Assembly: GCF_035594765.1 (NCBI RefSeq)
Contig: NC_085842.1
Span: 22,544,782 to 22,608,781 of the forward strand
DNA from: Anolis carolinensis
Taxonomy: Eukaryota
Length of the DNA: 64,000 bases
Direction of reading: 5' to 3'
Positions 1-64,000 of this stretch are shown piece by piece. Made by a program: the position numbers and the translations under genes. Positions within the stretch are counted from its first letter, which is position 1, and every line of letters begins with the position of its first letter. Under the pieces are notes generated by a model. The model saw only the letters and a program-made list of their open reading frames with translations, was not told the DNA's origin and did not search any database.

Positions 1-3000
1 GTATATTCATTCTACAGTGTAGATATAAACCCCGAGTTTTGCATTTGCCCAACCTGTGTAGGGGTGGTCCTATTCCAGGAGTCTATACATCAATTTTGAT
101 TCTCTGACACTCACAGCAGCTCGTGAAGACAAAATTGGTCATGGCTACAAGTCATCTTGATTTTTAAAATTTGTTTATTTTGTGCAAACATGTTTTATTT
201 GAAAGAAACCTGACATATTTGGAGAATGCCAGGAAGGCCGATTTTGGGGTGAATAAATTCCATTCCGGGGCCACAAAGAATGGTTGCAAGAAAACAATAG
301 CATACTTAGATCTAATCAAGCATCTATCATTTTCTCTTGGAAGTGAATTCCCCTACCTCTCATGGTGCATCTACACCAGGCATGGGCAAACTTTGGCCCT
401 CCAAGTGTTTTGGACTTTAACTCCCACAATTCCTAACAGCCAGGAGGCTGTTAGGAATTGTGGGAGTTGGAGTCCAAAACACCTGGAGGGCTAAAGTTTG
501 CCCATGCCCGATTTACACTGTCAAATTAATGCAGTTTGACAGCACTTTAACTGTGATGACTCAATGCTATGGAACCCTGGGATTTTGTAGTTTGAGGCAT
601 CAATCCTTTTTAGCAAAGAAGGTTAAGACCTGGTAAAATGACAATACTCGTGATTCCATAGCACTGAGCCATAGAAGTGAAAGTGTTGTCAATGCACTAA
701 TTTGACAGTGTGGATTTATACTGCATTTCACCCACTGAGAATTGAACAAACTGCAGCCAATCTATGTCTAAGCTGCTTTGAAATCAACTATAATAATCAT
801 CATCTATTTAACCCCACAAGTTACTAGTTTCCTGGCTTTATTCTTCATTTTATAAAGAATAGACTTTTCCCTGTGCCAAAACTTGGGGTATGAGATCTAT
901 ACAAGTTTTCTTTATAAGTGTATCTAGACATATTTTTGTCAGAGGTAAGCAAACACTGGTTTTCATTATAGATCCCATCTTCCATCGGTGCCAGCCAGCA
1001 TAACCTATGGTGAGGATTGCTGGGTTATGTAGTCCAACAACATCTGGAGGGCCATATATTATGGCCACAGAGAAAAAGGAGGGACAAATTTTGATGTTTT
1101 CATCCAAAGTCCAGATTCACACAAAAACAGCCAGCCAGAATTTTCTTCAATTCTGGACCTTCCTCTGTCTTTTCCGCCTCCTCCGTAACACAAAAACCCA
1201 GGACTGTGTATTGCAGTTTAATGGTGGAAAAGTAGGATAAATAAAAGGGAAGTACAATCAGCCCTCCCCATTTGCAGGTTTAGCTTTTGTAGTTTTGATT
1301 GTTTACAGATTTGGTTAATATGGTATCTTCAGGAATCTCTCTAGGTCCTCCAATGCATGCTTGCTGTAGCCCCTTTTAATTCCCACCTTGACAACAAGGA
1401 GAAATGGACTATATACTTTTATTTAAATAAATACATTGCAAGAGTTGGACTAGAGGACCTAGGATATTCCTAGACAGGTGTTCTCTCAAGTATAAAAAGA
1501 TGTTTTTATACAATTTTTACAACCTTCACATGGGTCCTGCATCTTTAACCTAGCAAATATAGAGAGCTGGCTGCATTCCTTCACCAGATGCATAGTTCAA
1601 CCATGGAATTCCCTGCCACATGTTGCCTACAAGACATAAGGATAACTGTATACTTGGACAATTTAGGCCACTTCTAGGCACCATCTACACTTCCATATAA
1701 AATCCAGATTATCTGCTTTGAACTGAATTATATGGCAGTGTAGACCTATATAATTTCAATAGGGTTCATTATTACTCATGGTTTTCTCTCTCCACAATAA
1801 TTTCCCTGCAGATACTAGGATTATATTCCAGTGTATTTGTTCATTTAGGTGCAATTCAAAATGAAAGCAACAGACTATAGCTTGGCATGAAGTGCAAATA
1901 TAGCCAGTGTGTGTTAAAAAAGCAACAAGCTAACATTTAAGCTTGACAGGGAAAATCACATGGCCTTCCAGATGTTCTTCAGACTGCAACTCTCAGCCTT
2001 TCTGAATGTTTGCTATACTGGCTAACATTCAGAAGGGCAAACTTTGCCCATTCATGGTTTAGGCAAGGAGAGGCATCTGGAGCGGTGGTTTACTCCTGAC
2101 CAGCGTATTTTAAAAAAGAAATTGACCCCACTTTCTCTCAGGTATCCTGCAGGGGCCACGATGGGAACTTCTGTCAAGGTTTGAGGATCTCCAGGCCATT
2201 TATGGTCCGGGACGCCCCCTTTTAAAGTTTCCGTCTTATTGAGATCTCATCATGAGGTTTTCTGAGGCTAAGAATGTGTGGTTTGCCCAAGTTCACTCAG
2301 TAGATGTCCATGGCTGAATGGGGATTCAAACCTTGTTCTCCAGAATTGTAACCCAATGCTCAAACCGCTATGCCATACTGGTGCCATCACTTCCTATTCA
2401 CATCCAATCTTTTAAAAAATGTTTTCTGCTGGTCCTAAAATAGCCCTGAATGAGTACAAAAGTGTGGCTAAAATGCACTCTTCCCAGTCTGCTAAAAAGT
2501 ATTTGGGTGCTATATTTGGAGGTTTCAGGATCAGTAGCACCAGATAAGTCCCAGAAAGAATATGAGTGTGTGTGCGTGTGTGTGCGTGTGTGTGTGCGCC
2601 ATTCCTTTTGGTCCACACAAATGGCCCTAGCAGGACAACATGCACTTCGTTCATCTCTAGTTTAGGGTAAGAAACTGAAAAGGACCTACACATTAAACCT
2701 TTATGAAAAACTGAAGTACCCAGAACAAAGAAAATAGTCCTTTGGCCAACTTAGGTAGCACCTGCTGGTTTCTTGAAATCACAAAATGAAACCAAAACTG
2801 GACTAGAAAGTTCTTGGTTGCATCTCGTAGGACAGCACTGCATTCAGTAGGGCTCACAGCAATGTAACTGCAACCATGGGGCAGTATGCCACTGGATATT
2901 ATATGCTGTTGCTTCAGGCCCACCTTGTGGGCTTCTCAGAGGTATCAAGGTATCCACTTTGGGAGCCAGGCCACAATTCAGAGCTACAGGTCATCCTTCA

Positions 3001-3165
3001 TAAGTGGAGGTTTTCAGGATCAGTAGCTCCAGATAAGTCCCAGAAAGAACTTGGCCTTGGTTCTGCACTGAGTGAGCTGTACTCTTAACTCTGCATAAAG
3101 CAGCTTCCTACATTTATCTGCTGAGTGCTAGTATCTACATTTTAGGGGGATTATAATCCAAGCAC

Positions 3166-4442
3166 TCATGTGGTTGTCTCTCGAGAATGGATCCTCTTAT
3201 GTCTCCTGAGGGATGCTTTGTGACCAAAGCTCTGCCCACAGTCCGAGCATTCGTACGGCTTTTCTCCTGTGTGCACCCTCCGGTGATTGACCAAGTTGGA
3301 GTTCGTGCTGAACTTCTGCCCACAATCCAAGCACTGGTAGGGCTTCTCCCCCGTGTGGACCCTCCTGTGGTTGACCAGGTTTGAGCTCGTACTAAAGCCT
3401 TTTCCACATTCAGTGCATTCAAAAGGTTTCTCTCCAGTGTGGGTTCGCTCATGAATGAGAAGTTTGGACCGGCTGATAAAACTCTTCCGGCAGTAAGTGC
3501 ATTTGTGGCTTTCTTCCCCAGCTTGAGCTTTCTTCCCCGTGTGCAGCCGCTCGTGTTTCCGAAGGTAAGAGCTGGAAATAAAGCTTTTCCCACATTCGGC
3601 ACATTCGTATGGCTTCTCTCCTGTGTGGGTCCGCCCATGGATGATCAAGTCCGCTTTCTGATTGAAGCTCTTACCGCACTCCAAACACTCATAGGGTTTT
3701 TCCCCTGTGTGCGTCCGGATGTGTATGACAAGCTGTGGCCGATGGACGAAGCTCTGCCCACACTCATTGCACTTGTATGGCTTCTCCCCTGTGTGGACCC
3801 GCTTGTGGGTGATGAGGTTGGAGCTGGAGGTGAAGCTCTTCCCACACATGGGACACTCGTAGGGCTTCTCGCCAGTGTGGGTCCTCTCATGGACAATTAG
3901 AGAGGCTTTGTCACTGAAACTCCGGCCACAGTCAGAGCATTTGTACGGCTTCTCCCCAGTATGGACTCTGGTGTGCTTCATGAGGTTGCAGTTGGTGCTG
4001 AAACATTTGCCGCACTCAGAGCACTTGTACGGCTTCTCGCCAGTGTGCGTCCTCTCATGGATAATCATGTGGGCGCTGTTGTTGGAAATCTTCCCACAAT
4101 AGGTGCAGGTGTACAGTTTTTGTGTCTTCTGGTTTCGTGGAAAGTCAAAGCTACGACGCAAGACAGTCCCCCAGTTGGAGCTGGCCCTCTTCCGCTTGGC
4201 TTTGTGGTTTCCCTCTGAAAAGGGGCTCCCTTCCAAACGCTTCTGATGAATCAAAGCCTGGATCTCCGTCTGGCTCTCCCGGTGGATTTCTTGGCCCCGC
4301 TCATTCCCGGGAGTCTCTTCCAACCCACAAACTTGGAAGAATTTCCCATTGAGTCTTGCCAGTGACAGTCCACTGATCCCAATATCAGCGTGTCTTTCAA
4401 AAGGAAAACTCTCCTCCCCATTCTCGTATCCTTGGCAGTTGC
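3166..4442 (-). CDS. Gene A last exon: 11 C2H2 zinc fingers
   Basis: TTCCAACAG|GC phase-1 acceptor; 11 CxxC-x12-HxxxH units with TGEKP linkers, plus one extended linker between fingers 7 and 8. Confidence 0.95.
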
Positions 4443-4624
4443 CTGTTGGAAGAATTAATTCATATGTTTTTATCCATCTATTTAAAGCATTTTCATTCAT
4501 TATTCTTCACTTTGGAAGTGATAAACAATATTGCAAATAAATATAATTCATACAGATGTGTGGAACTGATTCTCTCCAGAAATTTCTAGGTTCATGGATT
4601 TAATTAAAAATGTTCCCTCTAGAA

Positions 4625-5258
4625 CAGTGGTTCCCAACCATTTTTTGACCAGGGACCACTTGATCAGGGACAACTTTGACCAGGGACCACTCTCCAACAT
4701 TAGTACCAAAAGTGTTATGAATCAGTTTTTGATCAACTTTAGATTCGGTTTGGTTATTTGGGGTGTTGATTGAGAAAATTGCATTGGATAGTCCACATCA
4801 GCTCTAGTTTCTGATACAGATACAGAATATTCCATTCAGTAGTCACCATCTGCTCACCCACAGAAAACTATATTTAATAATCTAGAGCTGATGTGGTCTA
4901 TTCAATTTTCTCAATCAGCACCCCAAATAACCCCAGGAAGAGGCCTAAAAACAAAGACACTAAGACAAAATTTATTTTGGATGGGTTGTATTATTATCCG
5001 TAGATTTTGTTAATGCTGATGTAAAAAAAAAAGAAAGGGAGGGGACTGAGATTGAAAAAAATACAAAACGCGGAGTGTGAGACCCAAGAAATTGTCCCTA
5101 ATAATTTTCTCTCACCTCTTTATCACGAACGCATAGTCACAAGGAAGGGGACGTGGTCCATGGGGCATTACAACCGTGTAGTAACGGTGAGGCTGCGGAC
5201 CATATTTTAGTTCTTGCGGACCACTGGTGTTCTGCAGGACACAGGTTGGGAACCACTG
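4625..5258. mobile_element. hAT (Charlie-like) non-autonomous element
   Basis: TIR CAGTGGTTCCCAACC; 8-bp target duplication CTCTAGAA on both sides. Confidence 0.88.
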
Positions 5259-5525
5259 CTCTAGAAATCCAGTGATACTCAATTGCAAACATTCTCCAGT
5301 AATGCTGGAGGACCTGGAGATTTCTACAGAGAACACTTTTCTAGATCATCCAGTGTGGTTCTTTGTTCAGCTTTCAGTGGAAATTGACCGTCGAGTCGAG
5401 CCAGAAAACTTAGAAATTCCTAAAGAGGAGTTTTTTCTCAGGTTATCTGTGGTTTCTCACTTTCAGGACGATTTTGTCCAACTAATCTCAGCAAATGTGA
5501 AAGGCTTATTGTACCTAAACTGTTA

Positions 5526-5948
5526 CCGTGTTTCCCCGAAAATAAGACAGTGTCTTATATTAATTTTTGCTCCCAAAGATGCTCTAGGTCTTATTTTCAG
5601 GGGATGTCTTATTTTTCCATGAAGAAGAATTCACATTTATTGTTGAACCAAAAAAAAAATGAACATTTATTATATACTGTACAGTAGTTGTCATCACAAA
5701 CCAGCATAACCAGACAAACTGTGAATCCTATCAAGAATTTCTTGTTACTACCATTATTTCCATGTACAACACTCTATGATACGTACATTTACCGATCCTG
5801 CATGTTCTGGTGTTCTGTTTGGTGGGCATGCTTCCAAACAAAACCTTTGCTAGGTCTTACTTTTGGGGGAGGCCTTATATTTAGCAATTCAGCAAAACTT
5901 CTACTAGGTCTTATTTTCTGGGGATGTCTTATTTTAGGGGAAACAGGG
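5526..5948. mobile_element. Tc/mariner (Tc2/pogo-like) MITE; copies at 25828-26242, 26453-27108 and 30551-30974
   Basis: TIR CC(G/C)TGTTTCCCC(G/T)AAAATAAGAC with TA duplication on both sides in all four copies. Confidence 0.85.
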
Positions 5949-6804
5949 TAAAAACATTGTGTTTTTCTCTGTATCCATAGATCTTATGGTGACATGCAAT
6001 TTGAAATATAAAATTAATTATTATTTGAAGGAATGCCATGTTGAAGATGGAGCCCGTTTCTTTTCAGCTGCTCCAGAGACTGAAACATGAATCAATGGAT
6101 TCGAATTGCAAGAAAAAAAGATTCTACCTAAACATCAGAACAGACTTCCTGACAATGAAGTATTTAACAGGCTGACCCAGAATGTGGTTCTCCTTCTTTG
6201 GAGTTCTTTATGTAAAGGATAGATGAAAACCTCATAAGAGCACTTTGACAGTGTGCCTGTATGGCAGACTATGGGCTAGGTGGCCCTTGAAGTCCTGATC
6301 TTTCATTTGGGCTGAACCTAGTTTGTCCTATTGAGTGGTCATCTTTATTTTTTATTGTTGTAGCAACGGCCAGGACCTCCAGGTAGCTTCTGGCCATCAC
6401 TGGCTTCCTTTGCCAATCTCAGCAAAGGTGCCTGAACTTTTAGGAGCTTCATGGCTTTAGTGTTTAAGGGAAGCTCCAGAGCATTTGTCGACTTTACCAA
6501 ACACGAGACAAACCCCTGTTAACCAGTTTTATAGATTTCACGTGGCCCATGTAGATGAGTCCTCAATTGATAACTCAGTTGATTTTGAACTAGTTAGTTT
6601 CTTTTTTTTGCTCTTCTAGCCCTACCTAGAAATGTTGGTGATTGGATCTGGGACTTCTAGAATGCAAAGCTTTCTTTTCTGTTCCTCGGTGGCATTTCTT
6701 TCAGGAGTCTCATCTTTGATACAAGAATTTCAGACAGGAGAAGGAAAGAGGTTATTCACAGTTCCCAGTCTTCCCAGGAATTGATCCATCTATCTGTCTC
6801 TTAC

Positions 6805-6931
6805 CCAGAAAGCTGGTTTCCCCATCGCTGTCTTCCTCAGCATCTGCCGACATCGGGATATTCATTTCCTGTGATGGATTTTGCTCCGATTTGGGGGAAT
6901 TTGTAGCCAAGCCTACCATAGGCCGTGCAAC
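6805..6931 (-). CDS. Gene A exon 2: 127-nt degenerate KRAB-A-like exon
   Basis: CTCTGTCAG|GTT acceptor and CTGG|GTAAGA donor. Phase 0 to 1, 127 nt, keeps the frame between the SCAN and finger exons. Confidence 0.8.
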
Positions 6932-7932
6932 CTGACAGAGAAATATGGATAGAGCACAGGACACAAGGGAAAAAACTGAATAGTAGAAATGTTCAATTAA
7001 AATCCAGAAGTAACATTGATCCTGTATGGCACAGCATAATCTAATAGTTATGCAGGCAGTGATATACTGTGATATACTGTGCATTTGTGATTTTGACATT
7101 TGTGGATCTGATTATTCATGGGTTTGATTAAAATGTTTACTCTAGGAATCTCTTTGTCCTGCAGTCTGTGGTTGATTTTTTTCCAGTCATGCTGGAGGAC
7201 CTAGAGATTTCTGGAGAGGACCGTTTTCTATTAACCTTCAGGTCTTCCAGTACCATTCTATGGTCAGCTTCCAGCAGAAGTCAACCACAGAACCATGCTG
7301 TAAAACCTAGAAATTTTTAGAAAGATGATATTTGGAGGGGGGAATCACAATTTGTTTATTCACAATGTTTTCCACTTTCACATGGGCCCTATGCCCTAAA
7401 TCTAATAAACATGGAAGGCTGACTGTATACTAAGACTAAGACTGGCTACCAGTATTAAAAAAACTCTAAAATCAAAACAGTAGATGGGAACCAACACTCT
7501 GAGGGCAGGACAGCTAATGACTGAACAAAGGATGCCCCCAGGCAAAAGACAAAACCTTTCCAATGCTAATTAGGGTGATTAACTGAAACATTAATGCTGG
7601 CTTCCCAGTGACAAAGGACTTTTGCCACACCCTGGACTCTACACAGATATATATTCTTTCCTTTCCTTACTTAGTTTATCCATACCTCACAACCTGTGAG
7701 GATGCCTGCCATAGATGTGGGCGAAACGTCAGGAGAGAATACTTCTGGAACATGGCCACACAGCCTGAAAGACATACAACAACCCTACTAAGACCTTCAT
7801 AACCACAGAACCCATATTCCCTGTTTCTATGATATAACTTCCTCTGAAAGTCACTATAGCTGTTGGGTTGCTGTGAGTTTTCCGGGCTGTATAGCCATTT
7901 CTATTCCTGCCATTAGACAGTGAGAACTTTAC

Positions 7933-8649
7933 CTTTCTTTGCAACCCTTCAGCCTCTTGCAGGCGCAGCAAGAAATCCTCCGCCAGGGCCACGGCCTGGG
8001 TGCAGGTATCCGGCCCGCAGTCTTTGACCCAGTTCTGCATTTCCTCTGGAAGGATAATCAAGAACTGCTCCAGGATCAACAGGTCCAAAATCTCCTCCTT
8101 GGAGCGGCTCTCCGGTTTCAGCCACTGATGGCAAAGGGTTTGGAGCTTGAGGTAGACTTCTCGCGGCCCCTCGGCCTCTTGGTAGTAGAACTGGCGGAAA
8201 TGCCTTCGGTCCATTTCAACACTGGCCACATCGTCCTCATCTAGAATCTCCTCTTTCACCTTCACAGAGGAAATAGGATCTCCACAACCTTCGCTAAGGT
8301 CTACTGGAGATCTCTGGTCCACCCGCTCATTTCTAGGCCACTGACCGATACCAGTAGCTTTCTTGGAACGTGCTTGAGGTTCATTGGCTCCATCTCCAGA
8401 CTGGGGAAGACTGGGAAGAGGTGGACTTCTACATCCTGAACGAGACGGCTTCACAGTTGTTAAGAAGTCCTGCCAGTGGGCATTCCAGCCCTGTGGCAGG
8501 CCGTCCTTTGGCTCCTGCTTAATTTGACGGGAATCTGACCCTATCAAAAATTCTTGGATGGTTGTAGCTCGGACTGTGTTGGAGTTTTTTCTACCAGGCA
8601 CCGACTGTTCCATCTCAGCAGGCTGGGTTTCTCCCTCTCGCTTCTCCAT
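7933..8649 (-). CDS. Gene A coding exon 1: N-terminal region + SCAN domain (ZSCAN-type zinc finger gene, ~706 aa over 3 exons)
   Basis: SCAN motif [61 protein letters not shown]. Acceptor TTTCAG| before 8690, ATG at 8649, donor AAG|GTAAAG after 7933 (phase 0). Confidence 0.9.
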
Positions 8650-8945
8650 TCCTGTCCCTGTTTGCTGGAAGGAAGGTGGACATCCATTAGCTGAAAGTGA
8701 AACACTTGTGGTATCCAAACATATACAATTGGGAGGCACCAGCAAGATCCTGGTATTGGATGCAGAATGTATACCTCTCTGCGTGTGCTATTTTTCCATT
8801 ATTTTATGCAGACATTTGTATGTAAGTTTGAGTGGGTGGGTGTGAATGTCTGAGTGTTTGCATGTCTGTGTGTGTGTATGCTTTTCCCCTATGGTATTGT
8901 ATGCAGAAATTAATATGTCTGTGTGTCTGTGTATGTATATATGTA

Positions 8946-8990
<45 letters not shown>

Positions 8991-9134
8991 CCCCTCCGCA
9001 GGTGCCACCTTGACGTGGTGGGGGGGCTTACCTGCTCCAATGATGACTGAGGGCTGTGCTGGCGGTAGTGTAACTACCGGCAGGTCCAACCAAGCCAGAG
9101 AGGCCTCAGCTGAGGAGCAGAACTAAGAGCACCT
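8991..9134 (+). ncRNA. Putative HDV-like self-cleaving ribozyme at the 5' end of the R4/Dong element
   Basis: P1 CCCCTCC/GGGGGGG, P2 AGGTGCC/G(A)GCACCT, P3 ACC/GGT, L3 TTGACGT, P4 CTGCTCC/GGAGCAG, J4/2 CTAA. P1 starts exactly at the element boundary. Confidence 0.7.
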
Positions 9135-9148
9135 AACCCATTAGCATT

Positions 9149-12100
9149 ATGGAGAATCAAACCCAAACGAAGTCTATACTGGCTCGGTCGTCGCCCAGGA
9201 TAAAAAGGACCGCGGTGGATGCTGCTGATTCTGGACATCCATCGACAAGTGGGCTACGGAATCATCAAAACTCAAATGAACAGTCACAGAAGCGGCAGAA
9301 ATACACAATGCCAGAAAACCGCACAATTATGAAATGCTACTACAAATCTGAACCTCAAAGGCGTGGCTACCAAAAAAGGATGCATCAACTGTGGAAACAA
9401 GAGTATCCTGACTCACAGATAACAGAACCCCGACTGGCTGACCAACGAAGATTCATAATCAGAAACAAAGTGTTCAGTGAAGTTGAACTTGAAGAAATCC
9501 AGAAAATTTGCAAAGTAAATTACCATCAGACCACAGCACAGACAGCAGCAGAGACTCCAGCAACACTTGGAATGGTGGAACAGATTGAACCAGAAGAATG
9601 TGTGGAGCTTTTGCAAGAATTTGATGAACCAGCACTTGAAACATCTGCTGAACCACCAGGAACCTTGACAGCAAGACAACAAGAGCTCAAGGATAAGATC
9701 ATGGCTCATGCTGCAGCAAATGCAATAAGACAGCGGCTCCCAACTCTAAAAACAGTGCCCAAGAGACACCTGGCGCCTCTCATGAAAGATGTGAATGCAG
9801 TACTCTCCACTGTCCAAATAACATCAATTGAACAAACAAACCAGTATGCCTATAGTGCAGCAGTGATAGTAACAGAAGAGCTTGGGCTCCTACAACCAAG
9901 GCAGCCCCAAAGAAAATCGACTGGAAAACCAAAGTGGAAGGTCAGGCTGGAGTTGAAAATCAAAAAGCTTAGATCAGATGCAAGTAACCTGAAAAATATG
10001 AAAGAGAAGAAACTGAAGAATGACAAAATCAAGCAATACCTGATCCGAAAGTACTGGCTGAACACCAGAAAAATTGAAGAAGCTTTGGAGATCGTGAAAG
10101 AACAAATTACAGCAACAGCCAGAAAAATTGAAAGGTATGAAGCCAGAATCATCCAGTACAGACAAAATCAACTGTTTCAATCAGACCAAAGACGGTTCTA
10201 CCAGAGTCTGAACCAAACAACAGACACAGTAACCATAAAACCAGAGAAAACTGCAACAACGAAGTTCTGGAAAGAACTTTGGGAAAACAATAAAAACTAC
10301 AACAAAAACGCTGGGTGGATAAAGGAGTTTGAAGGAAAATTCTCACAGAACAAAATGGAACTGATGGAAATAACAACTGAAATGATCAGCAAACGAGTGC
10401 AAAAAGTCAAGAACTGGACATCACCTGGTAGTGATCAACTTCATGGATTTTGGCTCAAACATCTGATTAGTTTACATGGAAAAATGGCCCAACAATTCAA
10501 TGAGATGCTGCAGAAAGGAAGTATCAGTGAATGGCTAACAACTGGAAGAACATACCTGATACAAAAGGATCCAACAAAAGGAGCAGCACCAGGAAACTAC
10601 AGGCCAATAACGTGTCTGCCCACTATGTTTAAACTACTGACTGGCATCATAGCTGACAGAATTCAAGACTATTTTGAAGAAAATAACATCTTGCCAGATG
10701 AACAGAAAGGCAACAAACGGAAAAGCAGGGGCACAAAAGACCAGTTATTGATTGACAAAATGATCCTGGAGAACTGTAAGAGCCGAAAAGCTAATCTTCA
10801 CATGACGTGGATTGACTACAAAAAGGCCTTTGACTCACTCCCACACAGCTGGATCATCAAGTGCCTGGACGCCATCGGGATTTGTAAAAACGTTGGCACC
10901 TTCATTGAAAACATGATGGAGCACTGGAAAACTGAACTGTTTGTTGGAAATGAAAGCTATGGACTTGTCAACATCAGAAGAGGAATTTTCCAGGGAGATT
11001 CATTGTCCCCTCTGCTTTTCATTATTGCCATGATCCCTCTGTCAACAATCTTACAAAAAACAAATCTCGGCTACCAAACATCTAAGAATTCTCACAAAAT
11101 TTCACATTTGATGTACATGGATGACCTGAAGCTATATGGGAAAACAGAAACTGAAATTCAGTCTCTGACCAACACTGTCCGAATTTTTAGCACTGATATC
11201 AACATGGAGTTTGGTTTGGACAAATGTTCGACAGTGGCATTGAAGAAGGGAAAAATCATTGAAAGTGAGGGCATAAATATGCCCAATGGCCAAACAATAA
11301 AGTGTCACCAGCCAGAGGCCTATAAATATCTGGGCATACTACAGCTGGACAACATCAAGCATGAACATGTGAAAACTGTGGTCAGCAAAGAATACACACA
11401 AAGGGTCAGAAAAATTCTCAAAAGCAAGCTCAATGGAGGCAACACCATCAAGGCCATAAACACCTGGGCCATACCTGTCATAAGATATACTGCTGGCATC
11501 ATAAACTGGACACAGATGGAACTGGACAATTTGGACAGAAAAACAAGAAAACTCATGACCATTCATCATTCACTGCACCCTCGCAGTGATGTTGACCGGC
11601 TATATCTGCCTAGAAGATCGGGGGCAGAGGACTCCTACAAGTAAAACAAGCAGTCAAAGAAGAAGAACATGCCCTGGCAGAATATGTAAAGCAAAGTGAA
11701 GAACCTGCTTTGATTGAAGTCAAAAATCAGAAACTCCTCAAAGCACAGCAGACAAAAAACCAGTACAAGAAAACCACACTACAAACTAGAGCTGACAACT
11801 GGCACAACAAAACATTGCATGGAAAGTTCCTTGACAAAATTGAAGGAAAAGCTGATAAGGAGAAGACCTGGCTCTGGCTCACAAATGGGACCCTGAAGAA
11901 GGAGACAGAAGGCCTGATCCTTGCAGCCCAGGAGCAAGCCATCAGGACAAATGCAATTAAGGCCAAGATCGAAAAATCAGCTGATGACCCAAAATGCAGA
12001 CTGTGCAAGGAAACAGATGAAACCATTGATCATATCCTCAGCTGCTGTAAAAAAATTGCACAGACAGACTACAAACAGAGGCACAACTATGTGGCCCAAA

Positions 12101-12561
12101 TGATTCATTGGAACTTATGCCTCAAGTACCACCTGCCAGCAGCAAAGAACTGGTGGGATCACAAACCTGCAAAAGTATTGGAAAATGAGCACGCAAAGAT
12201 ACTGTGGGACTTCCGAATCCAGACTGACAAAGTTCTGGAACACAACACACCAGACATCACAGTTGTGGAAAAGAACAAGGTTTGGATCATTGATGTTGCC
12301 ATCCCAGGTGACAGTCGCATTGACGAAAAACAACAGGAAAAACTCAGCCGCTATCAGGACCTCAAGATTGAACTTCAAAGACTCTGGCAGAAACCAGTGC
12401 AGGTGGTCCCGGTGGTGATGGGCACACTGGGTGCCGTGCCAAAAGATCTCAGCCGGCATTTGGAAACAATAGACATTGACAAAATTACGATCTGCCAACT
12501 GCAAAAAGCCACCCTGCTGGGATCTGCACGCATCATCCGAAAATACATCACACAGTCCTAG
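9149..12561 (+). pseudogene. R4/Dong polyprotein (RT + CCHC + RLE) with a 1-nt frameshift near 11620
   Basis: Motifs QGDSLSPLLF, YMDDL, YLGI, CRLC..E...HILSCC, RHN and PDI...IIDV. This copy reads AGATCGGGGGC where the copy at 60206 reads AGATCAGGGGGC, which is in frame. Confidence 0.9.
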
Positions 12562-12667
12562 ACACTTGGGAAGTGTTCGACTTGTGATTTTGTGAAACGA
12601 AACCCAGCATATCTATCTTGTTTGCTGTGTCATACAACGTCGTTGTGTCAATAATAATAATAATAAT

Positions 12668-13197
12668 AAGTACCACCTGCCAGCAGCAAAGAACTGGTGG
12701 GATCGCAAACCTACAAAAGTATTGGAAAATGAGCACGCAAAGATACTGTGGGACTTCCGAATCTAGACTGACAAAGTTCTGGAACACATCACACCAGACA
12801 TCACAGTTCTGGAAAAGAAAAAGGTTTGGATCGTTGATGTCGCTATCCCAGGTGACAGTCGCATTGACAAAAAACAACAGGAAAAACTCAGCTGCTATCA
12901 GGACCTCGAGATTGAACTGCAAAGACTCTGGCAGAAACCAGTGCTGGTGGTCCCGGTGGTGATGGGCACACTGGGTGCCGTGCCAAAAGATCTCAGCCGG
13001 CATTTGGAAACAATAGACATTGACAAAATTACGATCTGCCAACTGCAAAAGGCCACCCTGCTGGGATCTGCACGCATCATCCAAAAATACATCACACAGT
13101 CCTAGACACTTGGGAAGTGTTCGACTTGTGATTTTGTGATACGAAATCCAGCATATCTATCTTGTTTGCTGTGTCATAATAAAATAATAATAATAAT
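12668..13197 (+). mobile_element. 5'-truncated R4/Dong copy in tandem, inserted in the TAA tail of the first copy
   Basis: Highly similar to 12124-12632; ends in (AAT)n. Confidence 0.9.
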
Positions 13198-13502
13198 TTA
13201 TTCCTTACCCACCTCTTCCCATGGCTCGAGGTGGGTTACAATGTATGCTTTCCCCTGATGCTATTAAAATGTATGCCTAGGTGTGTGTGTGTGTGCATGT
13301 GCATGTTTTTCCTCTTATTGTATACCGAAATCTATATGCATACCTCAATGTGTGTGTGGGTGTATAAAATTATGCATGCTTTCTGTTATTGCATGCAGAA
13401 ATTTGCATTTATGTCTTAGTGTGTGTGTCTGTGTATGTTTGTTTTTCCTATGATACATGCAGAAATCGATATGTATGTCTGAGTGTGTGCGCGCATGCAT
13501 AG

Positions 13503-13533
<31 letters not shown>

Positions 13534-13553
13534 TGTATGTATGTGTGTATATA

Positions 13554-13890
13554 CAGTAGAGTCTCACTTATCCAAGCTTCACTTATCCAAGGTTCTGTAT
13601 TATCCAAGGCAGTCTGCCTTTTAGTAGTCATTGTTTTTGTAGTAAACATTACAATGTTTTAGTGCTGAATTCGTAAATACAGTAATTACTACATAACATT
13701 ACTGTGTATTGAACTGCTTTTTCTGTCAATTTCTTGTAAAACATGATGTTTTGGTGCTTAATTTGTAAAATCATAATGTATTTTTATGTTTAATAGGCCT
13801 TTTTTTCCTTAATCCCTCCTTATTATCCAAGATTTTTGCTTATCCAATGTTCAGCTGGCCCGTTTATCATGGATAAGTGAGACTCTACTG
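13554..13890. mobile_element. Tigger/pogo-like MITE; copies at 50945-51273 and 56589-56908
   Basis: TIR CAGTAGAGTCTCACTTATCC with TA duplication. Confidence 0.85.
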
Positions 13891-13928
13891 TATATTCATA
13901 TGCACATATATGCATGCACACCAGATAT

Positions 13929-14597
13929 AGCCCCGGTGGCGAAGTGCATTAAAGCGCTGAGCTGCTGAACTTGCAGACCGAAAGGTCCTAGGTTCAAATC
14001 CCGGGAGCGGCAGGAGCACCCACTGTTAGCTCCAGCTCCTGCCAACCTAGCAGTTCAAAAACATGCAAATGTGAGTAGATCAATAGGTCCTGCTCCGGTG
14101 GGAAGGTAACGGCGCTCCACGCAGTCATGCCAGCCACATGACCTTAGAGGTGTCTACGGTCAACGCCGGCTCTTCGGCTTAGAAATGGAGATGAGCACCA
14201 ACCCCCAGAGTCAGAAATGACTGGACTTAACATCAGGGGAAACCTCTACCTTTACCTATGCATGTGAATGGGAGTCCTGGTGGCGAAGTGTGTTAAAGCA
14301 CTGAGCTGCTGAACTTGCAGACCGAAAGGTCGCAGGTTCAAATCCCGGGAGCGGAATGAGCGCCCACTGTTAGCCCCAGCTCCTGCCAACCTAGCAGTTC
14401 AAAAACATGCAAATGTGAGTAGATCAATAGGTCCTGCTCCGGTGGGAAGGTAACGGCGCTCCATGCAGTCATGCCGGCTACATGACCTTAGAAGTGTCTA
14501 CGGTCAACGCCGGTTCTTCGGCTTAGAAATGGAGATGAGCACCAACCCCCAGAGTCAGACATGACTGGACTTAACGTCAGGGGAAACCTTTACCTTT
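13929..14597 (+). mobile_element. Two adjacent Sauria SINE copies (13929-14257 and 14270-14597)
   Basis: tRNA-like A/B boxes (GTGGCGAAGTG, GGTTCAAATCC), Sauria body and ACCTTT 3' repeats. Confidence 0.85.
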
Positions 14598-15638
14598 ATG
14601 CATGTGAATATGTTTGTGTGTATTCTTTCCCCGCCCTGTATTATTGTGCGAGAAGTTCTGCATAAACAAGACTGCAATTAATTGAGCCTCGATGGACAAA
14701 AGCACTGTGCCCCTGAATTCCTACTGGTGTGAGTTGCCCAGGGCTCATCCACAATTACCAATCAGGCTACTTTGTAGTCCTGCTATATGGTCGAGTGCAA
14801 ATATGTCCTTAGTGGGAAGGGGGGAGATGCTTTTGGGATTTGCTCCTGGTTTGCATTCTCCTCCTCCTCCCTCACGCCCACCTTTGGCCCCTTGGCCACC
14901 TTTTGCCTCCAGGCCTGGCCATACCAGTTCCTTTTGGCAAAGGTGACGCTCTCACCAGCAACTGCTTCTTCCCGGGCTCCTCCGTGGGACAGGAAAGGAC
15001 AGCACCAGACCCACTCTCACCCCCCTCTGCCATTGTTCGCATTTCCTGCCTCTCTGAGACTGGCAGAGCTCGCTGGATTAACCATTGGAGCACCAGGAGC
15101 AGGGAAGGGGGGAACCTGGCTGCTCTCTAGGGATGCATCTACATAGTTGAATCTGCACAGTCAAGCTGCATTCATTCGACAGATTAGATGCACCCTAGGC
15201 TTCCCTGGGTGCCTTGCATTTGGCATGCCACCTGACGCTCATGCACGCCCAGAGTGACATAAGGTCCATCTCTAGTAAATGCAGTTTGGCACTACTAGAA
15301 TTGCCAGGGCTGAATGCTACAGAATAGCAGGAAAAGTAGCTTTGCAAGGTCTTTGGCCTTCTCTAGCCCAAGAGTGCTGGGGCCACACCAGACTACAATT
15401 CCCAGGCTTCTATAGCACTGAGCCATGGCAGTTCAAGTGATGTCGAAACTGCATCCGCCTAACAGTGCAAAAATTGGTTGCACACATCCAAAAAAGGTAA
15501 CAATTGGCTGAAAGATTAAAAGAAACAAAAAATAATAACAGTTGATTTTGTTATTGGGTTACTGTGAGTTTTCCGGGCTGTATGGCCATGTTCCAGAAGC
15601 ATTCTCTCCTGACATTTCGCCCACATCTATGACAGGAA

Positions 15639-16031
15639 TGTCAGAGTATTTGCAGCGCAGCAGTAGTTGGATGGAAGCAGTGGAGCACAGAACAAAGAGA
15701 CACTTTGTAAACTATTTACAAAGTTTTACTGTATGCAGTAGTAATCAACACAAACAGACTTGCAGACGACAGATGAACATCGGACTGTTCTGTTCTCCAA
15801 CAGAACTTGACTCGAATTCTAGGCAGACAGAACTTAACTGACGCAATCGGTATGCACAAACACTTGTGTCTGGATACTCCCTAGTTCCAGCCACACATCA
15901 AGGACATCATAGCTTCTTGGCAATTAACTCTTTCCACACTATGGTACATTCTGGATGAAGCAATCAGTTGCAATTCAAGCATGGCACAAATTGCATTTAA
16001 ACACTATCAATACACAAATCCCACATTAACA
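15639..16031 (-). mobile_element. Solo LTR (~390 bp)
   Basis: TG...CA termini, 5-bp target duplication AGGAA; reverse-complement homolog of 61701-62098. Confidence 0.8.
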
Positions 16032-19000
16032 AGGAATCCTCAGAGGTTGTGACGCCTGTTGGAAACTAGGCAAGTGGGGTTTATATGTCTGTGGAATAAG
16101 GTCCAGGGTGGGAGAAAGAACTCTTGTCTGTTTGAATGTGAATGGTGCAATTGGCTACCTTGATTAGCATTAAATGGCCTTACAGCTTCAAAGTCTGGTT
16201 GCTTCCTGCCTGGGGGAATCCTTTGTTGGGAGCTGTTAACTGGACCTGATTGTTTCATGTCTGGAATTCTCGTTTTCTGAGTGTTGGGCGAAATGTCAGG
16301 AGATGCTTCTGGAACATGGTCATACAGCCTGGAAAACTTATAGCAACCCAGTGATTCTGGCCATGTAAGCCTTCGAACTTATTATTACGTGCCTTCAAAC
16401 CATTGAAGGGATACCCTTAGACAAATCCACCCCACACTTTCCAAGTCTGCAGTCCTCAATGAGTAGTTAGCTTAGAATAGGCTGAGGGTGACCCTTTCCC
16501 TCCGACTCCTGATAGACAGTTGGAATGTATCTATTTCTTCTCTCTTGTTTCTGCTCTCATTCTGATTGGTTATGTAGAATTGATACTTTGCAGGTGCATG
16601 CCTTTTGTCTTTGGCTTCTACTTTTACATCTTGGTGCGTGCTGTGTGTATAGAGATCTCTTTCTGCTTCCGTGTCAAGAGAGGTGTGTGCTTTGAGATTT
16701 TTCCTTCTGTTTTGAACCCTAGAGAGACGGAGTTAGAATAGTAAATAGTAGTTACCTTTTGTAACTATAATGATTGAACAATGCATGTTTGCCTCCCAAG
16801 CTCTAAATTCTTTACAGCCACATGGCACTTCACGCTCTGCTTGCTGTGAGCTGAATCCTCAACCATAAGTATCCTGCTTTTGTATTTTTGGATGCTCTGC
16901 TGTATTTTTGGGTGGTTTTCACTAACAGAAAATCTTAACCATAAGTTCCCAAGTGTGACAAAATCACATCAATCCCGTGGAATAGCTAATGCTCCCTGTT
17001 AAAGCATAGTATTGTGATAAACAAAATCACTGTTGATGTATCCACCACTTCAGAAAGCCTGCAAGAATGTTTTGGTCTTCAAACACTACACATCAGACAT
17101 GGGTCATTCAGCTGCACACACCTGTTAAAGTATAGCATTGTGATAAGCAAATCCACTGCATGTATGTACCACAGTTGTGGAAAGCATGAAAGAAGTACCA
17201 GGCTGAGACATTCTGAGTGTTTTAATCTAATTTTCTGTTTTTGTTTTTAAATTCACAACAAAAAAGTAGGCTAGGTCGGAATCACACAGACACACATCCT
17301 GCCAACTACGGCATATTGTGCTGGGAGTTGCAGTATAGCAACAATTGAAGTGCCACATGCTTTTCAGACTTGATAAGTTCCTTTTAATACCATCCAATGC
17401 AATGGATTAAAATGGCAGGAAAACAGATTCCACTTGATTTTGTGGAATCTTGTATCCGTATACAAAGAACACCAAAACACACTCAGAAAAAGCAGAGCAA
17501 TGATAAAACCTACTCCTTTATCAAAAGAAGCAACCATTTAATACCAATTATACAATCACATCTATATGTCTAATTTATCAATCTTCAATTCTACATTTTT
17601 GTAATGTATCACGGCCATAATGGGCAGAATTAATACTTTTTTTAAAAAAAGGATGGATAAAATACAGATAGAAAATACAAAAGAAGGGTGTGATGAAAAC
17701 ATTATGGTGGGGCTATACAATAAGATCCCTGCACCTGCAGAACTGATATATGCAGGTTCACCAATTTAGTTATCCACTTAGGACCTCCTATACAAGCCAC
17801 ATCCTCTTCTTGGCGCCTCCATTGTTCTTCCCACTGAAAACAGCAAGGTTTTGTATCATCTGCATTTTCATGTCAAAGAACAAATCCTGCAGAGATATAA
17901 GGGCCGTAATATATGGGGGGATAAGAAAAGAACCAGTACAAACAGCAGAAAAATCCAACTGACTGAAATGGTACACAAACAAATACTCCAAATGACAATT
18001 TCACTGCACTTGCTGGACAGCAAGCAGGTCTCAGTTCTGGTTCACAACAACGGTGCTCCTTGTGCATCCAGTCTTCAGAAGCAGCATTGCCTTTTATATC
18101 CAGCCTGTATGAAGACCACTTCCAAAGTCTTCCTTTCAAGCATATCTTCTTCATTCAAAAAGAAGGGAAGCTGCCTCCATCTCTTTTTGGGATTTCCCCT
18201 CCTACCATCTCTGTTATGGCCAACACCTCTCTCCTGGGTCAAGTCAGAAGAGGGCTTTTCATGTAATTTCTAGTTCATTTTCAGCTACAGAAGTGCTAGG
18301 GATGGGTCCAACCAACCATTCAATGGAGCCCTGTGTGTAGAGAATTCAGTGCATTTTCCCTTTGCTTATGGGGCAGACAATAACTCTATTTGGGTATTCA
18401 CATTCATGTTAACATCTCATCACCATCATCGGTGGTCCTTCATGTCAGAGTATAATTGGTGAACATCTAACTGAGGAAGGTGAGAAAGTCTTGCTAATTT
18501 TGTCCAAGCCGTTTATGTACAAGGAGTTTTGAAAACTTCTCTTTTGGGGGGACCACAGGTCCTATAATCCCACACTGGCTCTTGGTCTTATAGTTATGAT
18601 CCAGCAAAATGGGGAACGTTATAAACTCACAGTCTGAATGAGAACCCAACCCACATAGATTAGGTTCACCCCAAAATTGAGTGTGGACCAGAGTGTGGAT
18701 TTTTGGAGTTTAGGAGAAGGAATGGAATACAAAATCAGCTTTGTACAAAAGTAGAAAACAGTCACATACCACATACCAATTATTACAATTCATAGTAAAA
18801 AAAAAAAGAGACCACGCAGGCAAGAGCATTTTATAAGAACAGTTTTCACAACCACATCCAGCCCAGCCCAGGAATCTATAAACGTATTCGCACTGTTTCT
18901 AAAGTTTCTCAAAACTTTGTCAACTATTCTGTAGAAATATCTACAGAAATACCTATGTTGAGAGGGCTATATATTTGGGGTATGGGACATATCATATATA

Positions 19001-19503
19001 CCCGAGTATAAGCTGAGTTTTTCAGACCTTTTTTTAGGGCTCGGCTTATACTCGAGTGAGGGTTTTGGCCGGCTTATATTCGGGTCGGCTTATACTCGAG
19101 TATATAGGTAATATACTTCAGTGCTGGTTGTGGCATGGGGTTTGAATGAATAATCCTGGAGGTCTTTCCCAAATATAGAATGACTGCATGAAGCCATTTC
19201 TCTTAATTAAGTATTCTTGGAAACATGAGCAGGTAAGGTTTTCTTGCTAAGAGACAAGGTGGTACAACAGCAACAACTGGTGAGATGCTGCCTGCCTAGG
19301 TGTGATATCCTGGCTCCCATTAGTTGCCAGCTGCCACCTTGAAACTCAGGAATGATGGGGATTGTAATTGAAAGGCACCCGGAAAGCCATCCTCTCTCCT
19401 ACCTGGACTCAAGTGCTGGAATCAGATCCAAATTCAATCCCATGTGAACTATGAAGTGACTTTGGTCCACTTGGTCTCCCTCTCCCAACCTAACCAACCT
19501 ACT

Positions 19504-20708
19504 TCAAACAATTGTCGTGATGATGTAAGATGAGGGGACATATCCACCCTTGAGTTCTGGAGGTGGAAGCCCTTCTCCAACTTTGAGCATTTCTGTTGAC
19601 CCTTTCCTTGGCCCATGGATTTTCTGGTGGCTAACAAGGTGGGTCCTCCGGTTGAACCTCTTCCCACATTCGGGGCAGCCATAGGGTCTCTCTCCAGTGT
19701 GGATCCTCTGATGGCTAATAAGGTTCGTGCTGCGGTTGAACTTCTTCCCGCAATCTGTACACTCAAATGGCTTTTCCCCCGTGTGAATCTTCTGGTGCAT
19801 CTTAAGGCCCGACCGACGGCAGAAGCTCTCGCCGCAGTCTGGGCATGTGTACAGTTCCCTCGCCGTGTGGATACTCCGATGCCGAACGAGGTGTTTGTTC
19901 CGGCTGAAGCATTCACCACAGTCCATGCACTTAAAGGTCTTTTCCCCCGTATGGTTTTTCTGGTGTCTGATATAAGTCGACCGGTCGCAAAAGCTTTTAT
20001 CACAGAGCAAACACTTATAGGGCTTCTCCCCCGTGTGGCTTCTCTGGTGGGTGATGAGGTGGTGGCTTTGGCTGAAGCTTTTCCCACATTCAGTGCACTT
20101 ATATGGTCTATCCCCTGTGTGAAGCCGCTCATGCCGAACCAGACTCGATTTGTCGCAGAACTGTTTGCGGCAAGAGGAGCAAGTGTATGGTTTCTCCCCC
20201 GTATGCATTCTCTGGTGCGAAATAAGGTTGGAGCTGCGGCTGAACCCCTTCCCACAGTCTGTGCATTTAAACGGCTTCACTCCGGCATGGATCCTGCTAT
20301 GGCTGTTGAGGTGCGAGCTCCGCCGGAAGTGTTTCCCGCAGTCCAAGCATTCGTACGGTTTCTCTCGGCCATGAATTCGTATGTGCATGATAAAGCCGGC
20401 TCTAGAGATAAATGCCTTTCCACAGTCGGAGCACTCATAGAGTTCCTCTCCAGTCTGGCTCCTCTGGATTTTATTGAGACTGTGGAACAGCCGGTCACTT
20501 GGTCTCTTTCCTTTGGATATCGTTTGCTGGGTCGTGACATCGGAGAGGGCCTCCAGCTCAGGGGTAGTGGATTCACTCTTAAGCATTTCCATTTCCTGCC
20601 CCTGTGGACTGCTGGGATTGGCTTGATTTGAAACTGTTTCTTCCAAATCTTGAGAATTCTCTCTTTTTGGCAACATCTCCTCCTTTTCATTCTCACTTTC
20701 ATCCCCTG
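19504..20708 (-). CDS. Gene B last exon: 10 C2H2 zinc fingers
   Basis: TTTCAG|CAG| tandem acceptor (phase 1, in frame with the ORF); 10 C2H2 units. Confidence 0.95.
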
Positions 20709-22397
20709 CTGAAATATGGACAAAATAAAAAGATGACCATCACACCTTCATTTTCCAAGGTTATACAAGCTTCCCCCACCATTCGATGCTGCTTCCGATT
20801 GCTCCCTCCCATGAATACCTGAAACCATGAATAATACCAAATTGTATATTTTGATTAGACTTGTGTTGGTAATAGCCACCTCCCAAGCCTTTCACTATTT
20901 ATTTGTTAATGTATATATTTGCTAACTTGTATTCTATGTGTATGTTGAATTGACACTTTGACTCTACCTCTTTGGTTTGGGAGGGGTTATAGACATGTGA
21001 TTGTACTGAGCATGTTCAGACTTAGGACTCCATTTTGTATTCAGTGTCTGTTTAACATCTCATTAACATGTATGTGTCTGCTTAACACCTTAGTGGAGGT
21101 GGAAATATCGCTTAACACCTCAGTGGAGGTGGATGTATGTTTGCATCAGACCTCAGTAGAGGTGGATGCATGCTGTTGTCTGGACTTCAGTAGAGAAGTA
21201 TGACTTATGAACTTCTATACCTAAAGACTATGGACTATTGATCAAGAATGATACCCTGTGTACTCAACACCCAGAGAACTACATCCTATCTATAACTGAA
21301 CTTAAATAAGAAATGTGCCTGAATGGTGAATTAATACAATATGTTTGTGAGTAAACAAGATATGTTATTTTTCAAAGACTTTGTTTTTTTTATCGCTGTG
21401 TTAATATCTTAAACTAAGAGGTTTCAAGGTAGTGTATATCTTTTGGGAAAATTACAAATTACAATGAGGGATAATGATCAATCCTACAAAAGGACACACT
21501 TAATGGTCCTCAAATGAGGGACATTCACAAGCAGGAGTCAACTTGAAATATCCAGCATGCAAAACATGTACTCTGGAAATTACTGAGTGATGGTCCATTC
21601 CCAAGCAAGCAAAGGCACAAATAACAGAAAGATTGACAAGGAAATTGGAAAAACGAATAGAAAAGTTTGGTGACAAGCAGTCTCTAGCCCAGAGTTTTCC
21701 AAACTGTGTTTCATGATGCATTAGTGTGTTGGCCAAAGTGTGTAAGTATGTCACGTGAACGTAATGAACAACCTCTGAGTCTATGTGAAATATTAAATAA
21801 TATATTTTTAAAAAATATCATGCAAGATTTTCATGAGATATGTTGTGCCCCCATACATGTCATTACTACAATTTAAGTATATGCGTCCATATCTCTTATA
21901 AGGAGTTGGTTTAACCTCTGGTTTGCTAATAAAACTGAATTACTGTGCTACAAAATAATGCATGTCTAAAAGTGTGTCACCAACATGCAATGTTGGGAAA
22001 GCTCTACCTTACACCTGACTAGTGTGGGTCCTGATGCTTTATGACACCCCCAAAGTCTCCCATGAACTCCCCATTTAAGAAATCCTACTGTGACTTCTTC
22101 ACCAAGAATGGTATTCAATGTCCCCTAATAGGACACAAACATACAGAGAAAGCCCACATCTATTCCTCTAAATGCCCCAGAATCCTTGGCATCACAAAGA
22201 ATATTGTTTTCTTTCCTAAATGGCAACTGAAGGCAAAGCAATATTATTTCTGAAGGAAACAGCTATTTTGGAACACAGGGGATGTGGAAATGGGTGTAGC
22301 CCATGGGGAGTGGAGGGAAAAATCGGCACCTAGTCTTTGTGAATTGCCTATCCCAAGAGTAACTGTGCATCCAGATTCAGCAATGGTCTGTCCTTAC

Positions 22398-22521
22398 CTA
22401 TCACGCTGCCATCTTCCTCCTCCTGCTTAACTTCCTTGTAGAGCTGCTGGAGGTTCACATCTAGAGAACCATTCTCTTCCCCTGAATAACCCAAATCTTC
22501 CTCTTTTATCATACTTGGCAC
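22398..22521 (-). CDS. Gene B exon 2: 124-nt degenerate KRAB-A-like exon
   Basis: TTGCAG|GTG acceptor and ATAG|GTAAGG donor, phase 0 to 1. Encodes LDVNLQQLYKEVKQE, resembling KRAB LDxxQRxLYRDVMQE. Confidence 0.85.
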
Positions 22522-23333
22522 CTGCAATAAGGGAGAATAGGTTGCTTGTTTATTATATTTATATGTGACAAATACAGACTGGAAGGAAGAAATCATCTGT
22601 AAGGTAATGATGGCTTTTTAACAGTTTACTTGATTGGATTACTGTAATATGTAATTCTATTTTAATATTTATATTTTGTAAACTTTACATTGTGAATTTT
22701 TAAGGTTGTGAGCCGCTTTGTATCCCAGTCCTGGAAGAAAAGTGGGGTATTATTACTATTAGTACTACTACTACAATTCAATTCTATCACTGTTTCTGTA
22801 TGGAATACATTCCAAGGAAGGACTTATTTTTAGCAGTTAAGTGACTCAAAAAATCAACAGCCGGTTCAATTCATATACGAGAAATGATCCACAGGACTGA
22901 AATTGTGGAAAATCATCTTCTAGAGCAGTACTCCCCAAACTTTGTTCTTTCCGATGTTTTGGACTTCAGCTCCCAGAATTTCCAAATGTCAGTCAAGTTG
23001 GCTGTATCTATGCTGCATAAATATAGCAGTTTGATAGCAATTTAACTGCCATAGCTAAATATTATAGAATTCTGCAATTTGTAATATTGTGAAATAGTTT
23101 TCCTTCATTGACAAAGTGCTCTGGTACCACAATGAACTACAAATGCTAAGAATCCACAAGCTGGAGCAATGGCAGTTAAAGTGGTGTCAAACTGCTATAA
23201 TCCTACAGTGTGGGTGCCTCTTAGTGGATATCTGGGATAAAAAAAGATTAGAAAAAATTAGGTCCCATGTGGTTTGTGAACCACACTTTCCACATCCACA
23301 CCAGCTAAGCAGTGACAAACAGTTATAATTCTG

Positions 23334-23570
23334 GGGTTGTTGTGTGTTTTCCGGGCTGTATAGCCATGTTCCAGAAGTATTCTCTCCTGACGTTTTGCCC
23401 ACATCTATGGCAGGCATCCTCGGAGGTTGTGAGATATACCTCACAACCTCTGAGGATGCCTGCCATAGATGTGGGCAAAACGTCAGGAGAGAATACTTCT
23501 GGAACATGGCCATATAGCCCAGAAAACACACAATAATCCTATGATTCCAGCCATGAAAGCTTTCGACAAC
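23334..23570. mobile_element. Penelope-like element remnant: two inverted terminal repeats
   Basis: ~105-bp inverted arms; 15-bp target duplication ACAGTTATAATTCTG (23319-23333 and 23571-23585). Confidence 0.8.
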
Positions 23571-24075
23571 ACAGTTATAATTCTGCAGTGTAGATGGCCT
23601 CCTAGATGGTATTAAAAAGAATTTGGGGGCATAAAAGAATCAGAAATAAATAGTCCCATGGGTAGCATATGGACTACACTTTCTCAATTCTTGACTTAAG
23701 TATTTCAAAAAGGCTGAGGGGGAACATGATAGCCATGTTTACATATCTGAAAGAATATCATATTGAGGAAGGGGCAAGCTTGTTTTCTGCTGTTCCAGGG
23801 ACTAGAATTCAAATTGCAGGAAAAAGATTGCACCTGAACATTAGGAAGTACTTCCTGACAGTAAGAACTGTTCGACAGTGGAATATGCCACTGCCTGGAA
23901 TTGTGGTGGAGTCCTTACTCTGGATATTTTTAGATTGAGCCTGGATGGCTATTTGTCAGAGATGCTTTGATTCTGCCTTCCTGCATGGCAGAGAGTTGGA
24001 TTGGGTGGCCCTTGCGGTCTCTTCCAACTCTGTGATTCTATCTGAAGCTTACGATTCTTGTAAAACTACTCTCAC

Positions 24076-24894
24076 CTGCTGCTGTTCATCTTGCTGATCT
24101 TGCTTCTCAGCCTGATGCTGCTGTAGGAGAAAATGCTCGGCGAGGGCCACGGCGTGGAAACAGCTCTCTGAATCCCGCTCCCTTATCCAGCTCAGCATTT
24201 CCCGGGGCAAGATGGAGAGGAACTGTTCCAGGATCACCAGCTCCAGTATCTCCTCTTTCGTGTGTGCCTCTGGCTTCAGCCACTGGTGGCAAAATCTCCG
24301 GAGCTGGCAGTAGGCTTCCCATGGCCCCTCAGCATCTTTGTAGTCAAACTGCCGGAAATGTTGGCGCTGACTTTCCGAACTCAGAAGATCATCACCACCG
24401 CCGCCGCCACCGTTTTCTCTTGGTGATTCATTGCCCTCTCTTCCACTCATAAAGTTTAGTCTTTGGGTTTCCCCCATTGTTTTGCCAAGTCTAGTTATTT
24501 TGGCAGTAGCCCAGTGGCGTGTGGCTACTACTCCTTCCAACTCTGGCAAGGAGTTATTTCCATCTTCCCTCAGATGATTTTCTGGCTGATGCAGGCTGCT
24601 ATGTTCAGACATTGGGGAATGTGGTGTGTGCAGAAAGTCTGGCCACTGCGTCTCCAACTGCTGGGATGATGCACCTTGGATTAATTTCCACTTTATGCAT
24701 TGCTTTGGGGCTGCTGTTACTCTTTGAGGAGCCATTTCTACAGGGACAGCCAGAGTGCCTTCCCCAATTCTCTGCAAATCTCTTTCTGATTCCAGTTCCT
24801 GAACCTCCATTTTTATTTGAGACCTTCTCTCTGGCTCTACAATGACTCTGAAAAGTCCAGGAGTCGAGAATTCTGTTTTCTTCTCAGTAGTCAT
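24076..24894 (-). CDS. Gene B coding exon 1: N-terminal region + SCAN domain (~715 aa over 3 exons)
   Basis: SCAN motif [55 protein letters not shown]. Donor CAG|GTGAGA after 24076; upstream acceptor TTTTTTCCAG| before 25107. Which ATG starts the protein is uncertain. Confidence 0.88.
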
Positions 24895-26253
24895 TTTTTC
24901 TTATTGGGGATGAACCCAATTCAGCTCCTTCCTTTCATGATTTCTTGGTTTTACTGAAAATTTGATCACAGAAAGAACTACTTTTTCATCATGGCAAAAC
25001 AATGGTGTATTGCCACAGCACTTTTTCTATGATGTGGTTTATCTTCAGGCATCCAGGCAAATTAATATTGGTTGAGACTCCAATGGCCATGTTTCTCAGT
25101 TGTTTCCCTGGAAAAAAGACATAAAAACAGTAAGATCTCCACCTTTGCTAGTGTTAGGGGCAAAGGACCCCCATGAAAGTGAAAAATCACAAATTATGAA
25201 ATTGCATATTTTCCAGCTTGAGATAACACTTCCTTAGGAATTTTTAGGTCCTGAAGGGCAAGTCTACGGGCAATTTTCGCTGGACACAGAATCACATCAG
25301 AAGACTTAGGTCTCTTCTACACTGACATATAATCCAGATTATCAAAGCAGATAGTCCACATTCTCTATTTTGAAAAGGATTATATGAGTCTACACTGCCA
25401 TATAATCCAGTTCAAAGCAGATAATCTGGATTTTATATGGAAGTAGAAGGGGCATTAGAGATTCCTAGAAAAGTGGTCTCTCTAGAAATCTCTAGGAGGT
25501 TGACAGATTGGCCCTGTTCATTTATCAGTCAGCACGCCAAAGCCTTAAATCAAGAAAGAGTTTTCTAAGATCTACAGAGATACTTGCAGGAACACCTCAG
25601 CAAGCGATAGTCCAAAAGTGTCAGTCTAAAACCCAGAATGTCAATCTAGATATTCAGTTTTAATCAAGTCCAGAAATAATCATATCCACAAAAGTCTATT
25701 TGGACACATTGCTAATATAAGTCTAGAATTGTGAATTCTTCAGCAATTCTGAAGCTGTGGTTAGACTGGTTTCCCATGCGATGGCTCAATGATACGGAAT
25801 GCCATGGAGGAGACATGATGAGGTCTACCCAGTTTCACCTAAAATAAGACATCCCTGGAAAATAAGACCTAGTAGAGGTTTTGCTGAATTGCTAAATATA
25901 AGGCCTCCCCGAAAGTAAGACCTAGCAAAGTTTTTGTTTGGAAGCATGCCCACTGAACAGAACGCCAGAGCTTGCAAGATCGGTAAATTTACATACCATA
26001 GAGTGTTGTACATGGAAATAATGGTAGTAACAAGAAATTCTTGATAGGATTCAGTTTGTCTGGTTATGCTGGTTTGTGATGACAACTACTGTACAGTATA
26101 TAATAAATGTTCATTTTTTGTTCAACAATAAATGTAAATTCTTCTTCATGGAAAAATAAGACATCCCCTGAAAATAAGACCTAGAGCATCTTTGGGAGCA
26201 AAAATTAATATAAGACACTGTCTTATTTTCAGGGAAACATGGTATGTATAAAT

Positions 26254-26792
26254 AGGTAAAGGTTTTCCCCTGACACTAAGTCTAGTCGTGCCCGACTCTG
26301 GGGGTTGGTGCTCATCTCCATTTCTAAGCAGAAGAGCTGGCATTGTCCGTAGACACCTCCTAGGTCATGTGGCTGGCATGACTGCATGGAGCGCCGTTAC
26401 CTTCCCGCCATACCTATTGATCTACTCACATTTCCATGTTTTTGAACTACTACCGTGTTTCCCCGAAAATAAGGCAGTGTCTTATATTAATTTTTGCTCC
26501 CAAAGATGCTCTAGGTCTTATTTTCAGGGGATGTCTTATTTTTCCATGAAGAAGAATTCACATTTATTGTTGAACAAAAAATGAACATTTATTATATACT
26601 GTACTCATAATAATCCTTATGTTTTATTGCTGCATTTTAACTTTGTCTTATTAATGGATTGATTTTAATTGTATGTTTTAATTTTCATTCGTGTGTTTTT
26701 GGTATTTGATGTTTTATGTATGTATACTTGTTTTGCATTTGTAAGCCGCCCTGAGTCCCTGCGGGGAGATAGAGGCGGGGTACAAGAATAAA

Positions 26793-26838
<46 letters not shown>

Positions 26839-27232
26839 TACAGTAGTTGCCATCACCAACCAGCATAACCAGACAAACTGTGAATCCTATCAAGAATTTC
26901 TTGTTACTACCATTATTTCCATGTACAACAATTTTATGGTACATATATTTGCCAATCCTGCATGCTCTGGTGTTCTGTTTGGTGGGCCTGCTTCCAAACA
27001 AAAACTTTGCTAGGTCTTACTTTCAGGGGAGGCCTTATATTTAGCAATTCAGTAAAACCACTACTAGGTCTTATTTTCTGGGGATGTCTTATTTTAGGGG
27101 AAACAGGGTAGGTTGGCAGAAACTGGGGCTTACAACTGGTGCTCACTCCACTCCCTGAATTTGAACCTGTGACTTTTCGGTCTGCAAGTTCAGCAGTGTA
27201 ACGTTTTAACACGCTGTGCCACTGGGGGCTCC
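26254..27232 (-). mobile_element. Sauria SINE interrupted by a Tc/mariner MITE
   Basis: The SINE halves 26254-26452 and 27109-27232 rejoin at a duplicated TA. Confidence 0.8.
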
Positions 27233-28069
27233 CACGCCATAGCATTGGACCAGCTCAATTAAAGTGGGGTCAATCTGCATTCATTCTGCAGTGTAGATGT
27301 ACCCCAGATCTCCTTGTTGTTAAGCGCAAAGGATGAACAATTCAAAGCTTAGCAAGAATGCACATCTGAATCATGTTCTAGGAGGGAAGGGAGAAAGGGC
27401 TATGGGATGTGCTCTGTGGAATAAATAAATAAATCTGCCTTCCCTCTTCCCTCCAACCCCCTTCCCCAAATCTGCTTTGGAAACTTACAGAAACCCAGGC
27501 GAGGCCTCCAGCGTCTCTCCCCAAATGGAAACAAACAAAGCCAGGACCCTCTCTTGTGCATTTGCAAGGCAAGGCCTGTCCTTTGCAAGCTGGGTGCATT
27601 CACTTCTGAGTGTACCCGCTTTTAGGGGCGCAGGGCGTTTGGGAGAGCAAACAAACACAGCCAGGTGGCAAATCTGCAGAGCAGCTGGTCCAGGAGGTGC
27701 CTTCAATACAGAGAAATGGTCCCTCCCTCTTTGCCCTCCTCTTCCTCTCTAGCAACTGAGATCTGTGGATTTAACCCTGAGAGAACTAAATGGATTGCTA
27801 GTAGCTACCCATGGAGATATTTTGCTCCTGTGGTTTGAATTCATTGCTCACAGCAACCCATTGACAATTTTGACCACCCTTCTTTAGACACCTTCCAGCT
27901 TGTCAATATCTTTCTTGAATTGTGGTGCCCAGAGCTGGGACCAGTATTATCCCAGGTGAGGTCTGTCCAAATCAGAATAAAGTGGGACTATGACCTCCCT
28001 AATTTAAAACACTATACTCCTATTGATGCAGTTTAGAATCGAGTCGGCTTTTTGAGCTGCTGTATCACA

Positions 28070-28386
28070 CCCCCAGTGGCACAGTGGGTTAAACCACTGA
28101 GCTGCTGAAATTGCTTAGTGAAAGGTTGGCAGGGAGCTGGGGGAGCTCCCGCTGTTAGCCCCAGGTTCTGCCAACCTAGCAGTCCGAAAACATGCAAATG
28201 TGAGTAGATCAATAGGTACCGCTCCGGCAGGAAGGTAACAGTGTTCCATGAAGTCATGCCGGCCACATGACCTTGGAGGTGTCTACGGACAACGCCGGCT
28301 CTTCGGCTTAGAAATGGAGATGAGCACCAACCCCCAGAATCAGACACGACTAGACTTAATGTCAGGGGAGACTTTAACCTTTACTA
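28070..28386 (+). mobile_element. Sauria SINE (another copy at ~37960-38233)
   Basis: Same body and ACCTTT end as the copies at 13929. Confidence 0.8.
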
Positions 28387-28496
28387 TCACACTGCTGACT
28401 TACGTGCAGTTTCAATATAATAATTTTTATTTATATATATTAACAACTTATAGTGAAACAAAACACAAAAACAATGAACACTTTACAGACATTTTT

Positions 28497-29440
28497 GGGC
28501 CGGGCTGTGGCGCAGCTGGCTAGTAACCAGCTGCAATAAATCACTACTGATCGAGAGGTCATGAGTTCGAAGCCCAGGTCAGGTTAAGCCCCCGACCATT
28601 AAATAGCCCGGCTTGCTGTTGACCTATGCAGCCCCGAAAGACAGTTGTATCTGTCAATTAGGGAAATTTAGGTACGCTTTATGCTGGGAGGCTAATTTAA
28701 CTAATTTACAACATCATAAAACTGCCAGCAAAACACGAGGAATGGAATGAGGAAGTACAGCCACTACTGGACAGTGACGCAACAGCTCCCCCTGTGGCCG
28801 GAATTGTGAAGCTGGAAAAAAAATGTTAAATGCCTCTGTGTCTGTCTATATATGTTGTTTGTTGGCATTGAATGTTTGCCATATATGTGTTCACTAGCTG
28901 TGCCCGGCCACGCGTTGCTGTGGCAAAGTGGTGGTGGTATTGGTTAAAAATTGTTGTGTAATTTTTATTTGACGTTATTTGTATTTTTTTATTAATGTTA
29001 TTGTAAGTTATCTTTTTATTTATTATATTTTATTATTTTCTTGTATTATTTTTAGTTATTTTCTGTTATTATAGTATTTTATTGTATTAATTGTTTAGTG
29101 TTTTTAATTATTTTTTAGTGTTTTATTATTATTTTTTATTGGGTTGCTAGGAGACCAAGTTGGAGGAGCTTAGCCTTCTAACTGGCAGCAATTGGATAAA
29201 AGCAATTATTCCTCTCTCTCTAATTAGGACTTTATTTTTCTTTTCTTTTTGTTGTATCAACCTAGAGCCGTGGATGATGGGTTGTGTTGTCAAATTTCGA
29301 GGTTGGGGGGCCTGTAGTTTTGTTGTTTTGTGGGTCGCCGTGATGCCATCACTCTTTTATATATATAGATTGTAATCCGCCCTGAGTCCCCTTCGGGGTG
29401 AGAAGGGCGGAATATAAATGCTGCAAATAAATAAATAAAT
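28497..29440 (+). mobile_element. tRNA-derived SINE with L2-type 3' tail, interrupted by a Helitron (shorter relative at 53543-53765, minus strand)
   Basis: A box TGGCGCAGCTGG, B box GAGTTCGAAGCCC; tail GTAATCCGCCCTGAGTCCCCTTCGGGG...(AAAT)n. Confidence 0.7.
28894..29369 (-). mobile_element. Non-autonomous Helitron
   Basis: 5' TC, 3' CTAG, subterminal hairpin GCCACAGCAACGCGTGGC; inserted between A and T with no target duplication. Confidence 0.88.
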
Positions 29441-30124
29441 ATAACCCCACCACCAAGGCCTGAACAGGTATCCTTTCCTTTGCCATATAATTCATAAATC
29501 GACCATTAAACAAATGTCATATCCAAAATTCTTGACCAGCAAGATTGTATTGTTTTCCTTTTTCACTTTGTAGAACATATTTAATAAAAACTGACCAGTA
29601 TAAATCAAAATCAGATCTATTAGTTTTATTAGTTTGAGCCATGTTCAGTTTGAGTGGGATCAAACTGAGTTAATTCTACAGTGTACATACACCCAGAGGC
29701 TGCTCTTCCAAGCTGCATTGGCTGGACTAGCCGGGGACGGTGCAACGACTGCTTGGCCTCAGGCAGCAAAATGTCTCGGGACGGCACCTAACTGGAAGGG
29801 GTTAAGAAAGAAAACAAAAAGACAGGTCGCCCAATGCCTAGACCAGCCCGGAAATGAGTGCTGCGGTGTGTTTCCTTTTCCTGCCCTCGCCTTTTGGGTT
29901 GGTTTGCCTGACTGGAATCAGCAGCAGGAGCAAAGAAGGGAGGAAACAACAAAAGCAGAATTTCCCGCCCTTTTGCATGATCCAGTTGGAAGACCTGCAA
30001 AGTGGATCGGAGGAAAGAGGTCAGGAGGGGAGCAAGAGGAAGAAAAGGGGGTGAAGGTGAGGATCTGGTAAAAAGGATGACTCTTTGGGGACAAAGGAAG
30101 GACTGGGATCTTGAGTGTCTAGGC

Positions 30125-30258
30125 CAGGCCTGGGCAAACTTGGGCCCTCCAGGTGTTTTGGACTCCAACTCCCACAATTCCTAACAGCCGGTAGGCTGTT
30201 AGGAATTGTGGGAGTTGGAGTCCAAAACACCTGGAGGGCCCAAGTTTGCCCAGGCCTG
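30125..30258. mobile_element. Palindromic hAT MITE; relatives at 377-510, ~40844-40961 and ~45090-45192
   Basis: CAGGC(A/C)TGGGCAAACTT termini and a fold-back body. Confidence 0.85.
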
Positions 30259-31112
30259 GCCTAGACATTAAGATTCCGGAGAAGGAGAAAGAATGACAAG
30301 GGTGTATCTCCACTACAGAATTAATTCAGTTTGACACCACTTTAACAACCATAGCTGCACGCTATGGAATCATAGAAGTTGAAGTTCTGCCAGGTCTCTA
30401 GTCTTCTCTGCCAAATAATGTTTCTGCCTTGCCAAAGTACAAAGCAATGAGCCACGACAGTTGATGTGGTGTCAAACAGCATTAATTCTGTAATGTAGAT
30501 TTGCCCTCAGATGTAGGGGTTCTGGCCTTGGATTGATTGGGAGGTTGCTACCCTGTTTCCCCTAAAATAAGACATCCCCAAAAAATAAGACCTAGTAGAG
30601 GTTTTGCTGAATTGCTAAATATAAGGCCTCCCCTGAAAGTAAGACCTAGCAAAGTTTTTGTTTGGAAGCATGCCCAGCGCCTGACAAACAGAACACCAGA
30701 GCATGCAGGATTGGTAAATGTGCATACCAGTTGTATATGGAAATAATGGTAGTATCAAGAAATTCTTGACAGAAGTCACAGTTTGTCTGGTTTGGTTATG
30801 TTGGTTTGTGATGACAACTACTGTACAGTATAGAATAAATGTTCATTTTTTGTTCAACAATAAATGTAAATTCTTCTTCATGGAAAAATAAGACATCCCC
30901 TGAAAATAAGACCTAGCGCATCTTTGGGAGTAAAAAATAATATAAGACACTGTCTTATTTTCGGGGAAACACGGTAGCAGAATGGCTCAGGTCTTGCAAG
31001 GGGACACCTTTCAGAAATAACTCAGATGGCACTTTAAAGGCATACAAAGCTTTCAAGGAGTATGTGTTGTTGAAAGCTTTCATGATTTGAATCACAATGA
31101 ATTAATTCTCCA

Positions 31113-31997
31113 GTGTAGAGCTAGCCTAAAGCAGTCCATGAAAGAATAACTCAATCAGAGAAGTCAGCCATAGCAGAGCATTTGATGAATTGACCTGAAC
31201 ACAGCATATTATTTGAGAACAGAGCACTTGATGAACCCACCTAGACATAGCATATTATTTGAGAACACAGAAATGCTGGACCACTCTCACAACCACATCA
31301 GACTACACAGAGAAGCCATTGACATCCACAAGCATGTGAACAATCTCAACACAATCACTGTGAATTTCCGGGCTGTATAGCTGTGATCCAAAAGCATTCT
31401 CTCCTGACCTTTCGCCCACATCTATGGCAGGCATCCTCAGAGGTTGTGAGGTCTGTTGGAAACCAGGCAAGTGGGGTTTATATATCTGTGCAAGGTCCAG
31501 AGTGGGAGAAAGAACTCTTGTCGGTCAGAGGCAAGTGTGAGTATTGCCATTGGCCACCTTGATTAGCATTGAATTGCAGCTTCATAGCCTGCCTGCTTTC
31601 TGCCTTGAGGAATCCTTTGTTGCTAGGTGTTAACGGCTCTGATTGTTTCCTATCTGGAATTCCCTTGTCTTCTGAGTGTTGTTCTTTATTTACTGTCCTG
31701 ATTTTAGAGTTGTTTTCTAATACTGTTCATTTTCATGGTTTCCTCCTTTCTGTTGAGATTGTCCACCTTCTTGTGGATGTTAGTGGCTTTTCTGTGTCGT
31801 CTGACATGGTGGTTGTGAGTGTGGTCCAGCATTTCTGTGTTCTCAAATAATATGCTATGTCTAGGTTGGTTCATCAAGTGCTCTCTATTCTCAAATAATA
31901 TGCTGTGTTCAGGTCAATTCATCAAATGCTCTGCTATGGCTGACTTCTCTGATTGAGTTATTCTTTCATGGATTGCTTTAGGCTAGCTCTACACTGT
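31113..31997. mobile_element. Penelope-like remnant with inverted copies of a GIY-YIG C-terminal coding fragment
   Basis: Inverted arms encode SAIAEHLMN...HSILFENTEMLDHS...REAIDIHKH-like peptides; the central part carries the Penelope terminal repeat. Confidence 0.7.
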
Positions 31998-32099
31998 AAA
32001 ATTAAATCAGTGTGACACTATTTGAATGTCAGCTCAGCCCTCCACATTTGGGGTTAGGAGCCCAAGACCCCCATGAATAACAACAACAACAATTTTTTT

Positions 32100-32363
32100 T
32101 TTCGTGTCAGGAGCAACCACGTTGTTGCTTCTGGAGTGAGAGAATTGGCCGTCTGCAAGGACGTTGCCCAGGGGACGCCCGGATGTTTTGATGTTTTTAC
32201 CATCCTTGTGGGAGGCTTCTCTCATGTCCCCGCATGGAGCTGGAGCTGATAGAGGGAGCTCATCCGCGCTCTCCCTGGGTGGGAATTGAACCTGGCAGCC
32301 TTCAGGTCAGCAACCCAACCTTCAAGTCATGAGGCTTTTATCCCCTAGGCCATCGGAGGCTCC
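32100..32363 (-). mobile_element. tRNA-derived SINE family ending CTCCTGACACGAAAA (possibly Vingi-type tail)
   Basis: Related copies at ~34630-34897, 35322-35460, 42478-42752, 43030-43278 and 53385-53843. The partner LINE assignment is from recall. Confidence 0.6.
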
Positions 32364-32637
32364 AACAACAATAATAATAACAACTTTATTATTGTACCCT
32401 GCCTCCATCTCCCTGAAGGACTCAGGGCAGCTTACATGGGGCCAAGCACAGGTAAATACAGCAAACAAAATAAAACACATCAAAAATACAAACACTAATT
32501 TACAATTTTACACATTGACATAGTAAAATTAAAATGGTGAGCATAGTAAAACATGATTTAGACACCAGAGTAAGGTGTTTTTCCACCTTTCCCTGAAGGT
32601 GGAAAAACTGCAAATAAAGAAATTGAAGGACCTAGAC

Positions 32638-32772
32638 CAGTGGCTCTCAACCTGTGGGTCTCCAGATGTTTTGGCTTTCAGCTCCCAGAAATCCTAACAG
32701 CTGGTAAATTGGCTGGCATTTCTGGGAGTTGTAGGACGAAACACCTGGGGACCCACAGGTTGAGAACCACTG
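32638..32772. mobile_element. Palindromic hAT MITE
   Basis: TIR CAGTGG(C/T)TCTCAACCTGTGGGTC; target duplication ACCTAGAC on both sides. Confidence 0.85.
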
Positions 32773-32884
32773 ACCTAGACAATTCTAAAGGGATGTTCTT
32801 GCTGGAAATCCCTAGGTCATCCAGTGTGACGGGAGCAATTATGTGAGTCCCCTTGGGGAGATAGGGTGGAATACAAATAAAGTT

Positions 32885-32928
<44 letters not shown>

Positions 32929-33393
32929 GAAATATACCATTGAGTCCACAAATGTGGAGCAAAGAGTGTAGTTCTCTCTGGACTCTGAATAAATGTTGCT
33001 TTCCATTCCACAGATGCAGAGGAAATCACAAATTTTCCAGGTTGCATTTTGTCTCATGAAAGTCATCCAGAAACTTGCTCGCAATGCAGCATTTTTCTTG
33101 TTAGATTGGTAGGAGACAGTGCCTCTGAGTGTGGATGCTTTCGTTGCCACTCGGCTGAAGACTTGGGATTCCATTTCCCATCTCATTGTCTTGGAGAGAC
33201 ACTTTGAGGTGTCTGTGAGGTTGACCAAAACTGGTTCCTTAAGGAAGCACTCCCGACCCCGTTCCATTCTGCACGCCTCCACAGTGCTGGTGTGATCACC
33301 TCTTCCCTGGCCATCCAGAAGAAAATCCTCCAACGAGGCTGGATACAACCTCTCCCTGGAGATCAGGTGAAAGCCACTAAGGTGGCATCCAAG

Positions 33394-34218
33394 ATGGCAA
33401 TGGGAAGAGGGGAAACCGCTGCCCTTCAGCCCCGGGGTGCACCAGGGTTGCAGCCGCCTCTGAAAACAGAGGAGCGAGACCCAGCTGGGCATGAACTCCG
33501 GGGCAGAGGGGTGCCTCGTTTGCACCCAGCTGGCTCCATGCGGGAGTTTTTATCCAGGGAATCTCAACGGGTGAAGCAGGAACCAGATGAAGGGCTTCAA
33601 CAGCAGCAGCGGCAACCCCCACCCCTGCCACCATCACAGCAACACAACTGGGAATCTCAAAGACAGGAGTTTTCTAAATCAGTCCAATATCCCCAGTCTG
33701 GATGGAGAAACCCACCAATGTACAAGTCCCTGCCATGGGATACAAATGCCTTTCCGTCTTCCTATGATGCTCCACCCAGTGCAAGCCAGTGGCCTTCTGG
33801 AGGAGGCTGGGTGCCCCAAGACCTCCCGACCCTCAGCCGAGATGCCCAAACCACCTACAGCGGGCAGGAGCAAAGGGAGCGAAGGAATTACGGGACTGCA
33901 AAAGAAGAGGTTCCCAATGAGAATGCAGTCACCTCAGAGATCCGGCGCCAGCGCTTCCGACACCACCGCTACCAGGAGACTGAGGGGCCTCGGGAAGTCT
34001 GCCGGCAGCTCCAAGAACTCTGCCGCCAGTGGCTGCGGCCAGAGCGGCAGAGCAAAGAGCAGATCTTGGAGGTGCTTATTCTGGAGCAGTTCCTGGCCGT
34101 CCTGCCTCTGGAGATTCAGAACTGGGTCAGGGAACACGGGCCGGAGAGCTGTGCCCAAGCGGTAGCCTTGTCGGAAGATTTCCTCATGAGGCAGCGCGAG
34201 GCCCTGAGAAAAGAGCAG
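33394..34218 (+). CDS. Gene C coding exon 1: N-terminal region + SCAN domain (~585 aa over 3 exons)
   Basis: SCAN motif [62 protein letters not shown] start context; donor CAG|GTAGGA after 34218 (phase 0). Confidence 0.9.
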
Positions 34219-34874
34219 GTAGGAAAATACCCTTTTGATCTTTTCTCCAGACTCTGGATTTTTTTTAATGAACCCCTATCAGTTGGCAGGGTGTGTGACT
34301 ACAGTGGACAGATCCTTTTTGCTAGTGGTTTTCTCTTTCAGATATCTTCTTTTGGGGATGGGAATTATACAGAGGTGGGAATCATGCAGCTCATCAAATG
34401 TTGTTCGTCTGTGACACTTAGCATCACTAGTTAATGCAGCTAGTAGTGAGGGATGATATGATTTGTAGTCCAGCAAGATCTTTGGAGAACTGACAGATGT
34501 GTATCTCTCCTTTGAAAAAGATCTTATCATACAGGGCAGGTGGAGTGCAATTACAGCAGGATAACAGGGAATTGTAACACACATTCTTTCCCTGTCTGTT
34601 CTCCTGAAAACTGTTTCTTTTACAAAAGAAGTGGTTTGAGAAACTGCAAATCGCTTCTGGTGTGAGAAAATTGGCCATCTGCAAGGATGTTGTCTAGGGG
34701 ATGCCCAGATGTTTTTGATGTTTTACCATCCTGTGGGAGGCTTCTCTCATGCCCCTGCATGGAGCTGGAACTGATAGAGGGAGCTCATCCATACTCTCCC
34801 CAGATTCAAACGGGCAACCTTCAGGTCAGTAACCTAGCCCTGAAGTCAGCAGTCCTACTGGCACAAGGGTTTTG

Positions 34875-35168
34875 CCCATTGCACTACCAGGGGCTCCACA
34901 AAAAGAATGGCATTACACTATGTAGCACAATTTTTGTTCCTGGGTTATAAATGTCATTTCCTAATTGGTTCGCCCATTGCACTACCAGGGACTCCACAAA
35001 AATAATGGCATTACACTATGTAGCACAATTTTTGTTCCTGGGTTATTAATGTCATTTCCTAATTGGTTCTCCCATTGCGCTACCAGGGGCTCCACAAAAA
35101 GAATGGCATTACACTATGTAGAACAATTTTTGTTCTTGGGTTATTAATGTCATTTCCTAATTGGTTCT
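34875..35168 (+). repeat. Three tandem copies of a 98-bp unit
   Basis: CCCATTGC..TACCAGGG..CACAAAAA..GGCATTACACTATGTAG... begins at 34875, 34973 and 35071. Confidence 0.9.
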
Positions 35169-36334
35169 ATCATAAATACATAGGAAAACTTTGTTTTTGA
35201 GGTCTGCACAAAAAGGTTAAAAATGGCACATTGGAAGGTTAAAAATGGCAGCCACAAAAATGTTTCTGGGGTATAAGTACCACACAATTAAACAGGAAAT
35301 AAGACTTTCAAACCAGGAACAGGAGCCCCCGGTGGCACTTTGGATTAAATCCTTGTGCCTGCAGGACTGCTGATCTAAAGGTTGCTGGTTCGAATCCGGG
35401 GAGAGCATGGATGAGCTGTATACAACACAGTATCTCAAGCCGCTCCTGACACGAAAAAACAAACAAAACAAAACCAGGAACAGAAAATGTTTCAAATTGT
35501 GTTACATAGTGTTCATTGTGTTTGTAAAATAAACATTTCCAGGCTGAGGATGCCTACCATAGATGTGGGCGAAACGTCAGGAGAGAATACTTCTAGAACA
35601 TGGCCATACAGCCATGAAACATACAACAACCCTGTTTCCAGGCTGTTTCCCACTAGTAGAGTGTTGAGAGAGGAGCAATGTCATGTAATGCATACCAACC
35701 AGACTATGTTGTCCTGTTATAATTGCAATTTGTCTACCTTGTGAGACAAAGTGTTGGGTGGAAAGAAAGCAAGTGCCAGGCATGTTTCTCTCTAAGGGCA
35801 TTCAATGGAGAGGATTCTACTATGAAACAGGTCTTGTCTGTTCCCACCATTCATTTAAACAATTGGAAATTGTGTTTCCCACCTTATTATTTTATTAATC
35901 TTGCTGGTGTTTACACTTCTTGTTTCTCTGCTGCTGGAAAAGGGACTAGAGACATGTCCAGCAACCTGGGATTTCTCCTCAAGGAGCCCCATCAGGAGAA
36001 AGGAAATCATGAGAGGGGGTGAGGACTCCACTTACCCAACGCCCCAGCAAAAAGCAGGAATCCCTGATTCTTCTGCGGTTACTATATACCTAGCCAATGT
36101 GAAATGTGCTCCTTTCCTTGGGATGCCTTGATTATATTTCTGTCTTCTGTTATTGCAGTGCTCCAAATGTGGTAATGAAATGAAACTGATGGCACATGCA
36201 ATAACAAAAGCCACATCTCTAACAGGGGGTTTGGGGAAATTGAAAAGATTGTGGGCCACAAGAAAGGAATCGAGGCCCCATATGTCCCAGGACCTAACGT
36301 GGAGTTAGTTCTGTGTACATTTCCGGGCACCATA

Positions 36335-36726
36335 GTTTGGAAATATATTGACAAGCTAGAACGTATCCAGAGGAGAGCAACCAATATAATTAAAGGTTTG
36401 CCCTATGAGGAGTGATTTAGGGAGTTGGATATGCTTAGCTTGGAGAAGAGAAGGTAAAATGGCCATGATAAATATTTGAAGAGATGACACATTGAAGAGG
36501 GAGCCAACTTATTTAAGACTAGGTTGCAGAGCAGTAGATTCAGGCTATAGGACAAGAAATTCCACTTAAATGTTAGGGAGAATTTCCTGAAGGTAAAAGC
36601 TGTTTGACATGGAATATATTGCCTCTGAGGGTAGTGAAGTTTTGTCAGGAGTGCTTGAATTATGTATTTATGACTGTGGACCGAATGGCCTTTGAGGACT
36701 CTTCCAACTCTAGGATTGTATGATTC
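36335..36726 (+). mobile_element. CR1 LINE 3' fragment (others at ~6020-6290, 23710-24040, 27850-28060, 53185-53330, 54160-54430 and 57060-57300)
   Basis: Decayed KLERIQRRAT...GLFSLEKRR-like coding sequence and TTCCAACTCTAGGATT(G/C)TATGATTC tail. Confidence 0.75.
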
Positions 36727-36729
36727 CAG

Positions 36730-36991
36730 GCGCTGTGGACGTTTGATGAGGTAGTGGCGAATGCACCCTTGGTTCAGCAAATGCCGTTTCCAGGTGTGAC
36801 GCAGCAGGTCCATTACCCCACTTTGGGGTTGCCGATGCAGTACCCATCCATGACCCAGCAGACCCTGTATCCTGCTATTGGCCAGCAAGCCCCAAACCCC
36901 ATCATGTCGGAGAGGATGCCATTGCATGCTGGGGGAACACTACTCTGTCGGGAACCTGTGCCGGAGGGTGGAAAGAACCTCAGGCCATATG
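36730..36991 (+). CDS. Gene C exon 2: KRAB-A-like exon expanded by a Q/P-rich insert
   Basis: TTCCAG|GCG acceptor and TATG|GTAAGT donor, phase 0 to 1, open frame. Begins ALWTFDEVVAN and ends LLCREPVPEGGKNLRPYG. Confidence 0.75.
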
Positions 36992-38233
36992 GTAAGTTAT
37001 CTTGCCAGTGCTGACTTTTGAACATTTTGGGGGAAGCTAATAGCAAAACTTGAGAAATTCCTTTTGAAAAAGACTATTAGAATTACAAGTGATAGCCAGC
37101 ATGGTATACTGGTTTGAGGATCAGACCATGACTCTGGAGACCAGGTTTCAAATCATTGTAGAAGGAATGACACCATGTAACCGCAGTGGCTCCATGCTAT
37201 GTAATCCTGGGAGTTGTACTTTTTCAAGTGGTTTCTGCCCAAGTGCTGGTGCCTTGCCAAATGCCATATCCCAGGATTCCATACTATAGTGTAAATGCAC
37301 CCTTTGGTTCTACTTTGGCTGCCATTGCTACATTCCATGGGATCCTGAGGTTTGTACTTGATGAAAATCTGATTTTAGGAAGAAATACTGGAGAATTCCT
37401 AGTATCTGAGCCTAAATTACAAATCCCAGGATTTCATACAATGGAATTATGACTGATGGAGGATAATCATTGTGCTATAGTGTAGAAGGGCTCTAGATGT
37501 TTTGGACAACTGTGCCATATCCCGTTACCGTTGATCAAACTGATTGGAGTTTATCAAAGCTGAAATTGAAAACATTTGAGGTCTCTGTTGGTTTTCAGTG
37601 TCTTTAAGAGTTAGATCTGTCTACATTTGAACATGAAAGAGTCACATTGTATTTACTGGGAGCATAAGGTGCCCTTCTGGAGCCAGCAAGGTGTAGTAGT
37701 TTGAAGGTTGGAGAAAAGGTGCAACCTTTTTATTCATGCTGTCTTTTAAAGAAGGTTTTTAAGATCATGTTAGAGGCTGCTGTAGTTTTATATGTTTTTA
37801 TGGATTCAATCTGAATTGTTTTAATGCTAATGATGTTTAATACTGTTTTAATATTTGTATATCATATATTTTAAAATGTATGCCGATGTTTTTATGTTAA
37901 GTCGCTTTGAGTCTCCTGTGGGAGAGATAAAGTGGGGTATAAATGAATATAGTGGGGAGGTTAAACTGCTGAGCTGCTGAACTTGCTGATCGAAAGGTCC
38001 GTGGTTTGAATCTGGGGAGTGGGGTGAGCTCCCGCTGTAACGCTTAGCTTTTGCCAACCTTGCACTTTGAAAACATGCACATGTGAGTAGATCAATAGGT
38101 ACCACTTCTGTGGGAAGGTAACGGTGCTCCATGCAGTCATGCCGGCCACATGGCCTTGGAGATGTCTACGAACAATGCCGGCTCTTCGGCTTAAAAATGG
38201 AGATGAGTACCAACCCTCAGAGTCGGAAACGAC

Positions 38234-38277
<44 letters not shown>

Positions 38278-38674
38278 TAATAGCCTTCTCTGCCAAAGTG
38301 CCTCACTAAAGTACAACTCTCAGGATTCCATAGCATTGAGTATGGAAATTAAAGTGGTGTCAGATAGTGTAGTGTACAATTGATATGTACCCAATGAGTC
38401 TGGAGACCATGGTATAAATCTCTGCCCAGCCATGAACCCTGCTAGATGACCTCGGGCAAGTCACACTCTGTCAGCCTCAGAGGAAGACAGTGGCAAGCCT
38501 CTTCTGAATAAATCTTGCCTGTGACAGAATTGCCGTGAGTTAGAAACTACTTGAAAATGCCCAGCAACAAGTTGGCCACTCTGTGACTTACACGGTTGTA
38601 AAACTGTGCCACAAACATGAAGCTGAATGCGTGTATCTTTTTCACCCTTCCTTCCCCTAACCCTCTGCACGCAG

Positions 38675-39345
38675 GGCCTATCCAGGAGTTCCGGAGGCCC
38701 CTGACGAATGCCGAGCGGATGCGCAACCGACGGATGCGCAACCGGAAGCAGCGTCTGGAGACCAGCATGCAGCTCGTGGAATCAGCCTCTCGGGCGCCCT
38801 CGATGCTTCTGGACGCCATGCGCGGGCTGCACCACCAGGACCTGAAAGCCTTCGACCGGGCCAGGCAGGAGGAATGGCAGCACCGCAAGCAGGAAAGGTG
38901 CCAAGACCGAGCCACATCCCAGTTAATGGTCAGTGCTCTTGAGCGCTCCCACAGCGACCTGGGGCAGTTCTTGGGGAGGCAAACTGTGACCATGGCAGCC
39001 ATTGCAGCAGTTTTTGCCGGCCGGAGGTCTCCCTCGCATGGAACTCATCGTGGACATGGTGCTCACCTGGACCACAATAATCCGCCAGAATCCAGAACTC
39101 CACTACAACCTGGCCATGTGCCTGGTATGCCTTCAGAGCCCACGTCTGGACCCGTAATCCCGTGTCCGGTGCCTCCCTTGGCCACACCTGGTGGCGTTTG
39201 CGACCCCATTCCTGAACCATCTCCAACAGACAGCCCTCAGGAGGATGCAGCTCCCGACTCCCCAACACCATCCACTTCAGATGCCACCTCACGGACACTT
39301 GACACAAGACTGAACAGAGGGACAAAAAGGAAGATGTGGGAATAG
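38675..39345 (+). CDS. Gene C last exon: basic helix + predicted coiled coil + Pro-rich tail, no zinc fingers
   Basis: Pyrimidine-rich acceptor ...CTGCACGCAG|GG (phase 1), 671-nt open frame, CpG-rich; AATAAA at 39912. Confidence 0.75.
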
Positions 39346-42300
39346 TATGATTGTCATTCCTTGGAGTTTTAGTCACATGTTGACATAGCTTCCACCACAG
39401 ACAGGGTCAACAGGATGGTATTCTGCCCTTGTCCTATTTTTCAAATGTATCCTGCTATTATCCCATTTCAACTACCATACCTTTTCAACTATCATCTTTA
39501 GGCATCTGTAAAATGGGAATAATCAGCCTGCCTTGCAAGGTGGTTGTGAGTGTGCAACTGTGTAGCCATTTCATTCTACTTTCTAAGTCTTTGAAGGGGG
39601 GTGGGGAAGGGGGAAATTTTCCAGAACATTATTTATTTCTGGAAAATTATTTCTTTTTTGTGATCCTTCTCAGAATCTGGCCTATAGGGGATTTTGTTAA
39701 GGACTGATGAAGAAACCAAATTTTCCATGCCCTGCAAAAGCAACACTACACTACATCTCAGGGCCCACGTTGGCCCTACAATTGTTTTTTTCTTTCTATT
39801 TTATTTATTATATTTGTTATAAAAGTCTGTAACATACTTGTTATACTCAGGTTGACAAGCAACAGCGAATACCCCCCTGACTGCAGTTAATATACAGTAA
39901 AATGACAGCTCAATAAAAGGTGAGATGATAAAACTACCTGTTTTGAGATTTAAAAACAAAGCTGGAGAATGAAAAACATACAGTTGTCACTCCATATTTG
40001 TGGGTTTTACATCTGTGGATTTGATGAAAATGTTCTCTATAGAAATCTATAGCTCATCCAGTGTGATGCTACAGTTGTTATGCTGAAAGTTCTAATGATT
40101 CCTAAGTAGAATATCTTTCTAGTAATCTCAGGGTCCCCCAGTGCGATTCTTTGGACAATTTGTGGTAGTTTTTAACATTAGCAATTTTTCCACTTTTGTA
40201 GTGGGTCCTTCATCCCTATCCCTAGCAAACGTGAAGGTCTGACTGCATTGTTTTTATGCTGTTGGAGCTAGCCCATAAGGAAAGTTGCTATTAAATGATC
40301 ACTATTATGCCCTTTTTGCCGGAAACAAATCTGTTCCAAACCCTAATATTTTTTTAAAAGATGAAGCAAGATGGCACTCCCATCAATCCCATATAGCTAC
40401 TGGACTTGCATTTTGCATGAAACATCATTCAACGTAATGGATGCAATTTGCTTCTAGATCTTATAGCTGCAAATACATTACAACCCCTGTATCCCCATGT
40501 CTGACAAATTGTGTCCTCTCTAGCTATTTTCTAAATCCTCCAGCACAACTGTGGTATTCTAGAAATTCTAGAAATTCTTTGGGGTTGTTTAGTGTTTTCT
40601 GGGAAGTATGGCCGTGTACCAGAAGTACTCTCTCCTGGCGTTTCACCCAAATCTATGGCAGGCATCCTCAGAGGTTGTGAGGTGTATATATTACTATCAG
40701 AGGTTGTACACACTAATGCCCAGTTACTACAGCCAGCATAGCCAAGGGCTGGTGTGATGGGGTTTTGCAGTCCTAAAGATCTCAAGGTGTTCGGGGGACC
40801 TGCTGCCGTTCCTCCAGGATATTTGCTGCCTGCTCCCTTATGGCAGGCATGAGCAAACCTTGGCCCTCCAGGTCTTTTGGACTTCAATTCCCGCAATTCC
40901 TAACAGCCAACAGGCTGTTCAAGTCCAAAACACCTGGAGGGCTGAAGTTTGCCCATGCCTGCCTTATGGCCTATGGACGAGTGTCTCCAAGTCTTTGTCT
41001 CTCCAGATGTTCTGAACTTCGGATCCCAGAATCGTTGGCCATTGACCATGGTGCTTATATTTTTGGATGCTGAAGGCCAAAAAACACCTGGAAGGCCATC
41101 AATTGAGGACCATTGTAACCCTAGCATTTTTGGGCTTCATCTCCTCTTCTCGGAACTGCAATCTCCATTAGCCCAGTGCTGGAGGTTGTAGTTCCAACAT
41201 CAGGAGAGCTAAACAATTCCCACCCTCTTTTGCAAATTCTTCTCTTAGAACCAAGCAGTTGATAACCTTCCCATTGCAGGTTTGAAAACCAAATTGATGA
41301 AAGGAGAAAAAAATCAAGTTTGTGGAAAACAAACAAAAGTGTTAACAAAACAAAAAATAAACAATTCTGGGATCAGAATTGTAAAATGATGTATCTAGTT
41401 CTCTTGTCATAAATCTCAAGGGAACTCAGTCATGAAACCCACTGGTTGACTTTGAGGAAGTCACACTCTCCACCTCAGAGGAAGACAAAAGCAAAGCTCT
41501 CCTGAGCAAAATTTACGAAAAAAACAACCCATGTGACAGGTTTGCCAAAGGATCACCATAGATCAGAAACTACCTGAAGGCGCACAATGACAACAAGATG
41601 CAGGTTGCTAGAAATAAACTTATTTATAATCCAATTCTAAAATTGGAACATGCTGCATGTACACAAAGAACAACAAAAATGAAGAAATCGGGACAAGGAA
41701 ATATTAGTGCTTTGTTATTATAATGTTGCTGAGTTTACCTCATTCAGTGTTACTTCTCCTTTTTTCGAAAAAGAAAAAAACGCCCTCACACTTCGTCTAC
41801 TATTGCAAAATACTGTAAGGCCGTGGCCGCTTGTGGCCAGGCATTCCCTTTTGACAGGGCAAATTTTTGCCACAATTTCTGTGTGGGAGGTCATGTTTCT
41901 ACCAATAGATCCCCACACTGGAGATTAGAGAACTACAACTTCTTTTGCAATCCACCATTCCTTACTGGTCGTTTTCTGTGATCCCCAACAAGGGGAAAGG
42001 CTGTGCACAAAAGCAATGTCAACAAAACAATAGCCTGATTTTTACTGTGTGAAACATGACAAGGATCGGGTCTTTTGTCAGCAAAACTAAAAAAAAGTAA
42101 AAAAAAAACCAGTTAGCCCTCCATATGTGCTGGGTTTAGGAGCTCAAGAGCCTCATGAAAATGAAAAACTGTAAATTACCCCTTTTTACCATAGAACACT
42201 TCTCTAGGAATTTCTAGGTCTTCCAGGATTAACCTATGTCCAACTTCTGCTGGAAGCTGAACAGAGCATTACATTGAGAACCTAGAGATTCCTAGTGAGA

Positions 42301-44077
42301 GCATTTTAAATCAAATCTGTGAATAACACTATGTAATACAATTTATAAATGCCATTTAATAATTGATTCTATTATGAAAACTTTGATAAAGTTTGTGAAA
42401 CACCAAAAACTTTGTTTTTATGGGAGGGACATCGTGCAGCACATTTTGCTATAGTTTTTCAATGAGTCTAAACCGTGAGGAGCTGTGGTGGTGCAATGAG
42501 TTAAACCCTTGTGCTGCCTGAACTGCTGACCTGAAGGTTGGGTTGCAGGCCTGAAGGTTGCCAGTTTGAATCTACGAGACGGGGTGAGCTCCTGCCTGTC
42601 AGTTCTAGCTTACTGGGACATGAGAGAAGCCTCACAGCAGGATGGTAACACATTCAGGCATCCCCTGGGCAACGTCTCTGTAGACGGCCAATTCTCTCAC
42701 ATCAGAAATGACTTGCAGTATGTTCTCAAGACGCTTCTGACACAATTAAAAATAAATCGAGTCTCAAACAATTCAACATAGTTTGCGGCAGCCACAAAAA
42801 CGAAGTTTCTGGAGTATAACAACTACTTTCAAAGTAAATATCACACAATTAAACCGGAAATAATACTTTCAAGCCAGGAACAGAAAATTTTTCAAATTTT
42901 GTTACGCAGTGTAATTAAATTCACAAAAGTCAAACCTGCAAATGTGGAGGGATAACAGCAAAGCAGGCTTGATTTGAATAGCGCATCTCAGCCTCCGATG
43001 TTTGGAGGTTGATATGAATCCAGTTTTTTTTGTGTCAGGAGAAACTGCAAGTTGCTTCTGATGTGAGAGAATTGGCCGTCGGCTAGATTGTTGCCCAAGG
43101 GACGCCCGGATGTTTGATGCTTACCATCCTTGTGGGAGGCTTCTCTTATGTCCCTGCAAGGAGAGCTGGAGCTGACAGAGGGAGCTCATCTGTGCTCTCA
43201 GCAGATTCGAACCAGCAATCTTCAGGTCAGCAGTCCTGCTGGTACAAGAGTTTAACCCATTGCGCCCCCAGGGACTCCATGAATCCAGGTGAATCAAAAT
43301 GTTTACCTTAAAATCAAGGAATGTCAACAACATAGCCGAGTTCTCTGTCTGGATATGGCAAACAAGTGCAATTGCATATTTTTGTATAACAAATTCTGCT
43401 TATCTACATATTTACTTGCAGATGTCTGCCCACAATGCTGACCCTCTATCTCCTGACTGCACATAACCATGCTCAGATTTATGAGATTCTGGAACTTGGC
43501 ATTTTCAAGGTTCCTAGGCTAGAAACTTGTCAAGGTGAATTGCATCCCTATATTATTATTATTTTACTTTTGCAGTTCAGTAGTAGAATGCACACAGCTT
43601 TAGCTTGAGTGACATTTTGATATTCTGTCTTTTGGCCAAATAGTATGATCATAATATTAGCCTATTTCCTGGGCAACAACACAAAACATGCACATGAATT
43701 AACACATCTGTTTTGTAATAAAGATAAAACATTAAAATGTTAATGTTTTAGTTAAGGATCTTTCTCCACATTCCATGTGATTCATATTGATGTGAGGAGT
43801 AAGTGGCTGCTAAACTAAAAATCCTTTTGGACTTTTAAGGGTGCATCCACACTGTAGAATTAACGCAGTTTGACATCACTTTAACTGCCATAGCTCAATA
43901 GTATAGAATCCTGGGAGTTGTGGTTTTACAGGGTCTTTAGCTTTCTTTGCCAAAGGATTCTCATGACTCACCAAATGACGACTCCCATGAGCACTAAGCT
44001 ATGGCAGTTAAAGTGGTGTCAAACTTTATCAATTTAACAGTGGGATAGAGATTATCCCAAAGTGCATTTCAACTCTG

Positions 44078-44220
44078 TCAGTCTCTTTTCACGCCATCTG
44101 GGCAAGGCTGTGCACAGGTTGTAGGCTTCTTCCAAACGTAGCCTCCTTTTCTGGCAAATTCAACATTCAGAGATGAAACAAGAAGTTTGAAGGCTGGTGT
44201 GTCTGTGTATTGTAACCCAT
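44078..44220 (-). CDS. Possible short terminal exon of gene D
   Basis: Strong acceptor TTTCTCCTTTTTCTCTCCATCCCACAG|AT. The phase-1 frame is open for 47 codons (DGLQYTDTPAF...GVKRD*). No recognisable domain. Confidence 0.4.
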
Positions 44221-44346
44221 CTGTGGGATGGAGAGAAAAAGGAGAAATCACGTAAAACTGGAGTACATGTGGATGTGCCTAAATTACCAATCAATTTACA
44301 GCAACCCCATGAATTTAATGGGGCTCTCTTAGGCAAGGGAGACTCA

Positions 44347-44494
44347 GGCCCTTTCTACACTGCCATATAAAATCCAGATTATCTGCTTTGAACTGGATTA
44401 TATGGCAGTGTAGACTCATATAATCCAGTTTAAAGCAGGTAATATGGATTATCTGCTTTTATAATCTGTATTATATGGCAGTGTAGAGGGGGCA
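44347..44494. mobile_element. PIF/Harbinger-type MITE (relatives at ~25309-25454 and 1677-1750; a longer related family at ~30300-30506, 43839-44045 and 59011-59230)
   Basis: TIR GGCCC(C/T)TTCTACACTGCC; 3-bp TCA duplication. Confidence 0.7.
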
Positions 44495-44504
44495 TCAGAG
44501 ACGG

Positions 44505-44700
44505 TTTTGCACCAGATCCCAACTGATCTTGGAAGCTAAGCAGGGACAGCTCAGGTTAGAACTTGGATGCGAGACCGCCGATGAATACCAGGCACTATTG
44601 GGTATATTGGGGAAGAAGGAAGTGGCCTTGGGAATTCCTTGCTTAAGAAAACCATGGTCTGTGTCACTGCAAATAGACACACAACTTGATGGCACACACT
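44505..44700 (+). mobile_element. 5S rRNA-derived SINE
   Basis: TGATCTTGGAAGCTAAGCAGGG...ACTTGGATGCGAGACCGCC..GAATACCAGG matches the 5S internal control region, followed by a non-5S tail. Confidence 0.75.
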
Positions 44701-45899
44701 TCACACTGCCAAAGGGACACACACAAATACACGGGTCTAACACAAACAGCAGTTCCTCCAATAGCCAGCAAGGACCCACACTTGGTAAAGATCTTTGCTC
44801 CAGTCCTATGTCCACACTTCCAGTTTGACCAACAAATACCTTTCTTCTTGGTATGCTAACTTTCTATGTATAGGGAACCTTGGTTTGCATAGAAGAGTAT
44901 TCAGCCACGTGAGCCCTTGCAATATGAGGGGGTACAATTGAAGGTTTATCACCTCACCCTTGTCATACGAGAAGCTGGTTATGGCACTGATGTCTGCCAT
45001 CCTCTTACCACTTCCCCAGTAATCATAAAAACATTTTTCCAGAAGTAATCACCACTTACCTGGGTGCTTTAGGACAGTCCTGGGCCATCTTAGGCCCTCC
45101 AGGTGTTTTGGATTTAAACTCCCACAATTCCTAACAGCCTACATGCTGTTAGGAATTGTAGGAGTTGAAGTCCAAAACAGTGCCCAAGTCTGATCTAGGG
45201 ACTACATTTGACCCTCCACAGTTATGGGTTGGACTTTTATTTTATTTTTATTACTTACATGATACATGACCAACAACATAAACACATTAAGATACACCTG
45301 TGATTCTAAGATGCACCCCATTTTTGGAGATGTTTATACAGGCTTAAAGTGCATCTTAGAATTGAAGAAATACAGTATTTGCGGATTTGACTAAAAATGT
45401 TATCTCTAGGAAATTCTAGATCAGGCATACCATTCTTTTCTTGGGTGTCTGAAGGACTCACGTCCATTACCAGCTGTGGCTCTAGACTTTAGGGAATCTT
45501 CTCTATTGGCGTGAGCTGGAAACACACCTGGCTCCTCCACTTCAAGGCTTCTCTGTTGAGGATTTTCCTTTAAGTGCTCAATTGTCACGCTGTCCCCTAA
45601 TACAAAAAAGAAAATTCAGGTGTGGCGCCATCACCTCACCTTCTAATTTTTACTCAATTTGATAGCAACAATATAAAGGGTAAAGCAGATAGATCAAACA
45701 CTTGAATTCAATTGGCATAAAGGACAACACATCATTCTACAAATCTAAATAAATAATGAAGTGCAAGGGTGTATAAGTGTGGTTAGACATACTTATCTGC
45801 CATGACTACATACTATGGAATAATGGCATTTGCAGTTTGGTGAGGCAATTTGTGGAGCTCCAGAACCTGTTTTCTAGAGGCCATGGGAAGTCCTTCAAC

Positions 45900-47438
45900 A
45901 TCTGACCCACCTACCTTAGAAACCGCATCTCCCCCTACGAACCCGCACGTTCTCTTTGCTCGTCGGGGGAGGCCCTTCTCTCGCTCCCACCACCCTCACA
46001 GTCACGGTTGGTGGGGACGAGAGAGAGGGCCTTCTCTGTTGTGGCCCCCCGGCTTTGGAACTCTCTTCCTAGAGAGATCAGGCAGGCCCCTACCCTCCTC
46101 TCCTTTCGTAGGAGCTTAAAAACCTGGCTCTTCCAAAAGGCCTTTGATACCTAATTTGATGTTGGACTGTGTGATGTCTCATGGGCCTTGTAGTCCCGTT
46201 CCTAGTACTATTGTGGCAGACGAAGAGGAAAACATGGGATTTACACCGTTTCAGCCAGAAACGGAGCCCCTGCACCTGCAGGATGTTTGCCCTCAAGAAG
46301 TTAGCCAAACAAGCCTTGGGCAGAATTCTCCCCCGTTTTCTCGAAAGGACAATTATAATAAAGATAGAGGCGCTAGGGAGGCGAATCGCCGGAGCGCCAG
46401 AATCGCAGCCAAACAATTAGCTGATTAGGTCTGCTTCCCTTGGGAAATTCTTAGGAGTCATGCATCTGGACAGAGTTGAGTTTCATTTCTAGTTCTCCAG
46501 GGAAAATGTTATTCTGGCGGGAAGCGAGACCCTATTTAGGTGTTTTCCCGCGAAGGAAATCTTGCGGAGTCAACTCGTCAGCTTGTGGAGTGAGATCGTG
46601 TGTGGACTTCGTAATCCCAGCTCCTCGTTCCCGGACCAAGTTTCAAGCCGCCTTGTTTCACGGACCTTGCCACGGACCTTGTTCTTGTTCCTTGTTGCCT
46701 CGTATCAAGTCTTGCTTAGCCAAGTATCTAGTTGTTTTCCAGCTTTGTTGTCAAGCCTCCATGGACTAAAAGACCTTGTCATCTCCCCACACTTTGCTTG
46801 GCAAAGTGTGTGTTTCGGTTATTGGATTATAACTTTGGACTCTAATATCACATATTGGACATTGTTTTCCTTGACTATATTTGACCTTTCCTGAAAGGTC
46901 TACTTCTGAACTATATTCTTCACTTGTTTTTATTGACTTTATATATTTCCTTAATAAAGATATTAGATAGATTCTGGTCTCTGCGCATGGTTATTGGTGC
47001 TCCGCAGCCTGGGTCCTGACAGACTGATCCATTTGCCCATTTTATAATAGCCCCCATTTCGAGATGTTGCCAATGCTATTTTGCACTTTATTGTCCATTT
47101 CTACCGGCACATTCTGTTCTGGATTTTATGAATTAGTCTCCTGTTTTAATATTGTATGTTTTTCGTATGCTTCTTGCCGATTTTAACCATTGTTTTATTG
47201 CTATTGATGTTTTACTGGTATAATTGTTTTATAGTCGTGTTACTGATATTGATTGTTTTATCGGGCTAGGCCCCATGTAAGCCGCCCCGAGTCCCTTCGG
47301 GGAGATGGGGCGGGGTATAAAAATAAGTTTATTATTATTATTATTATTCAGCTTGCTAACTGTCCTATGTTGTTTGGGCCTCTGCCCCATGTAAGCTGCC
47401 CCGAGTCCCCGCGTGGAGATGGTGGCGGGGCATAAATA

Positions 47439-47482
<44 letters not shown>
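45900..47482 (+). mobile_element. L2 LINE 3' fragment (split by the LTR) with a duplicated 3' terminus
   Basis: Translates to YLRNRISPYEPARSL...GTRERAFSVVAPRLWNSLPREIR...LKTWLF (L2 ORF2 C-terminus); GTAAGCCGCCCCGAGTCCC...(TAT)n tail occurs twice. Confidence 0.8.
46170..47021 (+). mobile_element. Solo LTR inserted in an L2 3' end
   Basis: TG...CA termini, 5-bp target duplication GACTG, AATAAA near 46953. Confidence 0.85.
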
Positions 47483-47501
47483 TGTGCAGAAAGAAGGCCC
47501 T

Positions 47502-48187
47502 TTACATCTGAACTATTGGGGAGCTTTCTCTTACATTTCCCCCACCTGGATGGTTTCCATCTGGGTGTTCAGGAAAAGACGAACTGTCGTAGAGGCTTTC
47601 CCCACTGTCAAAATACTTGTAGGCGTTGTCCCCCAAGTGGGTCCTCTGATGTTTAGTCAGGTAGGGTCTCCACCGGAAGCTCTCCCCACATTGCAGGCAC
47701 TTGTAGGGCTTCTCCCCCGTGTGGATTCTCAGGTGTTCGGTAAGGGTGGAGCGGCGGTTGAAGCTCCGTCCACACTTGGGGCACTCGTAGGGCTTCTCCC
47801 CTGTATGGATGCGGAGATGCGCATTGAGGTGGGTGCTCTGGAAGAACCGCTTGCCACATGCCAGGCACTCAAAAGGCTTCTCCCCCGTGTGGGTCCGGTG
47901 ATGCTTCACCAGTTCAAACTTGTACTGGAAGGCTTTGCCACACTCATGGCACACGTGTTTCTTTTCAACCTGCACAATCTTAAGCTGGCTGACATCGGTC
48001 ACATCATTTCCTTCAGGGAGAGCTGCTGCTTCAGTCTTTATTGGTTTCTCAAGTGGGTGAGTCTCCAAGTCTTGCTTGACAACTTGCGTCTCAGCGTTAA
48101 GCATCACCCTGTCGTGCTGCATCACCAACTCGGAGGCTGCGTGATGAGAATTTGTCTCTGCAGTACCATTCCTTACAGGGTCACTAT
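47502..48187 (-). CDS. Gene D zinc-finger exon II (paralogous duplicate, 4 C2H2 fingers + degenerate fifth)
   Basis: TCTTCCCTTCAG|AT phase-1 acceptor; fingers 2-4 nearly identical to exon I; no separate KRAB or SCAN exon seen between the two. Confidence 0.85.
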
Positions 48188-48478
48188 CTGAAGGGAAGAT
48201 AAAAGCAAGAGAAAATACGATGCAATAAGTCCAGAAAAGACTCAATTTTAGACACCAGCATTTTCTGATTTGATTATTTGAGTTCATTAATAGTTTCTCT
48301 CGAGGAATTTCTAAGGGCACATCTACACTGCAGAATTAATGCAGTTTGACATCACTTTTATTGGGTTAATTGTGTTATGGCTTTGTGATTGATATTTGAT
48401 TGTTGTATCGGGCAAGGCCCCATGTGAGCCCCCCCGAGTCCCTTCAGGGAGATGGGGCGGGGTATAAAAATAAAGTTG

Positions 48479-48530
<52 letters not shown>

Positions 48531-48690
48531 TTTAACTGCCATGGCTCAATGGGAATTGTAGCTTGGTGAGGCACCAACACACATTTGACAAGAAAGGCTA
48601 AAGAACTTGTAAAACTACCACTTTATGTTTCCATAGCCTTGAGGCATGGTTAGTCAACGTGATGTCAGAACAAACCATTGAGGAAACTTG

Positions 48691-49418
48691 TGTTGTAGCT
48701 CAGCAAGCATCAAGAGGATTCTGATGGGTCAGAGAATGAGTGGAATGATGGGTTTCAAAGTGAGAAGTCTGTGAGTGATTGGAGAGAGTTGCAAGTAGAT
48801 GAAACCAAAGTTGTGGACTCCTGTGCTCGTTCCCAGGAACAAGGGGAAGTTCTAGTTCCCTTAAGAAAAGGCCCTGGGCCGATGGGGAATGTTCTTGGGA
48901 AACTAGATTTGGCCTGAGAACACAAGGAGTGAAAAAAAGACAAACGAGGTATTCTCAGAGAATCTGAGATAAGACCTTGAAGACTAGGTGTGTTTGACAT
49001 GATTTCATGGGTGCCTGGATGAACTTAAGTGGTGTGGGCTTAAAACCTCTCAGAAGAGACAACGTTGCCATAAGGGATGGTTCTCCTGTCCCTGCTCTCG
49101 AGTCTTTGATTCAAGTATTCTCAAGTTTCCTGTTCTGGTTTATGCCTTTGTTTCCTGAAAGGGTTTACATGGGAAAAATTCCTGTTTTCATGTTTCTGGA
49201 TTTATGTATGAAGAACTGCTGTGGATTTTGGTTGCCTTAACTTTAGGTACTTTGGCATTTTTGGATTACTGCTATTTTGTACTTTCTATTCTACTGACTC
49301 TTTTGGCCTTGCCCTTTCCCCCTTGTTTATTTGATTTCTTTAATAATTTTTTTAGTTAGAATTACTGGACTCTGGTGTGCTGCTGGGTGAAAAGATGTTT
49401 CAGTGCTAGAGTGCAACA
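48691..49418 (+). mobile_element. Probable solo LTR
   Basis: TGTTG...CAACA termini; flanks ACTTG/GCTTG (5-bp duplication with 1 mismatch). Confidence 0.65.
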
Positions 49419-52400
49419 GCTTGCCACAGATGCAGGTGAAACGTCAGGAGAAAATGCTACTGGAACATGGCCATGCAGCCCTAAAAAACTCACAGTAACC
49501 CAGTGATGTCTGAACCTGAACCCTTCTGCATATATGACTAATAATCCATGTACACATTTTCATAATTCCAGACCCCACATTTTACTCTGCTCAGGATGGA
49601 AGAGGATACAGGCTTTCAGATTATAACATGTTTCCATGTTATAACCTGAAATTACACAGCCTTCTACATATTACTAAATTATAGGTCCCATTACAACCAA
49701 CAGTGAGGAAGACAGTTGGATACAACCAACCATAGATTTGGCTGCTCCCTCCTTTTCTCTCATTGCTGAGAGAGACCAATTGCCAGAGTTCATGGCAGGG
49801 TTCATTTGCAGCAGTTGATAATACTGGTTTGTTATCTGCTTAATATGTATTTTATACAGTTGGTCCTCTACATTTGCTGATTTAACTTTGGCGGATTTGA
49901 TTAATATGGTCTCTCGAAAGATCTGTAGATTCTCCAGCACAACACTATGATCAACTTCTGGCAGACATTGACCATGGAATCGTACTGGAGGATCTAGAGA
50001 TTCCTAGAGAGATGTTCTCTCATGTAAACAAAAATAATGTTTCTTATTTGCAGTTTTCCTGTTTCCCAGCGAATATGGAGGGCTGACCACACAAGAGGCT
50101 TCTGAGAACTTATGGATTTCGGAATCCACATGGCCCCCTGGAAATCAATCCTCCATTGCCGACTGTACTGGGAAATAAAGCCTCATGACTTTTGGAAGCT
50201 GAATCAGATTTTATGCAGCATTATAAATAATTTCTATAAAAGCTTGTATACACTGAATCACCAGAAAGCAAAGGTGACACTTTCTCAGTAACCCATATGG
50301 AAAAATTTAGAGTATGTTGGATTTCAGAAACCCTGACAGTTGGCCATCCAGTCTCTGTTTAAAAACCTCCAGAGGAGGAGACGTCATCATCACACTCTGA
50401 GGCAGCAATATGTCATATTAAAATTATGTATAGATTTGATACAATGCGGATTTTATATGTGTGGGTATGAATGAACTGAATGAAAGGAATAATGTTGGAG
50501 ACTCCATTTTGAAGATTAAGGCCTGTAATGACTAAACCATTAACTACTTGCTTGATGAATTGTAATTAAAACCTGCTAATGAGAACTGAAATGGCTGACA
50601 TGTCCTAGTAAACTGTGGTAAGAACTGTAACAGTGATAAGAGAAATGTTTATATCTGTTTACATCTTCAATATTTACTGACCAGAAACCATTAAGAAGGA
50701 AGCCAACACAAGGCTCCTTACATTTATCAACGCCAATTAAGGAGAGTCAACATCTGTCATGAACTGAGATGAAGCCACGATGTTGCAGGCTGGAAAAACA
50801 CCTATCATTCATTTACAACTTTGGAACAACATCAGATTAATATTCCTATAAAAGACTCAATCTAATAATTCTCAAGTGTGACAGACAGCTGTGGTGTTCA
50901 CCTTCCATGCTCTGCTCCATGGGAAGAGAGAGATGGTGTATGTACAGTAGACTCTCACTTATCCAAGTTTCACTTATCCAAGGTTCTGTATTATCCAGTC
51001 TGCCTTTTAATAGTCATTGTTTTTGTAGTAAATGTTGCAATATTTTGGTGCTAAATTCGTAAATACAGTAATTACTACATAATATTACTGTGTATTGAAC
51101 TGCTTTTTCTGTCAACTTCTTGTAAAACATGATGTTTTGGTGCTTAATTTGTAAAATCATAATGTACTTTTATGTTTAATAGGCTTTTTTCTTAATCCCT
51201 CCTTATTATCCAAGATTTTCGCTCATCCAATGTTCTGCCAGCCCGTTTATCTTGGATAAGTGAGACTCTACTGTATTTGCAAGACAACACATCTGCAATG
51301 GAACATAGAGTCTGGTCGCTGCCTCTTTCTCAGGCTGGAAGGGAAGGAGTGCATTTTGGAAAAGTATTGTGCATATTTGGGAGTTTCATATCTGCAATGG
51401 AAAGCAGAAGTCTGGTCACTTGCTTCTTCCTCAGGGAAAGGATGTGTTTTGACATTTTGGAAGTTTTGGAATTATGCATTGGCAGGATGCAGGCAAATCA
51501 GGGTCTGGCCTAAGCAGGTTTTTCTCCAAGGAGGGAGAAAGGATATGGTAATATTTGGATGTATGCATAAGGATGAATGAACGTGTATGTGTAATGTGAA
51601 TGCTGAGTAAATATGTAATTCCCCTTTGTTTGTTAGCCAATGTAACTGCAGGTTCTTTGTGGATTCAATGTAATTACATAGAATCTGTATGTCTGTATGT
51701 CTAATGTTCTTTGTGTAAAAGTGTAAAAGTTCTAATACTCTTTCTCTTATTGGAAATGTTAGGTTTTATAATGTATTGAGTCATGCACTGCTAATGGGCT
51801 TCTATTGGGAATGCTGATTGATTGTATATGAGGAATCATTTGGGGAATGTGTTTGGGCCTACTCCAGGTGATTGTCAATGATGCAATCCTGAGTTTGGGT
51901 TGGGTCAATTAGTTGGTAACCAATCAAGGATTACTATGTGTAAATGTATTATATATAAGGAACCATGTTCAGTGTATTTTCCCTCTCCCTTTCCTTTTGA
52001 TGTTGTGAAGTCTATACGCAATTAAACCTGTCTACTAGGACAAGATACTACGTTCTGTGGTGAGTCTGTAATATCATCTAGACTAGGGGAAAAACAGTAG
52101 TAAAAACTGACAATGGCCGGGCATATGCTCAAGTGTCTACTATGGAAGCAGACTGGAAGACTGAAAGTACTGAGTAGGTGTAAGCTACTGGAAGGCGCTG
52201 AGACTCTGCAAGTATAAAGTTAAATCTTATCAGGAAATTTGCAATAAAAGAACCTATGCTTTAAAGTTATTCATAACAGTATATTCCATAACCGAACAGC
52301 TCTTAGCATCAGAATGTTCACTCTAACGTTAGGTGGAATCCTTTTCATTTCAATTTGAACCCATTGCTCTGTGTCCTAGTCTCCAGAGCAGCAGAAAGGC

Positions 52401-52460
52401 AAGCTGGCCCCTTCCTCAATATGATATCCTTTCAAATATAATCACAGAATAAAATAATAA

Positions 52461-53158
52461 TTATAGTGAACCTGTGAGTACTTCCTGCTGCTCGCCTGGC
52501 GATGAGCTCTCAGTCATAGCTTCTCCATTCTCAAGGCCTTTGTAGGTAGGGTTTCCAACCAAGTGGATTCTCTGGTGTTTGGTCAAATAGGGTCTCCACC
52601 GGAAGCTCTCCCCACACTGGAGGCACTTGTATGGTTTCTCCCCCGTGTGGATCCTCAAATGTTCGGTAAGAGTGGAGCGGCGATTGAAGCTCCGTCCACA
52701 TTTGGGACATTCGTAAGGCTTCTCCCCTGTATGAATCCTCCGATGGGCACTCAAGTGGGAGCTCTGGATGAAGCGTTTCCCACACGCCAGGCACTCGTAG
52801 GGCTTCTCTCCCGTGTGAGTCCGCCAGTGCAGCAAAAACTCAGATTTGCAGTGGAACCACCGGTCACACTCAGGACACATCAGCTTCTTCCGGCCCACGT
52901 GGAACATGCTGCGCTTCGAATTGGCTGCTCTCAAGTGCCTGGGCGGTTCGCGCCACATATGCCCCGGTTGGGGATCCCATTGCCTTTGTAGACCGCGTCG
53001 CATCTCAGCGTTTAAAGGCACGGTCCCCGGGGGGGCCGCCAGCAAAGTCCAACGGGGTTCTGCTTGCCCTGAAATGTCAGTCTCAGGGATCTCCTCTTTG
53101 ATCTCCCTCACAATCACTTCGCTTGCTGGAATGGAGGGAATCAAGGAGAGCTCATTCC
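52461..53158 (-). CDS. Gene D zinc-finger exon I (4 C2H2 fingers + degenerate fifth)
   Basis: TTTCTCTTCCAG|GG phase-1 acceptor; 4 C2H2 fingers; in frame with KRAB-B. Confidence 0.9.
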
Positions 53159-54074
53159 CTGGAAGAGAAAGGATGGAGAAGGATATGAATCGTAGATTTG
53201 GAAAGACACCAAGGGCCATCCAGGCCTACCCCATTTTGCCATGCAGGAAGACACAATCCAAGCACTCTTAACAGATGATGGCCATCCAGCCTCTGCTTAA
53301 AAATCCCCAGAAAAGGAGACTTCATCACCCTCTGCACTGCCATATAATCCAGATGATCAAAGCAGGAGGTTGATACGAATTCAGTTTTTTTTCAGGTCAG
53401 GAGTGACTTGAGAAACTGCAAGTCGCTTATTGTGTGAGAGAATTGGCCTTCTGCAAGGACATTGCCCAGATGTTTTTACCATCCTGTGCGTGGCTTCTCT
53501 CATGTCCCCACATGAGAAGCTGGAGCTGACAAATGAGAGCTCATTTATTTATTTATTTACAGTATTTATATTCCGCCCTTCTCACCCCGAAGGGGACTCA
53601 GGGCGGATCACATTACACATATAAGGCAAACATTCAATGCCTAAACATAGAACAAAGACAAACGCAGGCTCCGAGCTGGCCTTGAACTCATGACCTCTTG
53701 GTTAGAGTGATTTGTTGCAGCTGGCTGCAGCTGGCTGCTTACCAGCCTGCGCCACAGCCCGGGCCCTGGATTCGAACCTCTAACCTTTCAGGCAGCAGTC
53801 CTGCTGGCACAAGGGTTCAACCCATTGCGCCACAAGGGACTCCATCAAAGCATATAACCCACATTATCTGCTTTGAACTGGAATATATGAGTCTACACTG
53901 TCATATATAAAACATATAAAAATTTGTTTTAAAGTTTTTATGTTGTAATTAATAGTTTTAATTGATTTTATGTACTGTGTAATTTTGATCTTGTGTAGGC
54001 ATCGAATTACTGCCATTGTTGTAAGCTGCCCTGAGTCCATTCGGGTGAGAAGGGCGGGATATAAATGTTGGAAA

Positions 54075-54105
<31 letters not shown>

Positions 54106-55152
54106 ATAGATCTATTTCAAAGCAGATAATCTGGATTTAATATGGCTATGTAGAAGTGGCCTTCATCACACTCCCAGTCATTCCAGTCAAACAGCTCTTT
54201 TCACCGGGAAGTTCCTCCTAATGTTTAGGTGCAATCTCTTTTCCAAATATTAAACCCTTTTCTCTGTGTCCTAGTCTCTGAAGCTTGCTCCCATCTCAAT
54301 ATGACATCCTATCAGATATTTATCTGTCTCCTCTCAACCTTCTCTTATTCAAACTAAGCAGCTCCCTAAGCCGCTCCTCATAGGACTTGGCTTCCAGCTC
54401 TTTAACCTTCTTTGGTCTGTCAATATCCTTCTTGAATTGGTTACTTGATTCCAAAGAGATGGAGGTTGGAGTAAAGGCTTCCTTGTACAAGTCCCTATTC
54501 TAGACTTGGACACTTCTGAATTAGTGTGATTTATGTAAGGAGAGGAACGTATCAGTTTGGCTTTCACCCATGCTACAGGATCAAAGAATTGGAAGGAACC
54601 ACAAAGCCCATCTATTCCAAGTCACTATCATGCAGGAAAGCCAAATTCCATTTAAAGATATCCAAAGACCATCACTTTCCACGGCAGTCCCAACAAGTCT
54701 CTGGAGATGTCGAATAGACAATTTTTGAGAGACCTATAAATTATGCAATTTGTATCCACGGAGACCAGAAAACCATGGTAAATACTTTGTTTGGTTTCTT
54801 ATTTTAGTGTCTGTAGTTTTTAATTGGTCGTAAAAAATAATTAAAGGTAATTTTAAAAAACCAAAACAGGATCAGCCAAAGGATGTGGACTTGCAAATAT
54901 CTTCTACTGTTGGCTCCAATCAGTGGCTATGGAAAGGAGATAATTAATTAAAGCATGGGTGGGTAAAGCATTGGACTGCAATTCCCAGCACTCCTCATGT
55001 ATGCTGGCAAAGGCAGATGGGAGCTGCAGTCCAATAACAGGTTTGTAGATCTAGCTTGAAATGGATCATTGCTTAGTTTTGCAGCCTTCTGATACAACTG
55101 TATTTGCACCTTAGCCTTGAATAAATACTTCTGTTTGTGAGTTTTCTCTTAC

Positions 55153-55266
55153 CTTCACAAAGGTTTATGGGGATCTTCTTGCCCTCTGTTGTTGGAAGAT
55201 TTGAGATCCATGGTTCCTCCCCTCGTTCCAACCGGGAAATCAGCTCAGGTTTAGGGATGGGAACGG
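55153..55266 (-). CDS. Gene D KRAB-B exon
   Basis: CCTTAG|...GAAG|GTAAGA, phase 1 to 1; encodes VPIPKPELISRLERGEEPW. Confidence 0.92.
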
Positions 55267-57021
55267 CTAAGGTTGTCCATAAATACAAACAAGGAAAAAG
55301 TTAAACATACTCTAAAATAAATGATCACCAGAAATTTTTTCTTGATTAATTTTTTTCAGGTTTTGTTACTGCAGAAAAACAGGGTGAATGACAAACAGCT
55401 GATAGGCACAAGGAGCTTAGGGACATCCAAGCAGAGAGAGGAATTCCCCATGGCTGAATCTGCAAAGCTTCTTGGAACTCCTTAAAGTACAAGGAGGCAA
55501 AGTTGGATTCCTGTGACCTTCTTTGGAAAGTACTAGGAGAGGAAATTCACTTTTAATCACTTTGCCTGCTTTGTGTGCATTGGGGGGGGGGGGGGGAATA
55601 AACAAAAAAATTGCACTTCTTAAGACTTCCTCTTTTGTTTGTGTTAAGAGATTTATACATGGGCATGCCTCTTTTTGGACAGGCACAAGGTTTATTCTGC
55701 AGCTCTTTGTGCCAGGCCAGCAAGGTTGGGTATATTAAGAGGAGATGATTGAGAAGGGACATGATATACACGTTTAAATATTGGATTATGACCTGTTAGG
55801 ATCATAACCTATTGGGGATTATGACCTATTATGGTAGGATCATAACTTATTGGGTAGCAGAGTTTCAGGAGTGCTCCTTTAGTTTATTGGGTAATGAAAG
55901 ATCACTGGGCGCATAAATATCTTGTTTCTATTTGATGCTCTCAGTAGACAAAGATTCAAGTAGACTTCTTCAAAAATAACATGTTTGTTTTACTCACAAC
56001 TTCATGTATTTAAATATACAGGCACATTTCTTATCATGTTAAGCTTTAAAATGTTTCCGTTTGTATTTTTAACTTATAGTCTTTAATAGTCTCTTCAAAA
56101 CTATATTGCTCTGCACAGTTCTCTTTTATAACAGTCAACTTCCAAGGAACTCAAGCCTCAACTGTCATCTAACTCCTAACACTGGCTTCTGTACTCAAAC
56201 AGACTCAAGCCTCAACTGTCTTCTAACTCCTAATACTGGCTTCTGCCCTCCAACAGACCCAAGCCCCAACTGTCATTTCTGTCATTCTTTTTTTTTTTTT
56301 AAACTGCATTGTAAACAGTTACTGAACCAGTCACATGGTCTGCAGCCCCTCCCACTGCTTCAAGTACAAAGAGCTAAGAAAACTGCAAACCAAAGAAGAC
56401 ATACACTTCAGGAAAATGTTATAACACATTACAAAGCAGACAAACACATTATAATATGACACAATATATTGCATTATAAAACAGACAAAACATTAAATAA
56501 AGGAGGCTTGAAAAGATTGCTATCGTCAACAAAATATAGGAGAGGATGTCATTGTATTATAATTGTATATTATATATTACATGTAATACAGTAGAGTCTC
56601 ATTTATCCAACACTCACTTATCCAACGTTCTGGATTATCCAACACATTTTTGTAGTCAATGTTTTCAATGCATTGTGATATTTTGGTGCTAAATTCGTAA
56701 ATACAGTAATTACTACATAGCATTAATGTGTAATGAACTACTTTTTCTGTCAAATTTGTTGTATAACATGTTTTGGTGCTTAATTTGTAAAATCATAACC
56801 TATTTTGATGTTTAATAGGCTTTTTCTTAATCTCTCCTTATTATCCAACATATTCGCTTATCCAATGTTCTGCCGGCCCATTTATGTTGGATAAGTGAGA
56901 CTCTACTGTATATAATGCTTATATTGTGCTATGCTAATAATATAATTTATTGTATGTACATATAACTTGTAAGTTGCCCTGAGTCCCCTTCGGAGTGAGA
57001 AGGGCGGGATATAAATGTCGC

Positions 57022-57055
<34 letters not shown>

Positions 57056-57453
57056 TGAGGAGGAGGCAAGCTCATTTTCTGTTCCTTCAAATACACACAT
57101 TGGAAGAAAGGGGATTTCATCTGAACATCAGGAAGAACTTCCTGATTGTAAGGGCTGTTCAATGGTGGTTTGCTATTGCAAAGTGCACTGAAGGCTCTTT
57201 CTTTGGAGGCTTTTAAACACAGGCTGGATAGCCATCTGTCTGGAGTGCTTTGATTGTGCTCTTCCTGCGTGACAGAAGTAGGTTGGACTGGATGGTCTCT
57301 GGGAAAGAAAAGGAGTGAAGTGGGATGGCTGCTACTAGGTAACATGTGTATGGTGGGAGGGAGGGAGAAAGAAAGAGCCACAAACCAAAAATGCAACCAT
57401 TGGCAACCCTAGGTAAATACACTAATCGTCACTAACAATTAAAGGAATCCTAC

Positions 57454-57583
57454 CTAAAGATGCCACGTTTTCGTAGTTCTCTTGCATGACATCCCAGTAC
57501 AGATCTCTCTGCTCTGCATCCAAAAGGTGCCACTCCTCTTCGGTGAAGTACACAGCCACCTCTTCAAAGGAGAATGGCGGTGC
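57454..57583 (-). CDS. Gene D KRAB-A exon (canonical)
   Basis: CCCCTTCCAG|...TTAG|GTAGGA. Manual translation: [43 protein letters not shown](G/A). This frame is not in the supplied ORF track. The upstream exon and start codon were not identified. Confidence 0.93.
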
Positions 57584-57812
57584 CTGGAAGGGGATGGAAA
57601 TAAAAGATTTGCTTCACCACTCTTTCCTCTCGATTTTGCTTCATTTGTTAACTTTGATAATGACATTAAAATGGAACAAAATCACCGTTCCCAATCTGTT
57701 CTCTACCTGAACTGGCTCCGCCGTCATCATCTCTCTCCCTCCAGGAGGAGGGAACGTTCCAAAGAGAAACACACACATCATTTTGCCAAACCTGTTGGGG
57801 AGAAAATGTCAA

Positions 57813-58098
57813 TCTATATATATAAAAGAGTGATGGAATCAGGGCACCGGACAAAACAACAAAACTACAGGCCCCCCAACCTCGAAATTTGACAACACAA
57901 CCCATCATCCACGGCTCTAGGTTTGATACAACAAAAACAAAAGAAAAATAAAGTCCTAATTAGAGGGAGAGCAATAATTGTTTTTATCCAATTGCTGCCA
58001 GTTAGAGGGCTAAGCTCTGCCCAACCACCACTACCTCAACAATTTCTCACCAACACCACCAGACAACGCCACAGCAACGCGTGGCCGGGCACAGCTAG
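57813..58098 (+). mobile_element. Non-autonomous Helitron (same family)
   Basis: A|TCTATATATATAAAAGAG...GGCCGGGCACAGCTAG|T. Confidence 0.88.
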
Positions 58099-58213
58099 TA
58101 ACAAATAACTTATTTCAGTCTCATCCTTTAAAGAAAGTTCTGTCTCATGTAAAAGAAATCAACATCCCCACCCTCTCCAATGCATTTATATTCACAGCCA
58201 CTTGGAGTCTTTG

Positions 58214-58878
58214 GGTTGCTGTGAGTTTTCCGGGCTGTATGGCCATGCTCCAGAAGCATTCTCTCCTGATGTTTAACCCACATCGATGGCAGGCATCCTC
58301 AGAGGTTGTGAGGTCTTGTTGAAGACTTTCATGGCCGGAATCACTGGGTTGTTGTGGGTTTGTTATGAGGTTTGTTGGAAACTAGGCAAGTGGGGTTTAT
58401 ATATCTCATTTTGAAATCCACAAGCGTGTGGACAATTTCAACAGAAAGGAGGAAACCATGAAAGTGAACTAAATCTGGCTCCCAGTATTAAAAAACTCTA
58501 AAATCAGGATAGTAAACAAAGAACTATACTCAAAAATGGGAATTCCAGACATGAAACAATCAGGGCCAGCTAATCACCTCCCAACAAAAGCAGAAAGCAG
58601 TCAAGCTTTGAAGCTGCAAGGCTATTCAATGCTAATAAAGATGGCCAATTGCAACATTCACACTTGCCTGAAACAGACATGACTTCTTTTTCCCAACCTG
58701 GACCTTCCACAGATATATAAACCCAACTTGCCTAATTTCTAACAGACCTCACAACCTCTGAGGATGCCTGCCATAGACATGGGCAAAATGTCAGGAGGGA
58801 ATGCTTCTGGAACATGGCCATTCAGCCTGGAAAACTCACAGCAACCCAGTGATTCCGGCCATGACAGCCTTCGACAAT
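58214..58878. mobile_element. Penelope-like remnant (inverted)
   Basis: Same terminal repeat in both orientations. Further fragments at ~7435-7785, 15557-16377, 35544-35632, 40582-40690, 49419-49506 and 61500-61632. Confidence 0.75.
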
Positions 58879-59240
58879 ACAGAAATAGGACATTTAACTA
58901 GGGGGTGAAACTGAATAGTGTTTTGGGGAATTAATCTGTACTGCATCACATTGAGTCTCATAAAGCTTTTTACTACCAGGAGAGAATAAAGAAACCCCCA
59001 ATCAATAGCTGAGGTACATCTGCACTGTAGGATTAACACAGTTTGACCCCACTTGAACTGTCCTGGCTCAATCCTATAGAACCAAGGAAGTTGGGGTTTT
59101 ACAAAGTTTTTAGACTTCTCTGCCAAAGATTGCTGGGGCCTCACCAAACTATAAATCCCAGGGTTCCATAGCATTGAGCCTTGCCAGTTCAAAGTGGTGT
59201 CAAACTGCATTCATTCCACAGTGTAGATGCTTCCTTTGTG

Positions 59241-59410
59241 CCCTTGAATTTCATAGGGGTTTTCTTAGGCAAGGAAGACACAGAGGTGGCCTTGCCAGTC
59301 CCAGAGCCCACCGTACCTGGGGATTCCCTGGTGGTCTCCCATCCAAGTCCCAGCCAGGGCTGGCCCTGCTTAGCACCCAGGATCAGGCCAGCTCCGGAGC
59401 CTCTCGGCGC
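59241..59410 (-). mobile_element. 5S rRNA-derived SINE
   Basis: Minus strand GCTAAGCAGGGCCAGCCCTGGCTGGGACTTGGATGGGAGACCACCAGGGAATCCCCAGG plus a tail like the 44505 copy. Confidence 0.7.
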
Positions 59411-59721
59411 ATGTCTTGTCCACACTGGATGCCAAATCCGACCCTGGGACTCTCAGCTCTCCTCCATCATCTCCATAGACGCCGCTGGGCCGGATCTGGC
59501 AGCATTTGCCCTGGGAAGCTCAGCCTCCAGTGGAGGGAAAAGAAGAAAGAAAGAGAGGAGCTTTCAGCAGCTGCTCCTTTTCCAAGGCCCAAACCAGGGC
59601 CCTCTTGTGGCCAGGCTGGGTGCATCCACAATGTAGAATTGGATTCCATCTGCACTGAGCATTTAATCCAGTTTCAAACCGATATTGGGAAAAAGCGTTT
59701 TTGCTGTGCAGGTAGAGAGGC

Positions 59722-61256
59722 AAATCTCACAAAATTTCGCATCTGATGTACATGGATGACCTGAAGCTGTATGGGAAAACGGAAACTGAAATCCAGTCTC
59801 TGACTAACACTGTCCGAAGTTTTAGCACTGATATCAGCATGGGAAAAATCATTGAAAGTGAGAGCATAAATATGCCTAATGGCCAAACGATAAAGTGTCA
59901 CCAACCAGAGGCCTATAAATATCTGGGCATATTACAGCTGGACAACATCAAGCATGAACATGTGAAAACTGGTCAGCAAAGAATACACACAAAGGGTCAG
60001 AAAAATTCTCAAAAGCAAGCCCAATGGAGGCAACACCATCAAGGCCATAAACACCTGGGCCATACCTGTCATAAGATATACTGCTGGCATCATACACTGG
60101 ACACAGATGGAACTGGACAATTTGGACAGAAAACCAAGAAAACTCATGACCATTCATCATTCACTGCACCCTCGCAGTGATGTTGACCGGCTCTATCTGC
60201 CTAGAAGATCAGGGGGCAGAGGACTCTTACAAGTAAAACAAGCAGTCAAAGAAGAAGAACATGCCCTGGCAGAATATGTAAAGCAAAGTGAAGAACCTGC
60301 TTTGATTGAAGTCAAAAATCAGAAACTCCTCAAAGCACAGCAGACAAAAAACCAGTACAAGAAAACCGCACTACAAACTAGAGCCAACAGCTGGCACGAC
60401 AAAACATTGCATGGAAAGTTCCTTGACAAAATTGAAGGAAAAGCTGATAAGGAGAAGACCTGGCTCTGGCTCACAAATGGGACCCTGAAGAAGGAGACAG
60501 AAGGCCTGATCCTTGCAGCCCAGGAGCAAGCCATCAGAGCAAAAGCAATTAAGGCCAAGATCGAAAAATCAGCTGATGACCCAAAATGCAGACTGTGCAA
60601 GGAAGCTGACGAAACCATTGATCATATCCTCAGCTGCTGTAAGAAAATCGCACAGACTACAAACAGAGGCACAACTGTGTGGCCCAAATGATTCATTGGA
60701 ACTTATGCCTCAAGTACCACCTCCCAGCAGCAAAGAACTGGTGGGATCACAAACCTGCAAAAGTATTGGAAAATGAGCACGCAAAGATACTGTGGGACGT
60801 CCGAATCCAGACTGACAAATTTCTGGAACACAACACACCAGACATCACAGTTGTGGAAAAGAAAAGGGTTTGGATCATTGAGGTTGCCATCCCAGGTGAC
60901 AGCTGTATTGACGAAAAACAACAGGAAAAACTCAGCCGCTATCAGGACCTCAGGATCGAACTTCAAAGACTCTGGCAGAAACCAGTAAAGGTGGTCCCGG
61001 TGGTGATCGGCACATTGGGTGCCGTGCCAAAAGATCTCAGCCAGCATTTGGAAACAATAGACATTGACAAAATTACAATTTGTCAACTGCAAAAGGCCAC
61101 CCTACTGGGATCTGCATGCATCATCCGAAAATACATCACACAGTCCTAGACACTTGGGAAGTCTTCGACTTGTGATTTTGTGATACGAAATTCAGCATAT
61201 CTTTCTAGTTTGCTGTCATACTATGTCGTTCTGTCAATAATAATAATAATAATAAT
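59722..61256 (+). mobile_element. 5'-truncated R4/Dong copy with indels
   Basis: Matches 11087-12650 from just upstream of YMDD to the 3' UTR; (TAA)n tail; small deletions break the ORF. Confidence 0.92.
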
Positions 61257-61700
61257 GATGATGATGATTCTTGCAGCCCAAGAATAAGCAATTAGAACAA
61301 ATGCCATCAAAGCCAGAACTGAAAAGTCGACGTGAAGTAGTGAGGGAACACTGTACCATTGTTCTGTTGATCTCTTGGACTTAGTAAAAGTTTCTGTGTT
61401 ATTTGCTCTGCAACGCTGAGTGGTGCATCATTCTGCAGGGTGACTCTGGGTTCATGGGCACACGTAAGAGCTTCTGTCTATCATCCACAATCCCCAACAA
61501 ACCCGACTTGCCTAGTTTCCAACAAGACCTCACAGCCGCTGAGGATGCCTGCCATAGATGTGGGAGAAAAGTCAGGAGAGAATGCTTCTGGAACATGGCC
61601 AGACAGCCTGGAAAACTCGCAGTCAGCAACCCAAAACAAAGCACCTTCTCCAATCCAATTGCTCTCCACAGAGATTGCAATACAGTCCTTGGTGTGTATC

Positions 61701-62098
61701 TGTTAATGTGGGATTTGTGTATTGGTAGTGTTTAAATGAAATTTGTGTCTTGCCTGTCTTGCATACTGATTGCATCATCCAGAGTGGACTATAGTCTGGA
61801 AAGAGTTAATTACTAAGAAGCTGTGATGACCTTGATGTGTGGCTGGAACCAAGGAGTGTCCAGACACAAGTGTTTGTACATTAATGATTGCGTTCTGTTC
61901 CGAGTTGAGTCGAGTGCTGTCTACCTAGGTGTTGAGTCAAGTCCTGTGTTTGTCTTTTGTCTGCAAGCTTGTTTGTCTTGATTATTACTGAAGTCAGTAA
62001 AACTTCGTATATAGTTTTACCAAAGTCTCTGGGTGTCACTTCGTTCTGCGTTCCACTGATTCCATCCAACTACTGCTGCGCTGCAAATTACTCTGACA
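61701..62098 (+). mobile_element. Solo LTR (~400 bp)
   Basis: TG...CA termini, 5-bp target duplication GTATC. Confidence 0.8.
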
Positions 62099-62344
62099 GT
62101 ATCCACACTGTAGATTTAATGCAATGCTCTAGGCTCGATGCTCTAGGACAGTGATGGCCAACCTATGACACGCGTGTCAGCACTGACACGCCTAGCCATT
62201 TTTGCTGACACGCTGCCGCATGCAGATTGATTGGATGACTAATGTCTTTTGTGGCCAAATTTGGTGTGATTTGGCCCAGTGGTTTTGTTGTTTACTCCAT
62301 GGGAATTATGCACATTACAGTTAGGGGTAATGAAATTTCGGCCT

Positions 62345-63213
62345 AGAACAAAACAACAAAACTACACATCCCAGAAACACTAAACTTAGCAGCACAACCC
62401 CTCATCCATGCCTCTACGTTCATACAACAAAAACAAAATAAAAATAAAAGTCCTAATTAGAGGGAGAGGAAGAATTGTTTTTATCCAATTGCTGCCAGTT
62501 AGAAGGCTAAGCTCTGTCAGGGGAAAACCTTTACCCTTTACCGTAACTACCACCAATACCTCAATACTTTATTTCCCATACCACCATACTTCGCCACAGC
62601 AACGCGTGGCCGGGCACAGCTAGTATATATATAAAATCATTATATTATTATTCTATTATTATTGTAGTATATTATTATATTATTACTATTATATTATTAT
62701 TATATTATTCATTTTTCATGACTACATTGAAACTACAATAGAGAGAAATCAGCGTGGAAACTGCAAGAGGTACCATAGATTGTTGTACATGGAAATAATG
62801 GCAGTAAACAGTTTTTGATTTATTAAATACAGTTATATATTACAACTAGCTGTGCCCGGCCACGCATTGCTGTGGCATTGTCTGGTGGTGTTGGTAAGAA
62901 ATTGTTGAGGTAGTGGTGGTATTGAATGTCTGTTGTATGGTTGTCTTTAGGTTTAGTATGCACACTGAAGTGGATTATATGGCAGTGTGGAGTCAAGATA
63001 ATCCAGTTCAAAGCAGATAATATAAGATTCTAAATGGGTTATATAGATGTGGAAGGGCCTTGAGTCTACACTGTCATATAATCCAGTTAAAATCTGATAA
63101 TCTGTGGAAGAGGCCTAAGTGAGGCCTAACCGTGCCTGTGCCCTGGGCTGAGTAGGTTGATAGGAGACCAAGTGGGCGGAGCTTAGCCTTCTAAATGGCA
63201 GCAATTGGATAAA
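62345..63213. mobile_element. Two Helitron-family 3' portions facing each other (+ copy ends 62623; - copy ends 62846)
   Basis: Same hairpin and CTAG termini; 5' limits approximate. Confidence 0.7.
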
Positions 63214-63260
63214 AAGGGTGTCAAAGGGTTAAAGGGGTGTCAAGCTGCATCAGTTCTGTT

Positions 63261-63529
63261 GTCGAAGGCTTTCATGGCTGGGATCACAGGGTTGTTGTAT
63301 GTTTTCCGGGCTGTATGGCCATGTTCCAGAAGCATTCTCTCCTGACGTTTCGCCCACATCTATGGCAGGCATCCTCAGAGGTTGTGAGGTTTATATATAT
63401 CTGTGCAAGGGTGGGAGGAAGAAACAATACCTCACCACCTCTGAGGATGCCTGCCATAGATGTGGGAGAAATGTCAGGAGAGAATGCTTCTGGAACATGG
63501 CCATACAGCCCGGAAAACACACAGCAATC
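63261..63529. mobile_element. Penelope-like remnant, inverted arrangement
   Basis: Same repeat family; flanked by the near-direct repeat CTGCATCA(G/A)TTCTGTT. Confidence 0.8.
63341..63381 (-). ncRNA. Minimal type-I hammerhead ribozyme motif in a Penelope terminal repeat
   Basis: Minus strand reads CCT CTGAGGA T GCCTGC CATAGAT GTGGGC GAAAC GTC AGG: intact CUGANGA/GAAA/GUC core with palindromic ACGT helix III. Confidence 0.75.
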
Positions 63530-64000
63530 CTGCATCAATTCTGTTTCCTCTGGAGGGCGCAACCTGCTTTGCTTGGGCAGGAAGCCTTGCAAAGGGTTAA
63601 GCCTAGAGAGGTGCCTGCTTTGCTAGAAAGGCCCGGGACTTGGCCAGGCTTTTTAGGGGAGGACTTAAATACTGGATGCACCTTCCTGTCCTGCTTTTCT
63701 CTACCCCGAGGGGAAAGAAAATCGCCTTTCGGATTTCCCAATTCTATTTCTTGCAAGGTGCAACTGATCCCATGCAAGAGGTTGTTGCAAAAAAGGTGAG
63801 TTGATTTTGCAAAGCAAGAGGATTTTTGCAGCTCTGGTTGGGAGGTAAAAAAAAAGAGGAAGAAAAAAATTGCAACTGGGAAGGAAGGAGAGATTTTGGA
63901 TCTCTTTAAAAAAATATTAGTTGTATCCTCATGTTTAATTTTTAAGGGTAAGAAATTCCCAGGGGTGATAATGTTGCAAGAGGAAAGCAGGGTTGCTAAC

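Follow-up and report, generated by a model that had tools for sequence, protein, structure and literature searches.

The 5' end of a Dong/R4 retrotransposon of the green anole very probably forms a ribozyme of the HDV-like type that cleaves itself. The sequence concerned, positions 8991-9134 of the 64,000 nucleotides of Anolis carolinensis DNA that were analysed as a whole (the window), is the head of a LINE specific for (TAA)n, and we would expect the family version of this RNA to cleave itself. This likelihood rests on the fold, on its position at base 1 of the element, on its near-identity to L1Tco(78)Rz, a ribozyme active in vitro, and on its conservation among copies.

Results

The host element is a non-LTR retrotransposon of the Dong/R4 clade, 3,678 bp in length (8991-12668, plus strand), inserted in an (AAT)n microsatellite. 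Its parts, and the other copies of the same family, are arranged in the window as follows:

8946-8990, plus strand: target microsatellite (AAT)15; transcripts that read through it would carry it as their 5' leader; nucleotide -1 is U8990
9135-9148, plus strand: linker of 14 nt between the candidate ribozyme and the start codon
9149-12561, plus strand: Dong/R4 ORF with RT, zf-RVT and C-terminal restriction-like endonuclease region
12562-12668, plus strand: 3' UTR, with (AAT)n at ~12650-12668 as the element end
12668-13178, plus strand: second copy, 5'-truncated and without the ribozyme, in direct tandem behind the full-length element
59722-61254: third copy of the same Dong family, 5'-truncated

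The start codon ATG of the ORF is at 9149, 15 nt past the end of P2. The frame that opens there matches RVT_1, and the downstream frame matches zf-RVT and, weakly, a bunyavirus L-protein N-terminal family, a match that we interpret as a PD-(D/E)XK-type endonuclease. The product is 96-97% identical to Anolis carolinensis RT proteins; the ORF is 97-99% identical to an intact one of these with 1137 aa, relative to which one frameshift near 11620-11626 breaks the ORF of the window copy. The features of Dong/R4 membership are present, namely a single ORF, an RT with a C-terminal restriction-like endonuclease, (AAT)n on both sides and relatives residing in (TAA)n. The original prediction of a vertebrate R4/Dong element in (TAA)n is thus borne out by the RVT_1 and zf-RVT matches, by the flanking (AAT)n and by the identity to Anolis proteins.

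There are no further full-length copies of the element in the window, both other copies being 5'-truncated. The tandem copy at 12668-13178 shares the (AAT)n of the full-length element; truncated Dong copies in tandem are what repeated insertion into a microsatellite regenerated by each copy is expected to leave. Another tandem array lies further downstream, at 13935-14598, where a 344-bp unit containing the tRNA-like T-arm GGTTCAAATCCC is repeated 1.9 times with 94% matches. This repeat is probably a tandem tRNA-headed lizard SINE, and more copies of the T-arm unit were seen at 28058 and 37941.

At 8991 the RNA can be drawn as a nested double pseudoknot whose elements succeed one another as P1-J1/2-P2-P3-L3-P3'-P1'-J1/4-P4-J4/2-P2', with the following parts:

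8991-8997, plus strand: P1 5' strand, CCCCUCC; cleavage is predicted between U8990 and C8991
8998-8999, plus strand: J1/2, GC
9000-9006, plus strand: P2 5' strand, AGGUGCC
9007-9009 with 9017-9019, plus strand: P3, ACC/GGU, enclosing L3, UUGACGU
9020-9026, plus strand: P1 3' strand, GGGGGGG; P1 has 7 bp, one of them G.U
9027, plus strand: J1/4, C9027, a proposed partner of G9012 in a one-pair P1.1
9028-9122, plus strand: enlarged P4 domain, ~95 nt
9123-9126, plus strand: J4/2, CUAA, with the candidate catalytic C9123
9127-9134, plus strand: P2 3' strand, made of G9127, bulged A9128 and GCACCU (9129-9134)

Every pairing of the original prediction was found in place, and our descriptor script returns the same arrangement at 8991. 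Neither P1.1 nor the closure of P4 had been given there, and as drawn J1/4 would read CUUAC and two A's would stand between P4 and C9123. We propose that P1.1 is formed by G9012, the third base of L3, and C9027, and that two pairs, U9028-A9122 and U9029-A9121, close P4, while A9030 and N9031 bulge out before the stem 9032-9038/9114-9120. As U9028-A9122 would close P4, C9123 would adjoin it. Only a single pair is possible in P1.1, and both G9012 and C9027 are invariant within the anole family; the P1.1 of L1TcRz has also been described as a single pair (PMC3185411, PMC4035085). The candidate catalytic C of the C-N-R-A motif in J4/2 is present as C9123-U-A-A, followed by G9127. In L3, the bases U9010, C9014 and G9015 presumably match U20, C24 and G25 of HDV. 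A conserved C and G are also described for the L3 of R2 ribozymes (PMC3774820).

At its base, P4 forms a canonical box C/D kink-turn; a long imperfect hairpin makes up the distal part. The kink-turn is composed of:

9032-9038/9114-9120: C-stem, 7 bp
9039-9041: loop, AAU
G9042.A9113, A9043.G9112, U9044.U9111 and G9045-C9110: non-canonical stem
9040-9046: box C, AUGAUGA
9110-9113: box D, CUGA

Among the anole copies, no site inside the kink-turn boxes varies at 5% of depth or more; a diverged anole subfamily has AGGAUGA as its box C. Models of C/D snoRNAs in Rfam gave weak matches on P4. We take the P4 kink-turn to be a peripheral domain of the ribozyme, where proteins may be loaded.

How readily such a fold could be drawn elsewhere was assessed with a loose HDV descriptor, consisting of a 7-bp P1, a P3 of 3 bp that encloses a loop of 6-9 nt and adjoins P1' directly, a P2 of 6-7 bp flush with P3 and with 0 or 1 bulge, and C-N-R-A flush with P2'. 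When the start was fixed at base 1 of the element, 2 of 20,000 dinucleotide shuffles of 8991-9250 fitted it (~1e-4), whereas with a free start it fitted ~51 places in the 128 kb that make up both strands of the window, many of these (TG)n-like. It is therefore the start position that gives the drawing its significance. The sequence of the ribozyme core occurs once in the window, and the MFE z-score of 8991-9148, which is that of a nested fold, is unremarkable (-1.14). Covariance models lent no support to the original prediction of an HDV-like ribozyme: in Rfam 15 (E ≤ 10), neither 8 kb of sequence nor the 166 nt alone matched any HDV-like family, be it HDV, CPEB3 or a related curated model, and the only matches were chance fragments of miRNAs and C/D snoRNAs. 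We take the HDV-like models of Rfam to be narrow and devoid of pseudoknot information, and a P4 of 95 nt would presumably lower any score. An exact search for the core in IMG/VR returned 0 matches.

A closer counterpart was found in trypanosomes. The supplement of PMC4035085 gives the sequence with which T. congolense L1Tco begins at its 5' end, and L1Tco(78)Rz was reported in that paper to cleave co-transcriptionally in vitro. The anole leader was aligned by hand with this printed sequence, and only a 17-nt pattern was searched by program: the L1Tco 17-mer GCCACCTCAACGTGGTG, with up to 2 mismatches allowed, has its sole match in the window at 9004-9020 (2 mismatches), with 0 matches expected from shuffles. 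The stretch common to L1Tco and the anole reads GCCACCU..ACGUGGUG, with 15 of 17 core bases identical, so that the likeness to L1Tc/ingi, which had been put forward in the original prediction, is verified against a published sequence. Counted by hand, ~26 of the 36 bases from P1 to P1' are identical. Both sequences stand at base 1 of a LINE and begin P1 with C (CCC...); they have an identical P3 (ACC/GGU), an identical J4/2 (CUAA), and an L3 of the form U-Y-R-ACGU with 5/7 bases identical. In both, the first pair of P2 is C-G and a single nucleotide bulges out behind it (U in L1Tco, A9128 in the anole); with the proposed P1.1 of one pair, J1/4 is one nucleotide long in each. The 3' end of L1Tco(78) coincides exactly with the end of P2. 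The pairs in which the two differ are:

P1 pair 4: U-A in L1Tco, C-G in the anole
P1 pair 5: G-C in L1Tco, U.G in the anole
P1 pair 6: G-C in L1Tco, C-G in the anole
Proposed P1.1, pair 1: A-U in L1Tco, G-C in the anole
P2 pair 4: G-C in L1Tco, U-A in the anole
P2 pair 5: mismatch C x A in L1Tco, G-C in the anole
P2 pair 6: C-G in L1Tco, G-C in the anole
P2 pair 7: G-C in L1Tco, A-U in the anole

Over 18 pairs there are seven double-sided changes that still pair (three in P1, one in P1.1 and three in P2), and none is broken in the anole. Such a pattern is expected of a selected RNA fold, be it homologous or convergent. The change in P1.1 concerns A23 and U38 of L1Tco, the equivalents of G9012-C9027, whose pair would be kept through a double change; the P1.1 of L1Tco was assigned by analogy. 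The two ribozymes differ in their hosts, an RLE-type Dong/R4 element of a vertebrate as against APE-type ingi/L1Tc elements of kinetoplastids, in the size of P4 (~95 nt with a kink-turn in the anole, ~25 nt in L1Tco/L1Tc) and in total length (144 versus 77-78 nt). The anole sequence therefore bears the core signature of the Pr77/L1Tc type but neither its compact size of 77-78 nt nor its trypanosomatid host. A literature search with incomplete coverage of journals retrieved no report of such a ribozyme in Anolis, or of a Pr77-type core outside trypanosomatids.

Variation within the family was read from Logan contigs of four runs over 8976-9500, two of which come from the organism of the window and the other two from different organisms. 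These summaries give variant frequencies, across thousands of copies in the runs of the window organism, without linkage between sites. Sites that vary at 5% of depth or more are 9031, 9034, 9052, 9063/64, 9078/79, 9104, 9118/19, 9120 and 9124. None lies in 8991-9030, which covers P1, J1/2, P2, P3, L3 and P1', or in 9125-9148, despite the presence of CpGs there, and CpGs vary elsewhere. The only base of J4/2 that varies (U/C) is 9124, the free second base of C-N-R-A, and at 9031, the proposed bulge, the C of the window copy is rare while G and A dominate. The variable sites in P4 pair with each other in the MFE fold (G9034-C9118, G9052-C9104 and G9064-C9078, or alternatively C9063-G9079), and a change of CA to UG at 9118-9119 would leave two wobble pairs. 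In the diverged subfamily, which was represented by loose contig ends only, base 9035 is U and base 9117 is A. This pattern is suggestive of an RNA fold, although it is not proof of one. Of the conservation and covariation expected across copies, conservation of the core was observed; covariation within the family is not proven, since linkage between sites is not contained in contig summaries and most of the changes are CpG transitions.

Five further anole loci were reached through NCBI proteins of the same clusters, and one of them, L085 (assembly GCA_035594765.1), contains the 5' end, while L086-L089 do not. It is an independent copy in which (AAT)n gives way to the element at the same base. 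At 8995 its U is replaced by C, turning the U.G of P1 into C-G; it also has U at 9104, turning a G-C of P4 into G.U, and both of these changes keep the pairing. At 9031 it has A. An insertion of ~0.85 kb with a 6-bp duplication (4087-4940 of this locus) interrupts its distal P4, with the core intact on both sides.

The relatives of the element were scanned at four protein-derived loci and 80 metagenome loci. The nearest of those fetched share 62-65% of their amino acids with the anole protein between residues 430 and 1130, from the RT to the C-terminus, and they start directly after (AAT)n with tRNA-like heads instead of an HDV-like one. Such heads, which carry A-box and B-box/T-arm motifs in the metagenome Dong/R4 elements, were seen at L002 2335-2412, L024 84-167, L001 5848-5930, L005 10-90, L007 25-100, L009 ~106-190 (after GATAAT repeats), L018 and L031 1-80. 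The Rfam tRNA model reached at least its gathering score on two of them (L002 2340-2412 and L024 84-167), the others being too degenerate, and ARAGORN made no calls on the tRNA-like heads. The tRNA-like head could be a substitute for the ribozyme that is processed by RNase P, or a pol III promoter. At ~20 other Dong-clade 5' junctions from metagenomes the HDV descriptor had no fit, and the L1Tc-type core was found in none of the loci scanned. One candidate was discarded: L026 54-120, after (TAA)n in a distant Dong relative, contains the P1/P3/L3-like arrangement CCCGCCC...GGA UUAGCG UCC GGGCGGG, for which no P2 or C-N-R-A partner was found. With tRNA-like heads on the relatives and an HDV-like head in the anole, the heads of the Dong clade look modular and exchangeable.

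A separate observation concerns the beginning of the ORF, where the nucleotides encoding the peptide I-x-A-R-S-S-P are conserved between the window (9175-9220), L002 (2484-2535) and L007 (178-230). The nucleotides kept are ..CGGUCGUCGCCCrGG..AAGGrCCGCG.., although the elements have only ~43% identity in the corresponding protein segment. Either the peptide itself or an RNA element within the start of the coding region could be what is conserved.

Discussion

Ribozymes at the 5' junction have precedents within the Dong/R4 clade. In Eickbush and Eickbush (2013, PMC3774820), the RNA of B. mori Dong was shown to cleave itself at the junction between (TAA)n and the element, which releases a 21-nt (TAA)7 leader; Dong and R4 are placed among the elements that cut at their 5' junction, and the Ascaris R4 ribozyme is cited as cutting at its element's 5' end (Ruminski 2011, as cited in PMC3774820). 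The silkmoth Dong and R4 elements share with the anole element the clade and the (TAA)n target, and their HDV-like ribozymes lie, like the anole candidate, at the exact 5' junction. The silkmoth Dong starts with GCUCCCU... and the anole element with CCCCUCC..., a comparison limited to the first 18 nt of silkmoth Dong, as given by a primer. That an R4/Dong element carries an HDV-like fold exactly at its 5' end is supported in silico and by this B. mori precedent.

The R2 ribozymes of insects, birds and others, which process a co-transcript, have in common with the anole candidate the HDV-like double pseudoknot and the fact that their host LINE is RLE-type and carries them in its 5' UTR. They usually cut inside the upstream 28S (for example at -28) and often combine a huge J1/2 with little P4, whereas in anole Dong the cut is predicted at the junction, J1/2 has 2 nt and P4 is large. 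The genomic and antigenomic HDV ribozymes and CPEB3 have the same topology as the anole candidate, and we take the U..CG of L3, the C-N-R-A of J4/2 and the 3-bp P3 to be shared as well. The pair at +1 is C-G in the anole, as in the L1Tc family, rather than the G.U of HDV, and the one G-C pair proposed for P1.1 is opposite in orientation to that of HDV/CPEB3.

In the mechanism that we propose, the element would need no start site of its own, because any transcript that enters the element by read-through from an (AAT)n locus would suffice. The read-through RNA would fold co-transcriptionally into the nested double pseudoknot, C9123 of J4/2 would act as the general acid/base, and the chain would be cut between U8990 and C8991, releasing a 5'-OH RNA that begins with the first base of the element. 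This would explain why full-length copies start exactly at that base. The leader, made of A and U only, would neither extend P1 nor compete with the G/C-rich core, and the large P4 domain would be peripheral to catalysis. We infer both the cleavage and the role of C9123.

The same bases might instead constitute an internal promoter like the Pr77 of L1Tc, directing transcription from 8991 with or without ribozyme activity. PMC3383444 assigns both a promoter and a ribozyme to the first 77 nt of L1Tc, and the 15/17 identity of the anole core to that of L1Tco would fit such a dual function. The promoter activity of Pr77, however, is known from trypanosomatids only, and the compensatory changes by which P1 and P2 of the anole differ from those of L1Tco suggest that selection acts on the pairing of the RNA and not on a motif in the DNA. 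We consider a promoter at these bases unlikely, and it would not exclude the ribozyme in any case. Mere resemblance by chance in a G/C-rich 5' UTR might be suspected from the ~51 starts of the loose descriptor in the window, from the modest MFE z-score and from the lack of an HDV match in Rfam. Yet the probability at the fixed start is ~1e-4, an independent 17-mer taken from a proven ribozyme matches at 9004-9020 and nowhere else in the window, the core is conserved among copies, and both Dong and R4 offer precedents (PMC3774820). Chance is thus very unlikely as an explanation.

Alternatively, the leader may be structured but no longer cutting, and may serve to bind the element protein, to start translation or to load SNU13/snoRNP through the P4 kink-turn. 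The 5' RNA of R2 binds the R2 protein, and work by Ruminski in 2011 is said to indicate that HDV-like folds help translation initiation. The canonical box C/D kink-turn, whose boxes hold no site varying at 5% or more, would also suit such a function. Against a leader that has lost cleavage stand the catalytic bases, as C9123, the U, C and G of L3 and a P1 that runs from base 1 are all present and invariant among copies, and the fact that the elements begin exactly at the predicted cut. Roles in binding or translation could moreover be added to cleavage without replacing it. We regard a non-cleaving leader as quite improbable, and the self-cleaving ribozyme remains our preferred explanation.

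As to how a core of this kind came to stand on a lizard Dong element, the exchange of the module between clades, an idea contained in the original prediction, is plausible and finds some support in the tRNA-headed relatives, which themselves point to no donor. One may speculate further, and rather against expectation, that the Pr77/L1Tc-type ribozyme is a portable 5' cassette that moved between ingi/L1Tc, possibly RTE, and Dong. According to this speculation, it would have replaced an ancestral tRNA-like head in anole Dong, and the P4 kink-turn would load SNU13/snoRNP, protecting or routing the uncapped 5'-OH RNA in the manner of snoRNA-capped lncRNAs.

The anole Dong candidate is of a kind already known in the Dong clade since 2013 and does not represent a new mechanism, given the self-cleavage of B. 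mori Dong (PMC3774820). It extends the 5' ribozymes of Dong/R4, as a candidate by sequence and fold, to a young and abundant family of vertebrate elements, some copies of which are nearly intact and whose ORFs of 1137 aa are represented in the anole proteome. RNA-templated gene insertion is making use of site-specific RLE LINEs and their ribozyme heads (reviewed in PMC13708176), which lends practical interest to a compact, junction-cutting head of an element that targets microsatellites. A core that was thought typical of the L1Tc/ingi elements of trypanosomatids recurs with little change in a lizard, on a LINE clade unrelated to them, and, together with the tRNA-like heads of the Dong relatives, this makes the modules that process the 5' ends of LINEs look interchangeable.

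Follow-up and report, generated by a model that had tools for sequence, protein, structure and literature searches.

A squamate SCAN gene without zinc fingers, whose last exon, encoding a predicted long helix, is shared with Myb/SANT-like proteins

Gene C, a three-exon gene at 33394–39345 (+) of the window analysed here, a 64,000-nucleotide stretch of the Anolis carolinensis genome without a single run of N, is functional, present as a single copy, and ancient, dating to crown Squamata. It joins a SCAN domain to a C-terminal exon that recurs in two groups of squamate Myb/SANT-like paralogues. On balance, our analysis favours gene C being a SCAND1-like adaptor or modulator, finger-less and supplemented by a putative partner-binding helix.

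The three exons, all on the forward strand, measure 825, 262 and 671 nt (1758 nt), and encode 585 aa and a stop. Coding exon 1 (33394–34218) runs for 275 codons from an ATG to a phase-0 end at the GT donor at 34219, and specifies ∼180 aa of predicted disorder followed by the SCAN domain. Intron 1 (34219–36729, GT..AG) holds a 98-bp tandem repeat in three copies and SINE-like fragments, and was found, at variable length, in all five of the orthologous loci mapped. Coding exon 2 (36730–36991) follows an AG acceptor and, with 262 nt (87 codons plus 1 nt), moves the frame from phase 0 to phase 1; a (TAA)n run and a SINE-like element lie within the phase-1 intron 2 (36992–38674, GTAAGT..AG). Coding exon 3 (38675–39345; 671 nt), also preceded by an AG acceptor, encodes the tail module and ends with the TAG stop at 39343–39345. 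The first polyadenylation-signal hexamer past the stop (39912–39917, +), recognized by sequence pattern only, is a candidate 3′ end. All four splice sites are canonical and the reading frames are intact.

A sequence-only reading of this DNA had proposed three phase-compatible exons encoding 585 aa, and this model is borne out by the sequence, the translations, the orthologues and the junctions of an orthologous transcript. The latter, L001, is an uninterrupted 2.6-kb contig from another squamate, whose alignment to the window is interrupted precisely at the predicted junctions (34218 | 36727–36992 | 38674); splicing of the gene C exons is thus supported by the mRNA of an orthologue, the RNA being that of a different squamate. 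Five other genomes conserve the exon 1 start (MA.GRGETA) and its phase-0 GT donor, and the three-exon structure with its phases is identical in five genomes. The same reading had noted 0/1 intron phases common to gene C and genes A and B; as to the first intron, the SCAN exons of A and B do likewise finish in phase 0 with a GT donor next to them. Because every exon matches predicted proteins of > 20 squamates, and the orthologous transcript is spliced alike, the structure of gene C is, as judged from these comparisons, far beyond chance. In this work the exons of gene C were analysed one by one, and database orthologues were used for full-length analyses.

At least 24 genera of squamates, ranging from geckos through to snakes, have a predicted orthologue of 543–598 aa. 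All three exons are matched in each of these proteins and the stop of exon 3 is conserved in all. Orthologues in which PF02023 is the sole Pfam domain occur in geckos, a skink, a lacertid, a cordylid, an anguid, an amphisbaenian, iguanians and snakes. The dN/dS ratios (NG86) were 0.15 for the N-terminus, 0.075 for SCAN, 0.20 for exon 2, 0.044 for the tail helix and 0.135 for the distal tail. The orthologue search and dN/dS analysis across squamates that the earlier reading had proposed as a check therefore returned a widely held gene under purifying selection; tblastn found no paralogous copies of exons 2 and 3 in the window. We conclude, from sequence comparison, that gene C is a real gene of reptiles, retained by every lizard and snake examined.

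The SCAN domain (aa 181–269; 33934–34200, +) matches PF02023 with an E-value of 1.2e-38 and scores 131.2 bits on exon 1, compared with a Pfam gathering cut-off of 27, which places the protein in the SCAN family; it is 85–89% identical to that of the lizard orthologues. Exon 2 encodes a Gln/Pro-rich linker built of about four 9-aa units with a conserved QYP in common. It is 44–75% identical to the orthologous exons and is predicted to be disordered in a structure model of an orthologue. A Pfam search with this exon and 21 orthologous exons, at E-values up to 10, revealed no known domain and only scattered chance matches. The nine residues with which exon 2 opens may resemble the beginning of a KRAB-A box; no KRAB-A boxes with which to compare them emerged when the window and loci were scanned by regex, and no KRAB domain was detected by Pfam in any exon at E-values up to 1 or in the 21 exon 2 orthologues at E-values up to 10.

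Zinc fingers are likewise absent. A regex scan of the whole window in six frames found no C2H2 finger on the forward strand, all four finger arrays in the window lying on the reverse strand. Gene C therefore falls outside the SCAN-ZNF class and, with orthologues that carry only PF02023, is the genuine finger-less SCAN gene that had been claimed. PF13837 was not found by Pfam in any of the three exons, so that the protein is not of the Myb_DNA-bind_4 or MSANTD type either, and tblastn of three Myb-containing paralogues (P0003, P0005 and P0006) against the window matched only SCAN and tail sequences, with no Myb remnant in introns or flanks. The orthologues are named in RefSeq as ‘zinc finger protein with KRAB and SCAN domains 1-like’, ‘protein enabled homolog’ or ‘mitogen-activated protein kinase 7-like’. 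Since these proteins have neither fingers nor KRAB, the names are misleading; the ‘ZKSCAN1-like’ label in particular implies a SCAN-KRAB-ZNF protein, and the KRAB part of that description is missing. Databases already contain the gene as a prediction, misnamed, and it is seemingly unstudied.

The most constrained part of the protein lies in exon 3. It opens with an arginine-rich basic motif (exon 3 aa 6–26; 38692–38754, +) that includes a 15-nt internal direct repeat, at 38711–38744, encoding RMRNR twice; R6, R16, R19, R21 and R26 are invariant in all three paralogue groups described below (alignment A1). The motif leads into a predicted α helix (aa 11–114; 38707–39018, +) in which a charged middle separates two amphipathic segments. 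The sequence-only reading had asked for a structure prediction of its charged amphipathic helix, and AlphaFold2 returned one long helix spanning residues 11–114 (pLDDT 94–97) with disorder beyond, the identical helix being present in the model of a full-length orthologue. The distal tail (39019–39342, +) is Pro-rich, predicted disordered, and carries a basic KRK at 39325–39333 followed by W-E; this C-terminal K/R motif is kept in all paralogue groups, with R218 invariant and K219 at least 90% conserved. All the peptide features quoted earlier for this exon were recovered: the basic RMRNR-RMRNR run, a charged helix, a Pro-rich stretch beyond it and, near the terminus, KRK. Occupancy of heptad a/d positions is 0.5–0.62 for residues 13–60, 0.62–0.75 for residues 81–116 and 0.25–0.38 in the charged middle, suggesting only a moderate heptad signal, and conservation across paralogues had no significant helical-face periodicity (424 of 2000 shuffles reached the observed power). 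The ∼88 near-invariant residues across the order exceed what a simple dimerising coiled coil needs, and this near-invariance points to binding of a more demanding partner or of nucleic acid. These observations count against the adaptor reading favoured here, as do the Trp and Cys that the window copy has at two tail positions.

Two groups of squamate paralogues end in an exon homologous to exon 3, one group with the order SCAN, Myb_DNA-bind_4 and tail, the other with Myb_DNA-bind_4 and tail (phmmer E-values of 4.5e-21 to 5e-09 against P0003–P0006). When the paralogues are aligned with gene C, their tail-exon acceptors coincide with its own to within one residue and share its phase 1. The proposal that exon 3 resembles the C-terminal exon of Myb/SANT-like (PF13837) proteins of reptiles was therefore confirmed. 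Tail homologues with both SCAN and PF13837 include P0003 (Heteronotia) and P0047 (Hemicordylus); those with PF13837 only include P0005 (snakes), P0050 (Gekko) and P0051 (Anolis sagrei). We define here a ‘Myb-tail’ module family as a C-terminal exon with phase-1 entry that encodes a basic motif, a long helix and a terminal K/R motif, and gene C exon 3 belongs to it.

In a tree of the tails, the three groups form separate clades, each with geckos and non-geckos, and the clade nearest to gene C is that of the SCAN+Myb+tail genes. Like gene C, these genes have three coding exons (SCAN in phase 0, a middle exon, and a tail entered in phase 1) with tails 41–47% identical to that of gene C, and in Hemicordylus the gene lies on the same chromosome as the gene C orthologue; their middle exon, however, encodes a PF13837 Myb/SANT-like domain, whereas that of gene C encodes the unrelated QYP-repeat linker. 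The Myb+tail genes have a tail exon 34–41% identical to that of gene C, whose split codon occupies the corresponding place in the alignment, but possess the Myb domain and lack SCAN. They are more conserved overall than gene C (91% identity between snake and gecko).

How might such a protein act? Its predicted layout is a disordered N-terminus, SCAN, a disordered QYP linker, an Arg-headed helix of ∼104 residues, a disordered Pro-rich tail and a terminal KRK. As a phase-1 module the helix exon is portable, and in the two paralogue groups it follows a Myb_DNA-bind_4 (trihelix-type Myb/SANT-like) domain. By analogy with SCAND1, the SCAN domain of gene C would heterodimerise with SCAN-ZNF proteins, while the tail helix would bind whatever it binds in the Myb-tail proteins, be it each other or a common conserved partner. 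Since fingers and a Myb domain are both missing from gene C, the outcome would most likely be that of an adaptor or modulator without DNA binding, with adaptor or dominant-negative action, and we consider the adaptor or decoy idea of the sequence-only reading plausible. SCAND1 is the precedent for finger-less SCAN modulators (PMC6627353). This mammalian SCAN-only protein resembles gene C in having SCAN without any DNA-binding domain, but is a short protein lacking a second conserved module, whereas gene C has 585 aa, a conserved 104-residue helix and the QYP-repeat linker; our searches gave no evidence of orthology between the two and found gene C only in squamates.

Two sets of genes offer further comparisons. 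ZSCAN20 and ZSCAN29 are mammalian SCAN, Myb/SANT-like and C2H2 proteins, and so, like gene C, join SCAN to a module from the Myb/SANT-like family; they retain Myb and fingers, whereas gene C retains neither and has only the non-Myb tail. SCAND3/ZBED9 and PGBD1 are fusions of SCAN to transposase-derived domains, and are precedents for the capture of transposon-derived or transposon-associated exons by SCAN exons. Their captured domains are recognisably transposase, in contrast to the helix of gene C, for which we could demonstrate no transposon homology. More tentatively, and against what we regard as the better odds, the tail helix might be a previously undescribed module, restricted to squamates within our searches and the most constrained part of three ancient paralogues, that physically couples the rapidly expanding, Gypsy-derived SCAN-ZNF network to the putatively Harbinger-derived DNA-binding family of Myb/SANT-like proteins, gene C being the dedicated bridge and itself devoid of a DNA-binding domain.

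The basic region leading into an amphipathic helix has a bZIP-like layout, and the tail could instead bind nucleic acid itself, making gene C a DNA- or RNA-binding factor and no decoy. The invariance of the basic motif in all three paralogue groups, the helix with heptad-like hydrophobic spacing that starts directly after it, and the dN/dS of 0.044, which would suit a nucleic-acid or multi-partner interface, all speak for this. Nevertheless, exon 3 and 28 tails searched against Pfam at E-values up to 10 gave scattered chance matches and neither bZIP nor any other family; a sequence profile search of the PDB with alignment A1 gave no match at E-values up to 10, and Foldseek of the tail model against the PDB gave a single meaningless match (E 8.7). 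The spacing from basic motif to first heptad is also unlike what we take to be the canonical bZIP layout. Moreover, the paralogues already have a dedicated Myb DNA-binding domain ahead of the module, so that there is less need for another. We consider a nucleic-acid-binding tail unlikely.

More doubtful still is the proposal that the finger exon of a SCAN-ZNF gene was exchanged for the tail exon of a Harbinger-derived Myb-like gene, with the tail keeping its binding to transposase or HARBI1. Its phase-1 acceptor would be compatible if the acceptors of finger exons are in phase 1, gene C lies within a SCAN-ZNF cluster, and PF13837-type vertebrate Myb genes (MSANTD1/2 and, putatively, ZSCAN20) are reported to be Harbinger-derived (PMC9392472). 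The published Harbinger homology of MSANTD proteins, however, concerns the Myb-like domain only (PMC9392472). The sequence-only reading had taken it as established that the Harbinger Myb-like C-terminus binds the transposase; a secondary source says no more than that the interaction goes through an N-terminal end, which appears to be that of the transposase. With exon 3 as query, phmmer searched 1.84 billion representatives exhaustively and found no relatives outside Squamata, the six real matches being all squamate, and the suggested similarity of the tail to the PIF/Harbinger Myb-like C-terminus was therefore not upheld. Searches with P0005, tail only and full length, also returned squamates only, within the limits of their 5-mer prefilter. 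MSANTD1–4 and NAIF1, themselves derived from the Harbinger Myb-like protein (PMC9392472), are the family context of the domain that accompanies the tail in the paralogues, but are defined by the trihelix Myb-like domain that gene C lacks, and the exhaustive search detected no similarity between them and the tail. Because the homology is confined to that domain, and the tail has no outside match, the tie of gene C to PIF/Harbinger seems to be by association only.

The trees also bear on this exchange. The nearest tail relative of gene C already has SCAN plus Myb, and the SCAN tree places gene C, weakly, with the SCAN+Myb+tail genes (support 82/63, with only two SCAN-ZNF comparators). On the sequences compared, replacement of the middle (Myb) exon thus explains gene C as well as replacement of a finger exon would, and the two appear equally possible.

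That the window copy is decaying, or the model an artefact of annotation joining unrelated ORFs, is very improbable: the copy does have, among lizards, the longest terminal branch of the tail tree (a partial Phrynocephalus paralogue model and a Logan contig left aside), bears Trp and Cys at two tail positions where all other orthologues have Arg, and has no identical protein returned from the databases, but its frames and splice sites are intact, its junctions agree with L001, and its pairwise dN/dS against other species is 0.03–0.07 for the helix and 0.05–0.14 for SCAN.

The SCAN-ZNF genes of lizards are a lineage-specific expansion, for none of which a survey found a mammalian orthologue (PMC3971581). 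Within such an expanding cluster, gene C is a finger-less SCAN gene that is single-copy and under strong purifying selection across a whole order, and what it conserves best is a helix that lacks annotation and is common to Myb/SANT-like proteins. On the practical side, its orthologues have to be sought behind RefSeq names that mislead. If the helix mediates pairing of these proteins, gene C would be a fixed hub in a fluid transcription-factor family, and a clear case of exons shuffled between two gene families, each of them with roots in mobile elements.

Gene C, the finger-less SCAN gene, is encoded on the forward strand by three exon segments that stay open and carry canonical splice signals, as the sequence-only reading had drawn them. 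Exon 1 (33394–34218) runs from an ATG through 275 codons to a GT donor at 34219, exon 2 (36730–36991, 262 nt) lies between an AG acceptor and a GTAAGT donor, and exon 3 (38675–39345), which encodes the tail, follows an AG acceptor and closes with a stop codon at 39343–39345. The arithmetic of that reading is also correct, with 1758 nt for 585 aa and a stop and with introns in phases 0 and 1, and all the peptide features that it quoted were found in the exon translations. The window exons were searched one by one, and full-length analyses used database orthologues. A complete SCAN domain closes exon 1 (PF02023, E 1.2e-38); no Pfam family was matched by exon 2 or exon 3. The phase of the first intron is shared with the neighbouring SCAN-ZNF genes A and B, whose SCAN exons, too, terminate in phase 0 before a GT donor. 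In a six-frame pattern scan of the window, C2H2 fingers were present on the minus strand only, in agreement with the description of gene C as finger-less; there is therefore no finger exon after gene C in the 24.6 kb of window downstream. The window is free of N runs. Intron 1 contains a 98-bp unit repeated three times (34875–35168; 95% matches), and both introns carry tRNA-like SINE fragments (38234–38282, 35320–35410 and 37950–38230), with a (TAA)n run after one of them; no tRNA gene was called at these fragments by ARAGORN.

The scan detected four C2H2 arrays, namely those of genes A and B and two four-finger exons on the minus strand (47502–48320 and 52461–53219), about 5 kb apart. We regard the latter as tandem duplicates because they are 76% identical over 130 aa; the window yielded no SCAN exon for them, and a regular-expression scan no KRAB-A box. 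On the plus strand, an ORF for a LINE-type reverse transcriptase (831 aa, RVT_1) and, after it, a zf-RVT ORF occupy 9149–12561, between genes A and B, and a second zf-RVT fragment is close to the right end of the window (60107–60691).

An exhaustive phmmer search of 1.84 billion representatives with exon 3 gave six real matches. The best was a snake protein of 573 aa (P0001) that spans all three exons, and a word-indexed search from it, together with cluster look-up, provided the orthologue list. The orthologues, of 543–598 aa and with SCAN as their sole Pfam domain, come from snakes (colubrids, elapids, Crotalus and Candoia), non-gecko lizards (a lacertid, a cordylid, an anguid, a skink, an amphisbaenian, phrynosomatids and Pogona) and five gecko genera; every one listed aligns to all three window exons. 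In Sceloporus, Elgaria, Hemicordylus, Gekko and Ahaetulla the three coding exons, the phases and the GT/AG sites are as in gene C, with introns of 0.4–5.5 kb. A Logan transcript contig of 2606 nt (L001, run SRR12656981) carries an orthologue as a single unbroken 589-aa ORF; when the contig is aligned to the window, the breaks fall at 34218, 36727–36992 and 38674, the predicted junctions. The splicing is thus seen in the transcript of a related species; the source is not the window's own species, and its closest neighbour in the tail tree is the skink.

Selection was estimated exon by exon in seven species by the Nei–Gojobori method. The dN/dS ratio was 0.15 for the N-terminus, 0.075 for the SCAN domain, 0.20 for exon 2, 0.044 for the first 115 residues of exon 3 and 0.135 for the distal tail, values that are approximate because synonymous divergence is about 1, near saturation. 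The orthologue and dN/dS checks come out in favour of gene C, with orthologues across squamates and ratios of 0.044–0.20 by region, and what the gene is can be regarded as near-certain. The leading ∼88 residues of exon 3 hardly vary over the span from geckos to snakes. In one Rhineura protein (P0046, isoform X2) the tail match is confined to the first 88 residues and the sequence then diverges, a pattern suggestive of alternative splicing, or of another 3′ end, within exon 3 in some species.

The window copy has peculiarities of its own. At codons 67 and 75 of exon 3 (around 38875–38877 and 38899–38901) the Arg found in all other orthologues is replaced by Trp and Cys, in each case by a C-to-T type of change at CpG. 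The distal tail is without the PPWGPPE stretch present in most orthologues, and no other identified full-length gene C orthologue of a lizard sits on so long a terminal branch in the tail tree. A 15-nt direct repeat in exon 3 (38711–38744) encodes a doubled RMRNR, and this doubling, being common to all squamate orthologues, is ancient.

The remaining phmmer matches of exon 3 were proteins in which a Myb_DNA-bind_4 domain (PF13837, E ∼1e-18) precedes a homologous tail. One group has SCAN, Myb and tail (P0003, gecko; P0047, cordylid), and P0006, P0049, P0048 and P0004 are apparently incomplete models of this gene. The other has Myb and tail without SCAN (P0005, snakes; P0050, Gekko; P0051, Anolis sagrei; also L004/L010), with 91–94% identity across snake, gecko and anole. 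This second gene is far more strongly conserved than gene C, and is annotated only as ‘uncharacterized’, apart from one isoform named MSANTD5; in Ahaetulla another PF13837 gene lies immediately upstream of it. When P0003 and P0005 were mapped on their loci, the tail proved to be a separate last exon with a phase-1 split codon, at the position aligned with that of gene C in P0005 and at most one residue off in P0003; P0003 also has the overall three-exon layout of gene C. The likeness of exon 3 to the C-termini of reptile Myb/SANT-like proteins, proposed in the sequence-only reading, is therefore true homology, given the phmmer matches, the shared exon boundary and phase, and the tree. In a maximum-likelihood tree built from the helix region there were three separate clades, each with geckos and non-gecko squamates, so that all three tail genes predate the squamate crown. 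In Hemicordylus and Ahaetulla the paralogues lie on one chromosome, a few Mb apart.

Calling exon 3 ‘transposon-like’ goes further than this homology allows. MSANTD1–4 and NAIF1 are reported to derive from Harbinger Myb-like genes, with ZSCAN20 named as a further candidate, and the reported similarity is limited to the Myb-like domain, of 115–167 aa (Etchegaray et al., 2022; PMC9392472). Gene C is without this domain, and no tail relatives beyond squamates were detected by the exhaustive phmmer search or by searches with the Myb-tail protein P0005; the label therefore reflects association and is not evidence. A secondary text, moreover, places the interaction between Harbinger's Myb-like protein and the transposase at an N-terminal end, not at the Myb-like C-terminus. 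Both PMC3971581 and PMC3406341 cite a Gypsy origin for SCAN.

Two one-step routes to the gene C architecture fit the data. A SCAN+Myb+tail gene may have exchanged its Myb exon for the QYP-repeat exon (exon 2); the tail tree, in which the Myb+tail clade is more distant from both gene C and the SCAN+Myb+tail clade than these two are from each other, leans to this route, as does the SCAN tree, at weak support (82/63) and with two SCAN-ZNF comparators only. The route favoured by the sequence-only reading, exchange of the finger exon of a SCAN-ZNF gene for the tail exon, also fits the data.

Exon 2 contains some four 9-residue units in tandem that share a conserved Gln-Tyr-Pro core; the units are well kept across squamates and matched no known family in Pfam. 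Its first nine residues loosely resemble what we take to be the start of a KRAB-A box. For the tail, AlphaFold2 with a 28-sequence alignment predicted a single long helix (residues 11–114, pLDDT 94–97) with the rest disordered, and a heptad scan gave two amphipathic stretches (approximately residues 13–60 and 81–116) flanking a charged Glu/Arg/Gln-rich middle. In the full-length model of the Sceloporus orthologue only SCAN and the tail helix, kinked at its single proline, are ordered; the N-terminus, exon 2 and distal tail are disordered. Among the sites conserved across paralogues are the basic-motif arginines and a scatter of hydrophobic positions, with no significant helical-face periodicity. 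Comparison of the tail with the PDB, by sequence and by fold, gave no match.

Finger-less SCAN proteins are already a known kind, and so are fusions of SCAN with other captured modules. RefSeq and UniProt already contain predictions of the orthologues, misleadingly named, and our literature search found neither the gene C architecture nor the tail module described. The basic motif and the terminal KRK could plausibly be nuclear-localisation signals or make nucleic-acid contacts. The main rival reading, that the basic-helix tail itself binds DNA or RNA, we consider unlikely. The best-supported reading, which we favour somewhat over its negation, is that the gene C product is an adaptor or modulator without a DNA-binding domain. 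It would then resemble mammalian SCAND1, a finger-less SCAN protein for which pairing with SCAN-ZNF proteins has been shown (PMC6627353). How it would work is more tentative, at slightly less than even odds: the gene C SCAN may pair with SCAN-ZNF proteins, while the tail helix may provide a second, independent binding module common to the Myb-tail proteins.
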